NCBI GenBank assembly: GCA_963976765.1
Contig: CAXBME010000005.1
Coordinates: 248,001-312,000 of the forward strand
DNA from: an uncultured Planctomycetaceae bacterium
Lineage (GTDB): Bacteria > Planctomycetota > Planctomycetia > Planctomycetales > Planctomycetaceae
Length of the DNA stretch: 64,000 bases
Direction: 5' to 3'
The position numbers and the translations under genes were made by a program. The notes beneath the pieces are model-generated. The model had not been told where the DNA came from. It saw nothing but the letters and a program-made list of their open reading frames with translations, and searched no databases. Below are positions 1 to 64,000 of this stretch, in pieces; positions within the stretch are counted from its first letter, which is position 1, and each line of letters begins with the position of its first letter.

Positions 1-128
1 AACCTGCACGTCCAGCCAAGAAACACGTCTGGGTTCCGCTTGTTAAGGAATACCGCGACATTCCAGCCAAGCCAGCTTCAAAGACAGTCAAAGTGACTCC
101 ACTGAAAGCTCTGAAAGACATGGTCTAA
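1..128 (+). CDS. HU/IHF-family DNA-binding protein, 3' end only (truncated by window edge)
   Basis: Frame 3 reads PARPAKKHVWVPLVKEYRDIPAKPASKTVKVTPLKALKDMV*, matching the HU-like C-terminus (arm, IPAKP, K.LKD.V); followed by a terminator. Confidence 0.75.
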   Translation, partial: PARPAKKHVWVPLVKEYRDIPAKPASKTVKVTPLKALKDMV

Positions 129-197
129 GACCTGATCTTTTTGGGGTGTTGCTTCAGGCTCTGAACACAGGTGTCTGAAGATGACAGCCGACGAATT

Positions 198-238
198 AAA
201 AAACGCCGTGTCTCAGTAACGAGCCACGGCGTTTTTTT
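198..238. terminator. Bidirectional intrinsic terminator
   Basis: AAAAAACGCCGTG...CACGGCGTTTTTTT inverted repeat with A/T runs on both sides, between convergent genes. Confidence 0.8.
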
Positions 239-276
239 GTTGGATGCTCTGTCTCGGATAGGAATTGAATCGTGCA

Positions 277-318
277 AAAGAAAACGGCCAGCAGATCAAC
301 CGATCGGCTGGCCGAGTT
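277..318 (-). terminator. Intrinsic terminator after the DUF3467-like gene
   Basis: CGGCCAGC.GATC / GATC.GCTGGCCG hairpin followed on the minus strand by TTTTCTTTT. Confidence 0.6.
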
Positions 319-342
319 AACTTAAACAATCATCCGTCAGCT

Positions 343-744
343 TTACGTGGTCTGACGACGAACTCGACGACGAACGTCGGTTTCCAGAACGCCGAAAGCC
401 TGCTCGTGACGTTGCAGAGCCATCGAAAGGGCGCTCAACAGACGCTTGGCTGTAAAGTGGTTCATAATGATCCGCTGCGTGACCGGAACCTTGACTTCGC
501 CAGTGGCGTACGGATTCGGGTTGAGGCCCAGATCCAGAATCAGTTCTTCCGGAGTGCTCGAAACTCGGCAGAAGTTGGCGTAACCGGCAGCGACGTTTGA
601 GTCGTCGACGATCAGTGTCTGCTGTGCCTGAGCGGCTGCGGCTGCAGCCGGCGCTTCGGCCGTTGCTACTGCAGCATCGTCAGCCTTCTTGTTTTCTGCT
701 GGTGCTTCGTCTTTTTTCGCCACTGTGCTTGCTCCCTGATACAT
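343..744 (-). CDS. DUF3467-like small protein
   Basis: [19 protein letters not shown]...[14 protein letters not shown]...L.RHEQAFG is typical of DUF3467; true start may be slightly downstream (GTG). Confidence 0.75.
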
Positions 745-1111
745 GCGTCGCTCGCGAGAGTCGACTCAATCTGTTGCGCCCCGGCTCCAGTTAACAATCT
801 GCAGCTAAGTCAATCGGGTAACAACGGGTGAAAACTAACGCCGATTCAACAAGTGAATCAACGGCAATCCTGTTGAGTTCAAAGTTACAAACGTCCCTCA
901 CCGTAAGGGAGAGAGAAAGGGTGGAATAGGTATGGTTTCAGCCTGCGAGTTGCGGTCGAAATAGTTTACAGCAAGCGGCTGAACGCCCGGATTTCGACGA
1001 TTCGATGCAAACTGGCATCATTTATGTGCGGTATGACGACCTGCCGGGTGATTCGGTTCCCAAACTCTCCTGGTTGTAGACACAAACTGCGGATTTGAAT
1101 CGCGATGCCGG

Positions 1112-3103
1112 TCAGGCCACACGTTGAGACTTGTTCGAGTGATAGAGACGCTGATAGATCGCACAAGTTTTCAATAGTTCTTCATGAGTGCCGATCGCTG
1201 CAACGCATCCAGAATCCATCACGACGATGCGCGTGACAAGGTCAAGGAATGTGTCGTTGATGACGTGAGTAATGACGAAGACGGTGCGTCCTTTGACAAA
1301 CTGCTTCAGCACTTTATGGATGATGTGTTCGCTCTGTGAGTCGAGTGCCGAGGTCGCTTCATCAAGGATCAGGATTGATGGATCGCGCAGGATTGCTCGT
1401 GCCAGTGCGATTCGTTGACGCTGCCCGCCGGATAGCTTCTGCCCTTTTTCGCCAATCTGCGTCGCAAAGCCGGCTGGAAGGTGGGAGACAAACGGAATCA
1501 CGTGAGCCTGCTTGGCGGCCTCTTCGACTTCTTCCCAGGTTGCATCAGGTTTGCTGTATTTGATGTTCTCAGCAATCGTATCGTCGAAGAGTTGAGTTTC
1601 CTGCGTCACGATACCGATCTGGCTGCGCAGATCATGACTTCGAATCTGCCGCACATCGACACCGTCAATCAGCACCGCTCCCTGATCAGGATCCATGAAC
1701 CGGGGCAGCATGTTCAGCAGCGTTGACTTGCCAGAACCGTTTTCGCCGATGACGGCGACGACTTCGCCTGCCGGAACGGTAACGCTGACATTTCGCAGTG
1801 CTGGCGGTCGAGCGTTTCCATCGACGGCCTCCTGCGAATAGGTGAATGAGACGTTTTCGAAGCGGATATCTCTGCTGTGTCGACCGACAATTTGAGGTTC
1901 TTTGGGCTCTGGGACTTTGGTCTTTTCATTCAGAATTTCGAAAATCCGGTCTGACGCGGCGGCTGATCGCTTGAGGTCGCCATAGACTGACGACAGTTTT
2001 CTGACCGAGTCGAGCGTTCCGGCCAGCAGTGCGTAGAGCGCGGAAAGCTGTGCAATATCCATTGCCCCTGGCGCAAGTTTCACTCCCCAGATTTCGTCGG
2101 TACCTCGCAGGACGAGATAGGTTCCCGGAATGACGGCAGAAAGAACAGCAATCGTGCCCATGAGTTCCGTTGTCGGACGGGCGAGGGCACTCAATCGAAT
2201 AACCTTCATCGATTTGTTGAGGTACTCTTTGTTCGACAAATGAAACTGTCGACGGTGTCGCCGAGCAGCTCCAAAAGCAATCACAACCTTCAGCGAATCG
2301 AACGTCTCTGAAAGACCTTTATAGATTCCCGACATGCTGTGCAGCGTGCCTTTTGATGCTTTCTTCAGGCTCTTGCCAAACTTTGCGAACAGCAGGCCGA
2401 TGCACGGCACGACAAGCAGAGACAGCAGCGTCAATCGCCAGTTAAGGACAAACGCAAAGGCGATGCACCCTCCCGCTTTCAGGGGTTCCCGGACGAGTCG
2501 GACCAGAACTGTTCGCAGGCCGACCGCCAGGGTCTCGACGTCGTTCGTGATTCGGGACATCAGATTTGCGGGGCCTGCCGCAGCGATTGTCTGATAATCC
2601 AGCGACAGCGCATGTCGGAAACATTTCTTGCGAACATCGACAATGACGCGATTGACAATGCCTCCAACCAGAACTTCCTGCAGATAGATGAAGATTCCCT
2701 TCAGCAAAGTGGCGAACAGAAAGCAGCCAAAAATAAGGGCAATTGTGTCGAACCGATCGGCGGGGACGTAGGGCAGAGCGTACTTCTTTGTTGTTGCCAG
2801 TAGTGCCAGTTGTCGTGTCGTGTCGCTCAGATGACGCTGTGCTCGGGCTCGACGTTCGACGTCGCCGGTTGGCATCTGGTCGATAACCGATTTGCGATGT
2901 TCGATCTCGGTTTGCGTCAGCTCAATCTGCTCGTCGACGTACTGATGCAGGTTCTTATCCTGAAACAGGACGCGCACCATCGGCAGGACGGTCGATAGAT
3001 TCCCCGCCCACAAGATCGAGATAAAGATTGCGCAGATGATCGAAAGGACGGCCATACGTCGGTACGGCCACACATACGGGAACAGGCGACTTGCAGTTTC
3101 CAC
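1112..3103 (-). CDS. ABC exporter, fused TMD-NBD (MsbA-like)
   Basis: N-terminal TM helices; Walker A GENGSGKS, signature LSGGQRQR, Walker B ILILDEATSALD. Confidence 0.92.
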   Translation of the reverse strand: METASRLFPYVWPYRRMAVLSIICAIFISILWAGNLSTVLPMVRVLFQDKNLHQYVDEQIELTQTEIEHRKSVIDQMPTGDVERRARAQRHLSDTTRQLALLATTKKYALPYVPADRFDTIALIFGCFLFATLLKGIFIYLQEVLVGGIVNRVIVDVRKKCFRHALSLDYQTIAAAGPANLMSRITNDVETLAVGLRTVLVRLVREPLKAGGCIAFAFVLNWRLTLLSLLVVPCIGLLFAKFGKSLKKASKGTLHSMSGIYKGLSETFDSLKVVIAFGAARRHRRQFHLSNKEYLNKSMKVIRLSALARPTTELMGTIAVLSAVIPGTYLVLRGTDEIWGVKLAPGAMDIAQLSALYALLAGTLDSVRKLSSVYGDLKRSAAASDRIFEILNEKTKVPEPKEPQIVGRHSRDIRFENVSFTYSQEAVDGNARPPALRNVSVTVPAGEVVAVIGENGSGKSTLLNMLPRFMDPDQGAVLIDGVDVRQIRSHDLRSQIGIVTQETQLFDDTIAENIKYSKPDATWEEVEEAAKQAHVIPFVSHLPAGFATQIGEKGQKLSGGQRQRIALARAILRDPSILILDEATSALDSQSEHIIHKVLKQFVKGRTVFVITHVINDTFLDLVTRIVVMDSGCVAAIGTHEELLKTCAIYQRLYHSNKSQRVA

Positions 3104-3264
3104 TCAGTAGCTCCAGCATCCATGCGGGCGGATCTCGAACCTTCCAGGCCGAGCAAGGCCACGCATTAAAAGCGGCGAGCGAAAACGTGTCTATACGAGT
3201 CCGGCGGGAGGGCAGCCAGAAGCTGGAAATAGCCCGACGTTCCGGCAGCAGTCGGGTGAGGTAT

Positions 3265-5067
3265 CTATTCGTCCTTGCCCGAATCAAGGACTGAGAGGAA
3301 CGCTTTCTGCGGAATTTCGACCTCGCCGAACTGCTTCAGGCGTTTCTTGCCTTCCTTCTGCTTGGCCCAGAGTTTTTTCTTGCGTGAAATGTCGCCACCG
3401 TAGCATTTGGCGGTGACATTCTTTTTAAGCGCGGAGATTGTCTCGCGCGCGATGACTCGCATCCCGATTGCAGCCTGCAACGCAATTTCGAACTGGTGCT
3501 TCGATATTTCGCCTTTGAGTCGCTTGACCAGCGCCCGGCCTCGGCGTTCGGAGTTGTCCCGGTGAACAATCGTGGACAGAGCGTCGACTCGATTTCCTTT
3601 GACCAGAACGTCCATTTTGACAAGGTCTGCGGGGCGGAAACCGATGATTTCGTAGTCCATCGTGCCATAACCGCGAGTCGCACTTTTCAGACGATCGTGC
3701 ATGTCGTAAATGACTTCGGCCAGCGGCAAATTGTACGTGACCTGAGCGCGGTTAGTGCCGAGATACTCGGTCCCGATGTAGATGCCGCGACGGTCTTCGC
3801 AAAGCTGCAGAATCACGCCAATGTTCTCTGCTGGAACGATGAAGGTCACTTTCGCAATCGGTTCGCGAAACTCGTCGATCTGTCCAGAATCGGGGACTTC
3901 CTGAGGATTGTCGATCTGCTTGACTTCGCCCGTCTTCAGTTTCAGCTCGTACGTTACGTTTGGCGCCGTTTGAATCAGGTCGATCTCGGCTTCGTTTTCC
4001 AGTCGCTGCTGGATGATCTCCATGTGAAGCATGCCGAGGAAACCACAACGGAATCCAAACCCGAGCGCATCGCTGGTTTCCGGCAGGAAGGAAAAACTGG
4101 CATCGTTCAGAGCCATCTTCTGCAATTCGGCGCGCAGCTTTTCGAAATCGGTTGCGTCGATCGGATACATTCCGCAGAACACCATCTGTTGCGGAGTCGC
4201 GTAGCCTGGCAAAGCTTTCGTCGCAGGGTTTGATCGGCTGGTCACCGTGTCGCCAACGTGAACCATGCTCAGCTCTTTGATCCCGCAAAGCATGTATCCA
4301 ACCTGGCCTGGGCCGAGTTCGTCACAAGGTTTCATGCCTGGGCGGAACTGACCGAGTTCCAGAACTTCATGAACCGATCCGCCCTTCATGTACTGGATTT
4401 GCTGCCCTTTGCGGACGGTGCCTTCCTTGACTCGCAGATAGGTAATGACGCCTCGAAAACCGTCGTACTTACTGTCAAACACCAGCGCTTGCAGCGGGTT
4501 GTCGGCCTTTCCCGAGGGCGGTGGAACCTGCTTGACGATGGCTTCCAGAACGTCATTGACATTGAGTCCGGTTTTGGCGCTGACCAGAATCGAGCTGAGA
4601 CCATCCAGCCCCAGAATGGTTTCGATTTCTTCCATGACCTCCTCGATGCGCACCACCGGCAGGTCAATCTTGTTGATGACCGGGACGATTTCGAGATCGG
4701 CTTCAATCGCCGCGTAGGTATTGGCGACGGTCTGAGCCTGGACTCCCTGGAAAGCGTCGACCAGCAGCAGCGCGCCTTCGCAGGCTGCGAGACTGCGTGA
4801 AACTTCGTAGTGAAAGTCAACGTGGCCGGGCGTGTCGATCAGATTCAGCTCGTACGTCTTACCTTCGTACTTGAAATAAATCGCGACGGTACGGGCCTTG
4901 ACCGTAATGCCCCGTTCCCGCTCGACGTCCAGGTCGTCCAGAATCTGTTCTTTGAATTCCCGCTGAGTGATCGCTCCCGTCTGAAGCAGAAACTGATCGG
5001 CCAGCGTGCTCTTGCCGTGGTCAATGTGGGCAACGATCGAGAAGTTGCGAATTAACGAGGTATCCAT
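3265..5067 (-). CDS. lepA: Translation elongation factor 4 (LepA)
   Basis: IRNFSIVAHIDHGKSTLAD, ERERGITVKA, DTPGHVDF, GFRCGFLGMLHMEI, KCYGGDISRKKKL; 600 aa. Confidence 0.98.
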   Translation of the reverse strand: MDTSLIRNFSIVAHIDHGKSTLADQFLLQTGAITQREFKEQILDDLDVERERGITVKARTVAIYFKYEGKTYELNLIDTPGHVDFHYEVSRSLAACEGALLLVDAFQGVQAQTVANTYAAIEADLEIVPVINKIDLPVVRIEEVMEEIETILGLDGLSSILVSAKTGLNVNDVLEAIVKQVPPPSGKADNPLQALVFDSKYDGFRGVITYLRVKEGTVRKGQQIQYMKGGSVHEVLELGQFRPGMKPCDELGPGQVGYMLCGIKELSMVHVGDTVTSRSNPATKALPGYATPQQMVFCGMYPIDATDFEKLRAELQKMALNDASFSFLPETSDALGFGFRCGFLGMLHMEIIQQRLENEAEIDLIQTAPNVTYELKLKTGEVKQIDNPQEVPDSGQIDEFREPIAKVTFIVPAENIGVILQLCEDRRGIYIGTEYLGTNRAQVTYNLPLAEVIYDMHDRLKSATRGYGTMDYEIIGFRPADLVKMDVLVKGNRVDALSTIVHRDNSERRGRALVKRLKGEISKHQFEIALQAAIGMRVIARETISALKKNVTAKCYGGDISRKKKLWAKQKEGKKRLKQFGEVEIPQKAFLSVLDSGKDE

Positions 5068-5584
5068 AGACGGGTAGCCAGTAACGCGGTGAGAAGAACG
5101 CCGAGTCGATTATGCGAGGTCGACAGGAGGGCGGGAAAGTAGCACGAATCGTCTTTCGGTTGTTCAACGGGAAGGCATTATGACCAGGGAGCTGAACAGC
5201 GACCGAAAACCGTCTGCAGAGTCTGGAGTTTTCAACCTCTCTGCTGAGAGGCGAATGTTAACGACAGCGAAGTAGCCGGTCGACGGATTTCCCACTTCAC
5301 AGCCGCAATCCATTCAGAAGGTGACAGAATTTCGACAGAACTAACCGATTCTGACCGTCGCAAGAGCGACCTGCAGCTCACTTTTGCGCTGTATGAAGCG
5401 GGCGTTGCGACGATGAAGCAGAACCTGCTGAGGCGGCGTCCCGATGCGACGGAAGCGGAGCGGCGCGAAATGTTGCAAGCCCGGCTGCTGAACACTCCGC
5501 TGCAGGGAGTCCCATTTGAAGCACGGGACAGGCCGGAGACCGCCGCCGGATGATCCTGCTTTCTGCAGCCTTCGCGAGAACGAT

Positions 5585-6214
5585 TCACGGATAAAGCATC
5601 TGCTTTGTCCACGTTTTACCGTCGGCTTCGTAGACAAAGCGTTCGTGGAGGCGGCCTTCGCGACCAGACCAGAGTTCGATTCGGTGCGGGATAACGCGGT
5701 ACCCGAACCAGTGTGGCGGACGCGAGACGTCCTGTCCTTCAAATCGTTTTTCAATCTCGGCGACCCGTGCCATGAATTCGTCGCGACCGGACAGTGGCCG
5801 AGACTGGTCCGACGCCCAGGCGCCAATCTGGCTCAGGCGGGCGCGAGTTCTCCAGTACCTGTCAGATTCAGAGTCAGAAATCACTTCGACGCGACCTTCG
5901 ACATGCACCTGCTCGGCCCACGCGTCCCAGAAAAATGTCAGAGCCACCTGAGGATTGCCAGCCATCTGAGTGCCCTTGCGACTTTGCGAGTTCGTGAAAA
6001 AAACGAAGCCGCGTTCGTCGATGCCTCGCAGCAGAACCGTTCGAATGGACGGCTGTCCGTTCGCGTTGACGGTGGCCAGGCTCATGGCCGATGGCTCCCG
6101 CACGCCGAGTTCCGCCGTACGAGCGTGCTTTTCCCGGAACGTGTTGATCGCTTCAAGATAGAGCGGGTCATAGCTGTCGTTTGATTTTGAAGATTCTGCA
6201 GACTCAATCGTCAT
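5585..6214 (-). CDS. pdxH: Pyridoxamine 5'-phosphate oxidase
   Basis: EPSAMSLATV, RTVLLRG, FFTNSQSRKG, SQIGAWASDQS, RPPHWFGY, RLHERF, C-terminal LYP. Confidence 0.95.
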   Translation of the reverse strand: MTIESAESSKSNDSYDPLYLEAINTFREKHARTAELGVREPSAMSLATVNANGQPSIRTVLLRGIDERGFVFFTNSQSRKGTQMAGNPQVALTFFWDAWAEQVHVEGRVEVISDSESDRYWRTRARLSQIGAWASDQSRPLSGRDEFMARVAEIEKRFEGQDVSRPPHWFGYRVIPHRIELWSGREGRLHERFVYEADGKTWTKQMLYP

Positions 6215-6222
6215 CGAAATTC

Positions 6223-6723
6223 TCAGTCCTCATATTTGCGGGTATCGACTTCGGCGTAGGATTCCAGTGCGGTCAGCATTCGCTCCAGCAGGGCAACCAT
6301 TTTCGGCAGGTCGGTTTCCAGCAGACGTTCGAGCTGGCTCATCCGCCCGCGAAATTCGTCCGCTTCGTGCCGCACCTTGATGCACATCGCTTTGACGATT
6401 CGCATCTTCTCCTGGCAGTAGGCGAGGCGGTCCTTAGCATCTCGAAGTGCCTGCTTTTCTTCAATCAGCGACGGACGATAGTCGTCCATCGATTTCCGCA
6501 TTCGCGCGCCCTCGAGTGCGATTCTCGCTTCAGAAATCTGATCGAGAGCCTGCAGTTCCTGCTGGTGCCAGTGCCTGGGACGATCATTTTCCATCCACTC
6601 CAGAGCCGAGTAAACCTGCTCCTGCATTGATGTCAGTGCATCGCTGACGTTCTGCTGAAACGTCAGCAGAGCTACGCGGAAATCGCGAACTGCTTCGATG
6701 GATCGGACATTGGCGGTCGACAT
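6223..6723 (-). CDS. Helical WXG100-like partner protein
   Basis: 166-aa predicted all-helical/coiled-coil protein (ANVRSIEAVRDFR..L..F; central W) directly downstream of the WXG100-like gene. Confidence 0.65.
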   Translation of the reverse strand: MSTANVRSIEAVRDFRVALLTFQQNVSDALTSMQEQVYSALEWMENDRPRHWHQQELQALDQISEARIALEGARMRKSMDDYRPSLIEEKQALRDAKDRLAYCQEKMRIVKAMCIKVRHEADEFRGRMSQLERLLETDLPKMVALLERMLTALESYAEVDTRKYED

Positions 6724-6786
6724 GGGGCAATCGATCAAGGGAATACGGCGGAGTGTGTTACGGGCAGCGGCGGGGGAGCACGCGGA

Positions 6787-7059
6787 TCAACGCTGCTGAA
6801 GGTATTCTTCGATCCGCTCGGCTTTGCGGAGCAGATACGGAATGTGGTCGTTGTTCGATTCGACGAAGCGAGCCAGTAGTCGCATATGCTGTTCAAACTG
6901 CTCGCAGAACTTCTTGTTTTCCTGATCCCGCCAGGTGTTGCTGACCGTTGCTAACTGGTTGGCCAGAGCTGTTGATTGTTCAAGCAGTCCCTCGTTGAAT
7001 TTCTTCAGCGTCTGGGCAAACTGCCGGAGTTGCACCGGATCAACAATTGCTTGAGCCAT
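6787..7059 (-). CDS. WXG100-family (ESAT-6-like) protein
   Basis: 90 aa from ATG 7059 with GAGGT RBS; MAQAIVDP..LRQFA..LK.F, central W-R-D turn, helix-turn-helix hairpin pattern. Confidence 0.8.
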   Translation of the reverse strand: MAQAIVDPVQLRQFAQTLKKFNEGLLEQSTALANQLATVSNTWRDQENKKFCEQFEQHMRLLARFVESNNDHIPYLLRKAERIEEYLQQR

Positions 7060-7324
7060 GTCGCTACCTCGTGGAAAGTTGTCTGAGTCACATTGTTCAG
7101 ATTCTCGCGCTGAGCAGCCATCGACGCAAGGAGCGTCACACTCAGCCAGACTTGCAGGTACCTGTTCTGCCGGGTGAAGTCCGTCGACGATCGGTCGCAA
7201 AGCCGTCATCATTCAGCTGGAACACGCATACTCCTGCGTATTCAGGCTGGATACGAATTCTGGCTTGAGCTCTCAACTCAGAGTTTCCGTTGCTCACTCT
7301 CAAACAAAGAGCCATTCGACGTCT

Positions 7325-8566
7325 ATGAGCCGCCTTTTAAGAGTTGCTGTCCTGATCGAATCATCCCGCGCTTTGGGCCGAGGAATGATCGAAGGCATTG
7401 CCAGCTATAGTCGCCTGCACGGCCCGTGGTCGATGTATTTCGAACCGCAAGGACTGGGCGCCGCTCCACCCGAATGGTTATCGACATGGGATGGTGACGG
7501 GATTCTGGCACGCATTGATGATCAGGTCATGGCAGACGCTGTGCTGGCCACCGGTTTGCCGGCGATTGATCTTCGCGGCCGATTGCCTGAACTCGATTTG
7601 CCCTTCATTGGCGGCAACAACGAATCGATCACGCGGCTGGCGTTCGAACATTTACGTGATCGCGGCTTGAGGCAGTTTGCGTTCTGCGGAGTTCCTTCCG
7701 GACAGATGAGGACACTGGATCTTCGACGCGCCCATTTCATACAGCACGTCGAGGCTGCGGGATTCTCGTGCGACGTCTACACCGGTGAGCCGGTTGGCAG
7801 GTCGAAATCGCGGCGAAAACCATCTCGTCAAAACGCCGACGCCGGAACGCCGGGGATCCCCGCAGCCGACTTCGGCAACCGAGGCTGGGAAGAAGAACAG
7901 ACGGACCTTGCGGACTGGGTAAAGTCGCTCCCGAAACCGGTCGGCATCATGGCCTGTCATGACCCGCGAGGTTACCAGCTTGTCGACGCCTGCCGACGTG
8001 CAGCGGTGCAGGTGCCTGACCAGGTCGCCATCGTTGCCGTCGACAACGACCCGGTCCTGTGTCTGATGGCCAACCCGCCAATGACAAGTATCGACACAGA
8101 CGGGATCCGCATTGGGTACGAGGCGGCGTCGCGACTCCATCACATGATGATCGGCGAGACAGACTCTGCAGCTCCGATGTTGCTGGAACCAAAGAAACTG
8201 GTGGCTCGACGCTCATCAGACATGCTGGCGATCGACGACCCCGACATCGCCAAAGCCGTCCGTTTCATTCGCGACCACGCCTGCGACGGAATTCGCGTCG
8301 ACGCCGTCGTCCGGCATGTTGCCATGTCGCGCAGCGTCTTTGAGCGGCGTTTCAAAAAGATCCTCGGCAGGACTCCGAAAGCGGAATTGCTGCGAATTCA
8401 AGTCGAGCGTTCGCGACAACTTCTGACCGAAACGGATCTCGGCCTGGCAGCGATCGCCGACCAGGTTGGATTCTCCAACGAAAAATACTTCAGCGATGCC
8501 TTCTTCCGGCAGACGAAACAACGCCCCACTGACTTCCGAAAAGAGTCTCGCCCTGCTTCCCGGTGA
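7325..8566 (+). CDS. XylR-type transcriptional regulator (periplasmic-binding-protein-like sensor + AraC HTH)
   Basis: VAVLIESSRALGRGMIEGI, WDGDGILARI, LPKPVGIMAC.D, VPDQVAIVAVDND, C-terminal AraC double HTH. Confidence 0.9.
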   Translation: MSRLLRVAVLIESSRALGRGMIEGIASYSRLHGPWSMYFEPQGLGAAPPEWLSTWDGDGILARIDDQVMADAVLATGLPAIDLRGRLPELDLPFIGGNNESITRLAFEHLRDRGLRQFAFCGVPSGQMRTLDLRRAHFIQHVEAAGFSCDVYTGEPVGRSKSRRKPSRQNADAGTPGIPAADFGNRGWEEEQTDLADWVKSLPKPVGIMACHDPRGYQLVDACRRAAVQVPDQVAIVAVDNDPVLCLMANPPMTSIDTDGIRIGYEAASRLHHMMIGETDSAAPMLLEPKKLVARRSSDMLAIDDPDIAKAVRFIRDHACDGIRVDAVVRHVAMSRSVFERRFKKILGRTPKAELLRIQVERSRQLLTETDLGLAAIADQVGFSNEKYFSDAFFRQTKQRPTDFRKESRPASR

Positions 8567-8828
8567 GTATCAGGATACGATGCGATTCAGAACGTCGAAC
8601 GAGTCCATGGAAGCAGAACAGGCACCTCGGGATCCGTGCTCGCCCTCTCAATCATTTTCGTGTTGTCCGTGAATTTCGTGCATTAATCCTGATCCTTGCG
8701 ATTCTCTGATTCCTCAGAGCTATGCACATGCTTGAACTGCCGATCGTGTTTCACCATTCTGCGACTTTCAAAGGTGCGAATTTCTCGCCAATCGGACTTT
8801 CAACGAATTCACCAGCAGGAAGCACGCC

Positions 8829-10073
8829 ATGATGCGTTTGACATTGCTCTCCGTTGTGACCGGCATCGCTTTCAGTGCGAACCTGGTGTCCGCCGAAAAC
8901 TGGTCGCGATTTCGAGGTGACAACGGTGTCGGCATCAGCGATCAGAAGGGGATCCCGACGAGCTGGAGTGATGGCAACTACAAATGGAACATCGAGCTGC
9001 CTGGAGTTGGACACGCGGCTCCGATCGTTTGGGACAACAATCTATTTGTGACCGCCGCGACTGATCATGGATTTATCCGGCGGCTGCTTTGTCTGGACCC
9101 GGCGACGGGGAAGGAAAAGTGGACTCGCGAAATCGCGATGAGTGACAGTCACAAACACAGTAAGAGCAGCTGGGCATCCAGCACGCCGGTGACCGATGGC
9201 AAGCTTGTTTACGTCGCCTTCGCAGACATCGAGCGGTACCTCGTCAGCGCCTACGATTTCGACGGAAACCTTGCCTGGCGACGCAGCCTTGGCACGTTTG
9301 AAAGCCAGCACAACCTCGGAGTGTCACTCGCACTCTTTGACGGAATGCTCATTTGCCCGAACGATCAGATGGGGCCCAGTCGGATCGTTGCTCTTGACGC
9401 CGCAACCGGAAAAACCAGATGGAGCACCGTTCGAGACCACCGCAAAACATCCTACGCGACTCCGATCATCGTTCCGGATAAAGACGGCAAGCCGCAGCTC
9501 ATCTGTGTCAGCGGAAACATGGGCATCACCAGCCTGAACCCGTACACCGGCGTCATGAACTGGCAGGGGCAATCGTTCCCGCTGCGAACGGTCGCGTCCC
9601 CTGTTTACGGAAATGGTCTGCTGATCGCTTCATGTGGACAGGGCGGGCGATACGGAGTTCAACAGATGGCCGTCAGCCTGAACGGCGATCTTGACGAAGA
9701 CGGTCGAGCGAAGATCGTCTGGGAACGAACAAAGGTCATTCCCTACGTGCCGACTCCGGTTGTGTACGACGGGCATCTTTACGAGTGGAGCGACGAAGGG
9801 ATCTGCGCCTGCGTTGACTTGAGCACTGGCAAAGACATCTGGGTCAAAAGACTTGGAGGCAACTACAGCGGCTCGCCGATCTGCATCGACGGAAAACTGT
9901 ACTGCATCGCCGAAGATGGCGAAGTCGTCGTAATCGCCGCTTCACCCGAGTTCAAAGAACTGGGGCGAACTCCGCTGGGCGACCCCAGCCACTCGACGCC
10001 AGCCATCGCCAACGGTCGACTGTTCCTGCGATCGTTTCATCGACTCGCCTGCCTGGAAGCTCAGAGCGAATAG
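8829..10073 (+). CDS. Secreted PQQ-like beta-propeller protein (BamB-like, planctomycete-expanded family)
   Basis: Signal peptide, ENWSRFRG..G.G, repeated LD..TGK.KW, S(Y)ATP and SP motifs. Confidence 0.88.
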   Translation: MMRLTLLSVVTGIAFSANLVSAENWSRFRGDNGVGISDQKGIPTSWSDGNYKWNIELPGVGHAAPIVWDNNLFVTAATDHGFIRRLLCLDPATGKEKWTREIAMSDSHKHSKSSWASSTPVTDGKLVYVAFADIERYLVSAYDFDGNLAWRRSLGTFESQHNLGVSLALFDGMLICPNDQMGPSRIVALDAATGKTRWSTVRDHRKTSYATPIIVPDKDGKPQLICVSGNMGITSLNPYTGVMNWQGQSFPLRTVASPVYGNGLLIASCGQGGRYGVQQMAVSLNGDLDEDGRAKIVWERTKVIPYVPTPVVYDGHLYEWSDEGICACVDLSTGKDIWVKRLGGNYSGSPICIDGKLYCIAEDGEVVVIAASPEFKELGRTPLGDPSHSTPAIANGRLFLRSFHRLACLEAQSE

Positions 10074-10080
10074 AATCCCC

Positions 10081-11238
10081 ATGTCCGCACCGTTTGGCCT
10101 GCTTCTGATCACGGGAAACCAGACTCACCAGGAAAACTACGCGCGAGCGTTTGCTGCTGACGATCGTTGCCGGCTGGTTGGACTGACGGATGAGGCCGCC
10201 GTTCCGGCACGCCGCAGGGAACTGAACCTGGGACTTGCTGACGAGTTGGGGATTCCGTTTCTGAATGACTTCTCAGAAGCCGTTAATCGAGACGACGTCG
10301 ATTTCGTTTCAATCTGTGCCGAGCCGGAGCGGCGGCTGTCGCTTTCTCTGGCGTGTATCGAAGCCGGCAAACACCTTTATCTCGACAAGGATCCTGCACC
10401 GACGGTCAACGACGCCTGGCAGGTCGCTCAAGCGATTGAGAATCGAGGTTTGCTCACGCAGGCTTTCAGCATGGTTCGACTGCCGGCTTGTCAGCAGGCA
10501 AAGCAGATTGTCGATTCAGGGGAACTCGGTGAGCTGATCGGCCTGCACTGCGACGTCACCTTTGCCAAGGGAATTCCAGGCACCGCCGACCTGAGCCGGC
10601 CTCGTGAAGAAAAGGCGACCGCGTCGCGGTTCACATTCGTTGATTCGAAGCGTGAATTTCTTTGCGTCGGGTATTACCCGCTGATCCTTTTTCAATGGCT
10701 GACCGGCCAACGATTTACGAACGTCGACGCGGCGACGGCGAATTACTTTTTCGAAGCTCATCAGAAGAATGATGTCGAAGACTTCGCCAGCGTCATGCTG
10801 AAAATGGACAGAGGCATTGAAGCGACAATCACCGCCGGTCGTTGCGGCTGGATGAGCCATCGAGATTACGGGGTGCACGATATTCGCCTGGTGGGCACTC
10901 GCGGCAGCATCACTCTCGATGCTCACAGCCCGCGTCTGGAAGTATGCAGTGACTCGACGCCGTGGAGTCAACCGGCGACTGGTCATCCGGAAGATCCGAT
11001 GGGCTTCTGGTCGAGCACTCAGGCAGCTGGCGGCATCAAAGCAAAGCACGACTGGCAGGCCATCAACGCGGCGGCAAAGTCTGACGCGTCGAACTTCCTG
11101 GATTGTCTGGAGCAGAATCGGCATAGCGACGTGACGGCAGCAATGGCTGCTCATTGTGTGGACGTTGTCCACGCGGTTTATCGATCAGCGGCGGGCGGAA
11201 TCGCTCAGCCAGTTTCCCATTCAGAATCCAGAGCATGA
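10081..11238 (+). CDS. Gfo/Idh/MocA-family oxidoreductase
   Basis: N-terminal Rossmann-like fold, DVDFVSIC, AGKHLYLDK (EKP variant), GELGELIG. Confidence 0.8.
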   Translation: MSAPFGLLLITGNQTHQENYARAFAADDRCRLVGLTDEAAVPARRRELNLGLADELGIPFLNDFSEAVNRDDVDFVSICAEPERRLSLSLACIEAGKHLYLDKDPAPTVNDAWQVAQAIENRGLLTQAFSMVRLPACQQAKQIVDSGELGELIGLHCDVTFAKGIPGTADLSRPREEKATASRFTFVDSKREFLCVGYYPLILFQWLTGQRFTNVDAATANYFFEAHQKNDVEDFASVMLKMDRGIEATITAGRCGWMSHRDYGVHDIRLVGTRGSITLDAHSPRLEVCSDSTPWSQPATGHPEDPMGFWSSTQAAGGIKAKHDWQAINAAAKSDASNFLDCLEQNRHSDVTAAMAAHCVDVVHAVYRSAAGGIAQPVSHSESRA

Positions 11239-11489
11239 CCGAACGATCCGTCCCCGAAGATTCAACGACAGAACAACTGGCGTCGTTGCAGCAGGAGTTT
11301 CTGACGATGCAGGAATCCCTGATGCACCTCCAGCATGACCAGCAGCAGATGCACGAAGTTCTGCTCGCTCAGCAGGAAGAGATCGGTCGTTTGAACGCAA
11401 ACCTGGCCAAGGTCAACGGAAACATGGAGCGGCTTCTTTCTGCCGAAGAAACGCCGACGCTGGAAGACGAGAAGCCGCCGCACTATTGA
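11235..11489 (+). CDS. slyX: SlyX-family protein
   Basis: Short coiled coil ending EDEKPPHY (SlyX hallmark); ATGA overlap with upstream stop. Confidence 0.85.
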   Translation: MTERSVPEDSTTEQLASLQQEFLTMQESLMHLQHDQQQMHEVLLAQQEEIGRLNANLAKVNGNMERLLSAEETPTLEDEKPPHY

Positions 11490-11516
11490 TCCCTGCTTCT
11501 GCCGAAAGTCACTTCT

Positions 11517-12512
11517 GTGAACCGTACGATCCGGGAAGAAGCCGCTCGTCCCGTGGCTGAACAGGTTGCTGACTGGTGGCCTGTCGACGGTCGCTCAGGC
11601 GATCGTGGGAGATTGATTCGCGAAACTCCATCGCTCGACAATGCCAACGATTATTGCCGAACACTGGCGACGGGGCACTATGAGAACTTCCCGCTGGTTT
11701 CGTGGCTGTTGCCAAAGGGGCTGCATCAGCACTTCTATAATGTTTACTCGTTCTGCCGGTGGGCCGACGATCTTGGCGATGAGGTCGGCGATACCGCCCG
11801 CTCGCTCGAACTGCTCGGCTGGTGGCGTCAGGAACTCGCTGAGTGTTATTCAGGACGGTGCAGACACCCGGTCTTCGTCGCCCTGCGACCAACGATCGAC
11901 GAATTTCAAATTCCCGAGCAACCGTTCGCCGATCTGATCTCCGCGTTTGAGCAGGACCAGCGCATTGCTGAGTACGACACGCGGGACCAGGTTCTTGACT
12001 ACTGCACGCGCAGCGCGAACCCGGTCGGAAGAATCGTTCTGTATCTTTGTCGGCAGGTTTCCGAGCAGACGTTTGCGTGGTCCGACTCAATCTGTACCGG
12101 TCTGCAACTGGCGAATTTCTGGCAGGATGTCAGTCGCGATCTCGACATCAACCGGATCTACCTTCCGAAAGAAGATCGCGACCGTTTCGGAGTGACGCGT
12201 GAAGACCTGCTGACTCGCCACACAACAGGCGGTTTCGTAGAGCTGATGAAGTGCGAAGTCGATTTTGCACGCGGCCTGCTGGAATCCGGCCTGCCGCTGG
12301 TTGAGGTTCTGCCGGGACCGCTTCAGGTTGACATTGAACTTTTCGCGCGCGGCGGGCTCCGCATTCTGCAACGCATCGAGCGAACCGGTTATCGCGTTCT
12401 GGAGACTCGACCGGTTGTCACTAAACTGGACGCCGTGCGGATGCTGACTTCGTGCCTTTGGCGAGCGGGCTGTCGACGACTGATGGTGAAGCGGCGCGTT
12501 ACGAGTCCGTAG
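11517..12512 (+). CDS. hpnC: Squalene/hydroxysqualene synthase HpnC
   Basis: HYENFPLVSWLLP, YSFCRWADDLGDE, DLISAFEQDQ, YCTRSANPVGR, CTGLQLANFWQDV..D. Confidence 0.92.
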   Translation: MNRTIREEAARPVAEQVADWWPVDGRSGDRGRLIRETPSLDNANDYCRTLATGHYENFPLVSWLLPKGLHQHFYNVYSFCRWADDLGDEVGDTARSLELLGWWRQELAECYSGRCRHPVFVALRPTIDEFQIPEQPFADLISAFEQDQRIAEYDTRDQVLDYCTRSANPVGRIVLYLCRQVSEQTFAWSDSICTGLQLANFWQDVSRDLDINRIYLPKEDRDRFGVTREDLLTRHTTGGFVELMKCEVDFARGLLESGLPLVEVLPGPLQVDIELFARGGLRILQRIERTGYRVLETRPVVTKLDAVRMLTSCLWRAGCRRLMVKRRVTSP

Positions 12513-12523
12513 CTGGAGCTGCT

Positions 12524-14020
12524 CTACAGGAACGGGTTGTCGTTGGCATCGTCCAGCGGATCATCAGCTTTGACGATCTCACGAAGCGTCAACGTTTCCC
12601 AGACTCGGCGTTCCTGAATGGTCAGCAGGACAAAGAAAATTGCGGCCATGACTCCCGAGAAGATCAGCGCCGCCCAGGAGCCGGCTCCGATTCCAAACAG
12701 CGGAGACAGGCTGGCAACGTGAAACGCCATTTCTTCCTTCTGCATCATTGCTGCAAGTAAGAAGGCGACAAACAGCGGCAGCAGCCAGAAGAGAAACACG
12801 AACATCATAAGTGCCAGCTTCCCGCGTCGCGGATACTTCAGCCAGTAGTACTGTGTGGCGAACCCGGAATACGCCACGACGGCCGCGGCCGTTCCGGCAA
12901 CTCTCCATAGCCGAGCGTCGATGTTCAGGGCCGGAACCAGCGTATGAATAATCTGCACCGTTGCCAGCAGCAGGCTCGCCATAACAAACACGGAAGCGCG
13001 GTTAGAGCTATCGTCCTGCCACTGGGGCGGTCGCCCCAGTCCAACCCGCCTGGCTCGTCGAGCACCGCCCTGATATTGCCCGTGCGAGGGAGAGATCGAC
13101 AGGATCATCAGGATGGCGATCAGAAACTCAACGTACGCGAGCGTTGGTATCAACCAGCCAGCTTTGAGCAATGGATGGTTGATGACACCACCGAGACACA
13201 ATGTTGCGATGGTGGCAAAAAACGCGACCGCCGACGATTTGGAAAAGAACATCGCGTTCGTCGACTTCATTCGCCGAGTGGCTGCAACGATCAGAAACAG
13301 CGTCAACGGAATTTGATAAAACAAAGACTGCACGAACACCGGCAGCTCCACACCAAAGAAGGTTGGCGTGATGGCATTGAGAGGGGCGTCAGCATTCATG
13401 GCTTCCAGCAATGCCGGACCTGAAGACAGCATGCCAGGCACAGGGATGCCGGCACTCACCAGGCCTGTACACGCTCCCGCGCCGAGAACGATGAATCCCA
13501 GTGCTGAGTTGATGTTTCGCGTCTTGCCTGGCCGAGCCACAAGGCCAGTTGTGATGGCGATCCCGTGAAACATCAGTGTTGACGAAATCAGGACAAGCGT
13601 TGATGTCAGAAAGCCGACGATACCCACGTCACTCAGAAGTGCGGACGCAAACGTAAACGGAAGTAGAATCAGAGCGATCAGATACTCACGAACTGCGCCC
13701 CCGAACATGAATCCGAGTGTCGTCGCCGTCGGCGACAAGGGAGCGATTCGGTGGAAATCAAGGATCCCGGAATCGTTCGACGCGCTGATTGACGAGGCTA
13801 CCTGGGACGTGCCAGCCAGATGCAGGGCGAGTGCCTGGCACCCGAAGAAAAATCCGTAGAAGCCTGGACTGTCCAGTCCGCCCGCCTTGAAGCCGGCAAA
13901 CATCAGCAGGCAACCCAGCAGCACGACGATGCTTGTAATGTAAGCTGGTTTGGGTGTTCGAAGATTTGATCGCAGGTGGCGAACGAGCAATGGATTGTCG
14001 AAGAGCAGTTGTTTGAGCAT
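12524..14020 (-). CDS. Multi-pass membrane protein, probable ABC-2-type permease
   Basis: NPLLVRHLRS.LR start, about 12 hydrophobic segments, 1-nt overlap with the upstream ABC ATPase. Confidence 0.75.
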   Translation of the reverse strand: MLKQLLFDNPLLVRHLRSNLRTPKPAYITSIVVLLGCLLMFAGFKAGGLDSPGFYGFFFGCQALALHLAGTSQVASSISASNDSGILDFHRIAPLSPTATTLGFMFGGAVREYLIALILLPFTFASALLSDVGIVGFLTSTLVLISSTLMFHGIAITTGLVARPGKTRNINSALGFIVLGAGACTGLVSAGIPVPGMLSSGPALLEAMNADAPLNAITPTFFGVELPVFVQSLFYQIPLTLFLIVAATRRMKSTNAMFFSKSSAVAFFATIATLCLGGVINHPLLKAGWLIPTLAYVEFLIAILMILSISPSHGQYQGGARRARRVGLGRPPQWQDDSSNRASVFVMASLLLATVQIIHTLVPALNIDARLWRVAGTAAAVVAYSGFATQYYWLKYPRRGKLALMMFVFLFWLLPLFVAFLLAAMMQKEEMAFHVASLSPLFGIGAGSWAALIFSGVMAAIFFVLLTIQERRVWETLTLREIVKADDPLDDANDNPFL

Positions 14021-14946
14021 CAGGACAACTCCTTGGCGCCGATCTGCAGAAAGACGTCTTCCAGCGACTCGTGCTTTCTGGTGAACGAGGAAACCCGGAC
14101 GCCACCGTTAACAAGTGCGGCTAATAGATTGCTGGCGGCGCTGTCGTCTCCGTCAAACGGAACCGCAAACTCCCGCTGAGAAGTATCGGACGCCTCGTCG
14201 AGGCCGTGGTCACTGAGAATTTGTTTTAACAGTTCGGCGCCGCTGACAATTTCGATTTCAATGACTGCCTGCCCCAGTACCCTGGCGGCGATCTCGTCAA
14301 CCTTACCGGAGACGATCATTTGCCCTCGCTGCATGATGCCGATTGATGTGCAGAATTCGTCCATCTCGGAAAGAATGTGGGACGAGACAAGCACGGTGCC
14401 GCCGTCTTTGGCAAAGTCACGGATGACCTGTTTCATCTGGGCTCGCCCGTGCGGGTCCATGCCGCTGGCTGGCTCGTCGAGAAGCAGAACTTTCGGCTCC
14501 GGCAGCAGCGTCTTGGCAAGCATCAGTCGCTGCCGCATACCGCGTGACAGACTTCCGACCAGTGAGTTTCTTCGATCTTTAAGGCCGACCTGTTCGAGTC
14601 GGTGGATGATTTCTGAGGGACGTCGCGGCTTGGGGATGAAGTAGCTGGCGGCGAACAGGTCAAGAAACTCCCACACGCGCAGGTCTTCGTAAACCGGTGG
14701 GAAGTCGGGCATAAAGCCCAGCACCTGCCCGGCGGCCTGCGGTTCTTCACGCATGTCGAAGCCGCCGATTCGAATCGCTCCGTACGTCGGAGTCAGCAGA
14801 CCAACCATCGCTCTCATCGTGCTCGTCTTGCCGGCACCGTTGGGGCCGATCAATCCGAAGACTTCGCCCTCAGCGACCGAGAATGACAGTTCCTCAACCG
14901 CGCAGTGGTTGCCATAGTCGATTCGCAACTCATCCACAGCAATCAT
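14020..14946 (-). CDS. ABC transporter ATP-binding protein
   Basis: GPNGAGKT, LSRGMRQR, LLLDEPASGMDP, SSHILSE; GGAGGT RBS before ATG 14946. Confidence 0.92.
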   Translation of the reverse strand: MIAVDELRIDYGNHCAVEELSFSVAEGEVFGLIGPNGAGKTSTMRAMVGLLTPTYGAIRIGGFDMREEPQAAGQVLGFMPDFPPVYEDLRVWEFLDLFAASYFIPKPRRPSEIIHRLEQVGLKDRRNSLVGSLSRGMRQRLMLAKTLLPEPKVLLLDEPASGMDPHGRAQMKQVIRDFAKDGGTVLVSSHILSEMDEFCTSIGIMQRGQMIVSGKVDEIAARVLGQAVIEIEIVSGAELLKQILSDHGLDEASDTSQREFAVPFDGDDSAASNLLAALVNGGVRVSSFTRKHESLEDVFLQIGAKELS

Positions 14947-15007
14947 CGGCCGACCTCCCGCCGTTGTTGAAAACATGGCCCATCAGTCAGGGCGGACCTG
15001 CTGAAAA

Positions 15008-16822
15008 CTATCGGGCGCGTTCTGATCCACCGGGAAGTTCGATCGAACCTTCTCGAACAGCGAAGACCAGCTCGGTCGAAACCATCAACGCCATCGCTCC
15101 ACCGCGATCATCCCTGCCCAGGATCGCCGTGCGGTCGTAGTACGCTCGCTGGTTTTTCTGCTTGCCGGTTCCCGTGCAGACATCGACCAGATTTCCATTC
15201 GGACCGATGCGGCACTTGATCGATTCCCAGGCACGCTGCACGAACGGCTCGAACGTTTTCCGGTCAAGCCAGCTGTTCCGGAGTCCTCGAACGATGGCAA
15301 ACGTTGTCATGCACGTGCTGGTGAATTCGCGGTAGCTTTCGGGGCGATCGACGATTTGATGCCACATTCCCATTTCGTCCTGATGATCGATCATCGATAG
15401 CAGATGATCTCGATATGCCGTCGCCATTGATGAATGGTGCGGACTGTCAACCGGCAAGTCTGACAGCGACAGAGCCAGCCCGAGTGCCGGAAAACCGTTC
15501 CCTCGCCCCCACGCCGTATGATGCGGATCGAGGGGCGAGTGCTGATGCAAGCCGTCGTTGCGAAGGTTCAGTTTCAACATGAACTTCAAATGTCGATTGG
15601 CCATGTCGAAGTATTTCGTGTCGCCTGTCAGGCGTCCCGTCTGCACCAGGATAGGCGTTCCCATGAAAACAGCGTCGCTCATCTCGTTATGAAACGGCAT
15701 TGATTCACGAGGTTTGCCGTTCTCATTAAAGCCCAGATCAGCGGCAGACTGAGCCAGTTTGACGAACCTTTGATCGCCGGTTGTTCTGGCCAGTTCGCCA
15801 AAGACCAGGTGCCCGGAAAGCGTACTGCCGCTGGGACGCGAGCCGAGCGAAGACTTCACACCGCTGACGTACGGGTCGACAATTTTCAATACTTCTTTGA
15901 GGTGGCTGTCGTCGTCCGTCAGTTTCGACAAACGCATCCGTCCGACGAGAGCCAGGGCCGGGATGTACTCGACCGATTTGAGATGGTGTCCGTAAACTCT
16001 GGCGAGTTCGGTGGCGACTTCGACGGGAGTGCGGCCTTTTCGCCGCGACAACTCCTGACGAGCTGCCGACCGAATGGAACCAGCCAGTTGAACGAAGCTG
16101 GCCAGGAGCGGGGTCCGGCCATTCGTCCGAAAATCGACGGCAGGTACAGCGGCAACGTCCGACGGTTTTTCCGTCGCCAGTGCATCGGCCAGCGAACCGG
16201 GCTTTGCTTCTTGAATGGACCAGTTAGCGTTGATGCTGAGCTGTTGACGATTCATCGACTCGGGAATCACAAGCGTGTCGAAATCGTTTTCGCGCACGAC
16301 GACGACAATGTCCGGAGCGAGCATCCCGATCCACCGCCAAAGGTAGTGGCGTTCTGAATTCTGCTCATCGTTGTAAGCAGCTCCGGTCGGCGGAAATCCG
16401 AATGCCCAGTCGGTGGTTTCGCTGCTTGACGTCACGATGTTCGAACTGGCATCGAAGCTGTCCGGGTTCGCGAAGGGCACGATTCCCGCTTCAAATTTGT
16501 TTCTAGTTGACGCAAGAGGACGGTGGGAACAGAAGTCGTGCCATTCTGTCACCAGCTGTTTGCTGACGGCCGAGTCCGGCGACGAATTTGCGACGATTAG
16601 AATCCTCAAGTGATCACTTCGAACATCCAGCATGCCGTTGGTCAGAAATGCTGGAATGGCGGTGCCGCTTCGAGTCACTCCGATCGACATACTGACGGGC
16701 GAGTATTCGGCCAGAGTTCTCAACGCATCTCGAAAGGCAGCGGATTCGTCAGCACGACCGCTGACTCCGAGCGATGAGAAAAGAATCAGGCAGGTCATCA
16801 GTTTCGCGAATCTTTGAGCCAT
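15008..16822 (-). CDS. Secreted glycoside hydrolase family 88/105 with an N-terminal M14-carboxypeptidase-like domain
   Basis: Signal peptide; SIGVTRSG and IVPFANPD (M14-like); C-terminal SDAVFM, WGRGNG, QDEMGMWHQIVD, YREFTST (GH105/YteR-like). Confidence 0.75.
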   Translation of the reverse strand: MAQRFAKLMTCLILFSSLGVSGRADESAAFRDALRTLAEYSPVSMSIGVTRSGTAIPAFLTNGMLDVRSDHLRILIVANSSPDSAVSKQLVTEWHDFCSHRPLASTRNKFEAGIVPFANPDSFDASSNIVTSSSETTDWAFGFPPTGAAYNDEQNSERHYLWRWIGMLAPDIVVVVRENDFDTLVIPESMNRQQLSINANWSIQEAKPGSLADALATEKPSDVAAVPAVDFRTNGRTPLLASFVQLAGSIRSAARQELSRRKGRTPVEVATELARVYGHHLKSVEYIPALALVGRMRLSKLTDDDSHLKEVLKIVDPYVSGVKSSLGSRPSGSTLSGHLVFGELARTTGDQRFVKLAQSAADLGFNENGKPRESMPFHNEMSDAVFMGTPILVQTGRLTGDTKYFDMANRHLKFMLKLNLRNDGLHQHSPLDPHHTAWGRGNGFPALGLALSLSDLPVDSPHHSSMATAYRDHLLSMIDHQDEMGMWHQIVDRPESYREFTSTCMTTFAIVRGLRNSWLDRKTFEPFVQRAWESIKCRIGPNGNLVDVCTGTGKQKNQRAYYDRTAILGRDDRGGAMALMVSTELVFAVREGSIELPGGSERAR

Positions 16823-16880
16823 CCGTGTTTCCTGTTCTGTGGTCGAGAACTTCCTCCGACGTAACCGGCAACGGTAAGAG

Positions 16881-17360
16881 TCACTCGACCAGTTCTTTCG
16901 GCATCCTGATTGAGTCCTGCGTCAGGTTGGCGCTTATCAGCGAGTCGTGCAGCGATGTCCAGGCAGACAGCCTTGCTGACTGGCTTCGCAGAATGCGGAC
17001 GCGGATTCCGTCGTCGTTACCGGTTGTTACCTGAGCCAGCTTGACTGCTTCGTCCAGATCAACCTGTCGCACTCCGGTCGCTGAGCTGTCATCGCGGACA
17101 AAGTAGTCGTGGTTATCGATTCGAATTTCCAGCACCGCTGGCGGAGCTGCCGTTTCAATATTGACGGTAACCGGCTGCTCAACGGGAGCCGGTTCCGGCG
17201 ACGCGTTATTGGACGCAGTGCTTGTTGAATCACTGCCGGGGCTTTGAACTCCGATTCCACTACCTGTGCCGAAACCTGGCAGCAGCCCGCTCACGAAGGC
17301 TCCGAACACCGCACCAACCACGAGCAGGCCGCCGGCAATCGTTCTTTTTTTTACAGGCAT
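16881..17360 (-). CDS. Hypothetical membrane-anchored protein
   Basis: Single N-terminal TM helix, low-complexity linker, small C-terminal domain. Confidence 0.65.
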   Translation of the reverse strand: MPVKKRTIAGGLLVVGAVFGAFVSGLLPGFGTGSGIGVQSPGSDSTSTASNNASPEPAPVEQPVTVNIETAAPPAVLEIRIDNHDYFVRDDSSATGVRQVDLDEAVKLAQVTTGNDDGIRVRILRSQSARLSAWTSLHDSLISANLTQDSIRMPKELVE

Positions 17361-17503
17361 GACTCTTTCTCTGCGTTGATCAGGGGAGACTTCTGACTTG
17401 CCAGCGGCTTCTATAAGTACCCGGAGGTGCCGATGAGTTCCTGCCTGGACAAATTCTGCTGAAAGGTCTGCTGAACGATCCGGGAGTTCTTTCTGACGTG
17501 TTT

Positions 17504-18130
17504 TTAGCGGGCTTTCATTTCCAGATGGCGACGAATGATGTCCTGAGCTTCTTCCGCGACCGACTGGAATTCTTTCTTCGACGGAGGTGGAACTTCAGGT
17601 AACCTGGAGTCCGCAGACGACTCATCATCGTCTGTGGTCATGCCGGAATCCGCTGCTGTGTGTTGTGCGGCAGGAGCATGTTTCCCGACGACGGTGTCCG
17701 TGTCGGCCGCCGCCGGCTCTTCTTCAGCCAGCCAGTTGACGATGCTGTCTTCCGAACTTTCTTTGATGACGACTTCGTCGGTTTCGGATTCGATTGTGGC
17801 TGAGGGATCCTTGCCTTTTGCCGCAGCGGCCTTCGCTTTGACCTCCAGCTGAAACAGCATCGGCCCAACACGCAGGATATCTCCGGGTTTCACTCGGGTT
17901 CGTTTTGTGATGGTCACATCGTTGATCTGAGTTCCGTTTCGGCTGCCAAGATCTTCAACAGAAACGACGCCCTCACGAACGCGAATCGCGCAGTGGCGGC
18001 GACTGACTTCTGAAGTGGCCAGCCGAACGGCGACGCCTTCGTCACGACCAATAACCAGCTTGCAACCTTCGGCGAGAGCCATCTTTTTGCCCTGGTGTTT
18101 TCCGGTGATGATGATCAGCCTGGCCGTCAT
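17504..18130 (-). CDS. FHA-domain protein with acidic tail
   Basis: IGR, VSRRHC, DLGSRNGT.IND, GDILRVG. Confidence 0.92.
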   Translation of the reverse strand: MTARLIIITGKHQGKKMALAEGCKLVIGRDEGVAVRLATSEVSRRHCAIRVREGVVSVEDLGSRNGTQINDVTITKRTRVKPGDILRVGPMLFQLEVKAKAAAAKGKDPSATIESETDEVVIKESSEDSIVNWLAEEEPAAADTDTVVGKHAPAAQHTAADSGMTTDDDESSADSRLPEVPPPSKKEFQSVAEEAQDIIRRHLEMKAR

Positions 18131-18212
18131 CCAGATGCCTCTTCGGTCGGAGTATTAAACGGGTTGCGGTCGACAAACTTCAGTCAGCAATCACATTACT
18201 AATTGTCATGTC

Positions 18213-18770
18213 TCAGTCATGGTGGGGAACAATTAACGGTTCGCCGCAATCCGGGCAGGTCAGTGTCCGGCCTCGATGCTTGGCACTCATCTTGAAACGT
18301 TTTCCGCAGCGGCAGTGGAAGCGAACCCGGCCCTCTTCTCGATTCTTGCCCAGATGAGTTCGTTCCCAAACCTGCTGCGCGATTTCTGAAATCTGGCTGA
18401 TCAGTACAGACGCCGTGTACGGTCTGGTCATGTAGCCATCAGCCCCCACTCGAGTGGCCAGCTTCCGTGAGTCTTCCAGCGTGATTTCCGTCAGAACCAG
18501 AACGGGTACCTGCGGGTTTCGTTGTTTGAAGCGGTCGCAGATTTCGAAACCGGTTTCGCCAGGCAGTAGCAGTTCCATGATGACAAAATCCGGCTTGTAC
18601 ATCTGAAACGCCGAGTGAGCCTGTCCGCCATCCTTCGCGGTCTGCACCTGAAAGCCGTGTTCCTGCAGCAGGTTGCGGAGTTCCGCAGCCCGGTCCACGT
18701 CGTTCTCGACAACAAGGATTCGATGCGCAATCGCACCTGCGGATTCGCCAACCGCGAACTGATCGAACAT
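18213..18770 (-). CDS. Atypical response regulator receiver with C-terminal zinc ribbon
   Basis: RILVVEND, PDFVIMELLLPGETGFEIC, GADGYMTRPY; tail CRCGK...CPDCG; AAGGA RBS before ATG 18770. Confidence 0.85.
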   Translation of the reverse strand: MFDQFAVGESAGAIAHRILVVENDVDRAAELRNLLQEHGFQVQTAKDGGQAHSAFQMYKPDFVIMELLLPGETGFEICDRFKQRNPQVPVLVLTEITLEDSRKLATRVGADGYMTRPYTASVLISQISEIAQQVWERTHLGKNREEGRVRFHCRCGKRFKMSAKHRGRTLTCPDCGEPLIVPHHD

Positions 18771-19029
18771 CAGCAGGTCCTTCTTACCGCAGACATTTGA
18801 TTCCCTGGCTCCTGACGTCACCATCAGAATTACGATTCAGCGGTGCCACGATTCGAGCAGCCACCTGGTAAATTCCGTCGAACTGACCGACGCAATCCCG
18901 CAACAGGTTTTCAGTCGATCATCGTATCGAAAACATTTCGACCGATGAACCCCCGAGCCCGGCGTTCCCAGTCTGTCAGTTTTTCAGTCGGCGAAAAAGT
19001 CGAAACCTCTTCATGCCGAGCAGCCGGAA

Positions 19030-19533
19030 CTATGGCACGAAAAGACAGCCAGGCAACGCCTTCTGAACCTTTTCTACTGCTTCTGCAGAAATTCCACAGT
19101 CCATCAGACTAAGCGACTGGAGCCTGGTCAACTGGCTAAGTGGTTCAACAGCCTGATCATCAAGCGGGACACCGTTCAAAGACAGAGTCTGCAGGTCATC
19201 CATGCGAGACAGGACGCTCAGGCCGGATGTCGTGACGCGAGTGTAGGAAAGATCGAGGCTGTGCAGTCTGCGCAGAGAAGTCAGTTGTGTAAGGTCGGCA
19301 TCGGTGACTGAGCTACCAGTCAAAGCCAGTTGTTCGAGATGTTCGAAGTTACTGAGTGACTTCCAGAAGTGTTCGTCCAGTGACGCTCCGGCAGTATCAA
19401 CCCAGAAGACTTCACCCGCCGAATTCTGCTTCACGGTAACTCCGGCGGCGCTGAGCCTGTCGATTTGTTGATCGATTTCGCCGCGACAGCCAACAACCGC
19501 AAACACCAGTACGCAACCGAGTCGAATGAACAT
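19030..19533 (-). CDS. Leucine-rich-repeat protein, probable lipoprotein
   Basis: Lipobox-like VVGC, LxxLxLsxtxVTD repeats, typical KALPGC ending. Confidence 0.8.
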   Translation of the reverse strand: MFIRLGCVLVFAVVGCRGEIDQQIDRLSAAGVTVKQNSAGEVFWVDTAGASLDEHFWKSLSNFEHLEQLALTGSSVTDADLTQLTSLRRLHSLDLSYTRVTTSGLSVLSRMDDLQTLSLNGVPLDDQAVEPLSQLTRLQSLSLMDCGISAEAVEKVQKALPGCLFVP

Positions 19534-19546
19534 GCTGGCTGCATCC

Positions 19547-21568
19547 CTAACGAAGCTGCGCGCCGACAGCGGACTCGCACGACCTGATCACCGCCTGCTG
19601 AGCCTCTTCAACTTCTTCGTGAGTCAGCGTTCGCTCGGCGGATCGGTAGCTGATGGTCAGCAGGTACGACTTCTTGTCGACTGGAAGCTGCTTCCCTCTG
19701 AACTGGCCGCTGAAAGAAATCGACTCGAAGTTTGGCCCGGCAACTGTCGTCACGGCTTCTTCGAGCTGGCTCCATGTCACGGACTCGTCGAGCACGAAAT
19801 TCAGATCGCGAGTCGACGCTGGAAATCGTGGCAGCTCGGCAAATTCCGGTCGCAGATTGGCAGACTGTTCGAGCAAAGACAGATCGAACTCCGCAACAAC
19901 GCACGCGTCGCGCAGGCCCAGCTGGTCGGTGACTGACCGATCCAACTCGCCGAACCAGCCCCACGATTTGCCGTTCAGAAAAATCTCAGCCCCGCGACCT
20001 TCCACAAACTGTGGTACGTCGCTCGGCTTGACGGTGGCCGTAGAAGCTCGGTTAACTCGTTCGGCGATCGACTGAAGCAGCCCCTTCATCTCCAGCAGCG
20101 AACAGCCGCTGACCATGCCAATGACTTTGGGCTCCGCTGCCGGGTTCCCTGGGTCAGACTTCAGGAACACCGACGCGATTTCGAAAAGCTGAGAGTTGAA
20201 ATTGCCGTGCCGCTCGTTTTCACGCCGAGCCTGCAGCAGGCTGGGGATCAAACTCTGCCTCAGGATATTCTCCTGACGACGCGACGAATGATTGACGCTG
20301 AGTGTTGTCTCAATCCTGCGCGGCGTGAAGAGGCTGTTCAGTTTCTCATCGGTAAAGGTCATCGTGACCGCTTCGTAGAAACCATTGCCGGTCAGCACCT
20401 CGCAGACTCGATCAATCACTCGGTCACGCAGCGACTTCTGGCTGACCGTTAACGGAACGATCGCGTCTTCCGGAATCCTGTCGTAACCGTAAATACGCGC
20501 GACTTCTTCGAGCAGATCAGCTTCTCGGCTGATGTCTCGCCGCCGCCAGCTCGGAGCAATGAATGAAGCCTCGTCGTCGGTCGCGTCGCCGACCTGCTTC
20601 ATGCCGAGCGACTGGAGTATCTGCAGAGCCTCCTCACGCGGGACATCAATGCCCAGAACCTGCTTCATCCGTGCGAACCGAAGCGTGACTGGTTCAGGAT
20701 CTGCTGGCGGTTGCTCGCCCGCCCAGATCGAACCTTCCAGCAGCTCGCCGCCAGCCAGTTCCAGAATCAGCTCGCAACAACGTCGGCTGGCCCAGTCGAG
20801 CTGCTCGACATCGATTCCCCGCTCGAAGCGGAAAGACGAGTCGCTGTGCAGATTTAACTCGCGAGCCGTTCCGCGAATCGACTTCACGGCAAAGTCAGCG
20901 ACCTCAACCAGCACACTGGTGGTGCCGTCGCCGATTTCCGTGCCGGCACCGCCCATGACACCGCCGATGGCGACAGGCTTTTCTGCGTCAGCAATCACGC
21001 ACATGTCAGACGTCAGTTTGTATTCTTTGTGATCGATCGCTTCGATCTTCTCACCGTCCTTCGCCCGTCGTACGACGATGCGATTTCCGGCGAGCTTGTC
21101 AAAATCAAATGCGTGCAGCGGCTGGCCGCATTCCATCAGAACATAGTTCGTGATGTCGACAATGTTGTTGATCGGGGCGATGCCGATCGTTGCCAGTCGG
21201 TCCTGCATCCACGCGGGGCTCGGACCAACTTTCACGCCTTTAATCACGCGAGCGATGTACCGAGGGCACACGTCGTCACACTCGATCGTTACCGAGGTTG
21301 CTTCGCTGACCGGTCTGTCGCTTTCCGCCGGTTGAGCCGCCGGAATCGTCAGTTCGTCGTTAAAGCAAACACTGATTTCACGAGCGACCCCGATGTGCCC
21401 CAGGCAGTCCGGTCGATTGCTGGTGACTTCCAGATCGATCGCCAGATCGTCGCCGACCTCCTCGATGCCTTCGAGGTTCAGCCCGGTCATCATGAGCTTA
21501 TCTGCCACTTCCGCCGCCGATGCAGTCGGCTTGACATATTCCAGCAACCAGTCCCAACTGACGATCAT
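19547..21568 (-). CDS. pheT: Phenylalanine-tRNA ligase beta subunit (short form)
   Basis: SWDWLLEY, EVTSNRPDCLGHIGVARE, NNIVDITNYV, GQPLHAFD, SFRFERG, DLLEEVARIYGY, C-terminal FDX-ACB domain. Confidence 0.97.
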   Translation of the reverse strand: MIVSWDWLLEYVKPTASAAEVADKLMMTGLNLEGIEEVGDDLAIDLEVTSNRPDCLGHIGVAREISVCFNDELTIPAAQPAESDRPVSEATSVTIECDDVCPRYIARVIKGVKVGPSPAWMQDRLATIGIAPINNIVDITNYVLMECGQPLHAFDFDKLAGNRIVVRRAKDGEKIEAIDHKEYKLTSDMCVIADAEKPVAIGGVMGGAGTEIGDGTTSVLVEVADFAVKSIRGTARELNLHSDSSFRFERGIDVEQLDWASRRCCELILELAGGELLEGSIWAGEQPPADPEPVTLRFARMKQVLGIDVPREEALQILQSLGMKQVGDATDDEASFIAPSWRRRDISREADLLEEVARIYGYDRIPEDAIVPLTVSQKSLRDRVIDRVCEVLTGNGFYEAVTMTFTDEKLNSLFTPRRIETTLSVNHSSRRQENILRQSLIPSLLQARRENERHGNFNSQLFEIASVFLKSDPGNPAAEPKVIGMVSGCSLLEMKGLLQSIAERVNRASTATVKPSDVPQFVEGRGAEIFLNGKSWGWFGELDRSVTDQLGLRDACVVAEFDLSLLEQSANLRPEFAELPRFPASTRDLNFVLDESVTWSQLEEAVTTVAGPNFESISFSGQFRGKQLPVDKKSYLLTISYRSAERTLTHEEVEEAQQAVIRSCESAVGAQLR

Positions 21569-22119
21569 AACACTACTTCCAACGATTGATCTGACGAGTG
21601 CGTGAAAATGAAAGACCGGATCTCACCGGCCGGAAAATAATTGTTCTTCGACCGGCAGAAACCGGCCCGCAGCCTGTCGCACCGAGTTGTCCTCACGTCC
21701 GCGCAGGTGGAATGCGTCCGGAATGGCATCCCGATTCCTCAACACGTCACGACAGCGCCGGCGCAAACTGAATTCAGGGTGCGACCGCAAAATGGCCGTT
21801 CCTGCCTTGAATTCGAGCGGGAAATTTAACGCTCAGCGACAGACTTGCACAGCCGGCATGAAAAGCTTTGAGCGGCACAGCCATCATGGCTGTCTGCAAG
21901 GTCGCTCAAACGACGCTATCGGAAACTCACAACGACGACGTCGCGGCATCGAAACCTGCTCTGACTTCGCAGAGCAAGTGAATTCTCCGCAGGCGGGAAC
22001 AACATTGGGAACAGGCTCCCCGCCACTGCGGCTCGCCGTTTCAACTCGGGAAGCTGATTCGAGTACACTCGTTGGCGTGCAGGAGTGTAGATGATGGTTT
22101 CTCAGAAAGGGACGCATTC

Positions 22120-22827
22120 TTGCTGAACGACGTGCTGGAAATCGGACTTGGGACGAGTCTGCATATTCGCGAGGAGCGAATTTCAGATGACGACGACGCC
22201 TGTCGGTTGTTGTACGTCAGCGACGTTCACCTTCGTCGCAGCCGCTCAGACCTTCTGGTCCGGCAGGTCGTCAAATCTGCGCGGCTCTGTAAACCGCACG
22301 CGATCCTGCTGGGCGGCGACCTTGTTGATTCCGTTTCGGAATTGAGCCATCTCGGCGATCTGACTTCAGAACTGCGAGCCGTCGGCCAGGTATTCGCCAT
22401 CGGTGGAAATCACGACGATCGCGTGGGGATTGGCTACGTCCGAACAGCTATCGAGCGTGGCGGAGGAAACTGGATTCACGACGGTTACGCGAATATCGCA
22501 AATGATTCGCGGTCGATCGTTGTGTCTGGCCCCAACGCTGACGTCCCGCCCGAAGGCGACGTCCGAATCCTCTGCGCGCACAATCCACGAATCTGGCGAA
22601 CGGCAAAACAGCAGGGTTTCGACCTGGTCCTCGCCGGTCACCTGCATGGTTGCCAGGTGGTCGCCTTCGAATTTCGAGACAGGCTGTTTCCCGGCGCAGC
22701 GTTCTATCCTTACAACTTTCTGAGTCATCAGCATGGCTCAACAAGGCTTGTCGTCAGTCGCGGCGTCAGCGATCTCATCCCAATTCGCTGGAGATGCCCC
22801 CGGGAAGTGGTACTGTGTCATGTCTGA
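22120..22827 (+). CDS. Calcineurin-like metallophosphoesterase
   Basis: SDVH, GGDLVD, GGNHD, AHNP, AGHLHG motifs; start codon uncertain (TTG 22120 or 22072). Confidence 0.85.
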   Translation: MLNDVLEIGLGTSLHIREERISDDDDACRLLYVSDVHLRRSRSDLLVRQVVKSARLCKPHAILLGGDLVDSVSELSHLGDLTSELRAVGQVFAIGGNHDDRVGIGYVRTAIERGGGNWIHDGYANIANDSRSIVVSGPNADVPPEGDVRILCAHNPRIWRTAKQQGFDLVLAGHLHGCQVVAFEFRDRLFPGAAFYPYNFLSHQHGSTRLVVSRGVSDLIPIRWRCPREVVLCHV

Positions 22828-22877
22828 CGATGGGCGATCGAAGCTGGTGAATCACCATTGCCTCGGAGCGTTGCAAC

Positions 22878-23696
22878 ATGAAGACAACCGGCGACATTCA
22901 GCACGGAAGGTTCTCGGCGAGCATCACAGCCACCGTCAGCTTTCTTCGAGGAATACCGTTCTACTTTCGATCGAGCCCCCGAACTCCATTACGAGTTCTC
23001 TGTCTGATGGCGTTTGACACGCTTCACGTGCTTCGGTCTTCGAAACGACTCTCCAAACAATGTCTGCAGGAACTGGCAACGCTGCTGGATTTTGGAGCGT
23101 GCGCGAACGCGTTCTTCGATTCCAAAAATTTCGATCACCAGGAGTATCGACGAACCCGGCAGACGCTCGCCGATTTCAGCCTGGGCAAGCCGGTCGACGA
23201 ATACGTCAGGAAACTGCGAGAGCTTGAAAGGCATCGCCCGTTACCGGGTGGCGACGATCGATCGCACGGAGATGTCAAAACGTATCGCGAAGAAGTCGTG
23301 AGACTTTCGTTGGGCATCGTCGGCACGGTTGCCAACGATCGCTGCTCAGTCGAGTCCGGCATCAGGCAAACGCATCATGACGATGGCCTGAATATGTTGT
23401 TTCGACTGGTTATGTTCTGTCAGATTATTGACGACGTACTGGATTGGCCGCACGACCTGGTGGCCGGGATTCCGAGTTTCACGACAGGACATGCCTCGCT
23501 GAGTCGGGCGATCGAGCTGACTCGCGACGCGACCGTTGCTTATCGTCGTGACGTGCCCGCAGCCCCGTGCCTCTTTCCGTTGCGCGTCGCCTTGTACGGC
23601 CTGTCGATAACTACTCGGCTGATGCTCGCAACAGGTCGCCTGATATTGGTTTCGCCGCTGGTTCGGCAGAACGTCCGAGAGGTATCGCTTCGCTAA
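22878..23696 (+). CDS. Helical protein with class-I isoprenoid-synthase-like Asp-rich motif
   Basis: [18 protein letters not shown] resembles the second Asp-rich motif (Q..DD..D) of prenyltransferase/terpene synthase folds. Confidence 0.5.
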
Positions 23697-24415
23697 TCCG
23701 GCACAACGCCGTTGTGATAAACGTCCTGGACATCGTCGCAATCGTTGAGCATCGTCATGAATTTTTCGAACATCGGTAGGTCGTCTTTGCTGATTTCAGC
23801 ATTGGCCTGAGGGATAAACGTGACTTCCTGGACCTCCAGTTCGAGTTCCGGGAACGCTTCCTGCAGTGCCTGCGTGGCCTTGAAGAATTCACTGGCCGGG
23901 GCGAACAGCGTCAGTTGGCCATCTTTGTTCTCGATGTCGTCGACGTCGACGTCCGCGTCCAGCATCGCTTCAAGGACTTCGTCTTCGTTGTCGCCTTTGA
24001 ATGAAAAGACCGCCAGATGATCGAAGAGATGGGCGACCGACCCCGCCGGACCGAGCTTTGACCCCGTCTTCGTGAAGCAGTTTCGAACATCGGTAATTGT
24101 TCGGTTTGGATTGTCGGTTAAGCAGTCAACGATGACTGAGCATCCGCTGGGACCAAATCCTTCATAGCGAGCTGCCGTGTAATCTTCTCCACCGGTCCCC
24201 TTGGCCTTTTCAATAGCTTTCTCAATAACATGGCTGGGCACCTGCTCCCGCTTGGCCCGTTCGATCATGCTCCGCAGTGAGGGGTTGGCTTCAGGGTCGG
24301 GCACTCCGTTTTTAGCGGCCATGTAGAGCTGTTTGCCGTACTTCGAATACAGCTTGGACTTCTGCCCCGCCGTCTTCATGATCGAATGCTTGCGGTTTTC
24401 GAAACTTCTTCCCAT
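23693..24415 (-). CDS. yebC: YebC/PmpR-family protein
   Basis: [43 protein letters not shown]. Confidence 0.93.
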
Positions 24416-24644
24416 GGCGGTTATCTTTGACGTCGTGCGGATTTATTGAGAGTTCAGGTCGATTCAGCCTCCTGCGGTGATTGCGGAAGGGCCCGAGCAC
24501 AAGACCCAGAGCGTGCGAATGGTCGCATCGATCGGTGATTTGATCAATCAACAAACCGACTCAATCAGCCCGCTCACCGTCAGAAGTTACGGTCAGCAAG
24601 AGTCGACCCGCGAAGCATCACCGTGGCATCACCCGCTGCATTTC

Positions 24645-24714
24645 AAGTCAACGGCTCATCTGTGGATTACATGGCTTGGCAGCAGTCACAAAACCGCTCT
24701 CAAGCACGACCTGC
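24645..24714 (+). pseudogene. Remnant of the 3' end of a related tyrosine integrase
   Basis: Translates KSTAHLWITWLGSSHKTALKHDL versus KYPAHVVCEWLGNSHKVALKHYL in the intact integrase (14/23 identical); catalytic Tyr replaced by Asp. Confidence 0.75.
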
Positions 24715-24716
24715 CG

Positions 24717-24832
24717 GCACCGACGAGAACCGAGTTACTCAGAAATGCAAAAAGCCCCGGAAAATCCGAGGCTTTGCTGAATGGTGCCGAGCGGTTCCGC
24801 TCTGTTCCTGTCGTAAAAGTGGGCGATGCAGG
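24717..24832. repeat. Left att direct repeat (116 bp)
   Basis: Identical to 31214-31329 except T24735/C31232; last 13 bp are the reverse complement of the tRNA-Val 3' end. Confidence 0.95.
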
Positions 24833-25124
24833 CCCAGAACATATCGACGATTTCCCGGAGAAAACTGCCATTCTCGGGAAAGGTATATCAGAACTCACTC
24901 GCGAAGAGCTGATTTCGCTTGCCAGCAGCCTCGCCGAACAGCTTGCGAAACTCGCTTCGAAACCATCATAGCCAACGTTTCAAATCTGATTCCAAAAGTT
25001 TTCTGCCTCAAGGTTACCGCATTGTTTTCAACAGACTTGAACTCTTGAATACATTCAACATCATTAAAGCAAGTGAAACCGATTGGAGATCGACAATTGT
25101 AAACTTGCTCTGACTGGAGAGGCC

Positions 25125-26699
25125 ATGAATTCCATCCAACTACAATCTACGGCAACGGCGATTCTCGGCGTGATGCTTTTCGCCTTAACCTCAACTGTCA
25201 ATGCTCAAGGCGAGAATTCGCGGGAACTATTGACCGCTGTAAAGATCGGCGAGAAGTCCTACGTTGGAGTCGTTCAAGAAAACGAAGACTCACGTTCTGA
25301 GGTTGTTCTTGAGGACGTTACAACAGGCAAAGTTCGAACGTTTCGGAAAGCACAACTTTCTGGGGAAGCTCGGCAAGTAACAGATACGGAAGCAATCGAG
25401 CTTACTGAGAACCCAGCAGCAGTCATCGCTTGGAGATTTTCAAAGTCGATTCCCAAGGGAAGTTTGCACGGAAAGGTTGCCGCCGCAACCGGAGGTCTCA
25501 TCTATACGACATTGGGAAAAGGAGAAGTTGCAGTTGGCAACGAACTCTTGGTCCATCGTGGCGAGACAGTCATCAAAGACCCGGATACTGGTGAAGTTCT
25601 TGGTCGTCAGAAGAGACTTGTCGCCAAAATTGAAGTAACTGCGATTCAGGGACGACTCTCGAAGGCAAGAGTCAAAGGTGACCTTGAGGTCGTTATTCAA
25701 GTTGGTGATCAAGTTGAGTATCAGCAGCCGAGTTCTGCGATTGCCGTACTTCCTCCAAGTGATATCAATGGGGCTGAATTCGAAGGAACAATTCATTTTG
25801 CTGACGAAGTCGTGAATCAACTTGTACGGCGAAAAGTGAAGGTAGTTGAGAGAGCAAAGCTACTGGACACCTTGGAAGAAATGGCCCTGCAATCGACATT
25901 CATTTTTGATGAAGCGACGACAGCAAGAGTCGGTAAGCAACTCGGAGCTACTCATGTAATTACTGGAAGCGTAGCCCGAGCCAGAGGAACTGGACTTACT
26001 GCCCAATTCAATATCAGGCTGGTCAATGTTGCGACTGGTCAGGTTGAGAACTCGTCTATCTTCAAGACGTATCCGTTTCGATTTGTTCCGGCTGGAGAAG
26101 CTAGATCATCAAGTTACAGCTCTGGCAGACGGCGAAAGATCGATGTATTCGAAGGGGTAAAAGCAGTAGCACCTGCAACAGAAAAGGGAAGTTGGGCAAT
26201 CGCACAAGGCGGCATCATGAATACGGCTGACCTTTCAATTATTTCTCTTCCTGTTGAAGCATCTGGCAGCTTTCAACTCGAACTTGAGATCAATCGACTG
26301 TCAGGAGACAACGCTCTGATGATCTTCTTTCCTGTAGGGTCGTCTGCTGCGTCGTATCATATTAGCCACGGCGGCCCATTTGCCGACGGGGAATACCATT
26401 GCTTGGATCACATTGACGGGCAATCTTCGTCGAAGAATGAAACACGGTCGAATGGCAGGATTCCCAACGGTCAATGGATCAAGGTTTCATTGGATGTGAG
26501 TATTCGGAGAGACAAAGCGACGATTGAAGCAACGCTGGGAGGAAAGCAGATAATCAAATGGGAAGGTGACGTGAGCAGAATTGCTCCTTCGCCAGGTTGG
26601 CATGTAGCCAACAGAAAGCAGTTTGGTTTGGGAGTTCAACGTTCAAGGGTTGCTTTTAGAAATCTCGAAATTACGGGAACTGCAAAACCTGTAAGGTGA
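25125..26699 (+). CDS. Secreted cargo protein: FlgT-C-like + CsgG/HfaB(FlgO)-like + C-terminal beta-sandwich (DUF1080-like)
   Basis: GGAGAGG RBS, signal peptide; IKDPDTGEVLG...AKIEVT...SKA; VVER..L...LEE.ALQ...DEATTARVGKQLGATHVITGS; FQLELE...VAFRNLEI. Confidence 0.7.
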   Translation: MNSIQLQSTATAILGVMLFALTSTVNAQGENSRELLTAVKIGEKSYVGVVQENEDSRSEVVLEDVTTGKVRTFRKAQLSGEARQVTDTEAIELTENPAAVIAWRFSKSIPKGSLHGKVAAATGGLIYTTLGKGEVAVGNELLVHRGETVIKDPDTGEVLGRQKRLVAKIEVTAIQGRLSKARVKGDLEVVIQVGDQVEYQQPSSAIAVLPPSDINGAEFEGTIHFADEVVNQLVRRKVKVVERAKLLDTLEEMALQSTFIFDEATTARVGKQLGATHVITGSVARARGTGLTAQFNIRLVNVATGQVENSSIFKTYPFRFVPAGEARSSSYSSGRRRKIDVFEGVKAVAPATEKGSWAIAQGGIMNTADLSIISLPVEASGSFQLELEINRLSGDNALMIFFPVGSSAASYHISHGGPFADGEYHCLDHIDGQSSSKNETRSNGRIPNGQWIKVSLDVSIRRDKATIEATLGGKQIIKWEGDVSRIAPSPGWHVANRKQFGLGVQRSRVAFRNLEITGTAKPVR

Positions 26700-26835
26700 T
26701 TTAGAGTTGGTAGACCAAATCAAAAGGTTAAGAATTCAAGGCTTCAATGAAATGTAACTGTGGGCATCTAATGAAAATGAATGCCTCGTGTATTCGTCGC
26801 CGCATTTGAGCCGCCGATTTGCGTCCGATTTCCCA

Positions 26836-27052
26836 ACTATTTCGGGAAAACTTCGAAAACTTCCCGGAATTATCCGGTAAAACGCCCACTACAGGAGCCT
26901 ATAGGGTGAGAGACGACATCGAACTTGCAGACAGCCACGTCACCGACGGTTGAGCGTCGAGTTTCCAGCAGCAGCCCTGACTATTTCGGGAAAAATTTGG
27001 AAACTTCCCGGAATTATCCGCCAAAACGTCCACCGCCAGAGCCTATAGGGTG
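26836..27052. repeat. Two 73-bp direct repeats, 144 bp apart (26836-26908, 26980-27052)
   Basis: Manual alignment gives 63/73 identity; shared blocks ACTATTTCGGGAAAA, AAACTTCCCGGAATTATCCG, GAGCCTATAGGGTG. Confidence 0.9.
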
Positions 27053-27162
27053 GGGCAGTCGATCGCGGCGGCTTTCACTCACTCTCAGTTCCGACGTTGG
27101 CACATCAGGGAACTTTGAGACTCTGGATACAGAACAGCCGTTCCGAATCCGGAAGAATTGGC

Positions 27163-27717
27163 CTGATTCGCCCGGAATCAGCTCGCACAACTACTCTTTC
27201 TCGGCATGTATTATAGAGAGCTTGTACCAACCACTTCTCTCCAACCACTCACCCCACCACCACAGCACACGCTCAGTCACAAATCGAACGAACGATTAAC
27301 TGAGCTTCCCACAGTGCTATTGGTTAGTGAAGCAGTCCCACCGTTGAACTTCAAACAGTTCAATTGATTGAGGGGAAAGCGTTCGGCTCAATTCAATCTG
27401 AGCCGCCATTGCTTTAGAGGCCAATGCTGAAGCCTCACGAAACTGATTCTTTTGCTTTCGAATCAGAAACGAAAACTGATCGCTCTGCTGATTGAATTCG
27501 TCATTCATCGACGAAAATGCAGAAGCTCAAGCTCAGTTGAAGAACCACAATCTTAGTTTCTCCTGCTTGTTTGAAGGTGACTGATTTCCGGCTTTTGCTT
27601 AGCCGTGAATGAAGGCCCCCGCCGCCTTCGGGGATGCCATCTCACCAGAGTGTGAACAAACAATACCCACCTCGCTTTCCATGTGCTGTTTCGGCTTTTG
27701 CCGGAGCAGCTTTTTTT
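27163..27717 (+). ncRNA. Candidate structured non-coding RNA/leader (or folded ssDNA signal)
   Basis: Series of 5-7 bp stems plus a 10-bp long-range pairing (27298-27307 with 27529-27538), ending in a hairpin + T7 terminator; no convincing ORF. Confidence 0.45.
27685..27717 (+). terminator. Intrinsic terminator/attenuator just upstream of the polymerase-like gene
   Basis: GCTGTTTCGGC-TTTT-GCCGGAGCAGC-TTTTTTT. Confidence 0.8.
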
Positions 27718-27750
27718 GTGTCTCGTGTTCTATCGAAAGGAAACCCAAGA

Positions 27751-29082
27751 GTGACAACATCAAAGAAAAGAGTTTTAACAGCGGCGAAGCTGATCGAGAG
27801 CAGTGCTTTTAAGAATCTCCAGCCTATTGATCTTGCCTTTCAAAGCTGGAAATCTCAGAGGATACATCAAGAGAACATCATCCTGACTCTTTGGGCAATT
27901 ATTCAAAGAAACAAATCAAGAAATGCGTTCGTCAAGATTCACAGCACGAAGCTGCTTTCATACGGAGGGACCAACTACTCAAAGTATTTAGGCTGGCTAA
28001 TCAAAGAAGGATTCATCGAGAGACGCGGCCCATACATTCCAAATCATTCAAGCTGGAAGTACCGCATTCAGGAGAAAGGCCAGCAACTTGAAGAGTACGA
28101 ACTACTGACATCCAGAAAGTTCATGCCGTCTCCCAACTTGTCATCCATGACAGAAATCGAAAGCGAGACCTATCGAAACCTGATGAACTTGAAAATCGAT
28201 TTGGCTGAAGCAGAAGCCATATTCGCTGGCATCCGGCCAGCGGCACAGATTTCAGCAAGAATGGCAATCAATGAATTCGCCAATCAATCTTTCTGTCCTT
28301 CCCAATCAAACAAGACCGGGAGGGTTTCGTCAGTTGTGACCTATATGAACTCGCCATTAAGGGCTGCACTCACTTGGCACGGCGATGAAATCATGTCGGT
28401 GGATGTTGTGAATTCTCAACCGCTTTGTCTTGCGGCGATTGCTGACTGTCCGAAGTACCAATCCATTGTTGAATCGGGCCAGATTTATGAAGAGATTCAG
28501 CAGGGCATCGGGGTATCTGAAAGAGACTTGGCAAAGACAGCGTTCATGACCTTTGCCTATGGGCCAATCTGCAATTCAAAACCTGCGACCTACGGCAGAA
28601 CAGCAGAAGAGATTGCCCTCAACGATCCAGTCAAAAGAAAGTCGATCACTCGAAAAGCGGCCAGACTCAGAAAGAAAGGATTAGCAGTTCCTGATGAAGC
28701 AGCATTGAAAAAGAAACTCGAAACGAAGCGACTCAAGAAAGAACTCAGGGCCAGAACAGCAGAGTTCTTCAGAACGAAGTTTCCGAAAGCTGTCAAAGTT
28801 CTGGATTCGCTGAAGAGTGGATCGACCGAAAAGCCATATCGAAAAGCAGCATGGAAACTACAGCAGATTGAAGCCGAAGCCGTTATCGAAAGCTGCTTTC
28901 TGCCTTTGGCCCGGAAAGAGATTCCAGTGCTAAGCGTTCATGATTGCTTGCTTACAACGCCAGCCAGTGTAAGTGCCGTTGAGAATGCAATGTCAAAGGA
29001 GATAGCGGCTCACCTTGGCAAGATTGCTGGCCGAAAATGCGTGGTTGAACTCAAGACTACGAAATGGAGAAAACCTACCTAG
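27751..29082 (+). CDS. Minimal family-A-polymerase-like protein (wHTH-like N-terminus + palm/fingers, no exonuclease domain)
   Basis: TGRVSS, motif A-like SVDVVNSQP, motif B-like RDLAKTAFMTFAYG, LQQIEA, motif C-like LSVHDCLL; GTG start at 27751 after AAAGGA (443 aa). Confidence 0.75.
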   Translation: MTTSKKRVLTAAKLIESSAFKNLQPIDLAFQSWKSQRIHQENIILTLWAIIQRNKSRNAFVKIHSTKLLSYGGTNYSKYLGWLIKEGFIERRGPYIPNHSSWKYRIQEKGQQLEEYELLTSRKFMPSPNLSSMTEIESETYRNLMNLKIDLAEAEAIFAGIRPAAQISARMAINEFANQSFCPSQSNKTGRVSSVVTYMNSPLRAALTWHGDEIMSVDVVNSQPLCLAAIADCPKYQSIVESGQIYEEIQQGIGVSERDLAKTAFMTFAYGPICNSKPATYGRTAEEIALNDPVKRKSITRKAARLRKKGLAVPDEAALKKKLETKRLKKELRARTAEFFRTKFPKAVKVLDSLKSGSTEKPYRKAAWKLQQIEAEAVIESCFLPLARKEIPVLSVHDCLLTTPASVSAVENAMSKEIAAHLGKIAGRKCVVELKTTKWRKPT

Positions 29083-29266
29083 AACAAGAATAGAGAGAGA
29101 AGAGAGAGGGCTGCACCTAGGGTCTATGTTTTTCGTTTTGACAGATTTCGCCTCGTCACTGCGAGCATTGGCCGTGCCGACTGATCGATCACGGTCGAAC
29201 AACAGAAAGGAGAGTAAGCAATGACCTGACAAAGAATCACTGACTGAAAATCACGAAGTTGTGTTG

Positions 29267-29297
29267 GCCTCCCAGAATGGTCTGGAGAGGCTTTTTT
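29267..29297 (+). terminator. Intrinsic terminator
   Basis: GCCTCCCAGA-ATGG-TCTGGAGAGGC-TTTTTT. Confidence 0.75.
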
Positions 29298-29325
29298 CGT
29301 TTACCCGACTATTGAAGGATGTTTT

Positions 29326-29679
29326 ATGAGTTTGAATTCAAGTGAAGCAGCATGGTTAAGAAAAGTGCTGTTCATCATTGCCACGTATCATGATCAATGT
29401 GTAGCCCAAGCAGAGAAGGCTGGAGATCGTGCTGGAGTGAAGTATCACGCGGCAAAAGCGATTTGGTCTCGTGCTATTGGCGAGAACGCTGAATTTCGAC
29501 AAGGCGTGGAAACTGAAGAACTACGCGAGCTGGCTGGAGAACTGAGCGATCAAAGAAACCGGAGCTTGGAGTCTCTCGAATCAGGCGGAGAAGAATTGAT
29601 TGCAACGGAAACCAAAGAGCAATCAGAGATTGCTGAGTTCTGCCGGATCATGGAAAGGAGATGCCAAGAGAATATGTAG
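29326..29679 (+). CDS. Hypothetical helical protein (element-encoded)
   Basis: 117-aa ORF with GAAGGA RBS, flanked by terminators; no family recognised. Confidence 0.65.
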   Translation: MSLNSSEAAWLRKVLFIIATYHDQCVAQAEKAGDRAGVKYHAAKAIWSRAIGENAEFRQGVETEELRELAGELSDQRNRSLESLESGGEELIATETKEQSEIAEFCRIMERRCQENM

Positions 29680-29741
29680 CGTGAAAGCTGACTACTACGA
29701 ACTTATTCGCTGATTGATTTTCAGCATCGATATTGATTTTG

Positions 29742-29777
29742 CCCCGGTACAGAAGCCTCTGTTTCCGGGGTTTCTTT
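29742..29777 (+). terminator. Intrinsic terminator upstream of xis-int
   Basis: CCCCGG.ACAGA-AGCC-TCTGT..CCGGGG-TTTCTTT. Confidence 0.65.
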
Positions 29778-29823
29778 ATTTCATGTGTTTGTTTTTTCAG
29801 ATTACTCAAGAAGGATATTTCTA

Positions 29824-30069
29824 ATGAATGACGATGTTTCTAAAATTACCTTCGAACAGAGTTTGAGTCAGTCTTCAACTGACCAAACCGTATCTCGCAG
29901 CGATGTGAGCTTGCTGTCGAAGAAAGATATTTCCTGCCTGTTCCAGATCAGTGAACGACAAGTCACGAATCTGATGAAGACCCCCCGATTTCCGAAGAAG
30001 ATTAAGGGGCTTGGCAGAAGCGTTCGGTTCTCAGCCTCAGCGGTGAAGGAGTTCGTACAGAATGGCTAG
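29824..30069 (+). CDS. AlpA/excisionase-like HTH protein
   Basis: LLSKKDISCLFQISERQVTNLMKTPRFPKKIKGLGRSVRFS...VKEFV; overlaps integrase start by 8 nt. Confidence 0.85.
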   Translation: MNDDVSKITFEQSLSQSSTDQTVSRSDVSLLSKKDISCLFQISERQVTNLMKTPRFPKKIKGLGRSVRFSASAVKEFVQNG

Positions 30070-31357
30070 TCTTACCCAAACTCCAAAGGGACCGAAGATT
30101 CAACTGATTTGCCCAGACGGGAAACGACGCCCGATTTATCTGGGTGCGAAACTTACGAAACGACAAGCTGAATCTGTGCTGAGCTACGTCGAAAGATTGG
30201 CTCACTCTGTCGAAAGTAACACAGTTCCAGAGAGAGAAGTTTCTAAATGGCTCGGGGAAGTTCCCGAGAAACTCTATAAGAAGCTGGTTACATGTGGACT
30301 TGCAACGGCTCGTGAGAAGATCGTGAGCCAAACAATCGAGCGTCTGATTTCAGACTATGTGGCAAGTCGAAATGGAGTCGCAGAATCGACGATAGCCAGA
30401 TGGACGACTGTGACGAATCACCTGTTTGCCTACTTTGGAAAAGAGAAGCCATTAACCGAAGTGACGGCAGGGGATGCTGATGACTTCAGTGAGTATTTGA
30501 AGTCAAAAGGCACTGCTGACAACAGCCGCAGAAGATATCTCGGAATCGCAAAGCAATTCTTTACATGGGCTGTCCGCCACAAGCTGATTGCGGAGAATCC
30601 ATTTGCTGATCAGAAGACCTCAGTTGGTGACAGTGATCCCAAACGGCAGTTCTTCGTAGATCGCGAGTTGTCAGAAAGAATTCTTGAAACCTGCCCGGAT
30701 TCAGAATGGAAGCTGATCTTTGCTCTGATGAGGTTTGGCGGTTTACGTTGTCCAACAGAAGTTCTGAATCTTCGATGGGAAGACATTCTTTGGGGTAAGT
30801 CTCGATTTCGTATCTACAGTCAGAAGACAGATCAAACGAGATACTGTCCGATCTTTCCGGAACTCCTGCCGTATCTAAGTTCAAGTTTTGAATTAGCTGA
30901 TGACGGTGAAGAATTCGTGATTTCAAAACGACACGGGATGACGCATCGAGGATTGATTGCTCAGTACAAACGAATCCTGCATTTTGCTGCCGTAGATCAG
31001 TACCCGAAGCTGTTTCAGAATCTGCGGTCCACCAGACAGACGGAATTGACCCGTAAGTACCCGGCTCACGTCGTCTGTGAATGGCTCGGTAACAGTCATA
31101 AAGTCGCTCTGAAGCACTACCTGCAAGTTACAGACGAGGATTTCGAGGCGGCAGCCGCAAAAGTAGATCACTTGCCCGAAAAAGTAGATCACATAGTAGA
31201 TCAGCACCCGCACGCACCGACGAGAACCGAGCTACTCAGAAATGCAAAAAGCCCCGGAAAATCCGAGGCTTTGCTGAATGGTGCCGAGCGGTTCCGCTCT
31301 GTTCCTGTCGTAAAAGTGGGCGATGCAGGAATCGAACCTGCGACTTCCACCGTGTGA
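30062..31357 (+). CDS. Tyrosine recombinase/integrase
   Basis: SAM-like core-binding domain (ENPF), catalytic GGLRCPTE, SQKT, FQNLRST, WLGNS, KHYL; 3' end reads through the att repeat into antisense tRNA. Confidence 0.95.
   Translation: MASLTQTPKGPKIQLICPDGKRRPIYLGAKLTKRQAESVLSYVERLAHSVESNTVPEREVSKWLGEVPEKLYKKLVTCGLATAREKIVSQTIERLISDYVASRNGVAESTIARWTTVTNHLFAYFGKEKPLTEVTAGDADDFSEYLKSKGTADNSRRRYLGIAKQFFTWAVRHKLIAENPFADQKTSVGDSDPKRQFFVDRELSERILETCPDSEWKLIFALMRFGGLRCPTEVLNLRWEDILWGKSRFRIYSQKTDQTRYCPIFPELLPYLSSSFELADDGEEFVISKRHGMTHRGLIAQYKRILHFAAVDQYPKLFQNLRSTRQTELTRKYPAHVVCEWLGNSHKVALKHYLQVTDEDFEAAAAKVDHLPEKVDHIVDQHPHAPTRTELLRNAKSPGKSEALLNGAERFRSVPVVKVGDAGIEPATSTV
31159..31204. repeat. Three AGTAGATCA direct repeats, putative integrase arm-type sites
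   Basis: AAAAGTAGATCAC x2 then TAGTAGATCAG, inside the integrase 3' end next to the att repeat. Confidence 0.65.
31214..31329. repeat. Right att direct repeat (116 bp)
   Basis: Copy of 24717-24832; overlaps the tRNA 3' end and includes hairpin AAAGCCCCGGA-AAA-TCCGAGGCTTT, a likely minus-strand tRNA terminator. Confidence 0.95.
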
Positions 31358-31389
31358 AGATGGCACTCTAGCCGCTGAGTTAATCGCCC
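31317..31389 (-). tRNA. tRNA-Val (anticodon CAC)
   Basis: Reverse complement GGGCGATTAACTCAGCGGCTAGAGTGCCATCTTCACACGGTGGAAGTCGCAGGTTCGATTCCTGCATCGCCCA folds as a cloverleaf; CCA not encoded. Confidence 0.96.
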
Positions 31390-31401
31390 TTGAGTGACGG
31401 C

Positions 31402-31430
31402 GTTTTAGTCGGATTGACGAGGCACTTCAA
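31402..31430 (-). promoter_or_regulatory. Sigma70-type promoter for tRNA-Val
   Basis: Minus strand TTGAAG-17 nt-TAAAAC ending 12 nt before the tRNA 5' end. Confidence 0.55.
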
Positions 31431-31650
31431 CTCTTCAATCAGGTCTGATCACCGGTGTAACGTACCGGTTGTGCGGATCGAATCGGTGTGTTCGTGAGCA
31501 AAAATCCAAAGACAAATTGACGGTTGCAATCTTTGGCGGGTAACGTATCAACGATTTCTGATTGATTGGCGAGCCTCGCCATCCCACCTGAATCGCAGGA
31601 ACACACTTGCGTCCTGCACCTGCCTCACTCCTTCCTTCCGGGCACGCGCC

Positions 31651-34539
31651 ATGTTCAGCATTGCCGGAGCTAATACTCGCATCGTTACGCGGGTTGCCTT
31701 GACGCTTACTTTGTCTGTGTGGTTCGCGTTTGGTGAGATTCCTCGCGCCGCAGCGGATGACTCATTGCACGCCCGAATTGATCAATTGTCAGACCGGGCA
31801 GCTGTCGGGCCTCGCGGAGCTATCGTTGATGACCTCACATTTCTGCGACGGGTAACTCTTGATCTGACCGGCCAAATCCCGTCGATCGTCGAGGCTCGGG
31901 AATTCCTGGCCGATGAGTCCCCCGACAAACGCACACGAACCGTCGATCGCTTGATGTCGAGTCCGGCATTCTATCGGCACCTCGCTGTCGTATTTGACGT
32001 CATGCTGATGGAACGCCGTGGCGACAAGCATGTGAAGAGCGTCGAATTTCGTGCGTGGTTGCAGGATTTCTTTCAGCAGAAAAGACCGTACAACGAACTC
32101 GTTCACAGCCTGTTGTCGGCAGACGGTACGGACGAGAAGCAACGAGCGACGGCGGCATTCTTTCTTGAGCGGGATGTCGAGCCGAATCTGCTGACGCGCG
32201 ATCTCGGACGAATGTTCTTCGGCATCGATCTGCAGTGTGCCCAGTGTCACGATCATCCGTTGATCGATGACTACCATCAGACCGACTACTTCGGAACTTT
32301 TTCGTTCGTCAATCAACTGACTGTCTTCCAGCCGGATGCAAAGAAGCCGGCGTTGATCGGCGAAACCGTTAGCGGCCAGTCAGAATTCAAATCAGTTTTT
32401 ACCGAACGGGAAGCGGTCACGTCTCCGCGACTGCCGGGTGACGTCGAAATCGTCGAACCGGTTTTCACGATCGGCGATGAGTACACCGTGCGACCGGCAA
32501 AGACTGTTCGTCCCGTTCCGAAGTTCAGTCGGCAGATCAGACTGGCCGAGCTGATTTCATCCGGGCAGAACCCACTCTTCCGCCGCAACATCGTCAACCG
32601 ACTCTGGGGCATGATGATGGGGCGGGGGCTCGTCCACCCGGTCGACCAGCATCACTCCGAAAACCCTGCAACGAATCCTGCGTTGCTTGATCTGCTCAGT
32701 GATGAATTCGCGAGGGCAAATTACAATGTCCACTCGTTGTTGCGCGAGATTGCTTTGTCGCAAACTTACCAGCGATCATGGCAGTTGCCTTCAGACCTGT
32801 CACCATCGGTCGATGCTGCGGAGAAGGTACTCGCCGAGTTGAACGCTCTGATTACTTCTAACAACGCCCGGGTCGACGAGAAGCAGGCTGAGGCGACAGC
32901 AGCTCTCGAAGAACTGGACAAGGCACTTGCCGAAGCCAGACCATTGCGGACGGCGTTACAGAAGGCTGTCACTGCGGCGCAGGCCGAAGCTACCAAACTC
33001 GATACAGCAACCACTGCCGTAACGACTCATCAAGGTAACTTCGAGCAGAAGAATTCAGCGGCGGTTGCTGTCCGTGCAGCCGCTGCCAGCGCGCAGGCAG
33101 CTTCGATGTCGATTGCTGGCGACAAGGAACTGACAGCTTCGGCGAAGCTCCTGGACACGAAAGCGGTGAAGCTCGAAGCCGAAGCGGCAAAACTGAAGAC
33201 AGCACTTGACGCATCAATCAAGGCTGTCGCCGCCGCAGAAGCAAAACTCGCCGAGGCTAACAAGCCAGTTGAAGCAGCTCGCGCGGCACTGTCACCTGTC
33301 GAAGCGAAAGTTCGAGAGAGACGTGCGACCCATGTCGCACTCCGTGAAGAAATCCGGAAAACCCGGGAAGCCGCTCGCCACGCTCAACGGCGAGCACGAT
33401 TTCTCGAAACGGTCGTGAAACTTGACGCTGCTGAGAAATCGCTCGCCGACGCCGGACCGCAACTGGCCAGCGCCGAGCCGGTGAGCAAAGCGACGGAGGC
33501 CGAATACGTCGCTGCTGAGAAAGCTCGCCAAACTTCTGAATCACAAATGAAAGCGGCTGCCAGCGCGGCCACCACCGGCAAGGCTGAACTCGCCAGTCTG
33601 CAAAGACGCCTCAACGGATTGCAACTTGCTGATAAGTCGATTGGTGAGTCATTTTTAGCGGCAAGTGCAGCGGCAAAGTTGCTGAGCAGTGACTCCGATT
33701 TGTCTCAAACCGTTGTTGCGCTGACTGATGCCCAGAAGCGAATCGGCGGAGACCTGTCTGAAATGCAGACCCTGGTGGAAGCTCAACAGGTCGTCGCGTT
33801 GAAGTTGCAGGAACAGCTCGCGGTGTCGACCGCTGCGTTTGAGTCGGCATCTCAGAAAGCGGACGAGCTGAAAGATCGATCGGCTGAACTGGCCGCAACT
33901 GTTGCGAAACTTCGCGGACAGGTTCAACAGGCGAAGCTGACGATCGATGAGTCGTCGGACAAGGTGGTGCTCGAAGCGTCTTCTCACTTCAACATCGCAG
34001 TCGTTGAACCGCTGACTCCGGAACAGCTTGGCTGGAGCATTCTGCAGGCATCCGGACAGCTCGAACGGCAACGGGCTGCGGAACTCGCCAAACTCAACAA
34101 GGCGAAGCCGCTGACGTCGGAAGAGCAGAAGGACTCTGCAAAAACTGCCGAGCGGAACCGCGAGGCCGATGACGCCATGTATAAGTCGCTCAGTGCGAAC
34201 GTTGCGCGATTTGTGACACTTTTCGGAGGCGAAAAAGGACAACCTCAGGATGCCTTCTTCGCGACGGTGGAACAGGCTCTCTTCCTGGCCAACGGCGGGG
34301 AAATTCGAAACTGGCTTGCTCCTTCCGGAGATAACCTGACTGGCCGATTGCTGAAGCTGGAAGACCCAAAGGCGCTGGCCGAAGAACTTTATATCAGCAC
34401 GTTCACTCGACAGCCGCGTGCTGACGAGATTGTCGAAGTCACTAACTACCTTGAACAACGCAAAGACGATCGATCAGCCGCCATTCAGGAAATGGCCTGG
34501 GCACTGCTGACGTCGATCGAGTTTCGATTTAACCGTTAA
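31651..34539 (+). CDS. DUF1549/DUF1553 (PSCyt2/PSD1) protein with long coiled-coil insertion
   Basis: Signal peptide, FLRRVTLDLTG.IP, CAQCHDHP, NIVNRLW..MMGRGLV.PVD, terminal WALLTS.EF.FN. Confidence 0.92.
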   Translation: MFSIAGANTRIVTRVALTLTLSVWFAFGEIPRAAADDSLHARIDQLSDRAAVGPRGAIVDDLTFLRRVTLDLTGQIPSIVEAREFLADESPDKRTRTVDRLMSSPAFYRHLAVVFDVMLMERRGDKHVKSVEFRAWLQDFFQQKRPYNELVHSLLSADGTDEKQRATAAFFLERDVEPNLLTRDLGRMFFGIDLQCAQCHDHPLIDDYHQTDYFGTFSFVNQLTVFQPDAKKPALIGETVSGQSEFKSVFTEREAVTSPRLPGDVEIVEPVFTIGDEYTVRPAKTVRPVPKFSRQIRLAELISSGQNPLFRRNIVNRLWGMMMGRGLVHPVDQHHSENPATNPALLDLLSDEFARANYNVHSLLREIALSQTYQRSWQLPSDLSPSVDAAEKVLAELNALITSNNARVDEKQAEATAALEELDKALAEARPLRTALQKAVTAAQAEATKLDTATTAVTTHQGNFEQKNSAAVAVRAAAASAQAASMSIAGDKELTASAKLLDTKAVKLEAEAAKLKTALDASIKAVAAAEAKLAEANKPVEAARAALSPVEAKVRERRATHVALREEIRKTREAARHAQRRARFLETVVKLDAAEKSLADAGPQLASAEPVSKATEAEYVAAEKARQTSESQMKAAASAATTGKAELASLQRRLNGLQLADKSIGESFLAASAAAKLLSSDSDLSQTVVALTDAQKRIGGDLSEMQTLVEAQQVVALKLQEQLAVSTAAFESASQKADELKDRSAELAATVAKLRGQVQQAKLTIDESSDKVVLEASSHFNIAVVEPLTPEQLGWSILQASGQLERQRAAELAKLNKAKPLTSEEQKDSAKTAERNREADDAMYKSLSANVARFVTLFGGEKGQPQDAFFATVEQALFLANGGEIRNWLAPSGDNLTGRLLKLEDPKALAEELYISTFTRQPRADEIVEVTNYLEQRKDDRSAAIQEMAWALLTSIEFRFNR

Positions 34540-34549
34540 GGACCGAATC

Positions 34550-35821
34550 ATGAAGTGCGACTACTCATGCCAGACGAGCGAGCATCTCATCGCGCGACGT
34601 CAGTTTCTGGGCGGCATCACCGGTGGCTTTGTGGCCGGGGGGCTGGGAGCACTGACGACGCCCGTTTTTTCCGAGCAGCTCAAACGAAACAACATGCGGG
34701 TTCTGGTGGTCAATCTGGCCGGAGGACTGAGCCAGCTCGAAAGCTGGGATCCGAAGCCGAAGACCGACACCGGCGGCCCATTCCGAGCAATCCAGACTGC
34801 CGTCCCCGGAACGCAAATCTGTGAACTGCTGCCGAAGACGGCGTTGCACATGGACAAGCTGTCGCTGGTCCGCAGCATCAATACGAAGAACAACGATCAT
34901 GGAAAAGGCAGTTACCAGATGACTCACGGTCGCAATCAGATGCCCGGTACTGAGTATCCGCATCTTGGAAGCGTCTGTGCGAAAGCTCTGGAACGGTCCG
35001 ACAGTCCGTTGCCCGGTCACATCAAAGTTCCAGGTGGATCCCGAGGCAGCGACGCCGCGTACCTCGGCCCGAAGTACGCCAGTGTTGGTATGACCGGCAA
35101 GCCACCAGCCAATTCGGAGCGAGCCAGCAATCTGACCGAATCCGCCGACGCGTTGCGAAACTCTTTTCGACGCAAAGTGAACGATCAGTTTTCGCTTCAA
35201 CGACGCACGGCAGAAACCGACGTCTACACTCAGAGCTACGAACAGGCTCTGCAGCTGATGGAGAAACGCGACGTGTTTGACGTCGACAAAGAACCGGCGT
35301 CTGAGCATGAAAAGTATGGCAAGTTCGACTTGGGGAAACACTGCCTGATGGCCAGGCGGTTGCTCGAGAACGACATTCCCTTCGTGCAGGTTTCGCATTC
35401 GAACTACGACACGCACAACGAGAATTTCAACTTCCATCTCGAACAGCTCGGCGAGTTCGATCAGGCATTCTCGACGCTGATCACCGATCTGCGTGAACGA
35501 GGCATGCTGGAAACGACTCTTGTCGTGGTGATGTCAGAATTCGGTCGTACGCCGAAAATCAACGCTCGCTACGGTCGAGATCATTGGGGTTCGGCGTGGT
35601 CAGTTTGTCTGGGCGGGGCAAAAGTGCAGCCGGGGGCCGTCATCGGGAAGACCAACGAGAACGGCACCAAAGTCATCGATCGGGAAGTCGATCACGGCCA
35701 TCTGTTTCACACTTATCTGTCGGCAGTTGGTCTTGAATCATCCGACTCGTTCGATATCGGCGGACGCGAGCAGCCAATGGCTGATCCGGCCAGAGGGCCG
35801 ATCAGCGAACTGATTGCTTAG
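34550..35821 (+). CDS. DUF1501-domain protein
   Basis: RRQFL Tat-like motif, GGLSQLESWDPKP, CLMARRLLE, YDTH, SEFGRTP.IN, GRDHW. Confidence 0.92.
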   Translation: MKCDYSCQTSEHLIARRQFLGGITGGFVAGGLGALTTPVFSEQLKRNNMRVLVVNLAGGLSQLESWDPKPKTDTGGPFRAIQTAVPGTQICELLPKTALHMDKLSLVRSINTKNNDHGKGSYQMTHGRNQMPGTEYPHLGSVCAKALERSDSPLPGHIKVPGGSRGSDAAYLGPKYASVGMTGKPPANSERASNLTESADALRNSFRRKVNDQFSLQRRTAETDVYTQSYEQALQLMEKRDVFDVDKEPASEHEKYGKFDLGKHCLMARRLLENDIPFVQVSHSNYDTHNENFNFHLEQLGEFDQAFSTLITDLRERGMLETTLVVVMSEFGRTPKINARYGRDHWGSAWSVCLGGAKVQPGAVIGKTNENGTKVIDREVDHGHLFHTYLSAVGLESSDSFDIGGREQPMADPARGPISELIA

Positions 35822-35936
35822 AGCTCGCGTCACAAGAAACGATCGGGCCGGTTCCAACCGGCCATTCCGGACGTGCAGTGTGGGCGCTTCGGTCGGTAGA
35901 AATCGGCCTTGCTTATTTTTCGAAAGGCATTGTGGC

Positions 35937-36929
35937 ATGAGTCTTGATCCGAAACAGACTCACGTCGCGCACGAGTGGAAGCATGGCAAGCCGTTGATCG
36001 CATGCAGCTTCGACCCGACGGGGCGTTTTCTGTTTACGAGTTCGGAAGATTACACGCTGCAGCGATGGAATCTCGAAGACGGATCGAAGGTCGCCTGGGA
36101 AGCTCACGACAGCTGGATTCGAGACATCGCTTTTCTGCCTGACGGAGAAACAGTCATCACCGCAGGCTGCGACGATCGGATTATTTTCTGGCCGGTTGCC
36201 GGGGAAAAGCCGCAGCCTCAAGCTGAAGTTGTTGCACACAAAGGCTGGGTTCGATCTGTCGACGTGAACTTCGATGGAACACTGATTGCAACAGGCGGCG
36301 ATGACCATCTGGTGAAACTGTGGACTCCAACCGGCAAACTCGTCAGAGAACTGACCGGTCACCAGGGGCACGTGTACTCCGTTTTTTTTCACCCCGATGG
36401 AACAACGCTCCTTTCAGGCGATCTGAAAGGAGTTGTTCATCAGTGGGACACAAAGACCGGGAAGCTGACGCGAACCTTCGAGGCCAAAGAACTCTTTTCT
36501 TACAACACCGGTCAGAAAGTGGACTACGGCGGTGTCAGAGATATCGCGCTGAGTCCTGACGGCAGGACACTTGCCTTGACGGGGCTGCATAAAGCAACCA
36601 ACCCGCTCGGGGCTGTCAACGAGCCGCTGGTGATGTTGTTCGACTGGGCAAAAGGCGAATCCATTTGCAAGCAACCAGCCGACGGTGTCCGAGGGATCGG
36701 GTGGCAGATTGAGTTCCTCTCGGACGGTTCCGAAGTCTGCGCATCCGGTGGTGGTGGAGGCGGCTACTTGATTTTCTTCAAACCCACCGAAGAGAAATCC
36801 TTCTACCAGCTCAAGCTGAAAGACACCGCCCGCGATATGTCGCTCCACCCTGACGGACTGCAAATCGCGACCGCACACTGGGACGGTTACGTGCGAATCT
36901 GCAGGATGGAAAAGAAGCCAGCAAAATAG
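35937..36929 (+). CDS. WD40-repeat protein
   Basis: AHDSWIRDIAF, AHKGWVRSV, GHQGHVYSVFFHPDG, ATGGDD.LVKLW. Confidence 0.9.
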   Translation: MSLDPKQTHVAHEWKHGKPLIACSFDPTGRFLFTSSEDYTLQRWNLEDGSKVAWEAHDSWIRDIAFLPDGETVITAGCDDRIIFWPVAGEKPQPQAEVVAHKGWVRSVDVNFDGTLIATGGDDHLVKLWTPTGKLVRELTGHQGHVYSVFFHPDGTTLLSGDLKGVVHQWDTKTGKLTRTFEAKELFSYNTGQKVDYGGVRDIALSPDGRTLALTGLHKATNPLGAVNEPLVMLFDWAKGESICKQPADGVRGIGWQIEFLSDGSEVCASGGGGGGYLIFFKPTEEKSFYQLKLKDTARDMSLHPDGLQIATAHWDGYVRICRMEKKPAK

Positions 36930-36936
36930 TCATGCT

Positions 36937-38286
<1,350 letters not shown>

Positions 38287-38460
38287 CTCAGAGATTCCTT
38301 AGACGAGGTTGGGATTCGGCGATAGTTGCTGGCCTCGGCGACTGACGAAAGACTATGGTCGGCTGACGAAAGCTCCTGCGCCAAGTCAACGACGGCACAC
38401 GATTGCTCAGCAAGATCATTTTCGTCCAACATTTCTCCGATGCCTGATGCCGAGGTCCGC

Positions 38461-39903
38461 ATGACTTCTAAAATAATCTGCCTTGCAACGATTCACTTTC
38501 TAGTCGCTGTTGGTGGTTTGCGGGCCGAAACGGTATCGCGTCCGAACGTTCTGTTCATCGCGATCGACGACCTGAACGACTGGGTCGGGTTTCTGGACGG
38601 GCACCCTCAGGCGAAGACTCCCAACATGGACCGTCTGGCGAATCGCGGTGTCGTTTTTTCGAATGCTCACTGTCAGGCACCGATCTGCAATCCGTCGCGA
38701 GTCAGCTTGATGACCGGCACGCGGCCATCGACCACCGGAATCTATCTGCTCGGCCCGACGGATTTTCGCAAAGCCTGCCCGCTGCTCAAAGACTCCAAAG
38801 AAACACCGACGCTGCCAGAACACTTCGCCGCGCACGGCTATCGAACGATCGGCGGCGGAAAAATTTATCACGCATCGACATCACGCGAGACGTTTCAGGA
38901 ATACGGACCCCGCGGCGGCAACGGAGCCTTTCCGAAACAGAAGCTGAGCTATCCGGACGGCGTGAAACTATGGGACTGGGGAAAGTTCCCTTCGCACGAC
39001 GAAGACCAGGGCGACTACGGCGTTGCTACGTGGGCCGTTGAAGAACTGGCGGAGTCGCGTGCAGAACCGTTCTTTATGGCGGTCGGTTTCTTCCGTCCGC
39101 ACGTTCCACTTTACGCTTCTGAGGAATGGTGGAAATTCGTCGGAGCAGAACGTGACATTCAGCTGCCGAAGGTTCTGACGTCGGACAACAATGACATTGC
39201 CGACTTCGCTCGCCAGCTGACCTGGAGCGGTCTGGCCCCACGGCACAACTGGATGATCGAGAATGATCAATGGAAGCGAGCCGTGCACGCTTATCTGGCG
39301 TGCGTGAGTTTTGTCGATCATCAGGTAGGGCGGGTTCTCGACGCACTCGACGCCAGCCCTCACGCAGAAAACACCATCATCGCGCTCTGGTCCGACCACG
39401 GCTGGGCTCTTGGCGAGAAACAACGATGGGCCAAGCGAGGTCTATGGGAATCGGAGACTCGCGTCCCGCTGATCATCGCCGGGCCAAACGTCAAAGGTAG
39501 CCGAGTCTGTCAGCAACCAGTCGGCCTGATCGATCTCTACCCGACGCTGGCCGAAATGTGCGGATTGTCGAAACCGGCACATCTGGAAGGTCGATCTCTG
39601 ATGCCGCAACTCCAGAACGTCGACACGGAACGACCACCGGTGATCACGACCTTCTTCGAAAACAATCACGCCGTCAGATCAGCTCGCTGGAGATACATCC
39701 GCTACTCGACAGGCGACGAAGAGCTGTACGATCACGATGCCGACCCGCATGAATGGCGCAACCTGGCAGGAAAACCAGCACACGCGGAAATCATCAAAGA
39801 GCTGGCGCAGCACCTACCCAGCGTCAACGTCAGGACGGCTCCTGGCAGCAGCGGACTTGGAAGCCGCGACGAAGATCGCCATCTCTTCGGCAATGTGAGA
39901 TAG
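38461..39903 (+). CDS. Formylglycine-dependent sulfatase (iduronate-2-sulfatase-like)
   Basis: RPNVLFIAIDDLN, KTPNMDRLA, CNPSRVSLMTG, GKIYH, RPHVP, SDHG, ELYDH..DP.E..NLA. Confidence 0.93.
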   Translation: MTSKIICLATIHFLVAVGGLRAETVSRPNVLFIAIDDLNDWVGFLDGHPQAKTPNMDRLANRGVVFSNAHCQAPICNPSRVSLMTGTRPSTTGIYLLGPTDFRKACPLLKDSKETPTLPEHFAAHGYRTIGGGKIYHASTSRETFQEYGPRGGNGAFPKQKLSYPDGVKLWDWGKFPSHDEDQGDYGVATWAVEELAESRAEPFFMAVGFFRPHVPLYASEEWWKFVGAERDIQLPKVLTSDNNDIADFARQLTWSGLAPRHNWMIENDQWKRAVHAYLACVSFVDHQVGRVLDALDASPHAENTIIALWSDHGWALGEKQRWAKRGLWESETRVPLIIAGPNVKGSRVCQQPVGLIDLYPTLAEMCGLSKPAHLEGRSLMPQLQNVDTERPPVITTFFENNHAVRSARWRYIRYSTGDEELYDHDADPHEWRNLAGKPAHAEIIKELAQHLPSVNVRTAPGSSGLGSRDEDRHLFGNVR

Positions 39904-39946
39904 ACCATCTTCATGGTTTCAGTACAGGAGCTGGCACTCGGAATCG

Positions 39947-40720
39947 TCATTGCTTCGAAGTAGCGTTTGTCGTCTTCGAAGCTTTCCGTTGACCGATCAC
40001 CTTTTTCACAACGATCGGAAAGGCACCGAGCAGCACGAACGCCAGAACCAGTTGCGGAGTCAAAATGCCGGAACCGCCTTTCTCTGCGAGAGTTTGCAGG
40101 TCAGGAAACTGTGAGCCGGCATAAACATAAACAGCCGTTCCGGGCAACATCCCAATCTGGCTCACCCACCAGTAGGTCGACGTTTTTAGCGGTGTCAGTC
40201 CCATGACAACGTTGATCACAAAAAACGGAACAGCGGGGATCAATCGCAGCGTGAACAGGTAGAAGGCACCTTCCCGTTTCAAAGATTCATTGAACGACGT
40301 CAGCTTGTCTGCGAAGCGACTTTGGATCGTTTCTCGCAGAAAGTATCGACTCAGAACAAACGCCATTGTCGCGCCGGCGGTCGAAGCAAAACTGACGACG
40401 ACCATGCCACGGACAAAGCCGAAGTACCAGGCGTAGGCGAGCGTCAGAACCGAAGCGCCCGGAAGTGAGAAACCAGTCGCCAGGACGTAAATGGCCATCG
40501 CGACGCCGTAGACCAGCACGGGATTGTCCTGCCTGTACTGACGCAACAGAGTCTCTTTCGAAGCCAGAAACTTGAGCGAGAGTGCGTCGCCGAAGTTGTA
40601 GTAGGCGAAGAAGGCCGCAGCACCCACGGCCAGCAGGACAACAACCTTCGTCGTCCTGCCGCCAGATTTTTCCTGAGATGCCTCGCCGACCTGTGTCGCG
40701 TCGTCAGATTCTGTAGGCAT
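39947..40720 (-). CDS. TVP38/TMEM64 (DedA/VTT) membrane protein
   Basis: SLPGA..LTL, STAGATMAF.LSRY, LRLIPAVPFFVIN, SQIGMLPGT..Y. Confidence 0.9.
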   Translation of the reverse strand: MPTESDDATQVGEASQEKSGGRTTKVVVLLAVGAAAFFAYYNFGDALSLKFLASKETLLRQYRQDNPVLVYGVAMAIYVLATGFSLPGASVLTLAYAWYFGFVRGMVVVSFASTAGATMAFVLSRYFLRETIQSRFADKLTSFNESLKREGAFYLFTLRLIPAVPFFVINVVMGLTPLKTSTYWWVSQIGMLPGTAVYVYAGSQFPDLQTLAEKGGSGILTPQLVLAFVLLGAFPIVVKKVIGQRKASKTTNATSKQ

Positions 40721-40789
40721 TGCTTGTCCCTGAAATTCTTTGATTCACACCAAGCCTCATCAAATCAATCGAACTGTTACCATTCAGAA

Positions 40790-42310
40790 TTACCGATTCC
40801 ACGACAACCATCGCTGAAACAGCTTCCTGACAAATGGTGTCAGTCGAGTTCGGTTATAGAGATCTCCAACTTTCCGAATCGCGTCGCCTTGTGTCGGATA
40901 GGGGTGAATTGTCGAGGCAATTTTCTTCAGCCCCAGGCCGTGCGTCATCGCGAGCGTGACTTCGCTGATCATGTCTCCGGCATTGGTCGCGACGATGGTC
41001 GCTCCGACGATTTTGTCGGTGCCTTTCCTGACGTGGATCCGGACAAAGCCTTCATCATCGCCTTCCAGAATTGCCCGGTCGACTCCGTTGAGAGGCTGCG
41101 TGAATGTGTCGATTTCGACTCCGCTTTGCTTAGCCTCGATTGGTCCCAGGCCAACGTGAGCCAGCTCGGGTGATGTGTACGTTGCCCAGGGAATTGTCAG
41201 CGTGCTCGCCTTGCCACGTCCCATGAAGAGCGTATTTCCGATGATGATCCTGGCCATGAAGTCGGCAGCGTGCGTGAACTTGTATTTCGAGCAAACGTCG
41301 CCAGCGGCATAAATCTTTGGATTGGTCGTTTGCAGGTTGTCGGTGACTTCGATGCCGTTGCGAGTGTCAAACTTGACCCCGACATTCTCCAGACCCATCC
41401 CATCAACGTTGGGTGTTCTTCCAGTTCCGATCAGCAACTGATCACCAACGATTTCTTTCTCCCGTCCGTCCTGTTCGACCACGACGAGTTTCTCATCACC
41501 ACGCTGCTCGACCCGCACCGTGGTTGCATTCAGCACGAACTTGACGCCGTCTTTCTCCATCGACTTCTGGATAATCAGAGCGGCGTCGGTTTCTTCTCGC
41601 GGCAGAATGTTGGGGGCTTTCTCGATCTGCGTGACCTGCGAACCGAAGCGGGCAAAGCTTTGAGCCATCTCCGTTCCAATCGGCCCGCCACCGATCACGA
41701 TCAGTCGCTCTGGTAATTCAGTCAGCGAAAAAATCGACTCGTTTGTCAGATAGTCAACGTCTTTCAAACCTGGAATTGGCAGTTTGGCCGCTCGTCCACC
41801 AGTGCAGATGACGGCTCGCTTATAGTTGAGTCTTTTGCCTGCGACTTCGACGTGCCCGTCATTCGTGAACGAACCGCTGCCCAGGAAGACGTCGATGCCG
41901 ACTTCCTGAAACCTTGCCGCAGAATCGTGATGAGCCATGTCGGCTCGCAGCCGCCGCATGCGAGTCATGGCGGCGGCAAAGTCGACGCCCCAACCATCGG
42001 GAACCTGCACGCCAAATTCGTTCGCGTCGCGCACCATCGCCGCGACACGTGCCGCACTGATCACGCCTTTCGACGGAACGCAGCCAACATTCAGACAGTC
42101 GCCGCCCATTAATTCCCTCTCGACCAGTGCGACCTTCGCTCCCAGGCCGGCAGCACCAATGGCCGTGATCAGGCCCGCCGGCCCGGAACCGATCACGACG
42201 AGGTTGTAGCGGCCTGCCGGCTCGGGATTGATCCAGCCTTGAGGATGAACGAACGATTCCAGCTTCTGATTGTGTTCATCGTACGGTTGCAGTTGAACGA
42301 GCGAACTCAT
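40790..42310 (-). CDS. Pyridine nucleotide-disulfide oxidoreductase (MerA/Lpd-like)
   Basis: GSGPAG, GGDCLNVGCVPSK, GGGPIG.E, IYAAGD, IHPYPT. Confidence 0.9.
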   Translation of the reverse strand: MSSLVQLQPYDEHNQKLESFVHPQGWINPEPAGRYNLVVIGSGPAGLITAIGAAGLGAKVALVERELMGGDCLNVGCVPSKGVISAARVAAMVRDANEFGVQVPDGWGVDFAAAMTRMRRLRADMAHHDSAARFQEVGIDVFLGSGSFTNDGHVEVAGKRLNYKRAVICTGGRAAKLPIPGLKDVDYLTNESIFSLTELPERLIVIGGGPIGTEMAQSFARFGSQVTQIEKAPNILPREETDAALIIQKSMEKDGVKFVLNATTVRVEQRGDEKLVVVEQDGREKEIVGDQLLIGTGRTPNVDGMGLENVGVKFDTRNGIEVTDNLQTTNPKIYAAGDVCSKYKFTHAADFMARIIIGNTLFMGRGKASTLTIPWATYTSPELAHVGLGPIEAKQSGVEIDTFTQPLNGVDRAILEGDDEGFVRIHVRKGTDKIVGATIVATNAGDMISEVTLAMTHGLGLKKIASTIHPYPTQGDAIRKVGDLYNRTRLTPFVRKLFQRWLSWNR

Positions 42311-43033
42311 CGTAATTCCTTTTTCGCGACCGATACGAACGCGGTGATTTTCTAGAATCTCGGAACAATCCGACGCCGAAGCAGCACTACCGAAGCAGCC
42401 AGCATTCGATCAAAGAAGTAAACGTCTCGGTGCGGTGACGCTGTCACTGGAGTTTCCTTACTGAAAAATGTACTTGATTACCGAAAAAACAGGGTTACGC
42501 ATTTAGTGGATGCGGTTTTGCTTTCCGGAATCATGGATCGAGACGGCGAACCACAGCCTGTATGTGCGGAGTTGGCTGGCTGCTGGAAGATCCGCGGGGC
42601 TGGCCGAGTTGCTGCGGAAAAGTCTGGATGAATCCTGGCGGGCATCTCAGGGGCGGTGAGAACGGAAGACATTAGAAATTCCGGGAGCGGCGGCCAGCCA
42701 GTTGGACGCCGATCTGCTGGCCCCTTGACCGTGGCTGTAGCATTTTCGGAGTTTGTCTACAGGAAAGTCTGAGACCAGTACGAATCGCGGGCGACTGAAC
42801 CATCACTCTCACGCTGGTAATTCAGTATTCGTTTTCGGTGTTCTGCAGGATGGCCACAATGGAAACGATGGCCGTCCCGAGTACCAGCTCCTGTACAGAA
42901 ACCTGCTTAAATTCATCACTGTACGAACGGCGTGGCAGCTTCGATTTTTCGGACATTCGGACACGACGATCTACTTAGAGGATTCTTCAGAATCCTTCCG
43001 GTGTCCGCCAGTCATGGGATATCGCACGTCGAT

Positions 43034-46000
43034 TCAATTTTCGATCGGCAGTGGCCTGGGTAGAGTGCCATCGGCGTTGACCCAGGTGGCGCCGCGTATT
43101 GTGCCGTGGTGGCCGTTTCCGGACGAATCGATCAGCTCGTCGTCAGCCCCTTTGTCGCAGTGGTACAGACCGATCGTGTGTTCGTCGGGCAGGAACCGTT
43201 CCTGCGGAACGAAGTCATCTTCGTAACGTGCGATTTGAGAAATTCGAGCTTCGTCGATGACACCGTCGAAACATTGATGGCGTTCGTCTCGACCCAGGTG
43301 TGCCCATGACGCACCAATGGAAATCCAGCCAAGTGATTCTTTCAGATCACTGGCTGGTACTTCGCCCTGAATGCGACCGTCGAGAAAGAAGCGGAGACGT
43401 TTTCCATCATGCACGGCTGCGAGATGCACCCGTTTTCCTGGTATCGCTTTCGACAGTGATTTGACGAGCAAATCACGGCGAGATTTGCTTCCCATAACAG
43501 CCCAGGTTAAGTCCGGCTGCAGACGCAACCCCATTCGGTCTGATCTGACGACAAACCCGGTATCTGAAATTCCGGCGACTCCCTGAGGGAACGAGCGAGG
43601 CGTCGCGAAAGCTTCAATCGTCAGCGGCTTGGTCGGATCGACATTGATATTCCGAATGTCAGCGAGCGACGTTTTCCCATCAAACGAGAGTGCGTAGTCT
43701 GGCGTCTGGCCGTCGTCACGCGGTGTCTGCCAGAGATCCAGTTCGCCGTGACCGCCTTTACGATTGGAAGCGAGCAGCAGCGTTCGGCCATTGCTCGACA
43801 CAAACGGGGCTCCTTCAATCGACTCGGTGTTCACTCGACCGCTCACTGGTTGAGGATCGGCAAAGCGATCGGTATGGATCGGTCGACGGGCCACATACAG
43901 AGTCCCTGGATCTCCATCGGATCGTCCGGCGTGAAAGAACAGACGCGTGCCGTGGTCGGCCAGCGCAGGCGAATGCTGACTCTGCCTGATTTGAAACTCG
44001 TCGCCGAGATTGACTGGCCGGCCAAAATCCTCGGACTCGTTGGCCCGTGAACTCATCCATAGTTGCGACTCGCCGCCGGGCCGGTTCGAGTGAAAAAACA
44101 GTTGCTTCGCGTCATCCGAGAGGGCTGGCTCGGAATCTCGATACGGGCTGTTGACCACCGAACTGAGATTGACCGGCGAGCGGAAGTCTCCGTCTGTCGT
44201 CGTGCGGGAGCTGATCCACAAATCGAAGTCACCTCGACCACCGCTGCGATTGCTGGCAAAGATCAGCCGCCGCCCGTCGCTCGATAGCGTTGGAGCCGTA
44301 TCGTCGCGAGACGAGTTAACTTGCTCACCCAGATTAACCGGTTGAGGGAAGGGCTGGTCAATGTCTGGACGTGTCGCCATCCACAGATCATCACCACCAG
44401 ATCCACCCGGTCGATTCGACGCAAAGATCAGAGTCAGGCCGTCGACTGACAAAATGGGTTCGGTGTCGTCCTGTGGGCTGTTGACTATTTCGCCGAGATT
44501 TGTCGGTTCTGCAAACTTCCAGTCGCCTCTGTCGGGGGCGGGAGAGCCATCAGCCAGCACCCAGGTCGCTCCGTGAATGACGCCGTGATGGCTGTTGCCT
44601 GACGAGTCAATCAGCCGCTCGCCTTCCCCTTCATCAAAGTGAAACAGAGCCAGTGTTTGCTCGTCCGGAGCGAGACGCTTCTGTGGCTTGTAGCTCTCCG
44701 AATAACGAGCCACGTTCGAGATGCGAACCTCATCAATCAAGCCGCGGAATGCCTGCCGATTGTTGCCGGTGTTCTGCAACAGTCCGATCCGAACTGGACG
44801 GTTCCAGTTGTCGACAATAATGATGGGCCCCTCGTACCACACTTCTTCATTGCCGCGAAGATAACCTGCGATGACGGGAACTTTCTTACCATCGACAAAC
44901 AGGTCGACACGCTGCCCATCATACACGGTCGTGATGCGGTACTGCAGGCCCGCGATGAATCCCGTATCGACGGGTTCCCAACGAACCGCAATCAGGCGGT
45001 CCTTTAAGGCAACGGTAACCGTCACAACCCTTTGGCCTTGGTAGTTGGTTGTCGTCAGCTGAAAACAATCCGTGCCGATGAGTTTCTGGATAGTTGGTTG
45101 AATTGAATCCGGCATTGTGACGGTGGTTTCAATCGTGAGCGGATGGCTGCCATCGTAAAACAGCGTTGGCACAATGACTTCGTTGGCCTCACCGTCAAAC
45201 GACAGCGCGTAGTCAATCGGCGCAGGCGGTTTTGCCGCAACTGCGATTCCTGGTTCTGTGACAGTGCTCGTCACTTGACTGCCACTCAGGGATGATTGCG
45301 GAACGGAACTCTCTTCAGAGGACGTCCTGCCGTTTCCGTCTGTTGTCTCGGTCGTCGATCTCGAGCGATCTCCTGGTGACGGACTAAGGATTGCAACCGC
45401 CACACATGCAAGGAGCACGAGCCCGGCAAACCCCGAGATCAGGCCGGTCTTACGGCGTTGTTTTCCGGAGGGGCTCACTGCGGAAGCTGCCTGCGCGAAC
45501 TCGCGGACATCAAGTGAATGCTGGGTTTGCGGATCGGTGTCCGACGAATCTGTTTGCAGCGTCACTGTCGGAGCAAATTCCGCGTCGATCTGTTCTTCGT
45601 CGATTGAATTCTGAGCCAACGTGCTGTGAGTTCGGGAAGATTCCAGATTCGACAGAAACTCGTTGAGTCGACTGTCTTCGCTGTGAACTGGTCCTATCGT
45701 CGGCGTGGATTCGAGGCAGCCCGAACAGTGTTTCAGGTCGGCCAGAACGGCTGACATATTTTGATAACGATGGTCCGGATTCTTGGCGACCATTCGAGTG
45801 AAAACTGCTTCGAGTTCTGCTGACGCCGTCGGACAGGCCTCACGCAACGACGGAATCGGCTCGCTCTGATGCGCCAGTAGCTTGTTAACGACAGAATCCG
45901 CCTTAAACAGAGGCCGCGCGGTGAGCAGGTACCACAGCGTGACTCCAAGTGCGTAAATATCCGCGCGAGCGTCGGCGTTCTTTGTGTCTTTTGCCTGCTC

Positions 46001-46735
46001 CGGTGCCATGTAATCCACGGTGCCCATGATCTGATTGCTGCCGGTTAGTTGATCCTGATCAACCCCCGCAGATTCAAGTCGAGCCAGCCCCATATCGAGA
46101 ATCCGGACAGTCGCATCTCGACCCAGCAGCAGATTCGCTGGTTTGATGTCTCGATGAACCACGCCACGGGAATGGGCATATTCCAGTCCCTGAGCCGCCT
46201 GCAGCAGGATCGTCACGGCTCGATCGACGGGAAGCATCCCCTTCTCTTTGACGAACGACGAGAGGTCTGTCCCCTCGACAAACTGCATGACGAGAAAATG
46301 GGTGCCGTCTGCTTCATCGGCGTCATAAGCGACGACGATGTTTGGATGCTCCAGCCGCGCAGCCGCTTTGACCTCACGCTGAAACCGCAGCACGGCTTCC
46401 GGAGTGTCGGTCATCGCTGCTGACAGAATCTTGAGCGCGACAACGCGATCCATCCGTCGATGCTCAGCCTTAAGCACCACGCCCATTCCGCCACGTCCTA
46501 GCTCATCCAGCACGACGTAGTTGCCCAGAACGAGCGACTTGCCGTTGCCGAGCAGGAGTTGTTCCGCCTGGTACGCGGTCAGCTTCTTCTGTTTCACCAG
46601 CCAGGTCGCGAACTGCTCTCCATCTTTCGGGCGCGCGTCCACAGGCACAAGCCCGAGCGCCGCAAGCAGCTCGGATTCAGCAAGCAGGCCCGAGTCAATC
46701 AGTTGTTTTTGAAACTGCTGAGCGGAAACAGTCAT
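43034..46735 (-). CDS. Membrane Ser/Thr kinase with LamG-like, PD40/TolB-like repeat and second LamG-like domains
   Basis: LGRGGMGVV, VALK, HRDIKPANLL, DMGLA, GTVDYMAPEQ; one TM; repeats LIFASNRPGG.G..DLW; two DYALSFDG...IDE.RIS units; start taken at MTVSAQQF. Confidence 0.9.
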   Translation of the reverse strand: MTVSAQQFQKQLIDSGLLAESELLAALGLVPVDARPKDGEQFATWLVKQKKLTAYQAEQLLLGNGKSLVLGNYVVLDELGRGGMGVVLKAEHRRMDRVVALKILSAAMTDTPEAVLRFQREVKAAARLEHPNIVVAYDADEADGTHFLVMQFVEGTDLSSFVKEKGMLPVDRAVTILLQAAQGLEYAHSRGVVHRDIKPANLLLGRDATVRILDMGLARLESAGVDQDQLTGSNQIMGTVDYMAPEQAKDTKNADARADIYALGVTLWYLLTARPLFKADSVVNKLLAHQSEPIPSLREACPTASAELEAVFTRMVAKNPDHRYQNMSAVLADLKHCSGCLESTPTIGPVHSEDSRLNEFLSNLESSRTHSTLAQNSIDEEQIDAEFAPTVTLQTDSSDTDPQTQHSLDVREFAQAASAVSPSGKQRRKTGLISGFAGLVLLACVAVAILSPSPGDRSRSTTETTDGNGRTSSEESSVPQSSLSGSQVTSTVTEPGIAVAAKPPAPIDYALSFDGEANEVIVPTLFYDGSHPLTIETTVTMPDSIQPTIQKLIGTDCFQLTTTNYQGQRVVTVTVALKDRLIAVRWEPVDTGFIAGLQYRITTVYDGQRVDLFVDGKKVPVIAGYLRGNEEVWYEGPIIIVDNWNRPVRIGLLQNTGNNRQAFRGLIDEVRISNVARYSESYKPQKRLAPDEQTLALFHFDEGEGERLIDSSGNSHHGVIHGATWVLADGSPAPDRGDWKFAEPTNLGEIVNSPQDDTEPILSVDGLTLIFASNRPGGSGGDDLWMATRPDIDQPFPQPVNLGEQVNSSRDDTAPTLSSDGRRLIFASNRSGGRGDFDLWISSRTTTDGDFRSPVNLSSVVNSPYRDSEPALSDDAKQLFFHSNRPGGESQLWMSSRANESEDFGRPVNLGDEFQIRQSQHSPALADHGTRLFFHAGRSDGDPGTLYVARRPIHTDRFADPQPVSGRVNTESIEGAPFVSSNGRTLLLASNRKGGHGELDLWQTPRDDGQTPDYALSFDGKTSLADIRNINVDPTKPLTIEAFATPRSFPQGVAGISDTGFVVRSDRMGLRLQPDLTWAVMGSKSRRDLLVKSLSKAIPGKRVHLAAVHDGKRLRFFLDGRIQGEVPASDLKESLGWISIGASWAHLGRDERHQCFDGVIDEARISQIARYEDDFVPQERFLPDEHTIGLYHCDKGADDELIDSSGNGHHGTIRGATWVNADGTLPRPLPIEN

Positions 46736-46847
46736 AAACAGTATGGTCGAGACAACTTGACGAGTGGATGACAGGCCCGGACAGATTTCGAACAGGCTAA
46801 CTGCTTGTTGCTTTGGAGGCCAGTCGGAGTCTGAAACCACCTGCGAC

Positions 46848-46879
46848 AAAAAAAACGCCGACTGGAACTCAGTCGGCGT
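46848..46879 (-). terminator. Intrinsic terminator after the Gfo/Idh/MocA gene
   Basis: Minus strand ACGCCGACTG-AGTTC-CAGTCGGCGT followed by a T run. Confidence 0.85.
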
Positions 46880-46921
46880 CTTCAAGGGCAAAAGCTGTTC
46901 GTCAAGATTCTGAGCAAGTAA

Positions 46922-48121
<1,200 letters not shown>

Positions 48122-48342
48122 CGTGTTGTTCCTCGTGTTAACTCGTCTCTGGCTGGTCAGCCGCTATTCACGCACGTCCCAGGCGGTTGACAATCGGGCA
48201 GCTTAGGGCTGAAGAATCGCTGATTCAATCAAACCAATGTCTGCTTCAGTCTGATACTTGCCAGGCACGACGACGAAGACGAAGAGGCGGCTTCATGAGC
48301 CACTCGGTTCGATGAGCGGCGAGCCTTCAGTGTCGATTCTGT

Positions 48343-50436
48343 TCAATCCTGTTTGACGCGGAGCTTGCTGATCATCTTGCCGACTTCTTCAGCAGTCAGA
48401 ACGTCGTCCTTGTTGGAGTCGAGGATCCTGAAGATCGGAAGATGTTTTGGTGGCACCTCGCTCTTTTCCAGTTGACCGTTGTTGTTGCCCTGCCGGTCGA
48501 AATCTCGAATGGCTTTCAGAATTTCCAGGACTCGGGCCTTTGTCTGGTTGCTGCCTGCGGTGGTCTCAGTCGTGCGGGAATTTGCCTTGCCGGATGTCAG
48601 GCCGAGGACTTCCGTGGGGATGGCGACGTCGAAGTATCCAATCATCATTTCATCCCAGGTTTGATCGCCCCAACGGACCGTTTTTGTGGGATCGGGATTC
48701 GACAGATTGTTTTCCGAGTTATCATAGTGGGCGACGCATTGCAGATACGCGCCCTTCGGCAGCGAAACCGGTTTGGCGACGCGGTAAGCCGTCTGCCAGT
48801 TAAAGTCGTAATGCGGAACGTCGAGCAACGTTTCTTTGCGGCCATCCGGAAAGTGAGCGGCGTAGCTGAAAGACTTGCCTCGCAGGTGCATGTGCGGCAT
48901 GAAGGCCAGAATCTGGACATCGGTGGGAGCTGTTTGCGATCGCGCTTCCACCCGGTGATTGTCGGCGTTCGGAGGGATCACCAGCCCGCGATGGTTCGAC
49001 GCCTGCTGCGTGACGACGACCTGCTCAATTTTCTCATCAGGTTTCGCAAAGACGAGACCTAACCGGCTGATATCTTTCTGCGGTGTTCCGATAGGTGTGT
49101 AGTGAAGCTGAAAGGCCAGTTTTGAACCCGCCGGAATGAATTTCGCCAGACCTTCCGAGTAATGCGGTGATCGATGCCCCGGCACGTAGGCGGCCAGGAA
49201 TTCGCCGGTGGTCGACTTCACTTCCTTCGAACGACCTCCCGGCGGGATAACGAAGACAAGGATGTGATGGACGACCGCTCGGTTGCCCGGTTGCAGTTCG
49301 GCGGCCTTGACCCACATGTCATCCTTAAACTCGGGATCAACCTGAAAATACTGATACTTCACGGTGCCTTCAGCCGGGACGTCAAATGGCTGGTCGCGCA
49401 TGTTGACGACCACATCCGGCTCGTGAGGCAGTTGCCAGCCTTTGGCGTATGTTGGCTGTTCGGGGAGCAGGCTTCGGTCACCTTCGGGACAGCCTGCGTC
49501 GACCCATTGTCGAAGTTGTGATTTCTCTTCCGCTGCCATGATGCGGGCATTGAGAAATTCACCGTGCCTGGGGTCGGCATGCCACGGTGGCATGCGACCA
49601 TCGTCGATGACTTCCAGAATGGTGTCCCCCCAACCGACGACTTCGTCATAGCTGGTCAACGAAAACGGCGCAATCTCACCCTCACGATGACACTCGACGC
49701 AATGCTTATTGAGGACTCTCGCGACTTGATTCGAAAAGGTGACCGGACTCGTCGGATCGGGCGTTCGCTTGCGACCGATGAAGCATCCAACAACCTCGGT
49801 CGCTGGAGTACTCACACTCCGAGAAGCCAGCAGGTCGTCAATCGCGCTGGTAACGAACGGCTTCTGAGGCTCATCGCGGATGTAGCCGACTCCGTACTGA
49901 TCGTCGACTCGACCGTGGTAACGCACGACGCGTTTTTCGTCGAGAATCAGAATCTCTGGCGTGCGAGTCGCTCCGACCTGATCGGCGATTCGGTTATCGA
50001 GATCCTTCAGAATTGGAAAACCAATCTCGTGAATCCTTGCATAGGCCGAGATTTCCGTAATCGAATCGTGCCGGTTTGAATTGACACCCAGGACCGTCAC
50101 CCCCTTGTCGGCATACTGCTTCGAGATGCTCGCCAGCCGCGGTCCGTAAAGTTTTGCCAGGGGGCACTCGGTGCCCAGAAACGCCAGGACGACGACCCTG
50201 CTGCTTGAATATTCATCGAGCGAATGCGTCCGGCCACGAAAGTCTTTTGCCGAGAATGCCGTAACCTGCCTGCCGACCAGATTTGCCGTTTCGGCTGCCG
50301 AAACCAGCCCCGTACTCATGGCCAGAAAGGCAAAGGCAACACCTGCCGCGAGGCTGGCGGTTTTCAATCGGTAATTCAAACCGGCAGATGATCGATCAAC
50401 TCTGGTCATTCCTGGCCTCGTTATTTGAGCGTGCAA
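48343..50436 (-). CDS. Redoxin + cytochrome-c motif + copper-monooxygenase-like + EF-hand-like protein
   Basis: FLGTECP, GATRTPE, Y.GRVDDQY, CVECH, MPPWH, VVHHIL, PHMHLRGK, YDFNWQ, DEMM; start uncertain. Confidence 0.85.
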   Translation of the reverse strand: MHAQITRPGMTRVDRSSAGLNYRLKTASLAAGVAFAFLAMSTGLVSAAETANLVGRQVTAFSAKDFRGRTHSLDEYSSSRVVVLAFLGTECPLAKLYGPRLASISKQYADKGVTVLGVNSNRHDSITEISAYARIHEIGFPILKDLDNRIADQVGATRTPEILILDEKRVVRYHGRVDDQYGVGYIRDEPQKPFVTSAIDDLLASRSVSTPATEVVGCFIGRKRTPDPTSPVTFSNQVARVLNKHCVECHREGEIAPFSLTSYDEVVGWGDTILEVIDDGRMPPWHADPRHGEFLNARIMAAEEKSQLRQWVDAGCPEGDRSLLPEQPTYAKGWQLPHEPDVVVNMRDQPFDVPAEGTVKYQYFQVDPEFKDDMWVKAAELQPGNRAVVHHILVFVIPPGGRSKEVKSTTGEFLAAYVPGHRSPHYSEGLAKFIPAGSKLAFQLHYTPIGTPQKDISRLGLVFAKPDEKIEQVVVTQQASNHRGLVIPPNADNHRVEARSQTAPTDVQILAFMPHMHLRGKSFSYAAHFPDGRKETLLDVPHYDFNWQTAYRVAKPVSLPKGAYLQCVAHYDNSENNLSNPDPTKTVRWGDQTWDEMMIGYFDVAIPTEVLGLTSGKANSRTTETTAGSNQTKARVLEILKAIRDFDRQGNNNGQLEKSEVPPKHLPIFRILDSNKDDVLTAEEVGKMISKLRVKQD

Positions 50437-50701
50437 TTTCAGTTTCGCCCCTCAGTACCTCAGTCGTCGTCACATTGTTGCACGAAATCCCGGTTCCGGC
50501 ATCCTCACCAGTGGCGGCGACGTCCGCAGCCCAGGAGACTATCCTTCTTTGGTCGGCTACGTCGAGCGGGCAGAAGGCCACATTTCAGCAGATGCTGTCT
50601 GGTCGCAGGCTGAAGCTTGTTCCAGCCTGCCACCTTCGCGACATTGGCGGCGTAAATTACCCCTTCTCTAAGACTCGTTTCCCGAGTTCACAATTCCCAC
50701 G

Positions 50702-53326
50702 ATGAGTTCGCCGTCCAATCCCAATCTGCCAGATGAGATTCTCCGCCGCATCGATCAGGCATGCGACGACTTTGAGTCTGCGTGGAGATCCGGTGAACGC
50801 CCCTTTGTCGACGACGTACTCGGTGATTTCCCCGAGGCTGCTCAAGGGCCGCTGCTGAATGAACTGCTGCCGATCGAAATTGCATGGCGTCTTAAATCTG
50901 GAGAAACGCCCACTGCTGACAGCTATCTGTTTCGTTTTCCGATGCTTGATCCGGTTCGGCTTGAAGCGTTGCTCGGTTCAGAATCGACGGTCGCGCCTGA
51001 AGATCCTGGCACGCTGGCAATCACCGATTCTGAATTGCTCGGCGAGTTCGACTCAGAAATCTTCGATGTGGGCGACTCAGCGGATTCTTTCAACGAACTC
51101 GCCGTCGAGTGTGCTGAATTTCTGCGGAGCCTGGATGGTCTCGGAATCGTCGATGCCCGGCATGCTCTGAAATTGCTTGCCGATTCCGAGCAGCCACTGG
51201 ACCAGATTTCGCCTGCCGACGTCATTGTCCTGCTCGGCGAGAAAGAGCTGCTGACTCGGTGGCAGGTTGATCGACTGACGAAAAAGTCTCCCCCTGTGTC
51301 CGAGTCGCTGGTGTTGGGGGATTACGTTCTGCTCGATCCGCTTGGTAAAGGCGGAATGGGCATCGTCTATCGTGCCAGGCATCGGCGGATGGATCGCCTT
51401 GTCGCTTTGAAAACGCTGACAGACCGAGCGGCCGGCAGCGACGATTCCGTGCAGCGGTTTCAGCGGGAAGTTCGCGCGGCTGCTCGACTGTCGCATCCGA
51501 ACATCGTCGCTGCCTACGACGCTGGCGAACACAACGACACTCATTATCTGGTGATGGAGCTTGTCGACGGAATCGACTTGGCCCGGCTCGTTCGGCAAAG
51601 CGGCCCGTTAAACGCCAGCCGCGCCGTCGACTACGTTCGCCAGGCCGCCGACGGGTTCGCCTGTGCTCATGCTCAGGGCATCATCCATCGAGACATCAAA
51701 CCTCAGAATCTGCTGGTTGATCGAAAACAGCATGTGCGGATTCTGGACATGGGTCTTGCTCGGCTGAATCCGACAAATACCGCTGCCGATCCCGCATCGC
51801 CGGCAGGCGAGCAGACTGAGCTGACGCAAAGCGGCGTCATCATGGGCACGGTCGATTTCATGTCGCCGGAACAGGCCACCAACACTCGCAACGCGAACGA
51901 GCGGTCCGACATCTACAGCCTCGGCTGCACGCTTTACTTTCTGCTGACGGGCCGAGCGATGTTCGACGGCGAAACCTGTATGGAGCGGCTGCTTGCCCAT
52001 CATCAGGATTCCCGGCCGTCGCTCGTCACCAGCGTTTCGAAAATTCCGCCGGCGCTGGAATCAGTCTTCGCTCGAATGACCGCCCGACAACCGGCCGATC
52101 GTTACGAATCGATGGCCGACGTTGTCAAGGCTCTTGACTCTGTCCAGTCCTTGCTCGAACAGTCCAGCGGGAATGCGCCGTCGCTCTCGTCAGTCAACAG
52201 CGAAACGAGCGGCGGAGCGAATCCCGGAATTTCTCCAGAGACGCTGTTCGAAGCCAAACTCCCCGAGCCTACCTTTATCACGAGCACCGTCGACGATGTT
52301 CCGGCAACCGCCCCCGACGCCGCTCGCTTCGACGAGACCGCAAACTCAACTGCGAAAAAAGCTACCGCGTCACAGCAGTCGATACTCGTTCGTGCCGTCG
52401 TGATTACAGTCGGACTTTGTTTCGCAGGCTGGAGCCTGTGGCCAGACAACGACGATGGCACCTCGGGATCGGAGAATGTGGGCAGCGGGCAGCGCAGCAA
52501 CGATTCGAAAAAAGGGGCGATTCCGCAGGGAGAAGCAGCGCTGACAATGCTGGCCGATCGTCCACAACCGAAGTGCGACTGGCCGGATGCCTCAGCGGCT
52601 CAACACCGCCAGCGGGAGGTTGCAGAAGAGCACGGCATTTCGCCCTTCGTCGAAAACACGCTCGGGATGGTGCTGGCCGTTGTGCCAACCGACGAGCCGG
52701 GACGCACACCGTTTCTCGTCAGCACGACTGAGGTTACTGTCCGGGAGTTCCGGCGTTTCGTCGAGGACTCGGGGTACCAGCTGCAAAGCACAACTCGGTT
52801 TGGACGGGCCGCCGGGAACCGTTGGGTGTCGGGATTGGAGTTCAGTTTCGAGAACCTCGGTAATCTTCCCGTATCAGAACAGTTCCCGGCATGCAGCATC
52901 TGCTGGTTCGACGCGCAGGCATTCTGCGACTGGCTGAGCGAACGTGAAAACGCTCGGTATCGATTGCCGACCGTTGCAGAATGGCAGGTTTTGAATGCCG
53001 GAGGCAGCTCTACGTGGTGGTTCTTTGGGGACGACGAGTCTCGGCTGACTGAATTCGCCTGGTATGCAGAAAACGCTGGTATGGAATTTCACGAAGTAGC
53101 CGGAAAACGTCCCAATGCACTTGGCATCTTCGACACGCTCGGCAACGAGTACGAATGGTGCCTGGATCCTGCCGCAGGAGATCGTCGTCAACTTCGCCCT
53201 CAGATTGGCGGTGGATTTGGCGATCCCGCAGCAGAAATTGCCAGACACGTCCGTGAGCCGGAACTCGTTGATCCTGTGACCGGGTTGCACGGAGCGTTTC
53301 GAATTATCCGCGAGCTGGGTAACTGA
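50702..53326 (+). CDS. Ser/Thr kinase with C-terminal FGE-sulfatase (SUMF1-like) domain
   Basis: LGKGGMG.VY, HRDIKPQNLL, DMGLA, GTVDFMSPEQ; TM; TEVT..EF..FV, YRLPT.AEW, PNALGIFDTLGN.YEWC.D. Confidence 0.92.
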   Translation: MSSPSNPNLPDEILRRIDQACDDFESAWRSGERPFVDDVLGDFPEAAQGPLLNELLPIEIAWRLKSGETPTADSYLFRFPMLDPVRLEALLGSESTVAPEDPGTLAITDSELLGEFDSEIFDVGDSADSFNELAVECAEFLRSLDGLGIVDARHALKLLADSEQPLDQISPADVIVLLGEKELLTRWQVDRLTKKSPPVSESLVLGDYVLLDPLGKGGMGIVYRARHRRMDRLVALKTLTDRAAGSDDSVQRFQREVRAAARLSHPNIVAAYDAGEHNDTHYLVMELVDGIDLARLVRQSGPLNASRAVDYVRQAADGFACAHAQGIIHRDIKPQNLLVDRKQHVRILDMGLARLNPTNTAADPASPAGEQTELTQSGVIMGTVDFMSPEQATNTRNANERSDIYSLGCTLYFLLTGRAMFDGETCMERLLAHHQDSRPSLVTSVSKIPPALESVFARMTARQPADRYESMADVVKALDSVQSLLEQSSGNAPSLSSVNSETSGGANPGISPETLFEAKLPEPTFITSTVDDVPATAPDAARFDETANSTAKKATASQQSILVRAVVITVGLCFAGWSLWPDNDDGTSGSENVGSGQRSNDSKKGAIPQGEAALTMLADRPQPKCDWPDASAAQHRQREVAEEHGISPFVENTLGMVLAVVPTDEPGRTPFLVSTTEVTVREFRRFVEDSGYQLQSTTRFGRAAGNRWVSGLEFSFENLGNLPVSEQFPACSICWFDAQAFCDWLSERENARYRLPTVAEWQVLNAGGSSTWWFFGDDESRLTEFAWYAENAGMEFHEVAGKRPNALGIFDTLGNEYEWCLDPAAGDRRQLRPQIGGGFGDPAAEIARHVREPELVDPVTGLHGAFRIIRELGN

Positions 53327-53493
53327 CGATCAGATTCCCACTGGATGCCGAATCCCAATTCGCAAATCCAAACGGGCCTCGCGGGCAGTAGGAGAATCAG
53401 TCTTACTCTGGTAGTCTTTGCCGTATTCTTTTCTCGGTGCAATTCCTGTCGCTTGTCTTCGTAAACCTGTTTACAGCCTGATTGAAGTTTCCG

Positions 53494-53859
53494 ATGCCAG
53501 ATCCCCAGAAGGTGTTCAAAGTCGAGCGGGAGGGCAACACGCTGATCGTGTTGCCACAAGGTCCCGCGCTCCAGTTTCAGCACAACGAAGTTCACCTGGA
53601 GTCGAATGAACTTTACCGCTGTCTGGATTCCCCCGGCATGCTGCACGTTATTATCGATCTGCACTGCGTCGATTATGTCGACTCCGTGATTATCAGTTCG
53701 ATCCTTCGCTGCCTGACCAAATGCAAACAGCGACGAGGCAAGTCGGTCTTCTGCAACGCATCCGAGAATATGGCCGAACTGCTCAAGTGCATCCGCCTTG
53801 GCAAATTGTGGCCGTCGTTTGATACGCGCGAAGAAGCGCTGCAGGCCGTCAACAGTTAG
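53494..53859 (+). CDS. STAS-domain anti-sigma-factor antagonist-like protein
   Basis: VIIDLHCVDYVDS, FCN.SE, FDTREEALQA. Confidence 0.85.
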   Translation: MPDPQKVFKVEREGNTLIVLPQGPALQFQHNEVHLESNELYRCLDSPGMLHVIIDLHCVDYVDSVIISSILRCLTKCKQRRGKSVFCNASENMAELLKCIRLGKLWPSFDTREEALQAVNS

Positions 53860-53910
53860 TCAGGCCCGTTTTTTCTCTCGACGTGTCACGGATTGACAAA
53901 GGCTACCTCG

Positions 53911-54588
53911 ATGGCAGTTTGCCTGTTCGATATTGACGGAACATTGCTGAGCAGCGGTGGAGCTGGCCAGGCCGCGATGGAAGTGGCGCTGGAGTCCGCC
54001 TTCGGGATTACTGCTCCCACGGAGGGAATTTCGGTGGCCGGTCGCACTGACCGAGCGATCGTAACGGAGCTTCTGAACTTTCACGGTGTCGAGAATTCCG
54101 AAGCAAACTGGACGCAGTTCGTCAGTGCTTACCTTGAACGTTTGCCCCACGAGTTGACTTCGAGAGAAGGTCTGATCCTGCCCGGCGTTCAGGAATTGCT
54201 GGCAGAACTTCACCGTCGCCCGTCACTGACGATGGGCCTGTTGACGGGCAACTTCCAGCGGGGAGCCGAACTGAAACTCGACCACTACCAGCTCAGCCAG
54301 TACTTCCAAGGTGGCGGTTTCGGTGACAACCATTTCGAACGCGACGACGTCGCCCGGACAGCGATTGAGACTGTCCGGGAAAGAATGGCATCGAAGGGTG
54401 CCACCGAAGTGTGGGTGATTGGCGACACCCCCGCCGACGTCAAGTGTGGCCGAGCCATCAATGCCACCGTAGTCGCTGTCGCGACAGGGCTTTACACCAT
54501 CGAAGACCTGGAGGTCTGCGACCCCGACTTCCTGTGCGAAGACTTCGCCGACGTCGAGCTGATTCTCGGAATCTTCCCCGGTGAGTAA
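53911..54588 (+). CDS. HAD-family hydrolase
   Basis: LFDIDGTL, LLTGN, IGDTPADV. Confidence 0.92.
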   Translation: MAVCLFDIDGTLLSSGGAGQAAMEVALESAFGITAPTEGISVAGRTDRAIVTELLNFHGVENSEANWTQFVSAYLERLPHELTSREGLILPGVQELLAELHRRPSLTMGLLTGNFQRGAELKLDHYQLSQYFQGGGFGDNHFERDDVARTAIETVRERMASKGATEVWVIGDTPADVKCGRAINATVVAVATGLYTIEDLEVCDPDFLCEDFADVELILGIFPGE

Positions 54589-54672
54589 GGCTGACGTCGG
54601 CGACGTTCGTTCGGTCAGTTGACGATCCCCCGTTTGGAGTCGCCGGGCGCGATAGCCCACAAACTCCGCACG

Positions 54673-54700
54673 CCGAAAGGATCACGAAGAATCCTTTCGG
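54673..54700. terminator. Hairpin between convergent genes
   Basis: CCGAAAGGAT-8 nt-ATCCTTTCGG perfect 10-bp stem, no clear U tract. Confidence 0.45.
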
Positions 54701-54734
54701 GAGATCGCTATGCCAAAGATTGGCGTAGCACCTG

Positions 54735-56537
54735 TCAGGCAGGCGTCACCTGCTCCTGCAGTTTCTGAGCTTCCTCAGGAGCCACGTAGTCGCTGTGGCA
54801 ATCGGGTTTTGCTTCGTCCGCACCGACCGCTTTCTTCGTCTTGGATGCGAGTTTGTGAATTTCGTCCGGGGAAAGAACTCCGCGAGTTTCCAGAATGGCC
54901 AATTGATCCGGGTTCAGAGCCTCGGTGACTTTGGCTTTGTCCCAGGCGTATTCCTCGTCCTTGCCGGAAACGAACATTTCAATCTCTTTCGAGATGCGGA
55001 CACTGCACCAGTCGTGGCCACACATCGCGCAGAAGTCGGTGTCGACGTCCAGGTCTTCGTCGTGGAGTGCTCGCGCGAGGTCCGGGTCGAAGCTCAGGTC
55101 GAAATGTTTGTCCCAGTTGAGTGCCGCGCGAGCTTTTGTCAGTTCGTCGTCACGGTCTCGCGTGCCTGGAATTCCCAGCGCCACATCGGCAGCGTGAGCG
55201 GCGATTTTGTACGCGACACAGCCCTGCTTGACGTCGTCTTTTTTCGGCAGACCAAGGTGCTCTTTCGGAGTCACATAACACAACATGCTGGCGCCGTGGT
55301 AGGCGGCAGCCGTCGCACCGATGCAGCTGGTGATGTGGTCATAGCCGGGGAAAATGTCCGTAACGAGCGGTCCCAGAACGTAAAACGGAGCACCGTGGCA
55401 CAGGGTCCGCTGGAGCTTCATGTTGTACTCGATCTGGTCGAACGAAACGTGCCCCGGACCTTCGATCATGACCTGCACGCCGCGTCGCCAGGCTCGTTCA
55501 GTCAGTTCGCCCAGCGTTTCCAGTTCGGCCAGTTGAGCCTGGTCGGTGGCATCGGCCAGCCCACCGGGACGCAGTCCGTCGCCGATGGAGAAGGTGACAT
55601 CGTACTCCCGCATGATGTCGCAGATCTCTTCCCACAGCGTGTAGGTTGGGTTTTCTTTGTTGTGAGTGATCATCCATTTGGCGAGTAGCGATCCGCCTCG
55701 GCTGACGATTCCGATCAGACGATTCTGCACGTACTGCAGATGTCCGAAGCGGACGCCAGCGTGGATTGTGAAGTAGTCGACTCCCTGCTTTGCCTGATGC
55801 TTGAGCATCTGCAGGATGTCGTCTTCGGTCAGGTCTTCGATCTTCCGACCGATAATCATCGAGTAAATCGGCACGGTGCCGATCGGCACGGTCGAGTTCT
55901 TGATAATCGCTTCACGGCATTCGTTGATGTTGCCGCCAGTCGACAGGTCCATGACCGTGTCGGCTTCCCACTTTTCCGCCCACTTCAGCTTTTCAACTTC
56001 TTCTTCCGTTCCTGACGAAACCGGCGACGCGCCCATGTTGGCGTTCACTTTGGTTTTCGACGCCCGGCCAATCGCCATCGGATCCAACTGATATTTCAGA
56101 TGGGTGATGTTTGCCGGAATGACCATGCGGCCCGCAGCGACTTCGTCACGAACCTGTTCAGGCGTAAGATGCGGTTCCCGCTCGGCGACGCGCTTCATTT
56201 CCGGGCTGATAATGCCTCGGCGGCCCTGCTCCAACTGCGTGACCGGTTCCCAGCCAAGTGGCGGTTCCCATGCTTCGGGTTTCTCGTAGTCATCTTCAAA
56301 GCCGGCGTTCAGCACCCAGTCTTCCGGCATGAAATCCCAGGCGGTCTTCTGTGATGGCTGAGGCATGCCAGGGGTGTCCGGCGAGGAAAACGTCATGGCT
56401 CCTTTTCGACCGGGGGCAATCGCCGGCGGATTGGCAAAACTGCCGGGAGTTGTTCCCTGCGAGGTGGATGAAGGGTCGCTTCCGAGTGCGGGCAGCTCGT
56501 AACCGGGAGTTTGAAGGTCCGTCTCAGCAATACTCAT
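54735..56537 (-). CDS. thiC: Phosphomethylpyrimidine synthase ThiC
   Basis: [66 protein letters not shown]. Confidence 0.97.
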
Positions 56538-56780
56538 CGCAGATTCCCTGGAGATATATGCCGTGAAGCCTCCTGCAGAATACAGGGACAATTCCGGCGT
56601 TGGGGCAAACTTCTTTCAGATCAACGCTGATCGATCTGCCGAGGCGACAGTCTCGATCGAGTCGAATCCTAGTTCCGCCGCCTTGCTTTTTCAAAAGGGA
56701 TTGCCGTCTGTTCTGGAATCCACTTCTGAGCCTCGACGAATGTCCGCATCCACGCATTCAGAAACTTTTCGAGTCGCCTG

Positions 56781-56817
56781 TTGACACTAAGCTGAATTGT
56801 ACTATTGTTCTAATACA
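56781..56817 (+). promoter_or_regulatory. Sigma70 promoter overlapped by a palindromic operator (YtrA-type autoregulation)
   Basis: TTGACA at 56781, TATTGT 16 nt later; inverted repeat TGTACTA-TTGTTC-TAATACA at 56798-56817. Confidence 0.7.
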
Positions 56818-56839
56818 GTTTTATCGAAAGATTAAGACC

Positions 56840-57238
56840 ATGCAGATCCACATTACTGAGGCAGACGGGACGCCGTACTACCAGCAGGTTGTCAACCAGG
56901 TGAAATTTCTGGTGGCTTCTGGTCGGCTGGAAGAGGGCGAGCAGTTGCCGCCAGTCAGGAAGCTTGCCGAGCAGTTGCTCGTGAATCCAAACACGATCGC
57001 CCGAGCGTATCGCGAACTCGAATCCGAAGGCGTCGTCGCGTCGAAACGTGGAGCCGGAGTTTTCGTTTCCGACTCCGGCTCGCCGCTGTCCCGCAAAGAG
57101 AAGACTCGAATTCTGCACGAACGCATCGACGCGTTGCTCACCGAGTCCAGCCAGTTGGGAGTGGGCGTGGACTCCCTTCTTAAACTGATCGATCAACGCA
57201 GCAAAAAGTTTGATTCAACGTGGGGAGACAAGTCATGA
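56840..57238 (+). CDS. GntR-family (YtrA subfamily) regulator
   Basis: PYYQQV, LPPVRKLA..L.VNPNTIARAYRELE.EG, G.G.FV; short C-terminus; heads an ABC operon. Confidence 0.92.
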   Translation: MQIHITEADGTPYYQQVVNQVKFLVASGRLEEGEQLPPVRKLAEQLLVNPNTIARAYRELESEGVVASKRGAGVFVSDSGSPLSRKEKTRILHERIDALLTESSQLGVGVDSLLKLIDQRSKKFDSTWGDKS

Positions 57239-58116
57239 CCGAATCAGTAGTCGACATCAAAGGAGTTTCGCGGTTGTTCGGAAAAAAGGTCGCGCTGGAC
57301 GATGTGGACCTGTCCGTCCCGAAAGGTTGTGTTGTCGGGCTGGTCGGAGAAAACGGAGCGGGCAAGACGACTTTGCTGAAACATGTGTTGGGACTCTTCA
57401 AAGCCCGAACCGGTTCCGTACGGGTCTTCGGTAAGGACCCAGTCACTGATCCGGAAGCAGTGCTCGGCGAAATCGGCTACCTGTCAGAAATTCGCGACCT
57501 TCCCGACTGGATGAAGATCGGCGAACTGATGAGCTACACAAGAGCCTTCTTCCCGTCGTGGGATGATGCTTTTGCGGAAGAACTCCGAAATATGTTTGAG
57601 CTTTCGCTCGATCAGAAAGTCAAAACGCTGTCGCGAGGCCAGCGTGCTCGAGCTGGTCTGATCGCCGCGATCGCTCACCGGCCGCAACTGCTGGTCCTTG
57701 ATGAGCCGTCGTCCGGGCTGGACCCGGTCGTTCGACGAGACATCCTCTCGGCGATTATCCGCACCGTTGCTGACGAAGGCCGAACGGTCCTGTTCTCATC
57801 GCACCTGCTCGACGAAGTGCAGCGAGTGTCCGATCACGTCGCGATGCTGCATCTCGGGAAGATGTTGCTGACTTCGTCGATGGACGACGTGCTGACCTCT
57901 CACCATCGACTGACTGTACGGTTCGAGCAACCACCTGGTTCACCCTTGAAGCTCGATGGTGCTCTTCGATGCGAAGGCGAGGGGCGGGAATGGACGGTCC
58001 TTTGCAACGGCGAACGAGCCAGCGTCGAAGCTCAACTAACACAGCTCAACGGCGAGATCGTCGGCAGGGCGGCTCCGACACTGGACGAGATCTTTGTCGC
58101 TCGCATGAATGGGTAG
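57235..58116 (+). CDS. ABC transporter ATP-binding protein (YtrB-like)
   Basis: GENGAGKTT, LSRGQR, LVLDEPSSGLDP, SSHLL; ATGA overlap. Confidence 0.92.
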   Translation: MTESVVDIKGVSRLFGKKVALDDVDLSVPKGCVVGLVGENGAGKTTLLKHVLGLFKARTGSVRVFGKDPVTDPEAVLGEIGYLSEIRDLPDWMKIGELMSYTRAFFPSWDDAFAEELRNMFELSLDQKVKTLSRGQRARAGLIAAIAHRPQLLVLDEPSSGLDPVVRRDILSAIIRTVADEGRTVLFSSHLLDEVQRVSDHVAMLHLGKMLLTSSMDDVLTSHHRLTVRFEQPPGSPLKLDGALRCEGEGREWTVLCNGERASVEAQLTQLNGEIVGRAAPTLDEIFVARMNG

Positions 58117-58130
58117 ACGACATTTTCAAT

Positions 58131-58245
58131 GTGTGCCACCGGCTTTGCCAGTGATTTCGAAATGTGCCCCGCCGGGGGCCACTGCTGGATCGCCCAGCAG
58201 TGGCGAAGTGCTATCGACGAACTGCTGGGCAAGCCGGTGGCACAC
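58131..58245. repeat. REP-like nested palindromic intergenic element
   Basis: Perfect 15-bp terminal inverted repeat GTGTGCCACCGGCTT/AAGCCGGTGGCACAC enclosing GCCACTGCTGG-ATCGC-CCAGCAGTGGC. Confidence 0.75.
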
Positions 58246-58292
58246 TTCATTTCATGGTTAATGCGGACACGACATTCTGTGAGGATGTGCTC

Positions 58293-59960
58293 ATGATCGG
58301 TCCAATCAAAGCTCTCAGTTGGGAATTCGTTCGTCGAATGTCGGCAACCGTCCCCCTGACAATCCCGATCATGATCATCGGACCGCTCGGTGTCGAAGGT
58401 CTGTTCCGAATTGCGAAGTTGTCGATGGAAGTTGCGGACATTCCACCATTGAGCTGGCACTGTGTGTACCTCACGCTGGGCTTCCTGCTGATGTCCGTTC
58501 CGCTGATTGAGGCCTTCAAGGGTGCGTCCCAGAGAATGTTTGCGTTTCCGGTATCGAATCAGTTCATCGCCAGCTGGATGGTGGCGGCCTCGATCGTGGC
58601 GGTCCTTGGGCAGGAATTGCTGGTGCACTGGTTGTACGGATTAACGCTTTCTGACTGGAGCTTACGAGCCGTCTTTGGTGACAACCACGGCTTGATCGGT
58701 CCATGCCAGCCAGTTTTTGCGACGACAATTTCCATGCTGACGGCGATGTACTGGAGCCTGAAAAAATTCAGCTTCCGGAAGCTTCTCGTTTGTGGCGTAC
58801 TCGGCAGCATTCTGATCTTCTGGTTTGCCCGGCATTACTACCCTTACGGTTTCAGCGCCGGAGCTGAGTCCTGGCTGGACTTCACAATTTTCGACACGAT
58901 GGTTTGCACCGCCGTCATTGCTTCGTCCTGGTTTGTTACCAGGAAAGGCATTGCGCGAGAGCGATGCGGTGACAACGTCGGGTTTTCCTTTGAGAATCGA
59001 GTCGAAGTCGCTTCGTCCTGGATCAAGGCGATCATCTTTCCCGACGGAGTCAGGGACCACGACTCGCCGGAAGCGGCGATTGCCTGGAGCCAATGGCGAA
59101 ATTGCGGGCGCGATGCTGCACTGGCTTCTGGAGTCGGGCTTGGAACGCTTCTGGCGATTTTGCTCTTCTTCACCAGTTTCGATTCACGTCGAGGTCTTGA
59201 GGGCATTGTTGTGCTGCTGTTTATCATTCCGGGCGTTGTTGGATTTCTGACAGGATCGGTGCTCGGGATTCTTGCACCATCAACCGCCCGCGAGCGGATC
59301 ACCATGTTTCTGGCGACGTCTCCTATGTCGGATGCGAGACTCGCGCGAGGGCTCCTGTCGAATGCCCGTCGGACGTCGCTGATTGCGTGGGCAGTGGCTG
59401 TTGCTCTCGGGCTGCTGTCACTCGGGGCGGCGGTCGTTTACAACGGCGTCGATTCCCTGCTCAGAGAAATTGACCGTTTCAACCAGACATCGGAGTGGTC
59501 ATACGGAGTGATGATCCTGCCCCTGGCGTTGCTCGCTTCTGGAATTCTCGCCTGGACGCTGACCGCAACTTTCGCTGTTCTGCACTGGACGGGGAATCAT
59601 CTCTTTCCATTCTTTGCAATCATCGGCGTTCTGGCTCACGTCATTCTACTGTCGCTGCTGAGCTTCTTCCTGGACAAGGAAACGATCACGCTGCTTCGTG
59701 AGGTGTCGATGAGCATTGCGGCGATTGCGATTGTGACCGGCTCGCTGTGGGCCTTTCAGACGACCATCCAAAGAAAAATGATGGCGCCGGGCTCCGCGAC
59801 GTTGCTCCTGAGTTTCTGGGGCGTCGAGTCGTTGCTGTGCTGGTTCATTGTGCCGGCACCGCCGCTGCATCGACTGTTTGTGATCGGCGTTCTGATGCTC
59901 AGCGTCAGTCCCTTCGCATTCGCTCCTTTGGCGATTTCGAGAAACCGGCACGTTGCATAG
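58293..59960 (+). CDS. ABC-2-type permease-like membrane protein
   Basis: Two halves of about 6 TM helices, each with a (F/T).P(V/M)S...(I/L)A motif; GAGGA RBS before ATG 58293. Confidence 0.78.
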   Translation: MIGPIKALSWEFVRRMSATVPLTIPIMIIGPLGVEGLFRIAKLSMEVADIPPLSWHCVYLTLGFLLMSVPLIEAFKGASQRMFAFPVSNQFIASWMVAASIVAVLGQELLVHWLYGLTLSDWSLRAVFGDNHGLIGPCQPVFATTISMLTAMYWSLKKFSFRKLLVCGVLGSILIFWFARHYYPYGFSAGAESWLDFTIFDTMVCTAVIASSWFVTRKGIARERCGDNVGFSFENRVEVASSWIKAIIFPDGVRDHDSPEAAIAWSQWRNCGRDAALASGVGLGTLLAILLFFTSFDSRRGLEGIVVLLFIIPGVVGFLTGSVLGILAPSTARERITMFLATSPMSDARLARGLLSNARRTSLIAWAVAVALGLLSLGAAVVYNGVDSLLREIDRFNQTSEWSYGVMILPLALLASGILAWTLTATFAVLHWTGNHLFPFFAIIGVLAHVILLSLLSFFLDKETITLLREVSMSIAAIAIVTGSLWAFQTTIQRKMMAPGSATLLLSFWGVESLLCWFIVPAPPLHRLFVIGVLMLSVSPFAFAPLAISRNRHVA

Positions 59961-60108
59961 CGGGTAAGTTGCAGCATGTTGGTCACCTGACGTTTCTCTG
60001 ACCGGCAGAGTTGCTACAACAACGCACTGAGTGGGCACCGCCCACCCTGCACATTACGAATCGGCTGCCGCACTCAACTCTTCAGACGGAATTCAAGAGG
60101 AATAAACC

Positions 60109-61959
60109 ATGAGACAACTGAAATGGCGATGGACGATTCCAGTATTGATCGCGGCGTTGCTGCTGACATCTCTCCAACCGACAGTTGCCGCCGATGGTGC
60201 AGACAAAGCAGCTGGCACGGTCGCCGTCTTCAGCATCGACGGAGGCGTCACTGAGAAACCTGGCGATGAAGAACTGGCGATTTTCACTGGCCAGTCGGCA
60301 GACTCGTTTCTGTCGCTCACGACTCGAATGCGAAAGACCATCGACGACGACGATGTCAAAGCCGTCGTAATTCTGGCGGGCAATACAGCTCCCGGACTTG
60401 CTCAGGCTGAGGAGCTGCACAAGCTTCTGGCCGATATCAAAAAGGCTGGCAAACCTGTCTATGTGCACGCCGACCAGTTGATGACTCGGCAGGTGATGAT
60501 TTTCAGCGGAGCGTCTGAGATCAGCATGTCGCCAACCGGGTACATCTTTCTGCACGGTCTGTACGGCGAGCAGGTTCATCTTCGAGGACTGCTCGACCGA
60601 CTGAGAATCAAACCAGACTTCATCACGATGGGCGCTTACAAAAGCGCTGCCGAAACTTTCATGCTCGAATCCGCTTCGCCGGCCGCTGCTGACATGACGA
60701 AGTGGCTGTTCGACGGGATGTACGATTCGACGGTCAACGCTCTTGCTTCAGGACGAGGAGTGACACCTGAAAAGGTGAAGACCTGGATCGACGACGGAAT
60801 TTACTCGGCCACGGAGGCCGCCAAAGCCGGCATTATTGATTCAGTTACTTATCGCCAGGATCTGGTTGAACAGATCAAGAAGAAGCACGGCGAGAATATT
60901 GCCTTCGACAATCGTTACGGTCGAAAGTCTCAACAGCAGATCGATTTCTCAAATCCGTTTGCCGCGTTGCAGCTCTGGGCGCAGATTCTGTCCGGGCCTT
61001 CGAAGAAGAAGTCGGACAAGGACTGCATCGCCGTTATTTATGTTGAAGGTTCGATTCTGCCTGGCACGCCGGCAGGTTCTCCATTTGGCGCCGCGAGTGG
61101 TGCTTACAGCACTCCGATCCGCAAAGCACTCGACGAGGCCGCAGAAGACGACACGATCAAAGCCGTCGTGCTGCGAGTGGACTCGCCCGGCGGTTCTGTC
61201 GTCGCCAGCGAAATCATTCTCGACGCGACTCGACGAGTGAAAGCGAACAAGCCAATCGTCATTTCAATGGGCAACACAGCCGCCAGCGGTGGCTACTACG
61301 TGAGCTGCGCTTCGGACACGATCTTCGCCGAGTCCGGCACAATCACCGGCTCGATCGGAGTTCTGTCCGGCAAGTTTGTCACCACCGACATGTGGAAAAG
61401 CGTCGGCATCAACTTCTCGCCGATTGCCCGAGGCAGGAAGGCCGGCATGCTCGGTTCGGCGACGGCTTTCACTGAAGGCGAACGAGCCCGCATGACGGCA
61501 TGGATGGAAGAAGTCTACGGACAGTTCAAAAGCCACGTGACGGCAATCCGAGGCGATCGCATGAAGAAGCCAATCGACGATCTGGCGGCTGGGCGAGTCT
61601 GGACTGGCCAGCAGGCTCTTGAGCACGGATTGGTCGACAAAATTGGTGGCATCCACGACGCGATTGCTTTCGTCGCTGACGAAGCAAAAGTGAAAGACTA
61701 CGAAGTCCGAGTGCTCCCTCGACCGAAGAACTTTGCCGAACTGCTGATGGGTGACCTGAATGGCGGCTCCGACAAGAAGTCGAAAACGCTATCGCTGGAA
61801 GCTTCCGTTTCTCAGGACAGTCTGTGGAAGTCTGTGCTGCCGCTGATGCAGGGGCTTGACCCCAACCGAGTCGCTGCCGTGCAGCAGGCCATCCAGCAAC
61901 TCGACATCGTCAGCCGCGAGCAGATTTCACTCAGCACGCCGATCCTGATTGCTGAGTAA
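60109..61959 (+). CDS. sppA: Signal peptide peptidase SppA (long form)
   Basis: Tandem S49 domains; GAYKSAAE, VLRVDSPGGS, SMGNTAASGGYY, TITGSIGV, GRVWTG.QA...GLVD.IG. Confidence 0.93.
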   Translation: MRQLKWRWTIPVLIAALLLTSLQPTVAADGADKAAGTVAVFSIDGGVTEKPGDEELAIFTGQSADSFLSLTTRMRKTIDDDDVKAVVILAGNTAPGLAQAEELHKLLADIKKAGKPVYVHADQLMTRQVMIFSGASEISMSPTGYIFLHGLYGEQVHLRGLLDRLRIKPDFITMGAYKSAAETFMLESASPAAADMTKWLFDGMYDSTVNALASGRGVTPEKVKTWIDDGIYSATEAAKAGIIDSVTYRQDLVEQIKKKHGENIAFDNRYGRKSQQQIDFSNPFAALQLWAQILSGPSKKKSDKDCIAVIYVEGSILPGTPAGSPFGAASGAYSTPIRKALDEAAEDDTIKAVVLRVDSPGGSVVASEIILDATRRVKANKPIVISMGNTAASGGYYVSCASDTIFAESGTITGSIGVLSGKFVTTDMWKSVGINFSPIARGRKAGMLGSATAFTEGERARMTAWMEEVYGQFKSHVTAIRGDRMKKPIDDLAAGRVWTGQQALEHGLVDKIGGIHDAIAFVADEAKVKDYEVRVLPRPKNFAELLMGDLNGGSDKKSKTLSLEASVSQDSLWKSVLPLMQGLDPNRVAAVQQAIQQLDIVSREQISLSTPILIAE

Positions 61960-62056
61960 TCGACTCTCAGAATTTGTCCGGTAGATTCACTGATCAAACG
62001 TCGCAGGGACCACATCGATTCCCTGCGGCGTTTTCCGACTTGGGAACTGAACGCAC

Positions 62057-63925
62057 TTAACTGTCCGGCGTAAGTTCAGTCAGCGTGATCTCCGAAAACC
62101 TGGCAGGACCGCCTTTTGTGGCGAGACGGATTTCGGGGAGTTCGCCGTTCGGTCGTCGTGGCACAGCGGCCAGCGGGCGTTCGTTGATTGAAACGAACCA
62201 TCCGTTCGGTTGTTGTTCGATGATGGCGGCTGCTTCGCCGCTGAACTGCGCAGGCGGGTTGCTGCCGAGAATCCTGAAGTCGCCGAGGTCGGAAGCTCGT
62301 TCGCCGACGCTGATTCCGGCTTCGCTGAACTGAAGGGCGTATCGTGGGCCATTGCGTTGCTCATGCGGCGCGAAACCGAAATGGATCTCGGCAGACTCAG
62401 CCTCCGCGCGATCAACAAAAACGATCAATCGGTAGAGTTCGATCGGCCGCTGCTGCCCGTCGTCTTTCTTGAAGAGCGTCCTCACGAGTAGTCCGTTGGT
62501 ACCTTCGAGCGTCGCTGACTGAGGCGGGACGATCCAGTTGCCGCTGCGTTGTTGCCAGCCTGCGGTGTTGATTCCGTTAAACAGTCGCAGCGAGGGGCCC
62601 AGATCTTTCATCCTGATTTTTGACGGCGGGACCGAGTGAGCGGCGTTCTTTCGCGACTCCAAAATCCAGGTCGTGCCGGCGACGGCCAACGCAGCTCCGA
62701 TAAACCCTTTAAGCAGGATCTGTCGGCGGTTCGAAGTCTTGTCGTCCGCGCATTGAGCATCTGCAAAACCAGAATCGGTTTTCAACTCGCCCGCGTCTAA
62801 CATTGCATTTGCTTGCTGAGGTTTCGCCAATTCCAGCGTTGGTGCCGACGACCCTGTGGCTGTCCTGCCGCCAAACAGGTCAGGGCAAACGCTGTCGATC
62901 AGTGAAAGCAGCTCCGGATAACTTTCCGGACGATCGTCGACCGATTGAGCCATCATTCGGTCAAGAAGTCTGTAAGTTCCCGGCGAGAGGCCGGGACGGA
63001 GTTCTTCCAGGCGTGTCAGGCGGTCAGCCAGCTTTCTGGCCATGATCTGAGTCAGGTTTGAACCATCGAACGGCGGCTTTCCGGACAGCATCTGGTAGAC
63101 GCTCGCTCCGAGCGAATAAACGTCGGCGCGAAGGTCGACATCACTCTGCTGAAACTGTTCGGGAGCCATGTAGTGAGGGCTGCCGACGGTGGTATTGTCC
63201 GACGTAAGTCGAGTACCCGACTCGTCGACGTTGGTCAGGATGGCCAGACCGAAGTCGGCGATCTTGACCAGCGGCATGTCGGCAGGAAACGGAATGCCTT
63301 CGGGTGGCTCGACCAGCAGCAGGTTGCCTGGTTTGATGTCTCGATGGACGACTCCGTGATTGGCCGCGTGAGCCAGGCCGGCCGCCGTTTGACGCGCGAT
63401 TCCCCAGGCGAGCCGTTCGTCGAGTGGGCCTTTCCGCTTGATCAGATCGGCAAGTTCTTCGCCCTCGACCAGCTCCATCGCGAAGTAGACGCGGCCATCG
63501 GTCTTGCCGAAGTCGTATCCGCCAACAATATTTGGATGCTGAAGCTGGGCGACCGTGCGTGCTTCCTGCTCGAACCGACTGAGCGCCGATGCCGAACCCA
63601 TTCGGTTGACGAGAACAGTCTTCAGGGCGACGGTTCTTCCGAGGTTCAACTGCTTCGCTTCATAGACGACACCCATGCCGCCCTTGCCGAGTACGCTCAG
63701 GATTTCGTAGCCGGGTACGGTTTCTTTCGGACGGAGCAGCGTCCCGATGATTTCAATTTCGATTGCGTCGAGCAGGCCCTTGCGCAGAGCCAGTGTCTCG
63801 GGAGCGACCGACGTCTGCCGACACTCTTCGGCTAACCGGGCAAGCGATGCCGACGTTGCGTAGTTCAGACGTTCGGCCAGTCTCAGAAATTCATCGGCCG
63901 CCGGGTTATTAACGTCGAACGTCAT
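62057..63925 (-). CDS. Ser/Thr protein kinase with C-terminal beta-rich domain
   Basis: LGKGGMGVVY, VALK, HRDIKPGNLL, KIADFGLA, GSPHYMAPEQ; one TM segment. Confidence 0.92.
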   Translation of the reverse strand: MTFDVNNPAADEFLRLAERLNYATSASLARLAEECRQTSVAPETLALRKGLLDAIEIEIIGTLLRPKETVPGYEILSVLGKGGMGVVYEAKQLNLGRTVALKTVLVNRMGSASALSRFEQEARTVAQLQHPNIVGGYDFGKTDGRVYFAMELVEGEELADLIKRKGPLDERLAWGIARQTAAGLAHAANHGVVHRDIKPGNLLLVEPPEGIPFPADMPLVKIADFGLAILTNVDESGTRLTSDNTTVGSPHYMAPEQFQQSDVDLRADVYSLGASVYQMLSGKPPFDGSNLTQIMARKLADRLTRLEELRPGLSPGTYRLLDRMMAQSVDDRPESYPELLSLIDSVCPDLFGGRTATGSSAPTLELAKPQQANAMLDAGELKTDSGFADAQCADDKTSNRRQILLKGFIGAALAVAGTTWILESRKNAAHSVPPSKIRMKDLGPSLRLFNGINTAGWQQRSGNWIVPPQSATLEGTNGLLVRTLFKKDDGQQRPIELYRLIVFVDRAEAESAEIHFGFAPHEQRNGPRYALQFSEAGISVGERASDLGDFRILGSNPPAQFSGEAAAIIEQQPNGWFVSINERPLAAVPRRPNGELPEIRLATKGGPARFSEITLTELTPDS

Positions 63926-64000
63926 TCGGCTGCTGGTTTCTCGCTGGAGGAAGTTTCATTCGAAGCTGTCTCCGGTTCCGGATCGACGACTGGCGTGTCT

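Follow-up and report, generated by a model that had tools for sequence, protein, structure and literature searches.

How a small integrative element might replicate with a polymerase-like gene, and without a recognisable Rep or primase-helicase, is the question raised by a locus in an uncultured Planctomycetaceae bacterium. The window analysed is a stretch of 64,000 nt of contig CAXBME010000005.1 (assembly GCA_963976765.1). The reading favoured here, to which we would give a probability of roughly 55%, is that the product of the polymerase-like gene (pol) would act as a primase/initiator specific for its origin, in the manner of ColE2 Rep, and that the element is a small one of the TV-Pol type with a tyrosine integrase.

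Boundaries and gene content of the element

A 6,497-bp integrative element was delimited at tRNA-Val(CAC), with 116-bp direct repeats as its ends (Table 1). The repeats differ by one mismatch, are spaced 6,497 bp apart and can be extended to 124 nt at 97% identity; their overlap with the 3′ end of the tRNA is limited to 14 nt, the rest lying beyond the tRNA gene. The G+C content is 47.2% within the element vs 56.4% on both flanks. Together with the gene content, these data bear out the compact 6.5-kb tRNA-Val element of the original prediction. Its statement that all parts are co-oriented holds for the five protein genes, which are on the plus strand, but not for the tRNA, which is on the minus strand and therefore antisense to them.

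Table 1. Features of the element and its borders, as positions in the window
Feature	Position	Strand	Basis or remark
3′-end remnant of a related, older integrase	24579-24716	+	Just outside the left repeat
Left att repeat	24717-24832	+	116 nt: 102 nt of integrase-type 3′ sequence and 14 nt of tRNA 3′ end
45-codon helical tail, predicted C-terminus of the integrase in the excised circle	24833-24971	+	In-silico junction
Cargo, 524 aa, probably secreted	25125-26699	+	Pfam; signal peptide by eye only
Two 73-nt direct repeats	26836-26908 and 26980-27052	+	86% identical, 144 bp apart, within the kilobase of non-coding DNA before pol
pol, 443 aa, TV-Pol-type	27751-29082	+	Winged helix (~15-121) and minimal family-A core (125-441), no exonuclease
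Candidate cis-site (origin or priming site)	29083-29140	+	Purine tract, then CTATGTT, directly after the pol stop codon
ORF117, small protein	29326-29679	+	No family in Pfam or PHROGs
Xis-like protein, excisionase-like helix-turn-helix	29824-30069	+	HTH_17, 3e-4; PHROG excisionase, 2e-4
Tyrosine integrase	30062-31357	+	Pfam, 3.9e-9; phrog_1, 7e-31
Right att repeat	31214-31329	+	Repeat comparison
Intact tRNA-Val(CAC), integration target	31316-31389	-	tRNA call

In translation, the integrase remnant has an Asp at the position of the catalytic Tyr, and a tblastn search with the element integrase gave a 52% match to the remnant and repeat (residues 321-425). Host-like sequence common to two genomes of the same genus ends at 24552-24592. 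Junctions of a circle or an empty site were not found in the contigs of three sequencing runs, and contigs cannot show their absence. In five relatives searched for an empty site, tRNA-Val was not next past the left-flank gene, which we take to be yebC-like; three of these five contigs end within 5 kb.

The Pfam matches of the cargo protein (LpoB, 1e-6; CsgG/FlgO and 3-keto-disaccharide hydrolase, both weak) suggest that it probably has a C-terminal lectin/hydrolase-like domain besides one resembling CsgG/LpoB/FlgO. ORF117 gave only helical proteins as structural look-alikes and has a homologue, 33% identical, in the sister element described below. Pfam and PHROGs gave no match of the five genes to capsid, relaxase, primase or helicase families, as had been predicted. 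For terminase, only weak small-subunit PHROG matches were obtained, with pol (E 0.3) and with the Xis-like helix-turn-helix (E 0.0018). The reading of the element as a satellite is unsupported, in that packaging-type genes are lacking.

The 73-nt direct repeats were considered as iterons of the family and rejected: similar repeats were present in 2 of 58 upstream regions (the window included) and 4 of 58 downstream regions, vs 7 of 299 random windows. A 16-mer from them has matches in 60 viral contigs, with this polymerase nearby in none. The T7-promoter-like TATAGGG within them was not enriched either (3/58 upstream and 4/58 downstream regions), and a promoter scan gave one site vs 2.8 expected. 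Folding of this region was no better than that of shuffled sequences (z -0.89), so that the 'structured region' proposed there is unsupported.

Fold and conserved residues of the polymerase-like protein

No Pfam family was found above cut-off for the pol protein, no NCBIfam model below E 0.02 for the scanned members of its family, and nothing significant in a sequence search of solved structures with either the protein or a profile of 137 sequences. Structure comparison did bear out the predicted family-A-like fold. The predicted structure (pLDDT 89.5) aligned with Klenow over 255 residues (Z 15.2, rmsd 3.3) and, tied with it, with yeast mitochondrial RNA polymerase over its whole length (Z 14.7, rmsd 6.0, 355 residues).

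It is apparent from the alignment of 137 homologues that R191, D218, K262, E374, H397 and D398 are invariant. The β-hairpin Arg of TV-Pol (R191) and its two catalytic palm aspartates (D218 and D398) are thus present in all 137, and its fingers RxxxK is represented by the invariant K262 and by R258 (109/137). A two-helix thumb precedes the Arg hairpin in the model (helices 135-178, inside the Pol I-aligned range). A proofreading nuclease is absent: the model comprises the winged helix and core only, and no exonuclease family was found among the scanned neighbours of the homologues.

Could the protein instead be a minimal single-subunit RNA polymerase, with the DNA motif described below as its promoter, which transcribes the element's genes or makes an RNA primer? 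Motif C is HD[S/C/A/G] and never HDE, with HD[S/C] in 125 of 137 homologues, and DxxGR occurs in 30 of 137. Whole-length structural alignments were obtained with the mitochondrial and N4 RNA polymerases, and motif B of the window protein, KTAFMTFAYG, is close to that of T7 RNA polymerase and, in alignment, to that of N4 RNA polymerase. However, the residue five positions after the motif-A aspartate is Gln in 135/137, a position occupied by the ribonucleotide-excluding Glu in Pol I and by Gly in T7 RNA polymerase. Furthermore, the top 50 Foldseek matches of the model are DNA polymerases without exception, and the slot of the gene is exchanged with replication proteins. An RNA polymerase is considered unlikely; Yutin et al. 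discuss such a possibility for divPolA2 (PMC11348598).

A sister element and the slot occupied by pol

A sister element occupies the same tRNA site and is without the polymerase gene. The absent block is exactly pol plus the candidate site (1.5 kb, 27684-29192), and both of its flanks are homologous (score 100 vs a shuffled maximum of 39). The sister derives from a 79%-complete assembly of 920 contigs. In the host genome, the slot equivalent to pol at 11 integrase loci contained a DUF3987 helicase-type protein in two, Pfam PolA in two, and a Walker-motif ATPase (by eye), a Zn-ribbon primase-helicase and an AAA fragment in one each; nothing was recognisable in four. Sibling elements thus have a primase-helicase or PolA in the same slot, which agrees with the predicted substitution of a polymerase-like gene for a Rep or primase-helicase. 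It would follow that the polymerase block is exchangeable, and dispensable for holding the tRNA site. No pol-less sister element at the same tRNA was found in the literature searched, and it appears to be new in that scope.

The clean absence of 27684-29192 between homologous flanks would also be expected if pol and its site were a selfish cassette, moving or copying itself from one mobile element into another, with the present element merely as its host. Iyer et al. proposed replicative transposons (PMC2579912), both huge phages and plasmids with a Rep carry homologues, and 18 of 40 loci of the class are without a tyrosine integrase within 5 kb. On the other hand, terminal repeats or a target duplication around the block were not found, a homology search of the host genome gave a single copy, and the sister may simply have lost the block and comes from the incomplete assembly described above. 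Such a cassette is regarded as quite unlikely.

Distribution and neighbourhood of the family

The pol family comprises 2,182 sequence clusters. Homologues proved to be linked to integrases and att sites, as the original prediction requires: an integrase is situated within 5 kb of pol at 43 of 73 loci (22/40 class loci and 21/33 other loci, one of them a duplicate), compared with 4.2% for random positions in the host genome, and 16 homologues are flanked by att repeats 3-29 kb apart. Locus L112 is identical to the window and hence not independent. Resolvases, Bro-N/KilA-C proteins, restriction operons and tyrosine integrases are found near homologues (L056, L077, L066, L099 and others), and defence genes, restriction-modification among them, are abundant in the neighbourhoods. 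The plasmids that carry two of the homologues also encode an ordinary Rep and ParA.

Replicative helicase and primase families are absent from the 421 neighbouring proteins scanned. This absence would suit a full replicase that primes and copies the circle alone, like piPolB in pipolins, as would the prediction of TV-Pols as primase-polymerases (PMC2579912). Against it are the size of the elements, up to 29 kb, and the model itself, which has no exonuclease, a short thumb and no visible processivity or strand-displacement domain; this role is rated as very improbable.

A DNA motif accompanying the polymerase gene

In the homologues, a DNA motif (a tract followed by TATGTT) is located inside a variable loop of the pol gene, where it is read in all three frames (11, 7 and 6 sites). 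Despite these frame changes, its distance to the helix that follows is 57-87 nt in 21 of 24 sites. In a leave-one-out analysis using the motif only, 16 of 40 long loops were recovered at p<=0.1 vs 4 expected, and the other 24 failed. The motif scored above codon-shuffled loops in 14/40, and it was found in 5 of 12 held-out genes. A frame-shifted peptide trace was present in 16 of 87 proteins, compared with a shuffle maximum of 8. The two plasmid homologues have no significant occurrence. This evidence is partial, and it is inflated by kinship among the sequences.

The pol gene in the window is without the variable loop and has a look-alike of the motif directly after its stop codon. When 211 tiles of the element were scored for similarity to the homologues' intragenic sites, the tile 29083-29140 came first (43 vs 38 for the best non-overlapping tile); it was not among the top matrix matches. 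In the sister element it is missing together with pol. These observations lend modest support to 29083-29140 as a candidate replication origin. The motif may be new, since it was not found in the literature searched, which covered neither most subscription papers nor the TV-Pol supplement.

Least probable of all is that pol is an accessory, either in repair of excision or integration intermediates or as anti-phage cargo, with no part in initiation and with the motif as a by-product of a low-complexity loop: the defence-rich neighbourhoods, the dispensability of pol in the sister and the partial motif evidence fit it, but the fixed spacing across changing frames, the excess over codon-shuffled loops and the position of pol in a Rep slot do not.

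Proposed mechanism

For the origin-specific primase/initiator, the following course is envisaged. Int and Xis would excise a 6.5-kb circle, and, as with the integrase of phage Mx8, excision would exchange the 8-residue tail for a helical tail of 45 residues and probably alter integrase activity. The winged helix would then bind the specific site that accompanies the pol gene, in the variable loop of many homologues and immediately past the stop codon in this element; a primer would be made by the polymerase core and extended by host enzymes. The mode would be that of ColE2 Rep, described as a single protein that binds the origin and makes a primer extended by host Pol I (PMC4538821). The difference is that ColE2 Rep, which is plasmid-borne, belongs to the archaeo-eukaryotic primases, whereas the present protein would use a family-A palm on an integrative element. 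The coexistence of plasmid homologues with Rep and ParA, the huge-phage homologues and the pol-less sister were counted against this model, as were the missing junctions in the contigs, the long loops that failed in the motif analysis, the narrow lead of the window's own site and the features resembling single-subunit RNA polymerases.

More broadly, and only tentatively, winged-helix family-A proteins might be widespread one-protein, helicase-free initiators, with the tract-plus-TATGTT as their origin, carried in or just behind the gene as a portable cassette that integrative elements, plasmids and huge phages exchange. For the winged-helix TV-Pol branch, no assay was found in the literature searched. 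The 60-bp candidate site makes the choice between primase, RNA polymerase and replicase a direct question of binding and priming, and a compact origin-specific primase, if real, could provide minimal replicons for PVC and Bacteroidota bacteria.

Comparison with known systems

Polymerases of family A that have no exonuclease but carry an additional domain at the N-terminus were described by Iyer et al. (2008); they are situated beside λ-type integrases, resolvases and restriction systems, and the species listed include Rhodopirellula and Gemmata (PMC2579912). The likeness to the present element extends to a minimal family-A core in proteins of 400-600 aa, the Arg hairpin, two Asp, RxxxK, no nuclease and the additional N-terminal domain. 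At the level of the family it also extends to tyrosine integrases, resolvases, Bro-N/KilA-C proteins and restriction operons, and to planctomycete and Bacteroidetes hosts. The element is therefore most likely of the TV-Pol type, a known kind, and the suggestion of an undescribed class is not supported; direct membership by sequence is unproven. Two differences are that the N-terminal domain is a winged helix here rather than all-helical, and that the main text of PMC2579912 names no origin, tRNA-att anatomy or integrase tail switch. The present order of genes was likewise not found in the literature searched, which did not include the TV-Pol supplement, where such neighbourhoods may be listed. 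Ma-LMM01 ORF30, presumed by inference to be the TV-PolN reference, matched the N-terminal part of pol at E 0.004 with a probability of 9%. It ranked first among 181 Ma-LMM01 ORFs (~149 of 162 kb read), yet at E 0.83; its model is poor (pLDDT 57), with only coiled-coil matches, and the genome search had no match in Ma-LMM01.

Pipolins and P4/PICI satellites are likewise small integrase-bearing elements at tRNA genes with a replication gene of their own. Pipolins have a primer-independent polymerase of family B, whereas the fold and motifs here are of family A. P4/PICI elements carry a primase-helicase and packaging-interference genes, none of which was found among the five genes here in Pfam or PHROGs.

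Family-A cores on integrative elements are also reported for CcPol-MP and PolA-SSB of SCCmec and Bacillota elements, where primer-independent synthesis is proven (PMC10061031, PMC7581432); CcPol with its partner MP, a distant relative of TV-Pol, is a proven primase (PMC10061031). Those systems are described there with an OB-fold partner, a helicase and serine recombinases; here there is no helicase, and ORF117 has only the helical matches. The divPolA2 proteins of barbaviruses and Vibrio phages are similar in being ~430 aa long, with an exonuclease-less palm, an N-terminal globular domain and structural matches to Pol I as well as to mitochondrial RNA polymerase. According to PMC11348598, they differ in being phage-borne, in variable contexts and with other motifs. 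The pol model matched a barbavirus protein (E 1.6e-8, TM 0.35), and the profile match to one divPolA2 representative, AUR84708, was weak (E 7e-4, probability 27%).

The C-terminal tail of the integrase

The integrase frame continues across the right att repeat and stops within the tRNA gene, to which it is antisense. Since the gene runs through att, excision would add a conserved helical tail; in silico, eight tRNA-derived residues are replaced by the 45-codon tail. The arrangement resembles the split integrase of phage Mx8, in which attP lies within the tyrosine integrase gene and integration replaces the C-terminus (PMC4701971). There, 112 residues are exchanged for 13, whereas here a short conserved helical tail would be supplied from the far end of the element, in many planctomycete elements. 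A tail-switching planctomycete integrase was not found in the literature searched, which did not extend to most subscription papers, and it may be new.

The tail in the window resembles the family tail by eye only, the tail profile giving no match. No att pair was found in the search of C4 (in which the tail is present), C30, C40, L063 and L072, and C17 has a doubtful 14-nt repeat without the motif. In all five held-out elements the tail was in frame after in-silico excision. In practice, cloning an integrase of this family from an integrated copy would miss the conserved C-terminal segment.

Boundaries and gene content

The element is bounded by direct repeats of 116 nt (one mismatch) spaced 6,497 bp apart, between which the G+C content is 47 %, compared with 56 % outside. 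The right repeat runs into the 3′-end of a minus-strand tRNA-Val(CAC) gene, and five plus-strand genes are present, so that the original prediction of an att-flanked integrative element is confirmed. The tRNA accounts for just 14 nt of the repeat, and the remaining 102 nt are of integrase type. Directly ahead of the left repeat lies the remnant of an older, related integrase. These two features indicate that the site was probably occupied in tandem earlier. The flanking genes and named relatives suggest a planctomycete as the host. A short tandem repeat near the right end possibly represents arm-type binding sites. Low-depth contigs from sequencing run X3 (a second study) match parts of the element at 95–99.7 % and host-flank pieces at only ~85–88 %, a weak hint of a near-identical element in a different host background.

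Features of the element and related loci (unprefixed positions refer to the window; G000, host genome; C, its contigs; L, loci read with flanks)
Location	Feature	Strand	Remarks
	Cargo gene	+	Product probably secreted
27751–29082	Polymerase-like gene (pol)	+	Start codon as in homologues; 443 aa
	ORF117	+	
	Excisionase-like HTH gene	+	
	Tyrosine integrase gene	+	
28567–28740	Lys/Arg-rich helical insert, ~55 residues		Between motif B and FP motif
31155–31192	17-nt tandem repeat, spacing 21		In integrase 3′-end, shortly ahead of att repeat
25394–28551	Cargo, spacer and pol pieces matched in run X3		
G000 C16:322–14600; C16:116967–126850; C2:205999–212080; C21:132060–141510	Four host elements with predicted integrase tail		
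L051, L059, L060, L068, L071	Loci whose extensions encode predicted integrase tail		
G000 C5:82893–88140	tRNA gene array		38 tRNAs in ~5 kb
G000 C27:60–1338; C74:74–1224	Similar tRNA runs		
L120:2828–4642; L124:2322–4442	PolA-family genes (Pfam), 605 and 707 aa		Beside integrase; host tRNA-integrated elements
L063:11477–13594	HNH + Cas9-lobe protein (IscB/Cas9-like), 706 aa		Cut by contig end; ~2 kb from pol homologue, within tRNA-Val element
L055:4457–7204	ATPase + Topo VI-type Toprim protein, 916 aa		Adjoins pol homologue and integrase
L200 (LR756511), LR756501–LR756504, LR745206	Polymerase family members		Huge phages, 595–735 kb

The polymerase-like protein

Three close relatives of the protein were found among 5.8 billion proteins, and a profile search placed 2,182 clusters in its family at E≤0.001. 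An alignment of 137 members was assembled from the 150 matches listed plus seeds, with length filtering; R191, D218, K262, E374, H397 and D398 are invariant in it. Motif C reads HDS, HDC, HDA or HDG in all 137 and HDE in none, a pattern that is RNA-polymerase-like. In 135 of the 137, Gln occupies the sugar-gate position, a DNA-polymerase-like feature.

Foldseek matched the predicted structure (pLDDT 89.5) to T7 DNA polymerase and Pol I. In a wide structural search, Klenow and yeast mitochondrial RNA polymerase scored about equally (Z 15.2 over residues 125–441, and Z 14.7 with rmsd 6.0 over residues 1–435, respectively); the protein contains no exonuclease. Residues 15–121 match many winged-helix proteins at Z ~6, middling singly and consistent overall, in agreement with a weak Pfam HTH_45 match. 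The Lys/Arg-rich insert, present in the clade of the window's protein and missing from most family members, could be an extra DNA-binding element.

Iyer et al. (2008, PMC2579912) used the same core features to define Transposon-Virus polymerases (TV-Pols) and described a subset, with planctomycete species among its hosts, that carries an N-terminal domain and adjoins lambda-type integrases, resolvases and restriction operons. The six traits of structure and context that were tested are all shared by the window protein and its element, and the winged helix may correspond to the N-terminal domain of that subset. The proposal of an undescribed class is therefore not upheld, integrase-linked TV-Pols having been described. 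A pipolin, a PICI and the CcPol-MP system were each rejected as the element's identity; divPolA2 is a distant look-alike of pol.

Distribution and neighbourhoods

Of 401 genomes in the host's class, 48 carry the family, which also turns up in named records from Bacteroidota, Ignavibacteria, Chlorobi and Verrucomicrobia, as well as in huge phages. Flanks were examined for 40 of 63 non-self matches (mostly best-scoring, full-length) and for 33 further loci. A tyrosine integrase lay within 5 kb in 22/40 and 21/33 (one duplicate), respectively, vs 4.2 % of random host-genome places; these same loci supplied the sequences for the integrase profile, yet it detected 36 integrase frames in the host. 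Sixteen homologues are flanked by att repeats 3–29 kb apart, which bears out the linkage to integrases and att sites. Gene order recurs as well: pol is followed by a co-oriented integrase within 1.4 kb in 10 of the 40 loci, six with an HTH gene between.

Pfam scans covered 147, 140 and 134 heuristically called neighbours; a near-duplicate locus and numerous small frames were set aside. Among the neighbours scanned were integrases, two serine recombinases, Bro-N, restriction systems including their helicase subunits, and a single terminase, located outside its element; none matched a primase, a D5 or DUF3987 helicase, a capsid protein or a relaxase. Individual neighbours included the proteins at L063 and L055.

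Role of the polymerase

In sibling elements of the host, the pol slot holds a helicase- or primase-type protein or an ordinary PolA in 6 of the 11 loci read, an AAA fragment in one and nothing recognisable in four. The case for a replication role rests chiefly on this swapping. An essential role is opposed by two observations. Both plasmid homologues co-reside with a normal Rep, and a sister element at the same tRNA-Val(CAC) in a same-genus genome (identities: integrase 84 %, Xis 65 %, ORF117 33 %) has no polymerase gene, the homologue of 27555–27683 being joined almost directly to that of ~29193 onward. We somewhat favour (probability roughly 0.55) an integrative element of the TV-Pol type, in which the polymerase is exchangeable and serves as an origin-specific primase/initiator; it would prime or initiate at its own origin like ColE2 Rep (PMC4538821).

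A candidate cis-site

Across the family, the loop that follows motif A ranges between ~15 and 200 residues in length. In loop DNA from 51 loci, TATGTT occurred 12 times (1.8 expected), and a sampler returned a consensus close to TTCCATTATGTT, preceded by a strand-biased tract, with an information content of 8.9 bits vs 7.5–7.6 in three codon-shuffled controls. The 24 good sites fall 11/7/6 among reading frames, 21 of them 57–87 nt before the next helix. With kinship ignored, 16 of 40 loops reached p≤0.1 in motif-only leave-one-out (4 expected; the 5-mer seed was taken from the full data set), and against codon-shuffled loops 14 of 40 passed. Five of 12 held-out genes passed, neither plasmid gene among them. 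In the one huge-phage homologue read, tract and motif were seen by eye inside the gene. Among 87 long-loop proteins from a representative search, the frame-2 peptide trace occurred 16 times (shuffle mean 2.6, maximum 8; kinship ignored); the frame-0 (13 vs 6.5) and frame-1 (3 vs 1.2) traces were not clearly above chance.

Such a loop is missing from the window's pol, which also gives no strong matrix match. The 60 nt past its stop codon rank best of 211 tiles, by a small margin, for likeness to the intragenic sites, and the terminal peptide of a 62 % identical homologue looks like this tract and motif in translation. This stretch, absent together with pol from the sister element, is a candidate, not proven, origin.

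The integrase tail

Integrase frames overlapping a tRNA are antisense to it in 21 of 22 cases (host genome and class loci). In four host elements, the circle computed in silico extends the integrase by a helical tail bearing a W-x-x-L motif. The far end of the element encodes this tail, and only the integrase's own reading frame yields it. In other genomes an in-frame tail was found in 5/5 elements with an att pair of at least 18 nt: three match the profile, one shows the motif by eye and one is a variant without Trp. The window's integrase would gain 45 residues and lose 8, with W-x-x-L likeness by eye only. It appears that planctomycete tRNA-antisense integrases regain a conserved C-terminal helical tail, often W-x-x-L, upon excision, in what looks like a family-wide Mx8-like switch. 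Phage Mx8 carries att inside its integrase gene, an arrangement called rare in PMC4701971, and the window's integrase gene also contains att. With its candidate site, this tail and a sister that lacks pol, the element is a useful test case. Large arrays of tRNA genes were also observed on three host contigs.

Follow-up and report, generated by a model that had tools for sequence, protein, structure and literature searches.

The window analyzed here, a 64,000-nucleotide stretch of a contig from an uncultured Planctomycetaceae bacterium, carries a 6497-bp integrative element inserted at the 3' end of a tRNA-Val(CAC) gene; GC content is 47% in the element and 56 to 57% in the flanks. The features of the locus, in window coordinates, are as follows.

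24579..24832, plus strand: remnant of an older integrase 3' end with its P' arm, source of 110 of the 124 repeated bases
24751-24775: second copy of the terminator-like hairpin
24819..24832, strandless: far copy of the att core, the displaced tRNA 3' end
24833..31329, strandless: the integrative element
24834..24971, plus strand: stranded 45-aa tail, in frame with int on the circle only; helices predicted at residues 8-15 and 23-42
24883..24890, plus strand: single P-arm arm-type repeat with one mismatch, at +64, the usual first family position
25083..26699, plus strand: cargo, a 538-aa ORF with an LpoB/CsgG-like domain
26836..27052, strandless: two 73-nt direct repeats, 86% alike, in noncoding DNA; a possible origin, as a guess
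27634..29082, plus strand: 482-aa ORF with a family-A polymerase-like fold, possibly a replication protein
29326..29679, plus strand: 117-aa ORF of no known family
29824..30069, plus strand: small HTH_17/AlpA-like gene, likely an excisionase, overlapping the int start by 8 nt
30062..31357, plus strand: int, tyrosine integrase, 431 aa in the integrated form (PF13102, PF00589, phrog_1)
31163..31203, plus strand: three putative arm-type repeats GTAGATCA (at 31163, 31184, and 31196), the P' arm, within the int linker
31248..31272, minus strand: terminator-like hairpin downstream of the tRNA (-18.7 kcal/mol, z -3.3)
31316..31329, strandless: tRNA-side copy of the att core, 14 nt forming the tRNA 3' end, within the int frame
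31316..31389, minus strand: tRNA-Val(CAC), the target gene, intact

The likely excisionase matched phrog_66 (E 2e-4), every one of its matches falling under the curated cut-offs, and for the 482-aa ORF, PF00476 was named by one structure row (TM 0.50), with weak profile support. A promoter scan gave 1 site versus 5.8 expected. A 124-nt direct repeat with 4 mismatches (24709-24832 and 31206-31329, spacing of 6497 nt) bounds the element. We rejected the idea that all of it is att core: only its last 14 nt are tRNA sequence, and the remaining 110 nt of the left copy are part of the decayed older integrase end (tblastn match at 24579-24839, E 8e-23), in which an 87-nt gap takes out the arm-type repeats. 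The profile test for such remnants was positive in 5 of 55 and missed that of the element itself. The crossover point in the att core is also used by the sibling pair P0172/P0173. No excision joint appeared among contigs from three runs over positions 23500-32500; at a depth of 2-6, with rare forms dropped, this search was uninformative. An empty target site was not found in the congeners searched, where the yebC side and the tRNA side matched separate contigs; a search for the tail in seven congeners was blank, and a pattern search of 10 genomes for the far att of the closest relatives found G920 and G404 only. One further sequence, L145, matches the window letter for letter along 21,293 nt and was not treated as independent.

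As the initial annotation proposed, the 431-aa integrase of the inserted element ends in antisense tRNA sequence, and since the tRNA gene lies on the minus strand, int converges on it. PF13102 and PF00589 score above cut-off, and the domain layout, taken from the model of the relative L128, runs from an arm-binding-like N-terminal domain through core-binding and catalytic domains to a linker of about 60 aa and the antisense-tRNA residues; by domain content and predicted fold, Int belongs with the tyrosine integrases that have an arm-binding domain. The catalytic tyrosine, present in 143 of 144 family ends, lies about 60 codons upstream of the att core; the inserted element's Int, which stops a few residues into the antisense tRNA, is by sequence catalytically whole. 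Comparison of the int body (127 silent versus 43 changed codons) indicates an intact gene under purifying selection; at the protein level, the linker evolves rapidly (10 silent versus 22 changed). On the circle, int was computed to encode 468 aa, with a 45-aa tail drawn from 24834-24971, and the same product resulted at all four crossover points tested (31316, 31322, 31329, and 31330), again in agreement with the annotation.

The linker doubles as the P' arm. Its repeats at 31184 and 31196 occupy the family's usual -132 and -120 positions, and we infer that the GTAGATCA repeats act as arm sites. On the P arm, the usual second repeat at +76 is absent from this element, two copies being found in 34 of 55; the GGAESGA-like first motif of family tails is this arm repeat read as protein. 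The P and P' arms share at least 11 nt in 41 of 55 cases, compared with 7 of 55 mismatched pairs. The terminator-like hairpin of the tRNA is supplied by the element, inside the int coding sequence.

Judged from sequence, the att-in-int layout is a family trait in Planctomycetota, to which this element belongs by Int homology and by read-through into the antisense tRNA 3' end. Family islands measure 5-25 kb and use more than 20 tRNA types, and 176 of the 401 class genomes contain a member. Few relatives emerged when viral, metagenome, and genome collections were scanned with single proteins, and phage records gave no match at E 1e-5. A tRNA lay within 700 nt of 124 of the 142 distinct integrase ends, antisense in all 124, and 117 of these 124 ends read into it (22 of 248 off-frame controls). 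The check put forward with the original observation, a search for conserved in-frame tails at the far att of homologues, returned tails that are open, conserved, and in the frame of each integrase. Tails of at least 40 aa were found in the int frame at 50 of 55 far sites, against 12 and 16 of 55 off-frame, and at 38 of 43 after 70% clustering (7 and 10 off-frame); the five short ones measure 0, 0, 5, 7, and 30 aa. A two-helix motif was detected in 44 of 55 far tails in the int frame and 0 in the five other frames (leave-one-out profile, threshold of 10 bits), and where the tRNA is read in a different frame (nine elements), the long tail follows the element's own int frame in six. One open frame of 45 codons might arise by chance; in view of these family statistics, the layout did not. 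Conserved tail leucines are spread over 4-5 synonymous codons, and the nucleotide entropy by codon position is 1.42/1.20/1.64. The close pair L139/L140, with 17 changed and 6 silent codons, runs counter to this.

Natural fusions of integrase and hairpin occur in the genomes (L089 and L128) and on viral contigs, where 4 of 40 distinct ends passed 10 bits and a fifth reached 9.3. In a family tree built by a quick method, L210, a tRNA form, and L214, a hairpin form, are a sister pair, and in L024 a tandem insertion has rebuilt the full int. The tail seems dispensable for some relatives, since in viral L209 and L211 a core-like peptide is accompanied by a short tail, and several further integrases on viral contigs stop 14-50 residues past the tyrosine, without a tail.

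The tail of most family members consists of a conserved hairpin of two helices, held on a flexible tether; in the L128 model, a disordered linker is followed by helices at 386-396 and 400-410. The canonical family hairpin is predicted to form a homodimer, as modeled on that of L033 rather than on the tail of this element: the score was 0.57, compared with 0.00 for the best of three controls, with at least 96% contact agreement among runs and a pLDDT of 86. For calibration, 20 of 30 solved homodimers attained the score mark used, as did 1 of 23 single chains. Conserved hydrophobic positions of the hairpin map to the predicted interface, which includes L35, W42, and I53 of L033. Known families offered little by way of identification: no Pfam family scored above cut-off for the tail in 39 members, the best match among solved structures was E 0.2, PHROG gave no match, and matches in the Atlas were to unnamed Planctomycetota clusters only.

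The element analyzed here is, by sequence, an atypical copy, with the layout kept and a tail that is helical and divergent from the family motif. The annotation had described the tail as amphipathic-helix-like. The helix was well supported (AlphaFold2, residues 23-42, pLDDT 91-94), with a serine/threonine-type N-cap at the helix-2 position of the motif; the amphipathic part was borderline, the best 18-residue hydrophobic moment of 0.50 being matched by 288 of 5000 shuffles. The canonical tryptophan hairpin is absent, in that scores on three profiles fell within the shuffle range: the family profile gave 0.2 bits, the helix profile 0.6 bits (equaled or exceeded by 291 of 2000 shuffles), and the non-tryptophan profile 1.3 bits (266 of 2000); nor was a fold match found. 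The first 20 residues nevertheless keep the register of the family, a fit equaled or exceeded by 14 of 5000 shuffles. P0166, which has a different core variant, shares 43 of the 45 tail residues and the stop; its score of 13 bits on the full profile was not counted, being circular because that profile contains the tail of this element. The sibling P0172 uses the same crossover and runs into a motif-less tail (-1.3 bits). We infer, with less certainty than for the canonical hairpin, that the divergent tail still self-associates, and because of this divergence the copy itself matters less than the family.

Regulation of an integrase through the recombination it carries out has been regarded as rare, with Myxococcus phage Mx8 as the example. 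The initial annotation had proposed a recombination-state switch controlling integrase activity, stability, or directionality, and because the family tails are open and conserved in each integrase's frame, a switch of the Mx8 kind is the best reading; the stability role is not favored, since the terminal residues are not conserved. We consider it reasonably probable that the element represents an Mx8-type module, with attP in the 3' end of int past the catalytic tyrosine and a tail that tethers Int for integration. By sequence, the inserted element encodes Int without the tail, and the circle, like an internal unit of a tandem array, encodes Int with the far-end tail. The long form might be tethered into dimers or higher assemblies, which could aid assembly of the attP complex and capture of the tRNA target, so that a newly arrived or excised circle integrates efficiently. 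After integration only tail-less Int would be made, weaker or dependent on the coencoded excisionase, and the element would stay put until induced. The same linker would also bear the arm sites and the new terminator of the tRNA.

The alternative that deserves most weight, although we think it unlikely, is that the family switch is real but this element's tail is read-through, decayed or neutral, in a lineage that has lost the functional hairpin, leaving the circle's 45 added residues without effect. The nonsignificant motif match, the missing second P-arm repeat, the different tail of P0172 at the same junction, and the short-tailed junctions of L209 and L211 all fit such decay; the near-identical tail and stop of P0166 despite its different core, the family register of the first 20 residues, the confident helix with its N-cap, and an intact int under purifying selection speak against it. 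Less probable still is that, while the element is integrated, the far att gives rise to the tail as a free mini-protein that inhibits Int in trans or blocks incoming relatives. Such a product could start from the host side or inside, gene callers list thousands of short ORFs of this sort, and a homodimerizing hairpin could poison the long Int; a start codon lies upstream of the far core in frame in 43 of 55 cases (31 and 23 off-frame), and an ORF of 150-164 aa spans the far core of this element. The start is not conserved, however: within the tail frame, ATG was found in 5 of 37 and any common start in 17 of 37, with none in the tail of this element. Moreover, the tail frame tracks the integrase frame, which a free gene would not need, and in L128 the hairpin is permanently fused.

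Slightly less probable again is that the swap sets the half-life of Int through a degron on one isoform, or that the hairpin binds an excisionase, a host factor, or DNA instead of itself. Integration-dependent degrons are known from the BPs repressor; here, the terminal residues vary across the family in both forms, and we rejected a conserved degron. As a folded module on a long tether the hairpin could dock elsewhere, and many members carry a small HTH gene ahead of int (HTH families are matched by 11 of 12 upstream ORFs picked by hand), but the conserved hydrophobic residues fall in the predicted homodimer interface. That conservation acts only on DNA, through attP arm sites and hairpins, with the open frame a by-product, is very improbable. 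The identity of the first tail motif with the arm repeat, the sequence shared between the arms, and the fast-changing linker are what such a reading would expect; the hairpin, however, lies beyond the arm repeats, appears in one frame only, and varies in its synonymous codons and at third positions, a pattern that largely refutes it for the family.

Since the part that integration detaches is a hairpin of 30 residues for which a dimer interface is predicted, the effect of the C-terminal swap on direction or rate is testable with point mutants. The design is common in the class, and a large orphan ORF family, with 10,117 representatives hit by the tail profile (median length of 86 among the best 150), is explained as integrase tails. 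The family also offers tRNA-targeting integrases for Planctomycetota, and the form to clone is that of the circle. More tentatively, and with some doubt, we speculate that a detachable dimerization domain may serve as a directionality switch across the class, with recombination itself deciding whether Int is tethered as a dimer. This domain may also be the unrecognized origin of the short "hypothetical proteins" found in their thousands at the ends of islands, may be swapped between elements in tandem arrays, and, if made by itself at the far att, could dominantly inhibit incoming relatives.

The att-in-int principle is already published for the Myxococcus phages Mx8 and Mx9, whose attP lies inside int according to the available text (PMC6070905, PMC4383910), and the planctomycete family is a variant of it; the precedent cited in the annotation thus holds for Mx8 (PMC6070905). 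As far as these accounts go, Mx8 likewise has a tyrosine integrase and a tRNA target, gains a new int 3' end upon integration, and keeps its catalytic domain. Here too, the int ORF contains the att core, placed after the catalytic domain, and the free form has a longer C terminus beyond the core, by computation in this element and through natural fusions in relatives. The Mx8 record contains a GLEP peptide near residue 418 of 533, an antisense T-arm reading as in this element, which probably marks the att core, and its excisionase gene shares 8 nt with the start of int, the same overlap as for the likely excisionase of this element. Homology to the Mx8 Int clade was rejected for want of significant similarity in Int or tail: the pairwise comparison of the integrases gave E 0.48, and a profile match (E 2e-4) covered the core-binding part only. 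The tails are unrelated, about 110 aa in Mx8 and 45-100 aa with a two-helix hairpin in the planctomycetes, and Mx8 is one phage, whereas the family consists of islands. We found no account of a structural role for the Mx8 tail. Two pelagiphage papers (10.1101/410191, PMC8477408) were rejected as precedents, attP being intergenic in the parts available.

SSV1, also cited in the annotation, is a looser precedent. In the portions available, the archaeal "suicidal" integrases of SSV1 and pT26-2 have att translated within int and many tRNA targets (PMC7253208, PMC8371274), and tandem insertion rebuilds their full gene, as in L024. Their split, however, places the catalytic domain on the detached part and leaves both resulting pseudogenes inactive (PMC7253208). 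In this element that domain remains whole on the main ORF, and SSV-type membership was rejected. In architecture, the family resembles the lambda/Tn1549-type integrases, which, in the text available (PMC8138268), share the N-terminal three-strand-plus-helix, core-binding, and catalytic domains; the best fold matches of the L128 model were lambda Int (E 3e-10) and Tn1549 Int (E 5e-10). Arm-type repeats on both sides and a likely excisionase are further likenesses; the long linker and the state-dependent C-terminal hairpin set the planctomycete family apart.

In its integrated state, the integrase gene of the element (int, 30062 to 31357) encodes 431 aa, and its reading frame enters the 3' end of the opposite-strand tRNA-Val(CAC) gene (31316 to 31389), as the initial annotation described; the circle form would encode 468 aa, ending in a 45-aa tail encoded at 24834 to 24971, and all four joining points tested gave this same product. 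The junction lies in a 124-nt repeat (4 mismatches) whose second copy is 6,497 nt upstream of the tRNA-side copy and of which the tRNA supplies only 14 bases. Left of this far copy, in the same frame, is an older integrase end (E 8e-23) from which an 87-nt gap has taken out the putative arm repeats; this older end indicates that the element inserted at a site that a close relative had used before. GC content is 47% in the element and 56-57% in its flanks. Between catalytic tyrosine and core, the int linker holds three GTAGATCA repeats; it also supplies the tRNA with a terminator-like hairpin. The element also contains the following features:

small HTH gene, overlapping the int start by 8 nt
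73-nt repeat pair, upstream of the polymerase-A-like ORF
27634 to 29082, polymerase-A-like ORF, 482 aa, family-A polymerase-like fold, no Pfam match
LpoB/CsgG-like cargo gene

The ORF and the 73-nt repeat pair may form the replication module of a small island. Named relatives of the element are Planctomycetaceae; no empty target site was found among congeners, and the low-depth contigs examined contained no excised junction. In one congener (L143; G406:C227, 1 to 263), just a 3' remnant of the same integrase lies beside tRNA-Val, suggesting that elements often decay while arm and terminator stay with the tRNA. A 404-aa int variant (P0001), whose linker jumps into another tRNA frame, is either a deletion variant or an assembly error.

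Of 401 genomes of the class, 176 carried the integrase family; among 401 sampled from the phylum, 36 did. We sampled 120 regions of at most 20 kb, nearly all from the class and phylum matches listed (3 came from a separate search, and 133 further class matches lie outside the set), choosing by similarity and contig room, with the tail not a criterion. With 7 further loci and 11 pieces of the element's own genome, the 138 sources yielded 144 integrase ends, of which 142 are distinct; the catalytic tyrosine is retained in 143 of the 144. A tRNA lay within 700 nt of 124 of the 142 distinct ends, always antisense and spanning 24 anticodon types; in 117 of these the int frame continues for at least 10 nt inside the tRNA, a span open in 22 of 248 off-frame controls, and integrated-form tails extend 0 to 30 aa past the junction. 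The element's own genome holds at least ten family members, each at a different tRNA (contigs C2, C4, C5, C16, C17, C21, C31, and C40), six with an open far tail; L071 shows the read-through at a selenocysteine tRNA. An XRE/Cro-type HTH gene abuts the int start at many loci (L024, L036, L044, L046, L059, L060, L127, and L129), with an HTH_17 gene there instead in the element, L031, and L082. The element's own genome also carries arrays of 38, 13, and 24 tRNA genes (C5:82893-88140, C27, and C74) of partly common order, possibly repeated or split arrays on mobile DNA.

A far core of at least 14 nt was located for 58 of the 124 ends, the others extending past the retrieved stretch or lacking one; leaving out three whose ORF stops before the junction, 55 elements were analyzed. 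The conserved in-frame tail that the initial annotation proposed to seek in homologous elements was found: 50 of 55 have an open tail of at least 40 aa in the int frame, against 12 and 16 in two other frames (38 of 43 against 7 and 10 after 70% clustering). In a leave-one-out profile, somewhat generous because close relatives stay in training, 44 of 55 reached at least 10 bits in the int frame and none in any of the five other frames. Nine elements use a different frame of the tRNA: six of these have a long tail in their own int frame, and the other three have tails of 0 to 5 aa. In all, 10,117 representatives match the tail profile; searches of Pfam (no family above cut-off), PHROG, and solved structures gave no match. 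In a subgroup outside the class (L136, L137, L139, and L140), the tail is shorter and its tryptophan motif differs.

Part of this conservation acts on DNA. Arm repeats recur at about -132/-120 and +64/+76, and the P and P' arms (far-tail and linker sides of the core) have at least 11 nt in common in 41/55 elements versus 7/55 mismatched pairs; the first part of the tail is DNA constrained. The motif beyond the repeats is conserved at the protein level. Of two conserved leucines in the 37 tryptophan-bearing tails, one is retained in 33 and the other in 35, encoded by 4 and 5 different codons, respectively, and nucleotide variation is greatest at third codon positions; silent versus changed codons in two close pairs were 11 versus 6 and 6 versus 17. 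That the constraint is on DNA only is therefore highly improbable. Just 5 of the 37 tails have an in-frame ATG ahead of the motif, and a tail acting as a free mini-protein is improbable, too.

The tail is joined to int in the natural fusion L089, which is the inner member of the L024 tandem; in L128 (13094 to 14341), the catalytic domain leads straight into the fused hairpin, and the gene contains no att core. The L128 model comprises arm-binding-like, core-binding, and catalytic domains and, beyond a disordered linker, a hairpin of two helices, with lambda and Tn1549 integrases as top fold matches. Among 40 distinct ends on viral contigs, 4 scored at least 10 bits on the tail profile, and a fifth, L215, scored 9.3 bits; the att region of these fusions is unrepeated within the DNA examined, compatible with free forms, and tandem arrays are possible too. 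In a quick tree, L210 (tRNA form) is the sister of L214 (hairpin form). The tails at the junction are short in the viral L209 and L211, and several of the viral relatives stop soon after the catalytic tyrosine. The canonical hairpin of L033 was predicted as a homodimer (0.57 versus 0.00 for the best control; pLDDT 86), with contacts agreeing at least 96% between runs and conserved hydrophobic residues forming the interface; this mark was reached by 20 of 30 solved homodimers, against 1 of 23 single chains, counts that are only rough with the alignment used. The prediction supports self-association of the canonical hairpin; that the tail swap is a degron, or that the tail binds another partner, seems slightly less probable than the mini-protein.

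Our results show one gene with two sequence states, the catalytic domain whole in both and the family tail conserved at the protein level. The circle alone would make the long integrase, probably tethered into dimers by tail self-association and integrating efficiently, and the resident element the short one, probably weaker or excisionase dependent.

By sequence, the element is a divergent outlier of the family. Three profiles gave its tail 0.2, 0.6, and 1.3 bits (the latter two within shuffle range), and its P arm has one arm repeat, at +64, the second being absent, whereas 34 of 55 have two. P0172 and P0173 are identical over 423 aa and part exactly at the element's crossover point: one goes on into the tRNA reading, the other into a tail with a similar start but without the hairpin. 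This pair confirms the crossover point in nature and shows unstable tails in this lineage. The first 20 tail residues are in family register (14/5,000 shuffles), AlphaFold2 places helices at 8-15 and 23-42, and P0166, whose core variant differs, keeps 43 of 45 tail residues. Purifying selection acts on int itself, which against L011 has 127 silent and 43 changed codons (linker, 10 and 22). A dead tail in this copy is unlikely, if the most plausible of the alternatives.

At title and abstract level, the openly accessible literature gave no account of the family or hairpin, and Planctomycetes are absent from the main text of PMC8138268. The precedent claimed for phage Mx8 is borne out: attP lies inside int, and integration creates a new int 3' end that alters activity without abolishing it (PMC6070905); Mx9 is similar (PMC6070905; PMC4383910). 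The Mx8 record has the element's gene layout, but homology to Mx8 Int was rejected, there being no significant similarity and the tails being unrelated. SSV-type integrases lose function upon integration (PMC7253208; PMC8371274), unlike the element's integrase. The part worth testing is the predicted family-wide dimerizing hairpin rather than the element's divergent copy; the att-in-int arrangement itself is real, probably Mx8-like in its working, and not homologous to Mx8.

Follow-up and report, generated by a model that had tools for sequence, protein, structure and literature searches.

The question raised by this locus is what a hairpin-rich, non-coding stretch of DNA does directly ahead of a gene for a family-A-like polymerase. 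Coordinates are positions on the forward strand of the window, that is, the whole 64,000-nt stretch of DNA that was analysed. The sequence-only reading had seen in positions 27163–27717 a structured non-coding RNA or single-stranded DNA paired with the downstream enzyme in the manner of retrons and DRT systems; that the stretch is non-coding, structured and placed before a family-A-like polymerase was upheld, whereas the retron/DRT-like pairing of RNA and enzyme was not. The structure is real, and the stretch is a control region specific to this island, ahead of a polymerase that has been little studied. Our tentatively favoured reading, at a probability a little short of even, is that it would act as an attenuated RNA leader silencing the island's presumed replication polymerase, by analogy with P4 immunity and pT181.

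The stretch sits inside a 6.5-kb mobile island of low GC content (~47% versus ~57%) inserted at a tRNA-Val gene of a planctomycete bacterium. The island is bounded by 124-nt direct repeats (24709–24832 and 31206–31329, 97% identical), and its genes and elements follow rightward in the order cargo gene, two 73-bp repeats, hairpin region, terminator, polymerase, 117-aa ORF, AlpA-like HTH gene and tyrosine integrase. All of this is read directly from the DNA: the island and the order of its genes, the repeats, and a hairpin region with a terminator-shaped end. The genes and boundaries of the island are as follows:

24709–24832, no strand assigned: left attachment repeat, a 124-nt direct repeat copying the integrase 3' end and the 3' part of the tRNA
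25083–26699, plus strand: cargo gene with an LpoB/CsgG/FlgO-like domain
27751–29082, plus strand: 443-aa winged-helix and family-A polymerase of TV-Pol/divPolA2 type that retains its catalytic residues and has no exonuclease domain
29326–29679, plus strand: 117-aa ORF with a homolog in a sister island
29785–30069, plus strand: AlpA/HTH_17 excisionase-like gene, match below curated cut-offs
30062–31357, plus strand: tyrosine integrase, extending into the right attachment repeat
31316–31389, minus strand: tRNA-Val(CAC), the insertion target

The attachment repeat lies within the 3' end of the integrase gene (24709–24832; 31206–31357), so that excision would alter the integrase C-terminus, and the left copy runs on as an open frame (24477–24971).

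Between the attachment repeats, the hairpin region is described by the following features:

27163–27684, plus strand: hairpin-rich non-coding leader, supported by hairpin counts and folding z-scores
27226–27270, plus strand: C/A tract, mostly unpaired in the predicted fold of 27163–27717 and G-rich on the minus strand

Each of the six stems to which the sequence-only reading had given a place is a perfect inverted repeat at that place. Two further stems that it had listed were located at 27611–27629 (GAAGGC/GCCTTC) and, as read from the sequence, at 27589–27605 (CGGCT/AGCCG), and the segments of its proposed alternative pairing, 27298–27307 and 27529–27538, are exact complements. The skew that it reported for 27226–27270 amounts to 39 C or A and 1 G in 45 nt; only four comparable tracts occur in the 8.57-Mb genome at a threshold taken from this tract, and the other three are simple tandem repeats. 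Compared with shuffled controls, as had been proposed, the 555 nt folded as RNA with a z-score of −3.61 and none of 100 shuffles was as stable. As DNA the stretch scored z −3.40, and an RNA of the minus strand z −3.17; since the three values are alike, folding names neither the molecule nor the strand. Perfect hairpins of at least 6 bp numbered 11, some of them mutually exclusive, versus 2.97 in shuffles (0/500 reached 11), and 11 or more were found in 31 of 15,390 non-overlapping 555-nt windows of the genome, placing the stretch in the top 0.2%. For the 600 nt before the gene, with the pairing span held to 300 nt, z was only −2.66, a value as low as that being reached at 2 of 21 other homolog loci. 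In the predicted ensemble the local GCTCAGT/ACTGAGC stem is rare (p 0.03), a long-range 10-bp helix being preferred (p 0.62–0.95). Short words are enriched in the stretch (CTGAT/ATCAG 7 times versus 1.4 expected). The Rfam scan found no family for it, the gathering search returning only the tRNA and the E-value search two chance-level matches, and no clear homolog of its 5' two thirds was seen in 398 family genomes. A conserved small peptide was rejected as an explanation: short ORFs are present, but the frames differ in the sister island in a by-eye comparison.

The 73-bp repeats upstream escaped the sequence-only reading, which also did not name as a terminator the hairpin that ends the stretch:

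27685–27717, plus strand: strong predicted intrinsic terminator, an 11-bp stem closed by a 4-nt loop and followed by 7 T
27298–27307, plus strand: segment B, complementary upstream to 27084–27090 and 27271–27277 and downstream to 27522–27529 and 27529–27538

The predicted terminator has a pairing probability of 0.995–0.999 and ends 33 nt before the polymerase start on the polymerase's own strand, an orientation that fits a plus-strand RNA. Of the 21 other homolog loci that were scored, not one has such a site by the same strict test (4 of 26 were skipped in the terminator and folding comparison as short or masked), and the terminator therefore appears specific to this island. No terminator-like site was found between the cargo gene and 27384, including directly after the cargo gene, and a second terminator-like hairpin lies at 29751–29775. 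Two-sided complementarity such as that of segment B was reached by 5/1000 and 1/1000 shuffles (p 0.005 and 0.001, for two choices of region) in a post hoc test devised after the topology had been spotted, the topology itself being present once versus 0.005 times in shuffles. The end of the C/A tract (27262–27269) is complementary to 27682–27689, which overlaps the 5' arm of the terminator, and in a predicted fold of the nascent RNA the tract end pairs with this arm (p 0.86–0.92). This 8-bp helix is the sole anti-terminator candidate; by our estimate such a match would arise by chance roughly 1 time in 10, and the terminator fold is favoured by 7–12 kcal/mol over the best alternative. A sigma-70 scan called no promoter (1 site in 3.5 kb versus 3.4 in shuffles), and no antisense RNA gene was identified in the region. 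On the minus strand at 27215–27210, a lone perfect TATAAT, without a clear −35 element, is aimed left at the 73-bp repeats.

That a family-A-like polymerase lies directly downstream, as the sequence-only reading had stated, was borne out by motifs and fold. Its GTG start at 27751 is backed by the N-termini of homologs. R191, D218, K262, E374, H397 and D398 are kept in 128 of 128 aligned rows and R258 in 101, and the two palm aspartates, the hairpin Arg and the fingers RxxxK of TV-Pol/divPolA2 are present, together with the absence of an exonuclease, an N-terminal globular domain and an integrase neighbour that also characterize those proteins. At the sugar gate, where Pol I has Glu and T7 RNA polymerase has Gly, 126/128 rows carry Gln. 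In a confident structure model (pLDDT 88.7), residues 29–121 match winged helices (Z 6.4–7.2) and residues 126–442 match family-A DNA polymerases (Z 15.3–13.9), T7 RNA polymerase (Z 11.6) and the mitochondrial RNA polymerase of yeast (Z 14.8), the last of which scores level with the DNA polymerases. The top Foldseek matches are all DNA polymerases; a structural match to a barbavirus protein (Barba31A) was obtained at E 2.1e-7, and the RNA-polymerase matches were weak (N4 RNAP2, E 0.53; a PHROG RNA polymerase, E 0.0075). No reverse transcriptase family was found for the protein in Pfam, PHROGs or PADLOC, and neither the polymerase nor the cargo gene nor the 117-aa ORF matched anything in PADLOC. 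As far as the available texts go, the TV-Pol subset with an N-terminal domain (PMC2579912) and divPolA2 (PMC11348598) likewise have a minimal family-A palm, fingers RxxxK, a hairpin Arg, no nuclease, an extra N-terminal domain and a lambda-type integrase neighbour. Those portions describe no upstream RNA or binding site; the N-terminal domain here, in contrast, matches winged helices. CcPol-MP has a helicase/SSB partner in the accessible part of its description (PMC10061031), whereas the island polymerase has neither. The branch is very large, and activity in the parts of PMC2579912 and PMC11348598 that could be consulted is predicted only. No RNA or binding site is described for it in the literature searched, which included 10.64898/2026.01.13.699239 and in which subscription papers were largely outside reach.

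Distant representatives of the polymerase numbered 2,182 at E 0.001, and 46 of the 301 family genomes carry a homolog. The homolog loci with readable DNA carry polymerases that are 20–33% identical, closer homologs (62–79% identical) being known as proteins alone, without DNA context; a search for a close polymerase locus found none in metagenome contigs, which yielded the same island and two distant matches, nor in viral contigs or species genomes. The kilobase upstream of the gene shares no sequence with the distant homolog loci, and at 10 of 20 loci a same-strand ORF lies within 200 nt of the polymerase start. The idea of a folded upstream region common to the family was rejected, since z −3 was reached at 0 of the 13 other loci (16 loci folded, 2 too short). 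Among the 20 wide loci, a related integrase is near the polymerase at 10 and a tRNA at 11. The setting was also viewed from the integrase side, in 18 islands selected because their integrases resemble this one. The slot upstream of the HTH-integrase pair holds a primase-, helicase- or PolA-type gene in 9 of these (DUF3987, CHC2/Toprim, primase Zn-ribbon, D5 or DNA_pol_A, DUF3987 having a helicase role), a gene without a Pfam hit in 6, and was not tested in 3. Because 9 of the 18 related islands have a replication-type gene at this position, we infer that the polymerase fills the island's replication slot. Another tRNA-Val island in the same genome (L117:2922-6915, G000:C17) has DNA_pol_A and a helicase-like gene in its replication slot.

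A DNA search of 398 family genomes returned 15 other matches at E 0.01 or better, none of them (0/15) near a polymerase homolog. The ORFs were viewed for 5 of the 15, and among these only one locus (L042) proved to be a sister island (genome G614), with an integrase 84% identical and the same HTH gene, small ORF and tRNA-Val. What it shares with the hairpin region is:

27555–27671, plus strand: core common to the sister island, 71% identical over 124 columns and ending in CCCACC

In the sister the small ORF begins ~160 nt after the core, with no polymerase between them. Its contig starts ~200 nt before the core, so that the left part of the island is unseen, and its genome, 79% complete, has no polymerase match; as similar GAAAGGA words border the polymerase gene in the present island, loss of the gene in the sister is plausible. 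The 345 nt visible fold with z −3.55. As the sister keeps the core ahead of the ORF-HTH-integrase genes without a polymerase, and as these 345 nt also fold, the structure seems to travel with the island's operon. The consensus structure of sister and core is thin (−7.5 kcal/mol, 15 pairs), short sequence blocks being conserved rather than base pairs, and the hairpin at the terminator position in the sister lacks a U-tract. A sample of 400 other genomes from the class yielded no copy of the core, and two core patterns searched in viral contigs gave 2 matches (one viewed, unrelated) and none, respectively. In both islands the 117-aa ORF is preceded by an RBS-like word, a mini-ORF and a conserved T-tailed hairpin (29203–29296; sister L087:370-445), possibly a second control point.

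Taken as an attenuated leader, the locus would work as follows. Host RNA polymerase would transcribe rightward from the repeat region or the cargo gene, and most transcripts would stop at 27717 to give a folded RNA of 550–800 nt. Alternative pairings, of segment B with its upstream or downstream complements and of the C/A tract end with the 5' arm of the terminator, would set the frequency of termination. Read-through would allow the polymerase to be made, probably also the excisionase and integrase despite the hairpin at 29751–29775, and the winged helix would then bind the 73-bp repeats to start replication of the island. A regulatory leader, listed by the sequence-only reading as an alternative, fits best among the readings it had offered. 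In the available portion of PMC4825925, the P4 CI RNA acts via an upstream seqA and a downstream seqC, stopping transcription before the replication genes. P4, as portrayed there, is likewise an integrative satellite-like element with a long untranslated leader before its replication genes and a middle segment complementary up- and downstream, premature termination being the likely output in both cases. The features of this type found in the island are an untranslated leader and a predicted terminator before the replication genes (given the presumed slot) and a two-sided middle segment. The alpha protein of P4 is a primase-helicase; here the downstream gene encodes a family-A polymerase instead, and there is no Rfam or sequence match. 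Transcription attenuation also controls pT181 and pIP501 replication according to the accessible text of PMC2879508, and as described in that text a terminator hairpin in a structured leader likewise stands directly before the likely replication initiator; in contrast to those plasmids, no antisense RNA gene or promoter was identified here and the anti-terminator candidate is only 8 bp. The stretch belongs to no described RNA family and most likely works like the P4 or pT181 leaders. Two things are left unexplained by the leader model, namely the recurrence of the rare ATAGGGTG and the 5'/3' pairing in the sister, and both involve the 73-bp repeats or the site at their end:

26836–26908, plus strand: 73-bp repeat copy 1, with an internal inverted repeat and ending in CTATAGGGTG
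26980–27052, plus strand: 73-bp repeat copy 2, 86% identical, with a candidate RNA start at 27048

The repeats are candidates for an operator, an origin or an enzyme-specific start site. Three 14–15-mers taken from them occur twice each in the genome, both times in this island. Both copies terminate in CTATAGGG, the 8 letters with which the T7 promoter also closes in the part of PMC2276497 consulted; only these last 8 letters agree, the upstream part of the promoter being different. ATAGGGTG occurs 18 times in 8.57 Mb counting both strands, and ATAGGGTGRG has 0–2 copies per genome in 5 related genomes, 6 in all, one of which directly precedes the sister core while the other 5 stand in unrelated contexts. 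If the RNA is assumed to start at 27048, a 7-bp closing stem is predicted in which its 5' end pairs with 27666–27672, just before the terminator (5 of the 7 pairs at p 0.91–0.92); the CCCACC at the core end can pair with this 5' end. A sister RNA begun at its own GGG closes an equivalent 7-bp stem in both the MFE and the centroid structure, one G-C pair being replaced there by A-U and one G-U pair by G-C, covariation evidence that rests on two sequences. In the sister the GGG site lies next to the core, but here 500 nt separate them, so that the two sites are matched by motif and not by position. An upstream repeat or TATAGGG shared across the family was ruled out, since of the 25 other homolog loci just one had TATAGGG nearby and just one a long upstream direct repeat.

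These observations bear on a reading with a modest chance of being right, in which the enzyme is itself a T7-like RNA polymerase or primase that would bind the 73-bp repeats, start at the GGG after CTATA and make a ~670-nt RNA with paired ends, which would serve as replication primer or R-loop at the island's origin. T7, ColE1 and mitochondrial origins are RNA-primed. The shared CTATAGGG ends, the rarity of ATAGGGTG, the ATAGGGTGRG copy directly before the sister core, the matching closing stems and the tied fold all speak for such an enzyme, as does the available text on divPolA2, which leaves RNA-polymerase activity open and the choice between DNA and RNA synthesis undecided (PMC11348598). 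The parallel extends to two tandem sites beside an enzyme of the T7/PolA superfamily and to a G-rich strand; the rest of the T7 promoter is unmatched, however, and the enzyme is about half the size. The differing distance from site to core in the sister, the near absence of TATAGGG and of long repeats at other loci, the DNA polymerases at the top of the Foldseek matches and the weak N4 RNAP2 and PHROG hits also argue against it. To a further proposal we assign the same modest chance: that the enzyme, winged helix and family-A domain together, is a self-sufficient mini RNA polymerase or primase, which would bind the 73-bp repeats, begin at a T7-like GGG, make a structured RNA closed by the pairing of its two ends and copy the island with this RNA as primer or template, and that polymerase-less sisters keep the site and a shortened RNA so as to borrow the enzyme.

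A smaller chance attaches to the stretch acting as a DNA origin, its single-stranded hairpins and inverted GGGTG-type sites being recognised by the winged-helix polymerase, much as small plasmids have their priming signals recognised, and any RNA being incidental. The folding of the DNA, the confinement of the repeats to this island and the conservation of short blocks rather than pairs agree with this, and a cis-acting origin would be expected to persist in a polymerase-less sister; the terminator shape with its U-tract points instead to transcription, and the minus-strand G tract consists mostly of GG runs with a single GGGG. Lower again in probability is an ordinary, partly decayed spacer, in which the terminator ends the cargo transcript and the hairpins are by-products of repeated words. 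The over-represented CTGAT/ATCAG, the lack of any terminator-like site found right after the cargo gene, the absence of a clear homolog of the 5' two thirds (from 398 family genomes and 401 class genomes, one search of class genomes having used the core only) and the 2 of 21 loci that fold as well by one measure would suit a spacer, yet by hairpin count the stretch ranks among the top 0.2% of windows in the genome, and the core, as a 124-nt alignment, has been kept together with the rare site in a sister even though the integrases have diverged to 84% identity. We regard as very unlikely a retron/DRT-like pair in which the polymerase binds the RNA and copies it to DNA for defence or mobility. 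The ends of retron RNAs pair through inverted repeats (a1/a2 arms), which the possible 5'/3' closing stem resembles. A structured non-coding stretch just before a polymerase is common to both arrangements in the parts of the retron and DRT literature available, but the gene here has family-A motifs and fold, the RNA is not family-wide and a predicted terminator separates it from the gene. The parallel drawn by the sequence-only reading also fails on the homolog loci, which share no upstream sequence and at 10 of 20 leave no room for such an RNA, on the sister, which has the core without the enzyme there, on the replication slot that the gene occupies and on the missing PADLOC matches. By the features tested the locus is no retron or DRT system, there being no RT gene and no consistent upstream ncRNA among homologs 20–33% identical; a partner RNA peculiar to the clade of the 62–79% identical homologs is conceivable.

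Should the attenuated-leader model be true, it would place an RNA-level off-switch, of a type already known, before a new kind of replication initiator. An enzyme making its own RNA at the repeats would, if real, combine functions of DNA polymerase I and T7 RNA polymerase in one 443-residue protein, and the mini RNA polymerase reading, if true, would supply a first binding site and substrate for the TV-Pol/divPolA2 branch. The island offers a compact test system in which a single enzyme is accompanied by a predicted terminator and by a pair of unique repeats that contain a candidate start base, and to which a polymerase-less sister is known.

Several minor observations concern the flanks of the polymerase gene here and in distant relatives. 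The polymerase stop is followed by a purine tract (28 of 30 nt, 29081–29110) and then by a CCTAGGGT word resembling the repeat end. Tracts with at least 24 purines in 30 nt occur near the polymerase stop at 7 of 26 loci, this island counted, versus 4.7% of 1500 host genes, a comparison that composition may confound; the tract is a possible downstream origin element. Just past the polymerase stop at L033, a G-rich tract contains AGGGTGGGAG twice, like the repeat end here. The only other long upstream repeat among the 25 loci is a 154-bp tandem duplication 420–750 nt before a distant polymerase homolog (L099:4233-4560). A family of ~500-aa proteins, with a weak ParB N-terminal match in the one member scanned, is present at 5 of the 20 wide loci (L092, L093, L096, L107 and L109) and stands directly upstream of the polymerase in at least 4 of them. 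At L091, a 706-aa ORF cut by the locus edge lies on the opposite strand ~1.9–4.0 kb upstream of the polymerase, and its N-terminus resembles a Cas9-type RuvC-I motif.

Follow-up and report, generated by a model that had tools for sequence, protein, structure and literature searches.

One gene of the window, the 64,000-nt stretch of planctomycetal DNA analyzed here, encodes a 443-aa protein that, according to its predicted structure, is a winged-helix DNA-binding domain (aa 1 to 122) fused to a minimal thumb-palm-fingers polymerase (aa 125 to 443). It is most likely an origin-binding primase-polymerase that would serve an excised genomic island. We give a probability of roughly 0.6 to the reading that it is the TV-Pol-type replication module of a 6.4-kb tRNA-Val element, in which the winged helix and the polymerase together initiate copying of the element. 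The window is annotated as containing a 6.4-kb tRNA-Val island, the core of which consists of an integrase, an excisionase-like gene, and a winged-helix TV-Pol (Table 1).

Gene structure and overall composition

The open reading frame begins with a GTG codon at position 27751, and its product is identical to the database protein P0001. An alternative ATG start at position 27634 would yield a product of 482 aa with 39 extra residues, and a hairpin followed by a T-run at positions 27685 to 27710 would fall inside that extension. Two relatives (P0002 and P0003) begin at the equivalent of position 27751 and do not carry the 39 residues, and the longer form was rejected because the N-terminal extension is not conserved in relatives. 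The count of terminator-like structures in the region was 4, compared with 3.4 in shuffled sequences, which is no excess.

Searches of the protein against Pfam, NCBIfam, and PHROGs returned only weak matches, namely, HTH_45 and Sso10a among the Pfam and NCBIfam models and phrog_4756 and phrog_2051 among the PHROGs; a phmmer search against PDB sequences gave nothing meaningful. The initial annotation had described a protein of about 443 aa without exonuclease motifs, which agrees with what was found: residues 1 to 122 form a winged helix instead, and no Pfam nuclease family was detected. Two other identities were considered and rejected. A decayed Pol I pseudogene does not agree with an intact reading frame and catalytic residues kept across 157 family sequences, and neither the fold nor the family of an archaeo-eukaryotic or DnaG-type primase was seen.

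Table 1. Positions of the polymerase gene, its domains and motifs, and the surrounding island features in the window
Feature	Position	Strand	Evidence or remark
Left direct repeat (attL-like)	24709..24832	.	124 nt, 97% identical to 31206-31329
538-aa cargo ORF, lipoprotein-like	25083..26699	+	Pfam LpoB, E 1.1e-6; weak 3keto-disac_hyd, E 0.043
Two 73-nt direct repeats (26836-26908 and 26980-27052)	26836..27052	.	86% identical, spaced 144 nt
Hairpin and T-run directly 5' of the GTG	27685..27720	+	11-pair stem with 7 G-C pairs, then TTTTTTT
Polymerase gene	27751..29082	+	Winged helix (wHTH) and minimal family-A (TV-Pol-type) polymerase, 443 aa
N-terminal winged-helix domain (aa 1-122)	27751..28116	+	Matches of the domain model
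Minimal thumb-like helices (aa 125-180)	28123..28290	+	Alignments to solved polymerases begin at 125-134
TGRVSS hairpin with invariant R191 (aa 189-194)	28315..28332	+	R in 155/157 family sequences
Motif A, SVDVVNSQP (aa 216-224)	28396..28422	+	D218; Q223 at the steric-gate position
Motif B, RDLAKTAFMTFAYG (aa 258-271)	28522..28563	+	R258, K262, M266, Y270
Clade-specific Lys/Arg-rich helical insertion in the fingers (aa 273-343)	28567..28779	+	K262-P345 spacing
Motif C, VHDC (VHD, aa 396-398)	28936..28947	+	H397, D398
Bulged hairpin and T-run 3' of the stop codon	29263..29302	+	Read from the sequence; not in the consensus scan
117-aa ORF	29326..29679	+	No Pfam, PHROG, or NCBIfam match
AlpA/HTH_17-like small DNA-binding protein	29785..30069	+	HTH_17, E 4.4e-4; Phage_AlpA, E 5.3e-3
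Tyrosine integrase	30062..31357	+	Phage_int_SAM_5, E 3.4e-11; Phage_integrase, E 3.9e-9
Right direct repeat (attR-like)	31206..31329	.	14-nt overlap with the tRNA 3' end
tRNA-Val(CAC), integration target	31316..31389	-	ARAGORN; Rfam tRNA, 64.3 bits

A minimal family-A polymerase core

In the AlphaFold model of the 443-aa protein (pLDDT, 89.6), residues 125 to 442 match family-A polymerases, including Pol theta, Taq, Bst, Klenow, and T7 DNA polymerase (DNAP), with Z scores of about 15.3 to 16.6. About 250 residues align with Pol I-type polymerases at an rmsd of 3.1 to 3.2, and the Foldseek E value is 5e-7. These comparisons support the right-hand palm that had been proposed from the sequence, as well as the assignment of the palm and fingers to the superfamily of Pol I, T7 RNA polymerase (RNAP), and TV-Pol. 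The same proposal had left little room for a thumb; the thumb is indeed small, but a three-helix element (residues 135 to 145, 151 to 159, and 163 to 178 in the model) occupies its place.

All of the motifs named in the initial annotation were found in the order that it gave: TGRVSS, SVDVVNSQP, RDLAKTAFMTFAYG, LQQIEA (residues 370 to 375), and VHD. In the model, R191 is flanked by strands at residues 184 to 185 and 192 to 193; the corresponding stretch of T7 DNAP reads TGRATH. D218, the counterpart of the motif A Asp in alignments with two phage DNAPs, and K262 are each kept in 154 of the 157 family sequences, and H397 and D398 are each kept in 155. Judged from this alignment, the catalytic set R191, D218, K262, H397, and D398 is kept under selection. 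The counterparts of motif B are RSVTKRSVMTLAYG in T7 RNAP and RDNAKTFIYGFLYG in T7 DNAP.

The protein lacks both the Pol I steric-gate Glu, which follows the motif A Asp at a distance of five residues, and the Glu of the HDE motif. Position 223 is Gln in 150 of the 157 sequences and Glu in none, and in an ungapped BLASTP alignment with a phage family-A DNAP, Q223 faces the Glu of DGAGLELR. The residue that follows D398 is Ser in 111 sequences, Cys in 31, Ala in 8, Gly in 4, and Glu in 1. The Pfam model DNA_pol_A (PF00476) does not match the protein at E values up to 1 or any of 60 family members at E values up to 0.1. Similarity to a true family-A DNAP was found by BLASTP over residues 211 to 312 (33%; pairwise E value, 4e-9), and a tblastn search matched 47 phage records, with 15 of the 20 listed matches lying under genes annotated as encoding DNA polymerase. 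In hhalign comparisons with T7 RNAP and T7 DNAP, the motifs line up with negligible statistics, and the alignment to T7 RNAP spans only 20 columns, those of motif B.

The Gln at the steric gate, the HD(S/C) form of motif C, and the fold score of yeast mitochondrial RNAP (Z, 14.7), which ties with those of the DNA polymerases, mean that the product could be RNA. A DNA-directed RNA polymerase would use its winged helix to bind a promoter and would either transcribe the genes of the element from that promoter or supply the origin with an RNA primer, in the manner of the T7 and mitochondrial RNAPs. The protein shares with the T7-like and mitochondrial RNAPs the palm and fingers core, a motif C that is HDC here and HDS in most of the family (IHDS in T7 RNAP and HDE in DNA polymerases), and a motif B of the MTxAYG type (MTFAYG here and MTLAYG in T7 RNAP). 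Fold scores for T7 RNAP (Z, 11.4) and N4 RNAPII (Z, 9.9), weak matches of Pfam RNA_pol (PF00940) to 5 of 60 family members (best E value, 0.021) though not to the protein itself, and a weak match to phrog_2051, "RNA polymerase" (E value, 0.009), point in the same direction. The best matches of the family profile to PDB sequences, Pol theta, N4 RNAPII, and mitochondrial RNAP, are coherent but not significant (E values, 0.34 to 1.7). The same possibility was raised for the phage group divPolA2 in the report of Yutin et al. (PMC11348598).

Despite these features, an RNA polymerase is an unlikely identity for the protein. Significant direct sequence similarity was found only to DNA polymerases, and Gln is near Glu in size and may still block the 2'-OH. 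A Y639F change causes T7 RNAP to accept dNTPs, and the equivalent position is Phe in 89 and Tyr in 55 of the 157 family sequences. The protein is about half the size of T7-like RNAPs or less, no counterpart of their N-terminal or promoter-specificity parts (including the specificity loop) was seen in it, and an RNA polymerase of its own would be of little use to a 6.4-kb island.

The N-terminal winged helix and the basic fingers insertion

The winged-helix-like N terminus that had been suspected from the sequence is borne out by the model of residues 1 to 122, the best matches of which are all winged-helix DNA binders (MarR family, TubR, AspA, and MotA), with Z scores of 7.2 to 8.7 and a best Foldseek E value of 0.015. 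The region also has a weak Pfam HTH_45 match (E value, 0.04) and includes YSKYLGWLIKEGFIERRG at residues 76 to 93 and KYRI at residues 103 to 106.

A Lys/Arg-rich insert after motif B had likewise been noted and proved to be specific to a clade, being about 40 to 60 residues longer than the corresponding segment in 56 of 60 relatives. The spacing between K262 and P345 is 82 residues in this protein, P0002, and P0003, 64 residues in P0005, and 21 to 45 residues in the other 56 of the 60 members from which insert spacing was measured. The insert contains 22 Lys and Arg residues among 71, and helices are predicted at residues 296 to 308 and 316 to 343 with pLDDT values of 93 to 98.

An integrative island at a tRNA-Val gene

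The polymerase gene sits in a 6.4-kb low-GC island that has 124-nt direct repeats at both ends and a tRNA-Val gene; the GC content drops from 56 to 57% outside the island to 46 to 50% between the direct repeats. The tRNA was the only match to Rfam across the region. The small open reading frame upstream of the integrase, which has HTH_17 and Phage_AlpA scores below the curated cutoffs as well as excisionase-type PHROG matches, likely encodes an excisionase or a regulator. Upstream of the polymerase gene, a 21-nt core of the 73-nt repeats is present three times, with the third, partial copy at positions 27171 to 27191, and the repeats are a candidate origin or candidate iterons. The predicted DNA fold of the repeat region (positions 26820 to 27200) is unremarkable, with a z-score of -2.0. 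None of the island open reading frames was recognized as belonging to a helicase or single-stranded DNA-binding protein (SSB) family in Pfam, PHROG, or NCBIfam.

Contigs assembled from three DNA runs contained neither a joint across the island nor a circle junction; contigs drop rare forms, and the junction search therefore says nothing for or against a circular form. An empty integration site was also sought across 40 additional genomes from the same family, where only the YebC gene was matched, in 8 genomes, and no tRNA lay within 1.5 kb in the 7 of these 8 loci that were scanned. Conservation of the site is too low to reveal an empty attachment site.

Family distribution and gene neighborhoods

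The protein belongs to a large unannotated family, with 858 representative clusters at E values up to 0.001, which is found in Planctomycetota, Bacteroidota, Ignavibacteria, and phages and for which neither Pfam nor NCBIfam offers a model that matches this protein. Residue counts were taken from 157 family sequences, and the Pfam and PHROG scans, like the insert spacings, were taken from 60 members. A search of genome contigs with one family alignment confirmed no relative, and a search with a later alignment yielded 35 related loci. In a metagenome search with P0001, the matches were a single scaffold identical to the window and a single weak relative. Longer proteins in which the polymerase is fused to another domain, for instance a D5 helicase, were absent from 8000 candidates of 850 to 2425 aa, which is weak evidence.

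A tyrosine integrase is encoded within 3 kb of the homologue in 11 of 24 loci, and a serine recombinase is encoded there in 2. A recombinase or an HTH_17/AlpA gene lies within that distance in 16 of the 24 loci, and neither is present in the remaining 8, an observation that counts against a replication role. Among the island genes, only that for the polymerase has relatives in related loci, except that the integrase and the AlpA-like open reading frame each have a single weak match; the 117-aa, 63-aa (minus strand), 124-aa, and 538-aa open reading frames have no relative in 39 related loci.

Some relatives have type I restriction genes (L027 and L038) or a SNF2/NOV_C helicase (L025) beside them, and small islands often carry defense genes. 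The polymerase could on these grounds be island cargo with a function in defense or conflict, such as the synthesis of a nucleic acid product upon phage infection. Such a role is very improbable for what is a conserved core gene next to a recombinase and not variable cargo.

An ordinary Rep gene is present on a Hymenobacter plasmid that also encodes a family member. This speaks against a replication role and is consistent with an accessory DNA polymerase that functions in repair, in filling gaps, or in synthesis coupled to recombination as the element integrates, excises, or transposes and is not a replication initiator. The phage relatives, as described by Yutin et al. (PMC11348598), adjoin a regular DNA polymerase in variable contexts, and repair was suggested there as their function; the main replicase may accordingly lie outside the family. 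An accessory role nonetheless seems quite unlikely for the island protein, as the fused winged helix, kept in 19 of 32 relatives (which align from profile positions 1 to 6), better fits site-specific action than it does general repair. In addition, tyrosine site-specific recombination proceeds without DNA synthesis.

Proposed role in replication of the element

In the preferred reading, replication of the island by its own polymerase, the integrase and the AlpA-like protein would cut the element out as a circle. The winged helix would recruit the protein to an origin, for which the 73-nt repeats 0.7 to 0.9 kb upstream are candidates; there, the polymerase domain would begin a strand de novo and then extend it. 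Host enzymes would take over from there, because the element encodes no helicase. The initial annotation had suggested a function as primase, RNA polymerase, or initiator at the neighboring repeats or structured region; action on the 73-nt repeats or on positions 29080 to 29200 is an inference. The Lys/Arg-rich helical insert in the fingers may grip the template, a task that falls in CcPol to a separate SSB-like partner (PMC7581432). The absence of a helicase or a recognizable SSB gene from the island weighs against a replication role; CcPol without its partner MP cannot prime (PMC7581432).

A bolder form of the proposal is that the winged-helix TV-Pols are one-protein replicons that serve helicase-less integrative islands and combine the origin reader, primase, and polymerase in a single 440-aa chain. 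In this clade, the insert would replace the SSB partner with which CcPol grips a template that lacks a primer, and the nearly invariant Gln together with HD(S/C) would allow a start with ribonucleotides and extension with deoxyribonucleotides. We regard this form as rather doubtful; if true, it would represent a third, Pol I-derived solution to priming that is widespread in Planctomycetota, Bacteroidota, and phages. Should the enzymes prove to be self-priming, they would constitute a major unannotated class of replication initiators for small integrative elements and phages, as well as compact candidates for sequence-directed synthesis without a primer.

Comparison with known polymerases of mobile elements

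CcPol-MP of SCCmec, which contains a family-A polymerase, has been proven to prime with dNTPs (Bebel et al. 2020, PMC7581432); it is also treated by Rice (2022/2023, 10.1101/2022.12.02.518924). In the reports cited here, the family of the present protein is in print by computation only (2008 and 2024), and CcPol-MP, a distant relative, is its sole biochemical anchor and the sole relative for which de novo DNA priming has been shown. The two have in common a family-A polymerase without a working exonuclease, carried by an integrative element with a site-specific recombinase adjacent. In contrast to the island protein, CcPol is described as a truncated true Pol I relative that keeps the equivalents of E710 and F762; here, Q223 and M266 stand at these positions, with Q223 in place of the steric-gate Glu, Pfam DNA_pol_A does not match, and the polymerase is fused to a winged helix. 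CcPol also requires the OB-fold partner MP and the helicase Cch2, as described, whereas no such family was recognized among the island open reading frames.

The phage group divPolA2, described from barbaviruses and from phages of Vibrio (Yutin et al. 2024, PMC11348598), equals phrog_4756. Its representative AUR84708 falls in phrog_4756 (E value, 1.8e-91), which is matched by 21 of 60 family members (best E value, 1.2e-13) and by the present protein at an E value of 0.0054 over residues 357 to 455 of the 482-aa form. The family profile aligned with AUR84708 over 173 columns with a probability of 65% and an E value of 5.9e-5, and a search with this profile against the whole genome record of AUR84708 found nothing at E values up to 1. 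At the level of profile comparison, the family thus appears to connect to divPolA2. As described, divPolA2 proteins are likewise about 430 aa long, with a palm that looks active and a globular domain at the N terminus but no exonuclease, and both DNAPs and RNAPs are among their structural neighbors. They differ in that AUR84708 reads FDE at the place of HD(S/C) in this family, and they are encoded in phage genomes with a regular PolB rather than in a small integrase island. The initial annotation had named membership in a characterized family of known function as a finding that would speak against its proposal. The family that the protein fits is indeed already in print (TV-Pol in 2008, with the divPolA2 link in 2024), which makes the finding less novel, but its function is only predicted there.

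TV-Pols were predicted to prime and polymerize in elements linked to integrases, resolvases, or transposases, and their listed hosts include planctomycetes, with Rhodopirellula and Gemmata named (Iyer, Abhiman and Aravind 2008, PMC2579912). According to that description, they are 400 to 600 aa long and never include a nuclease domain, and their core consists of a small helical thumb, a beta-hairpin in which an Arg is invariant, a palm with two catalytic Asp residues, and fingers with RxxxK. The present protein, at 443 aa, has counterparts of these parts in the helices of residues 135 to 178, R191, D218, R258 to K262, and D398. A subset is described as having an extra N-terminal domain and a link to lambda-type integrases, resolvases, or transposases; the present gene has an integrase, att repeats, and tRNA-Val in its own island, and a recombinase lies within 3 kb in 13 of 24 loci of relatives. 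The N-terminal domain, predicted to be all-helical and left uncharacterized in that report, is modeled here as a winged helix, and the fingers insertion of this clade, which is basic and about 40 to 60 residues longer, is a point of difference. No significant score to a named TV-Pol was obtained, and a search of the Ma-LMM01 genome with the family profile found nothing; one Ma-LMM01 open reading frame beside IS605-type transposases showed weak similarity to the N-terminal domain (hhalign E value, 0.017; hmmsearch E value, 0.004, for one sequence). Placed by its described features, the protein fits the TV-Pol family, in the subset with an N-terminal domain that is linked to integrases. This kind of enzyme was already predicted in the 2008 report, and the protein described here adds a member to it.

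The integrated element and its polymerase gene

GC content is 56 to 57% outside and 46 to 50% between about 24 and 32 kb, and this low-GC stretch is bracketed by two 124-nt direct repeats, of which the right copy overlaps the end of a tRNA gene. Only 14 nt of the repeat are shared with the tRNA, the other 110 nt lying downstream of it. The low-GC stretch between the repeats is a 6.4-kb integrative element (the island), the contents of which are listed in the table. The polymerase gene is the core gene of this small element, adjoining its recombinase, and is present in the host genome as a single copy.

Features of the island and its borders, in left-to-right order (window positions)
Feature	Position	Strand	Remarks
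Left direct repeat	24709-24832		124 nt, 97% identical to right copy
538-aa LpoB-like ORF	25083-26699
Stretch without supported gene			~1 kb; 73-nt direct repeat in two copies (86% identical, spaced 144 nt), plus a third, partial core
Polymerase-like gene (P0001)	27751-29082		443-aa product
117-aa ORF			no family matched
94-aa HTH_17/AlpA-like ORF
Tyrosine integrase	30062-31357
Right direct repeat	31206-31329		124 nt, 97% identical to left copy
tRNA-Val(CAC)	31316-31389	minus	3' end overlapped by right repeat

The largest ORF of the island, with 538 aa, contains an LpoB-like region (E = 1.1e-6) and a weak 3-keto-disaccharide-hydrolase-like C terminus (E = 0.043). Relatives of this ORF and of those with 117, 63, and 124 aa were sought in 39 related loci, and none were found; the 538-aa ORF, lacking a relative in other elements, is therefore probably cargo. 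Besides the polymerase, the integrase and the AlpA-like ORF gave one weak match each in these loci. The integrase ORF crosses the right att repeat and reaches the tRNA, with its last ~40 codons inside the 124-nt repeat, and the peptide PTRTELLRNAKSPGKSEALLNGAERFRSVPVVKVGDAG from its end is encoded a second time at the left repeat, within a 164-aa ORF (24477 to 24971). Contigs from a marsh metagenome of another study (run X3) include island pieces, 95 to 99% alike, within positions 25394 to 28551 (538-aa ORF, repeats, and polymerase gene). Chromosomal flanks and the integrase region are absent from these contigs, which, because their depth is just 2 to 3, give a weak hint that the island occurs elsewhere.

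An ORF at the polymerase locus runs from an ATG at 27634 to 29082 (482 aa), and the entry for P0001 in the public protein collection is the 443-aa form with a GTG start at 27751. The longer form was rejected, since its 39 extra N-terminal residues show no conservation and the two closest relatives (77% and 62% identity) begin at a site equivalent to the GTG; on the same grounds, the coordinates 27751 to 29082 proposed in the initial annotation are right. Inside the stretch encoding the extension is a strong 11-pair hairpin with seven T residues after it (27685 to 27710). With its T run (27685 to 27720, coding strand), the hairpin sits 30 nt ahead of the GTG and might terminate transcription arriving from upstream or act as an attenuator. 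All of the polymerase motifs that had been named were found in P0001 in the same order, namely TGRVSS (residues 189 to 194), SVDVVNSQP (216 to 224), the motif B sequence RDLAKTAFMTFAYG (258 to 271), LQQIEA (370 to 375), and VHD (396 to 398), and the N-terminal part contains YSKYLGWLIKEGFIERRG (76 to 93) and KYRI (103 to 106).

Predicted fold of P0001

Searches of sequence libraries and PDB sequences with P0001 gave weak hints only. An exhaustive HMMER search recovered 858 representative clusters at E values up to 0.001, most of them 350 to 650 aa in length; 34 remained at a cutoff of 1e-10. An AlphaFold2 model built with 60 family sequences was confident (pLDDT 89.6, pTM 0.82), and its top Foldseek matches were family-A DNA polymerases throughout (E from 5e-7). 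Structural re-alignment of model residues 125 to 442, with ~250 residues aligned at an rmsd of 3.1 to 3.3, gave Z scores of 16.6 for Pol theta, 16.3 for Taq, 16.2 for Bst, 15.8 for T7 DNA polymerase (DNAP), and 15.5 for Klenow. A second search, independent of Foldseek, returned Klenow (Z 15.3), Pol theta (15.2), the apicoplast Pol (15.0), yeast mitochondrial RNA polymerase (14.7), T7 DNAP (14.5), T7 RNA polymerase (RNAP) (11.4), and N4 RNAPII (9.9). As modeled, residues 125 to 442 adopt the right-hand fold of Pol I and T7 RNAP, which bears out the earlier recognition of a palm and fingers set common to these enzymes; the modeled fold alone cannot tell a DNA polymerase from an RNA polymerase.

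An N-terminal domain is a trait of the family, since among 32 relatives taken from genome contigs, 19 have alignments to the family profile that begin at positions 1 to 6. A separate model of residues 1 to 128, built from 19 sequences, reached a pLDDT of 73.7 (85 to 93 for residues 40 to 110). Its best matches were winged-helix DNA binders without exception, including TubR, AspA, the MarR family, BigR, CadC, and Sso10a by Foldseek (best E 0.015) and MarR-family proteins, the Rio2 N-domain, MotA, and TubR by an exhaustive aligner (Z 8.7 to 7.2, middling on that aligner's own scale). Despite the middling Z scores, this uniform list and its agreement with weak Pfam and NCBIfam matches (HTH_45, Sso10a, ScpB, and GMT-wHTH) support, at moderate strength, the winged helix that the initial annotation had suspected. 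The Lys/Arg-rich insert it had described after motif B is also real and is a feature of a small clade rather than of the whole family: the spacing between K262 and P345 is 82 residues in P0001 and two other members (P0002 and P0003), 64 in a fourth (P0005), and 21 to 45 in the other 56 of 60. Residues 273 to 343 contain 22 Lys plus Arg versus 8 Asp plus Glu and are predicted to form two long helices (pLDDT 93 to 98).

Active site and nature of the product

In a tblastn search with P0001, 47 of 50,697 phage records were matched, all weakly (E about 3e-3) and over residues 202 to 312. Among the 20 records listed, 15 had the match under genes annotated as DNA polymerase of SP6/K1-type podophages, 2 had it under "hypothetical protein," and 3 were unannotated, one being a 595-kb phage. 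A single pairwise BLASTP comparison with the DNA polymerase of Klebsiella phage K1-ULIP33 gave 34/103 identities (E = 4e-9), with no gaps across motifs A and B.

Across 157 family sequences, R191, E374, H397, and D398 are each retained in 155 and D218 and K262 in 154; E374, in the LQxxE motif, is as strictly kept as the catalytic Asp residues. Position 223 is Gln in 150 sequences and Glu in none, and position 224 is Pro in 150. Ungapped alignments place Q223 opposite a Glu in both K1-ULIP33 DNA polymerase (DGAGLELR) and T7 DNAP (DASGLELR), which is the steric-gate position. Position 399, which follows D398, is Ser in 111 sequences, Cys in 31, Ala in 8, Gly in 4, and Glu in 1. Position 266, the equivalent of F762 in Pol I and M635 in T7 RNAP, is Phe in 81, Leu in 26, Met in 16, and Tyr in 12, and position 270, equivalent to Y766 and Y639, is Phe in 89 and Tyr in 55. 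These residues of Pol I and T7 RNAP act in sugar choice; such roles are stated for E710 and F762 of Pol I in PMC7581432.

The product of the family enzyme may be either DNA or RNA. Both Glu residues typical of DNA polymerases are absent from the family, and motifs B and C of P0001 (RDLAKTAFMTFAYG and VHDC) are closer to those of T7 RNAP (RSVTKRSVMTLAYG and IHDS) than to those of T7 DNAP (RDNAKTFIYGFLYG and VHDE). Against this, Phe prevails at the position equivalent to Y639 of T7 RNAP, and significant sequence similarity is to DNA polymerases only.

Distribution and gene neighborhoods of the family

Family matches were found in 5 of 301 genomes sampled across the phylum, and a pattern scan of species-representative genomes yielded 35 loci, mostly in Planctomycetota, Ignavibacteria, and Bacteroidota. 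Neighborhoods were surveyed at 24 of these (148 of 157 ORFs within 3 kb of the homologue), 11 loci with partial or duplicate matches being excluded. Within 3 kb, a tyrosine integrase was present at 11 of the 24 loci, a serine recombinase at 2, and an HTH_17/AlpA gene at 5, two of which also had an integrase; all three were absent at 8. A VapE/D5-like helicase and a primase-helicase zinc ribbon were each found at one of the 24.

Six uncultured phages of 595 to 735 kb (LR756511, LR756501, LR756503, LR745206, LR756502, and LR756504) each carry a family member, with 27 to 31% identity to the member P0096, and another member is found on a 35-kb Hymenobacter plasmid, which also encodes an ordinary Rep of its own. 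One relative's genome, G285, carries two copies. At locus L007 (contig 17, 4277 to 7311), genes for a Thg1-like guanylyltransferase, an RNA ligase, an HD plus AAA_33 kinase-like protein, and PTH2 lie upstream of the first, in a run that resembles a cassette for RNA or tRNA repair. The match to the second (locus L008, contig 8, 9489 to 11036) contains one in-frame TAG; its surroundings, with a ParB-methylase, a second DNA methylase, a YAcAr/SLOG protein, and a ResIII/HA helicase, look like a prophage or another mobile element.

Proposed role and comparison with described polymerases

In P0001, a catalytic core of the Pol I superfamily, intact and conserved, is joined to a winged helix. The initial annotation had proposed a sequence-specific primase, RNA polymerase, or initiator acting on the adjacent repeats or structured region; the core and the winged helix stand, and the role at an origin is one that we infer. 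After excision, the winged helix would set the enzyme on an origin within the element, for which the 73-nt repeats are the obvious candidate, their tie to P0001 being hypothetical. The polymerase domain would then begin a strand and extend it, the basic helical insert perhaps holding the template, and the host replisome would complete the copying, as the island encodes no helicase.

TV-Pol, defined by Iyer, Abhiman, and Aravind in 2008 (PMC2579912), is described as a 400- to 600-residue protein with a two-helix thumb, a beta-hairpin bearing an invariant Arg, two catalytic Asp residues, and RxxxK in the fingers, never with a nuclease domain. A subset has an uncharacterized N-terminal domain and adjoins lambda-type integrases, resolvases, or transposases; hosts include planctomycetes, among them Rhodopirellula and Gemmata, and the predicted function is priming plus polymerization. 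P0001 agrees with this description in its core and in its integrase neighbor, and it has an N-terminal domain, modeled here as a winged helix. No significant sequence link to a named TV-Pol was obtained: the family profile matched nothing in the genome of phage Ma-LMM01, where a 506-aa ORF beside IS605-type transposases, putatively the TV-Pol of that paper, shows weak similarity to the family, mainly to the N-terminal domain.

The phage divPolA2 of Yutin et al. 2024 (PMC11348598) is described as combining an active palm with an N-terminal domain of unknown kind and lacking an exonuclease; the suggestion made there is that it may serve as a DNA polymerase in repair or as an RNA polymerase. Its representative belongs to phrog_4756 (E = 1.8e-91), a PHROG to which 21 of 60 members of the P0001 family also give a match. 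The family profile aligned to that representative over 173 columns (probability 65%, E = 5.9e-5) and gave no match in a search of its whole record. The 2023 reclassification of family-A polymerases (PMC10201439) appears to leave the family outside its coverage. Literature searches on TV-Pol, CcPol, and A-family primases yielded no assay of a winged-helix TV-Pol, and among relatives, assays exist only for the SCCmec enzyme CcPol-MP, a dNTP primase that needs an OB-fold partner (PMC7581432) and retains the sugar-discriminating residues of Pol I (PMC7581432; 10.1101/2022.12.02.518924). P0001 joins a kind of polymerase that computational studies of 2008 and 2024 have already described. The present analysis adds modestly to it by assigning the N-terminal domain as a winged helix, by recognizing the basic insert as specific to a clade, and by tallying the residues at the positions that select the sugar.
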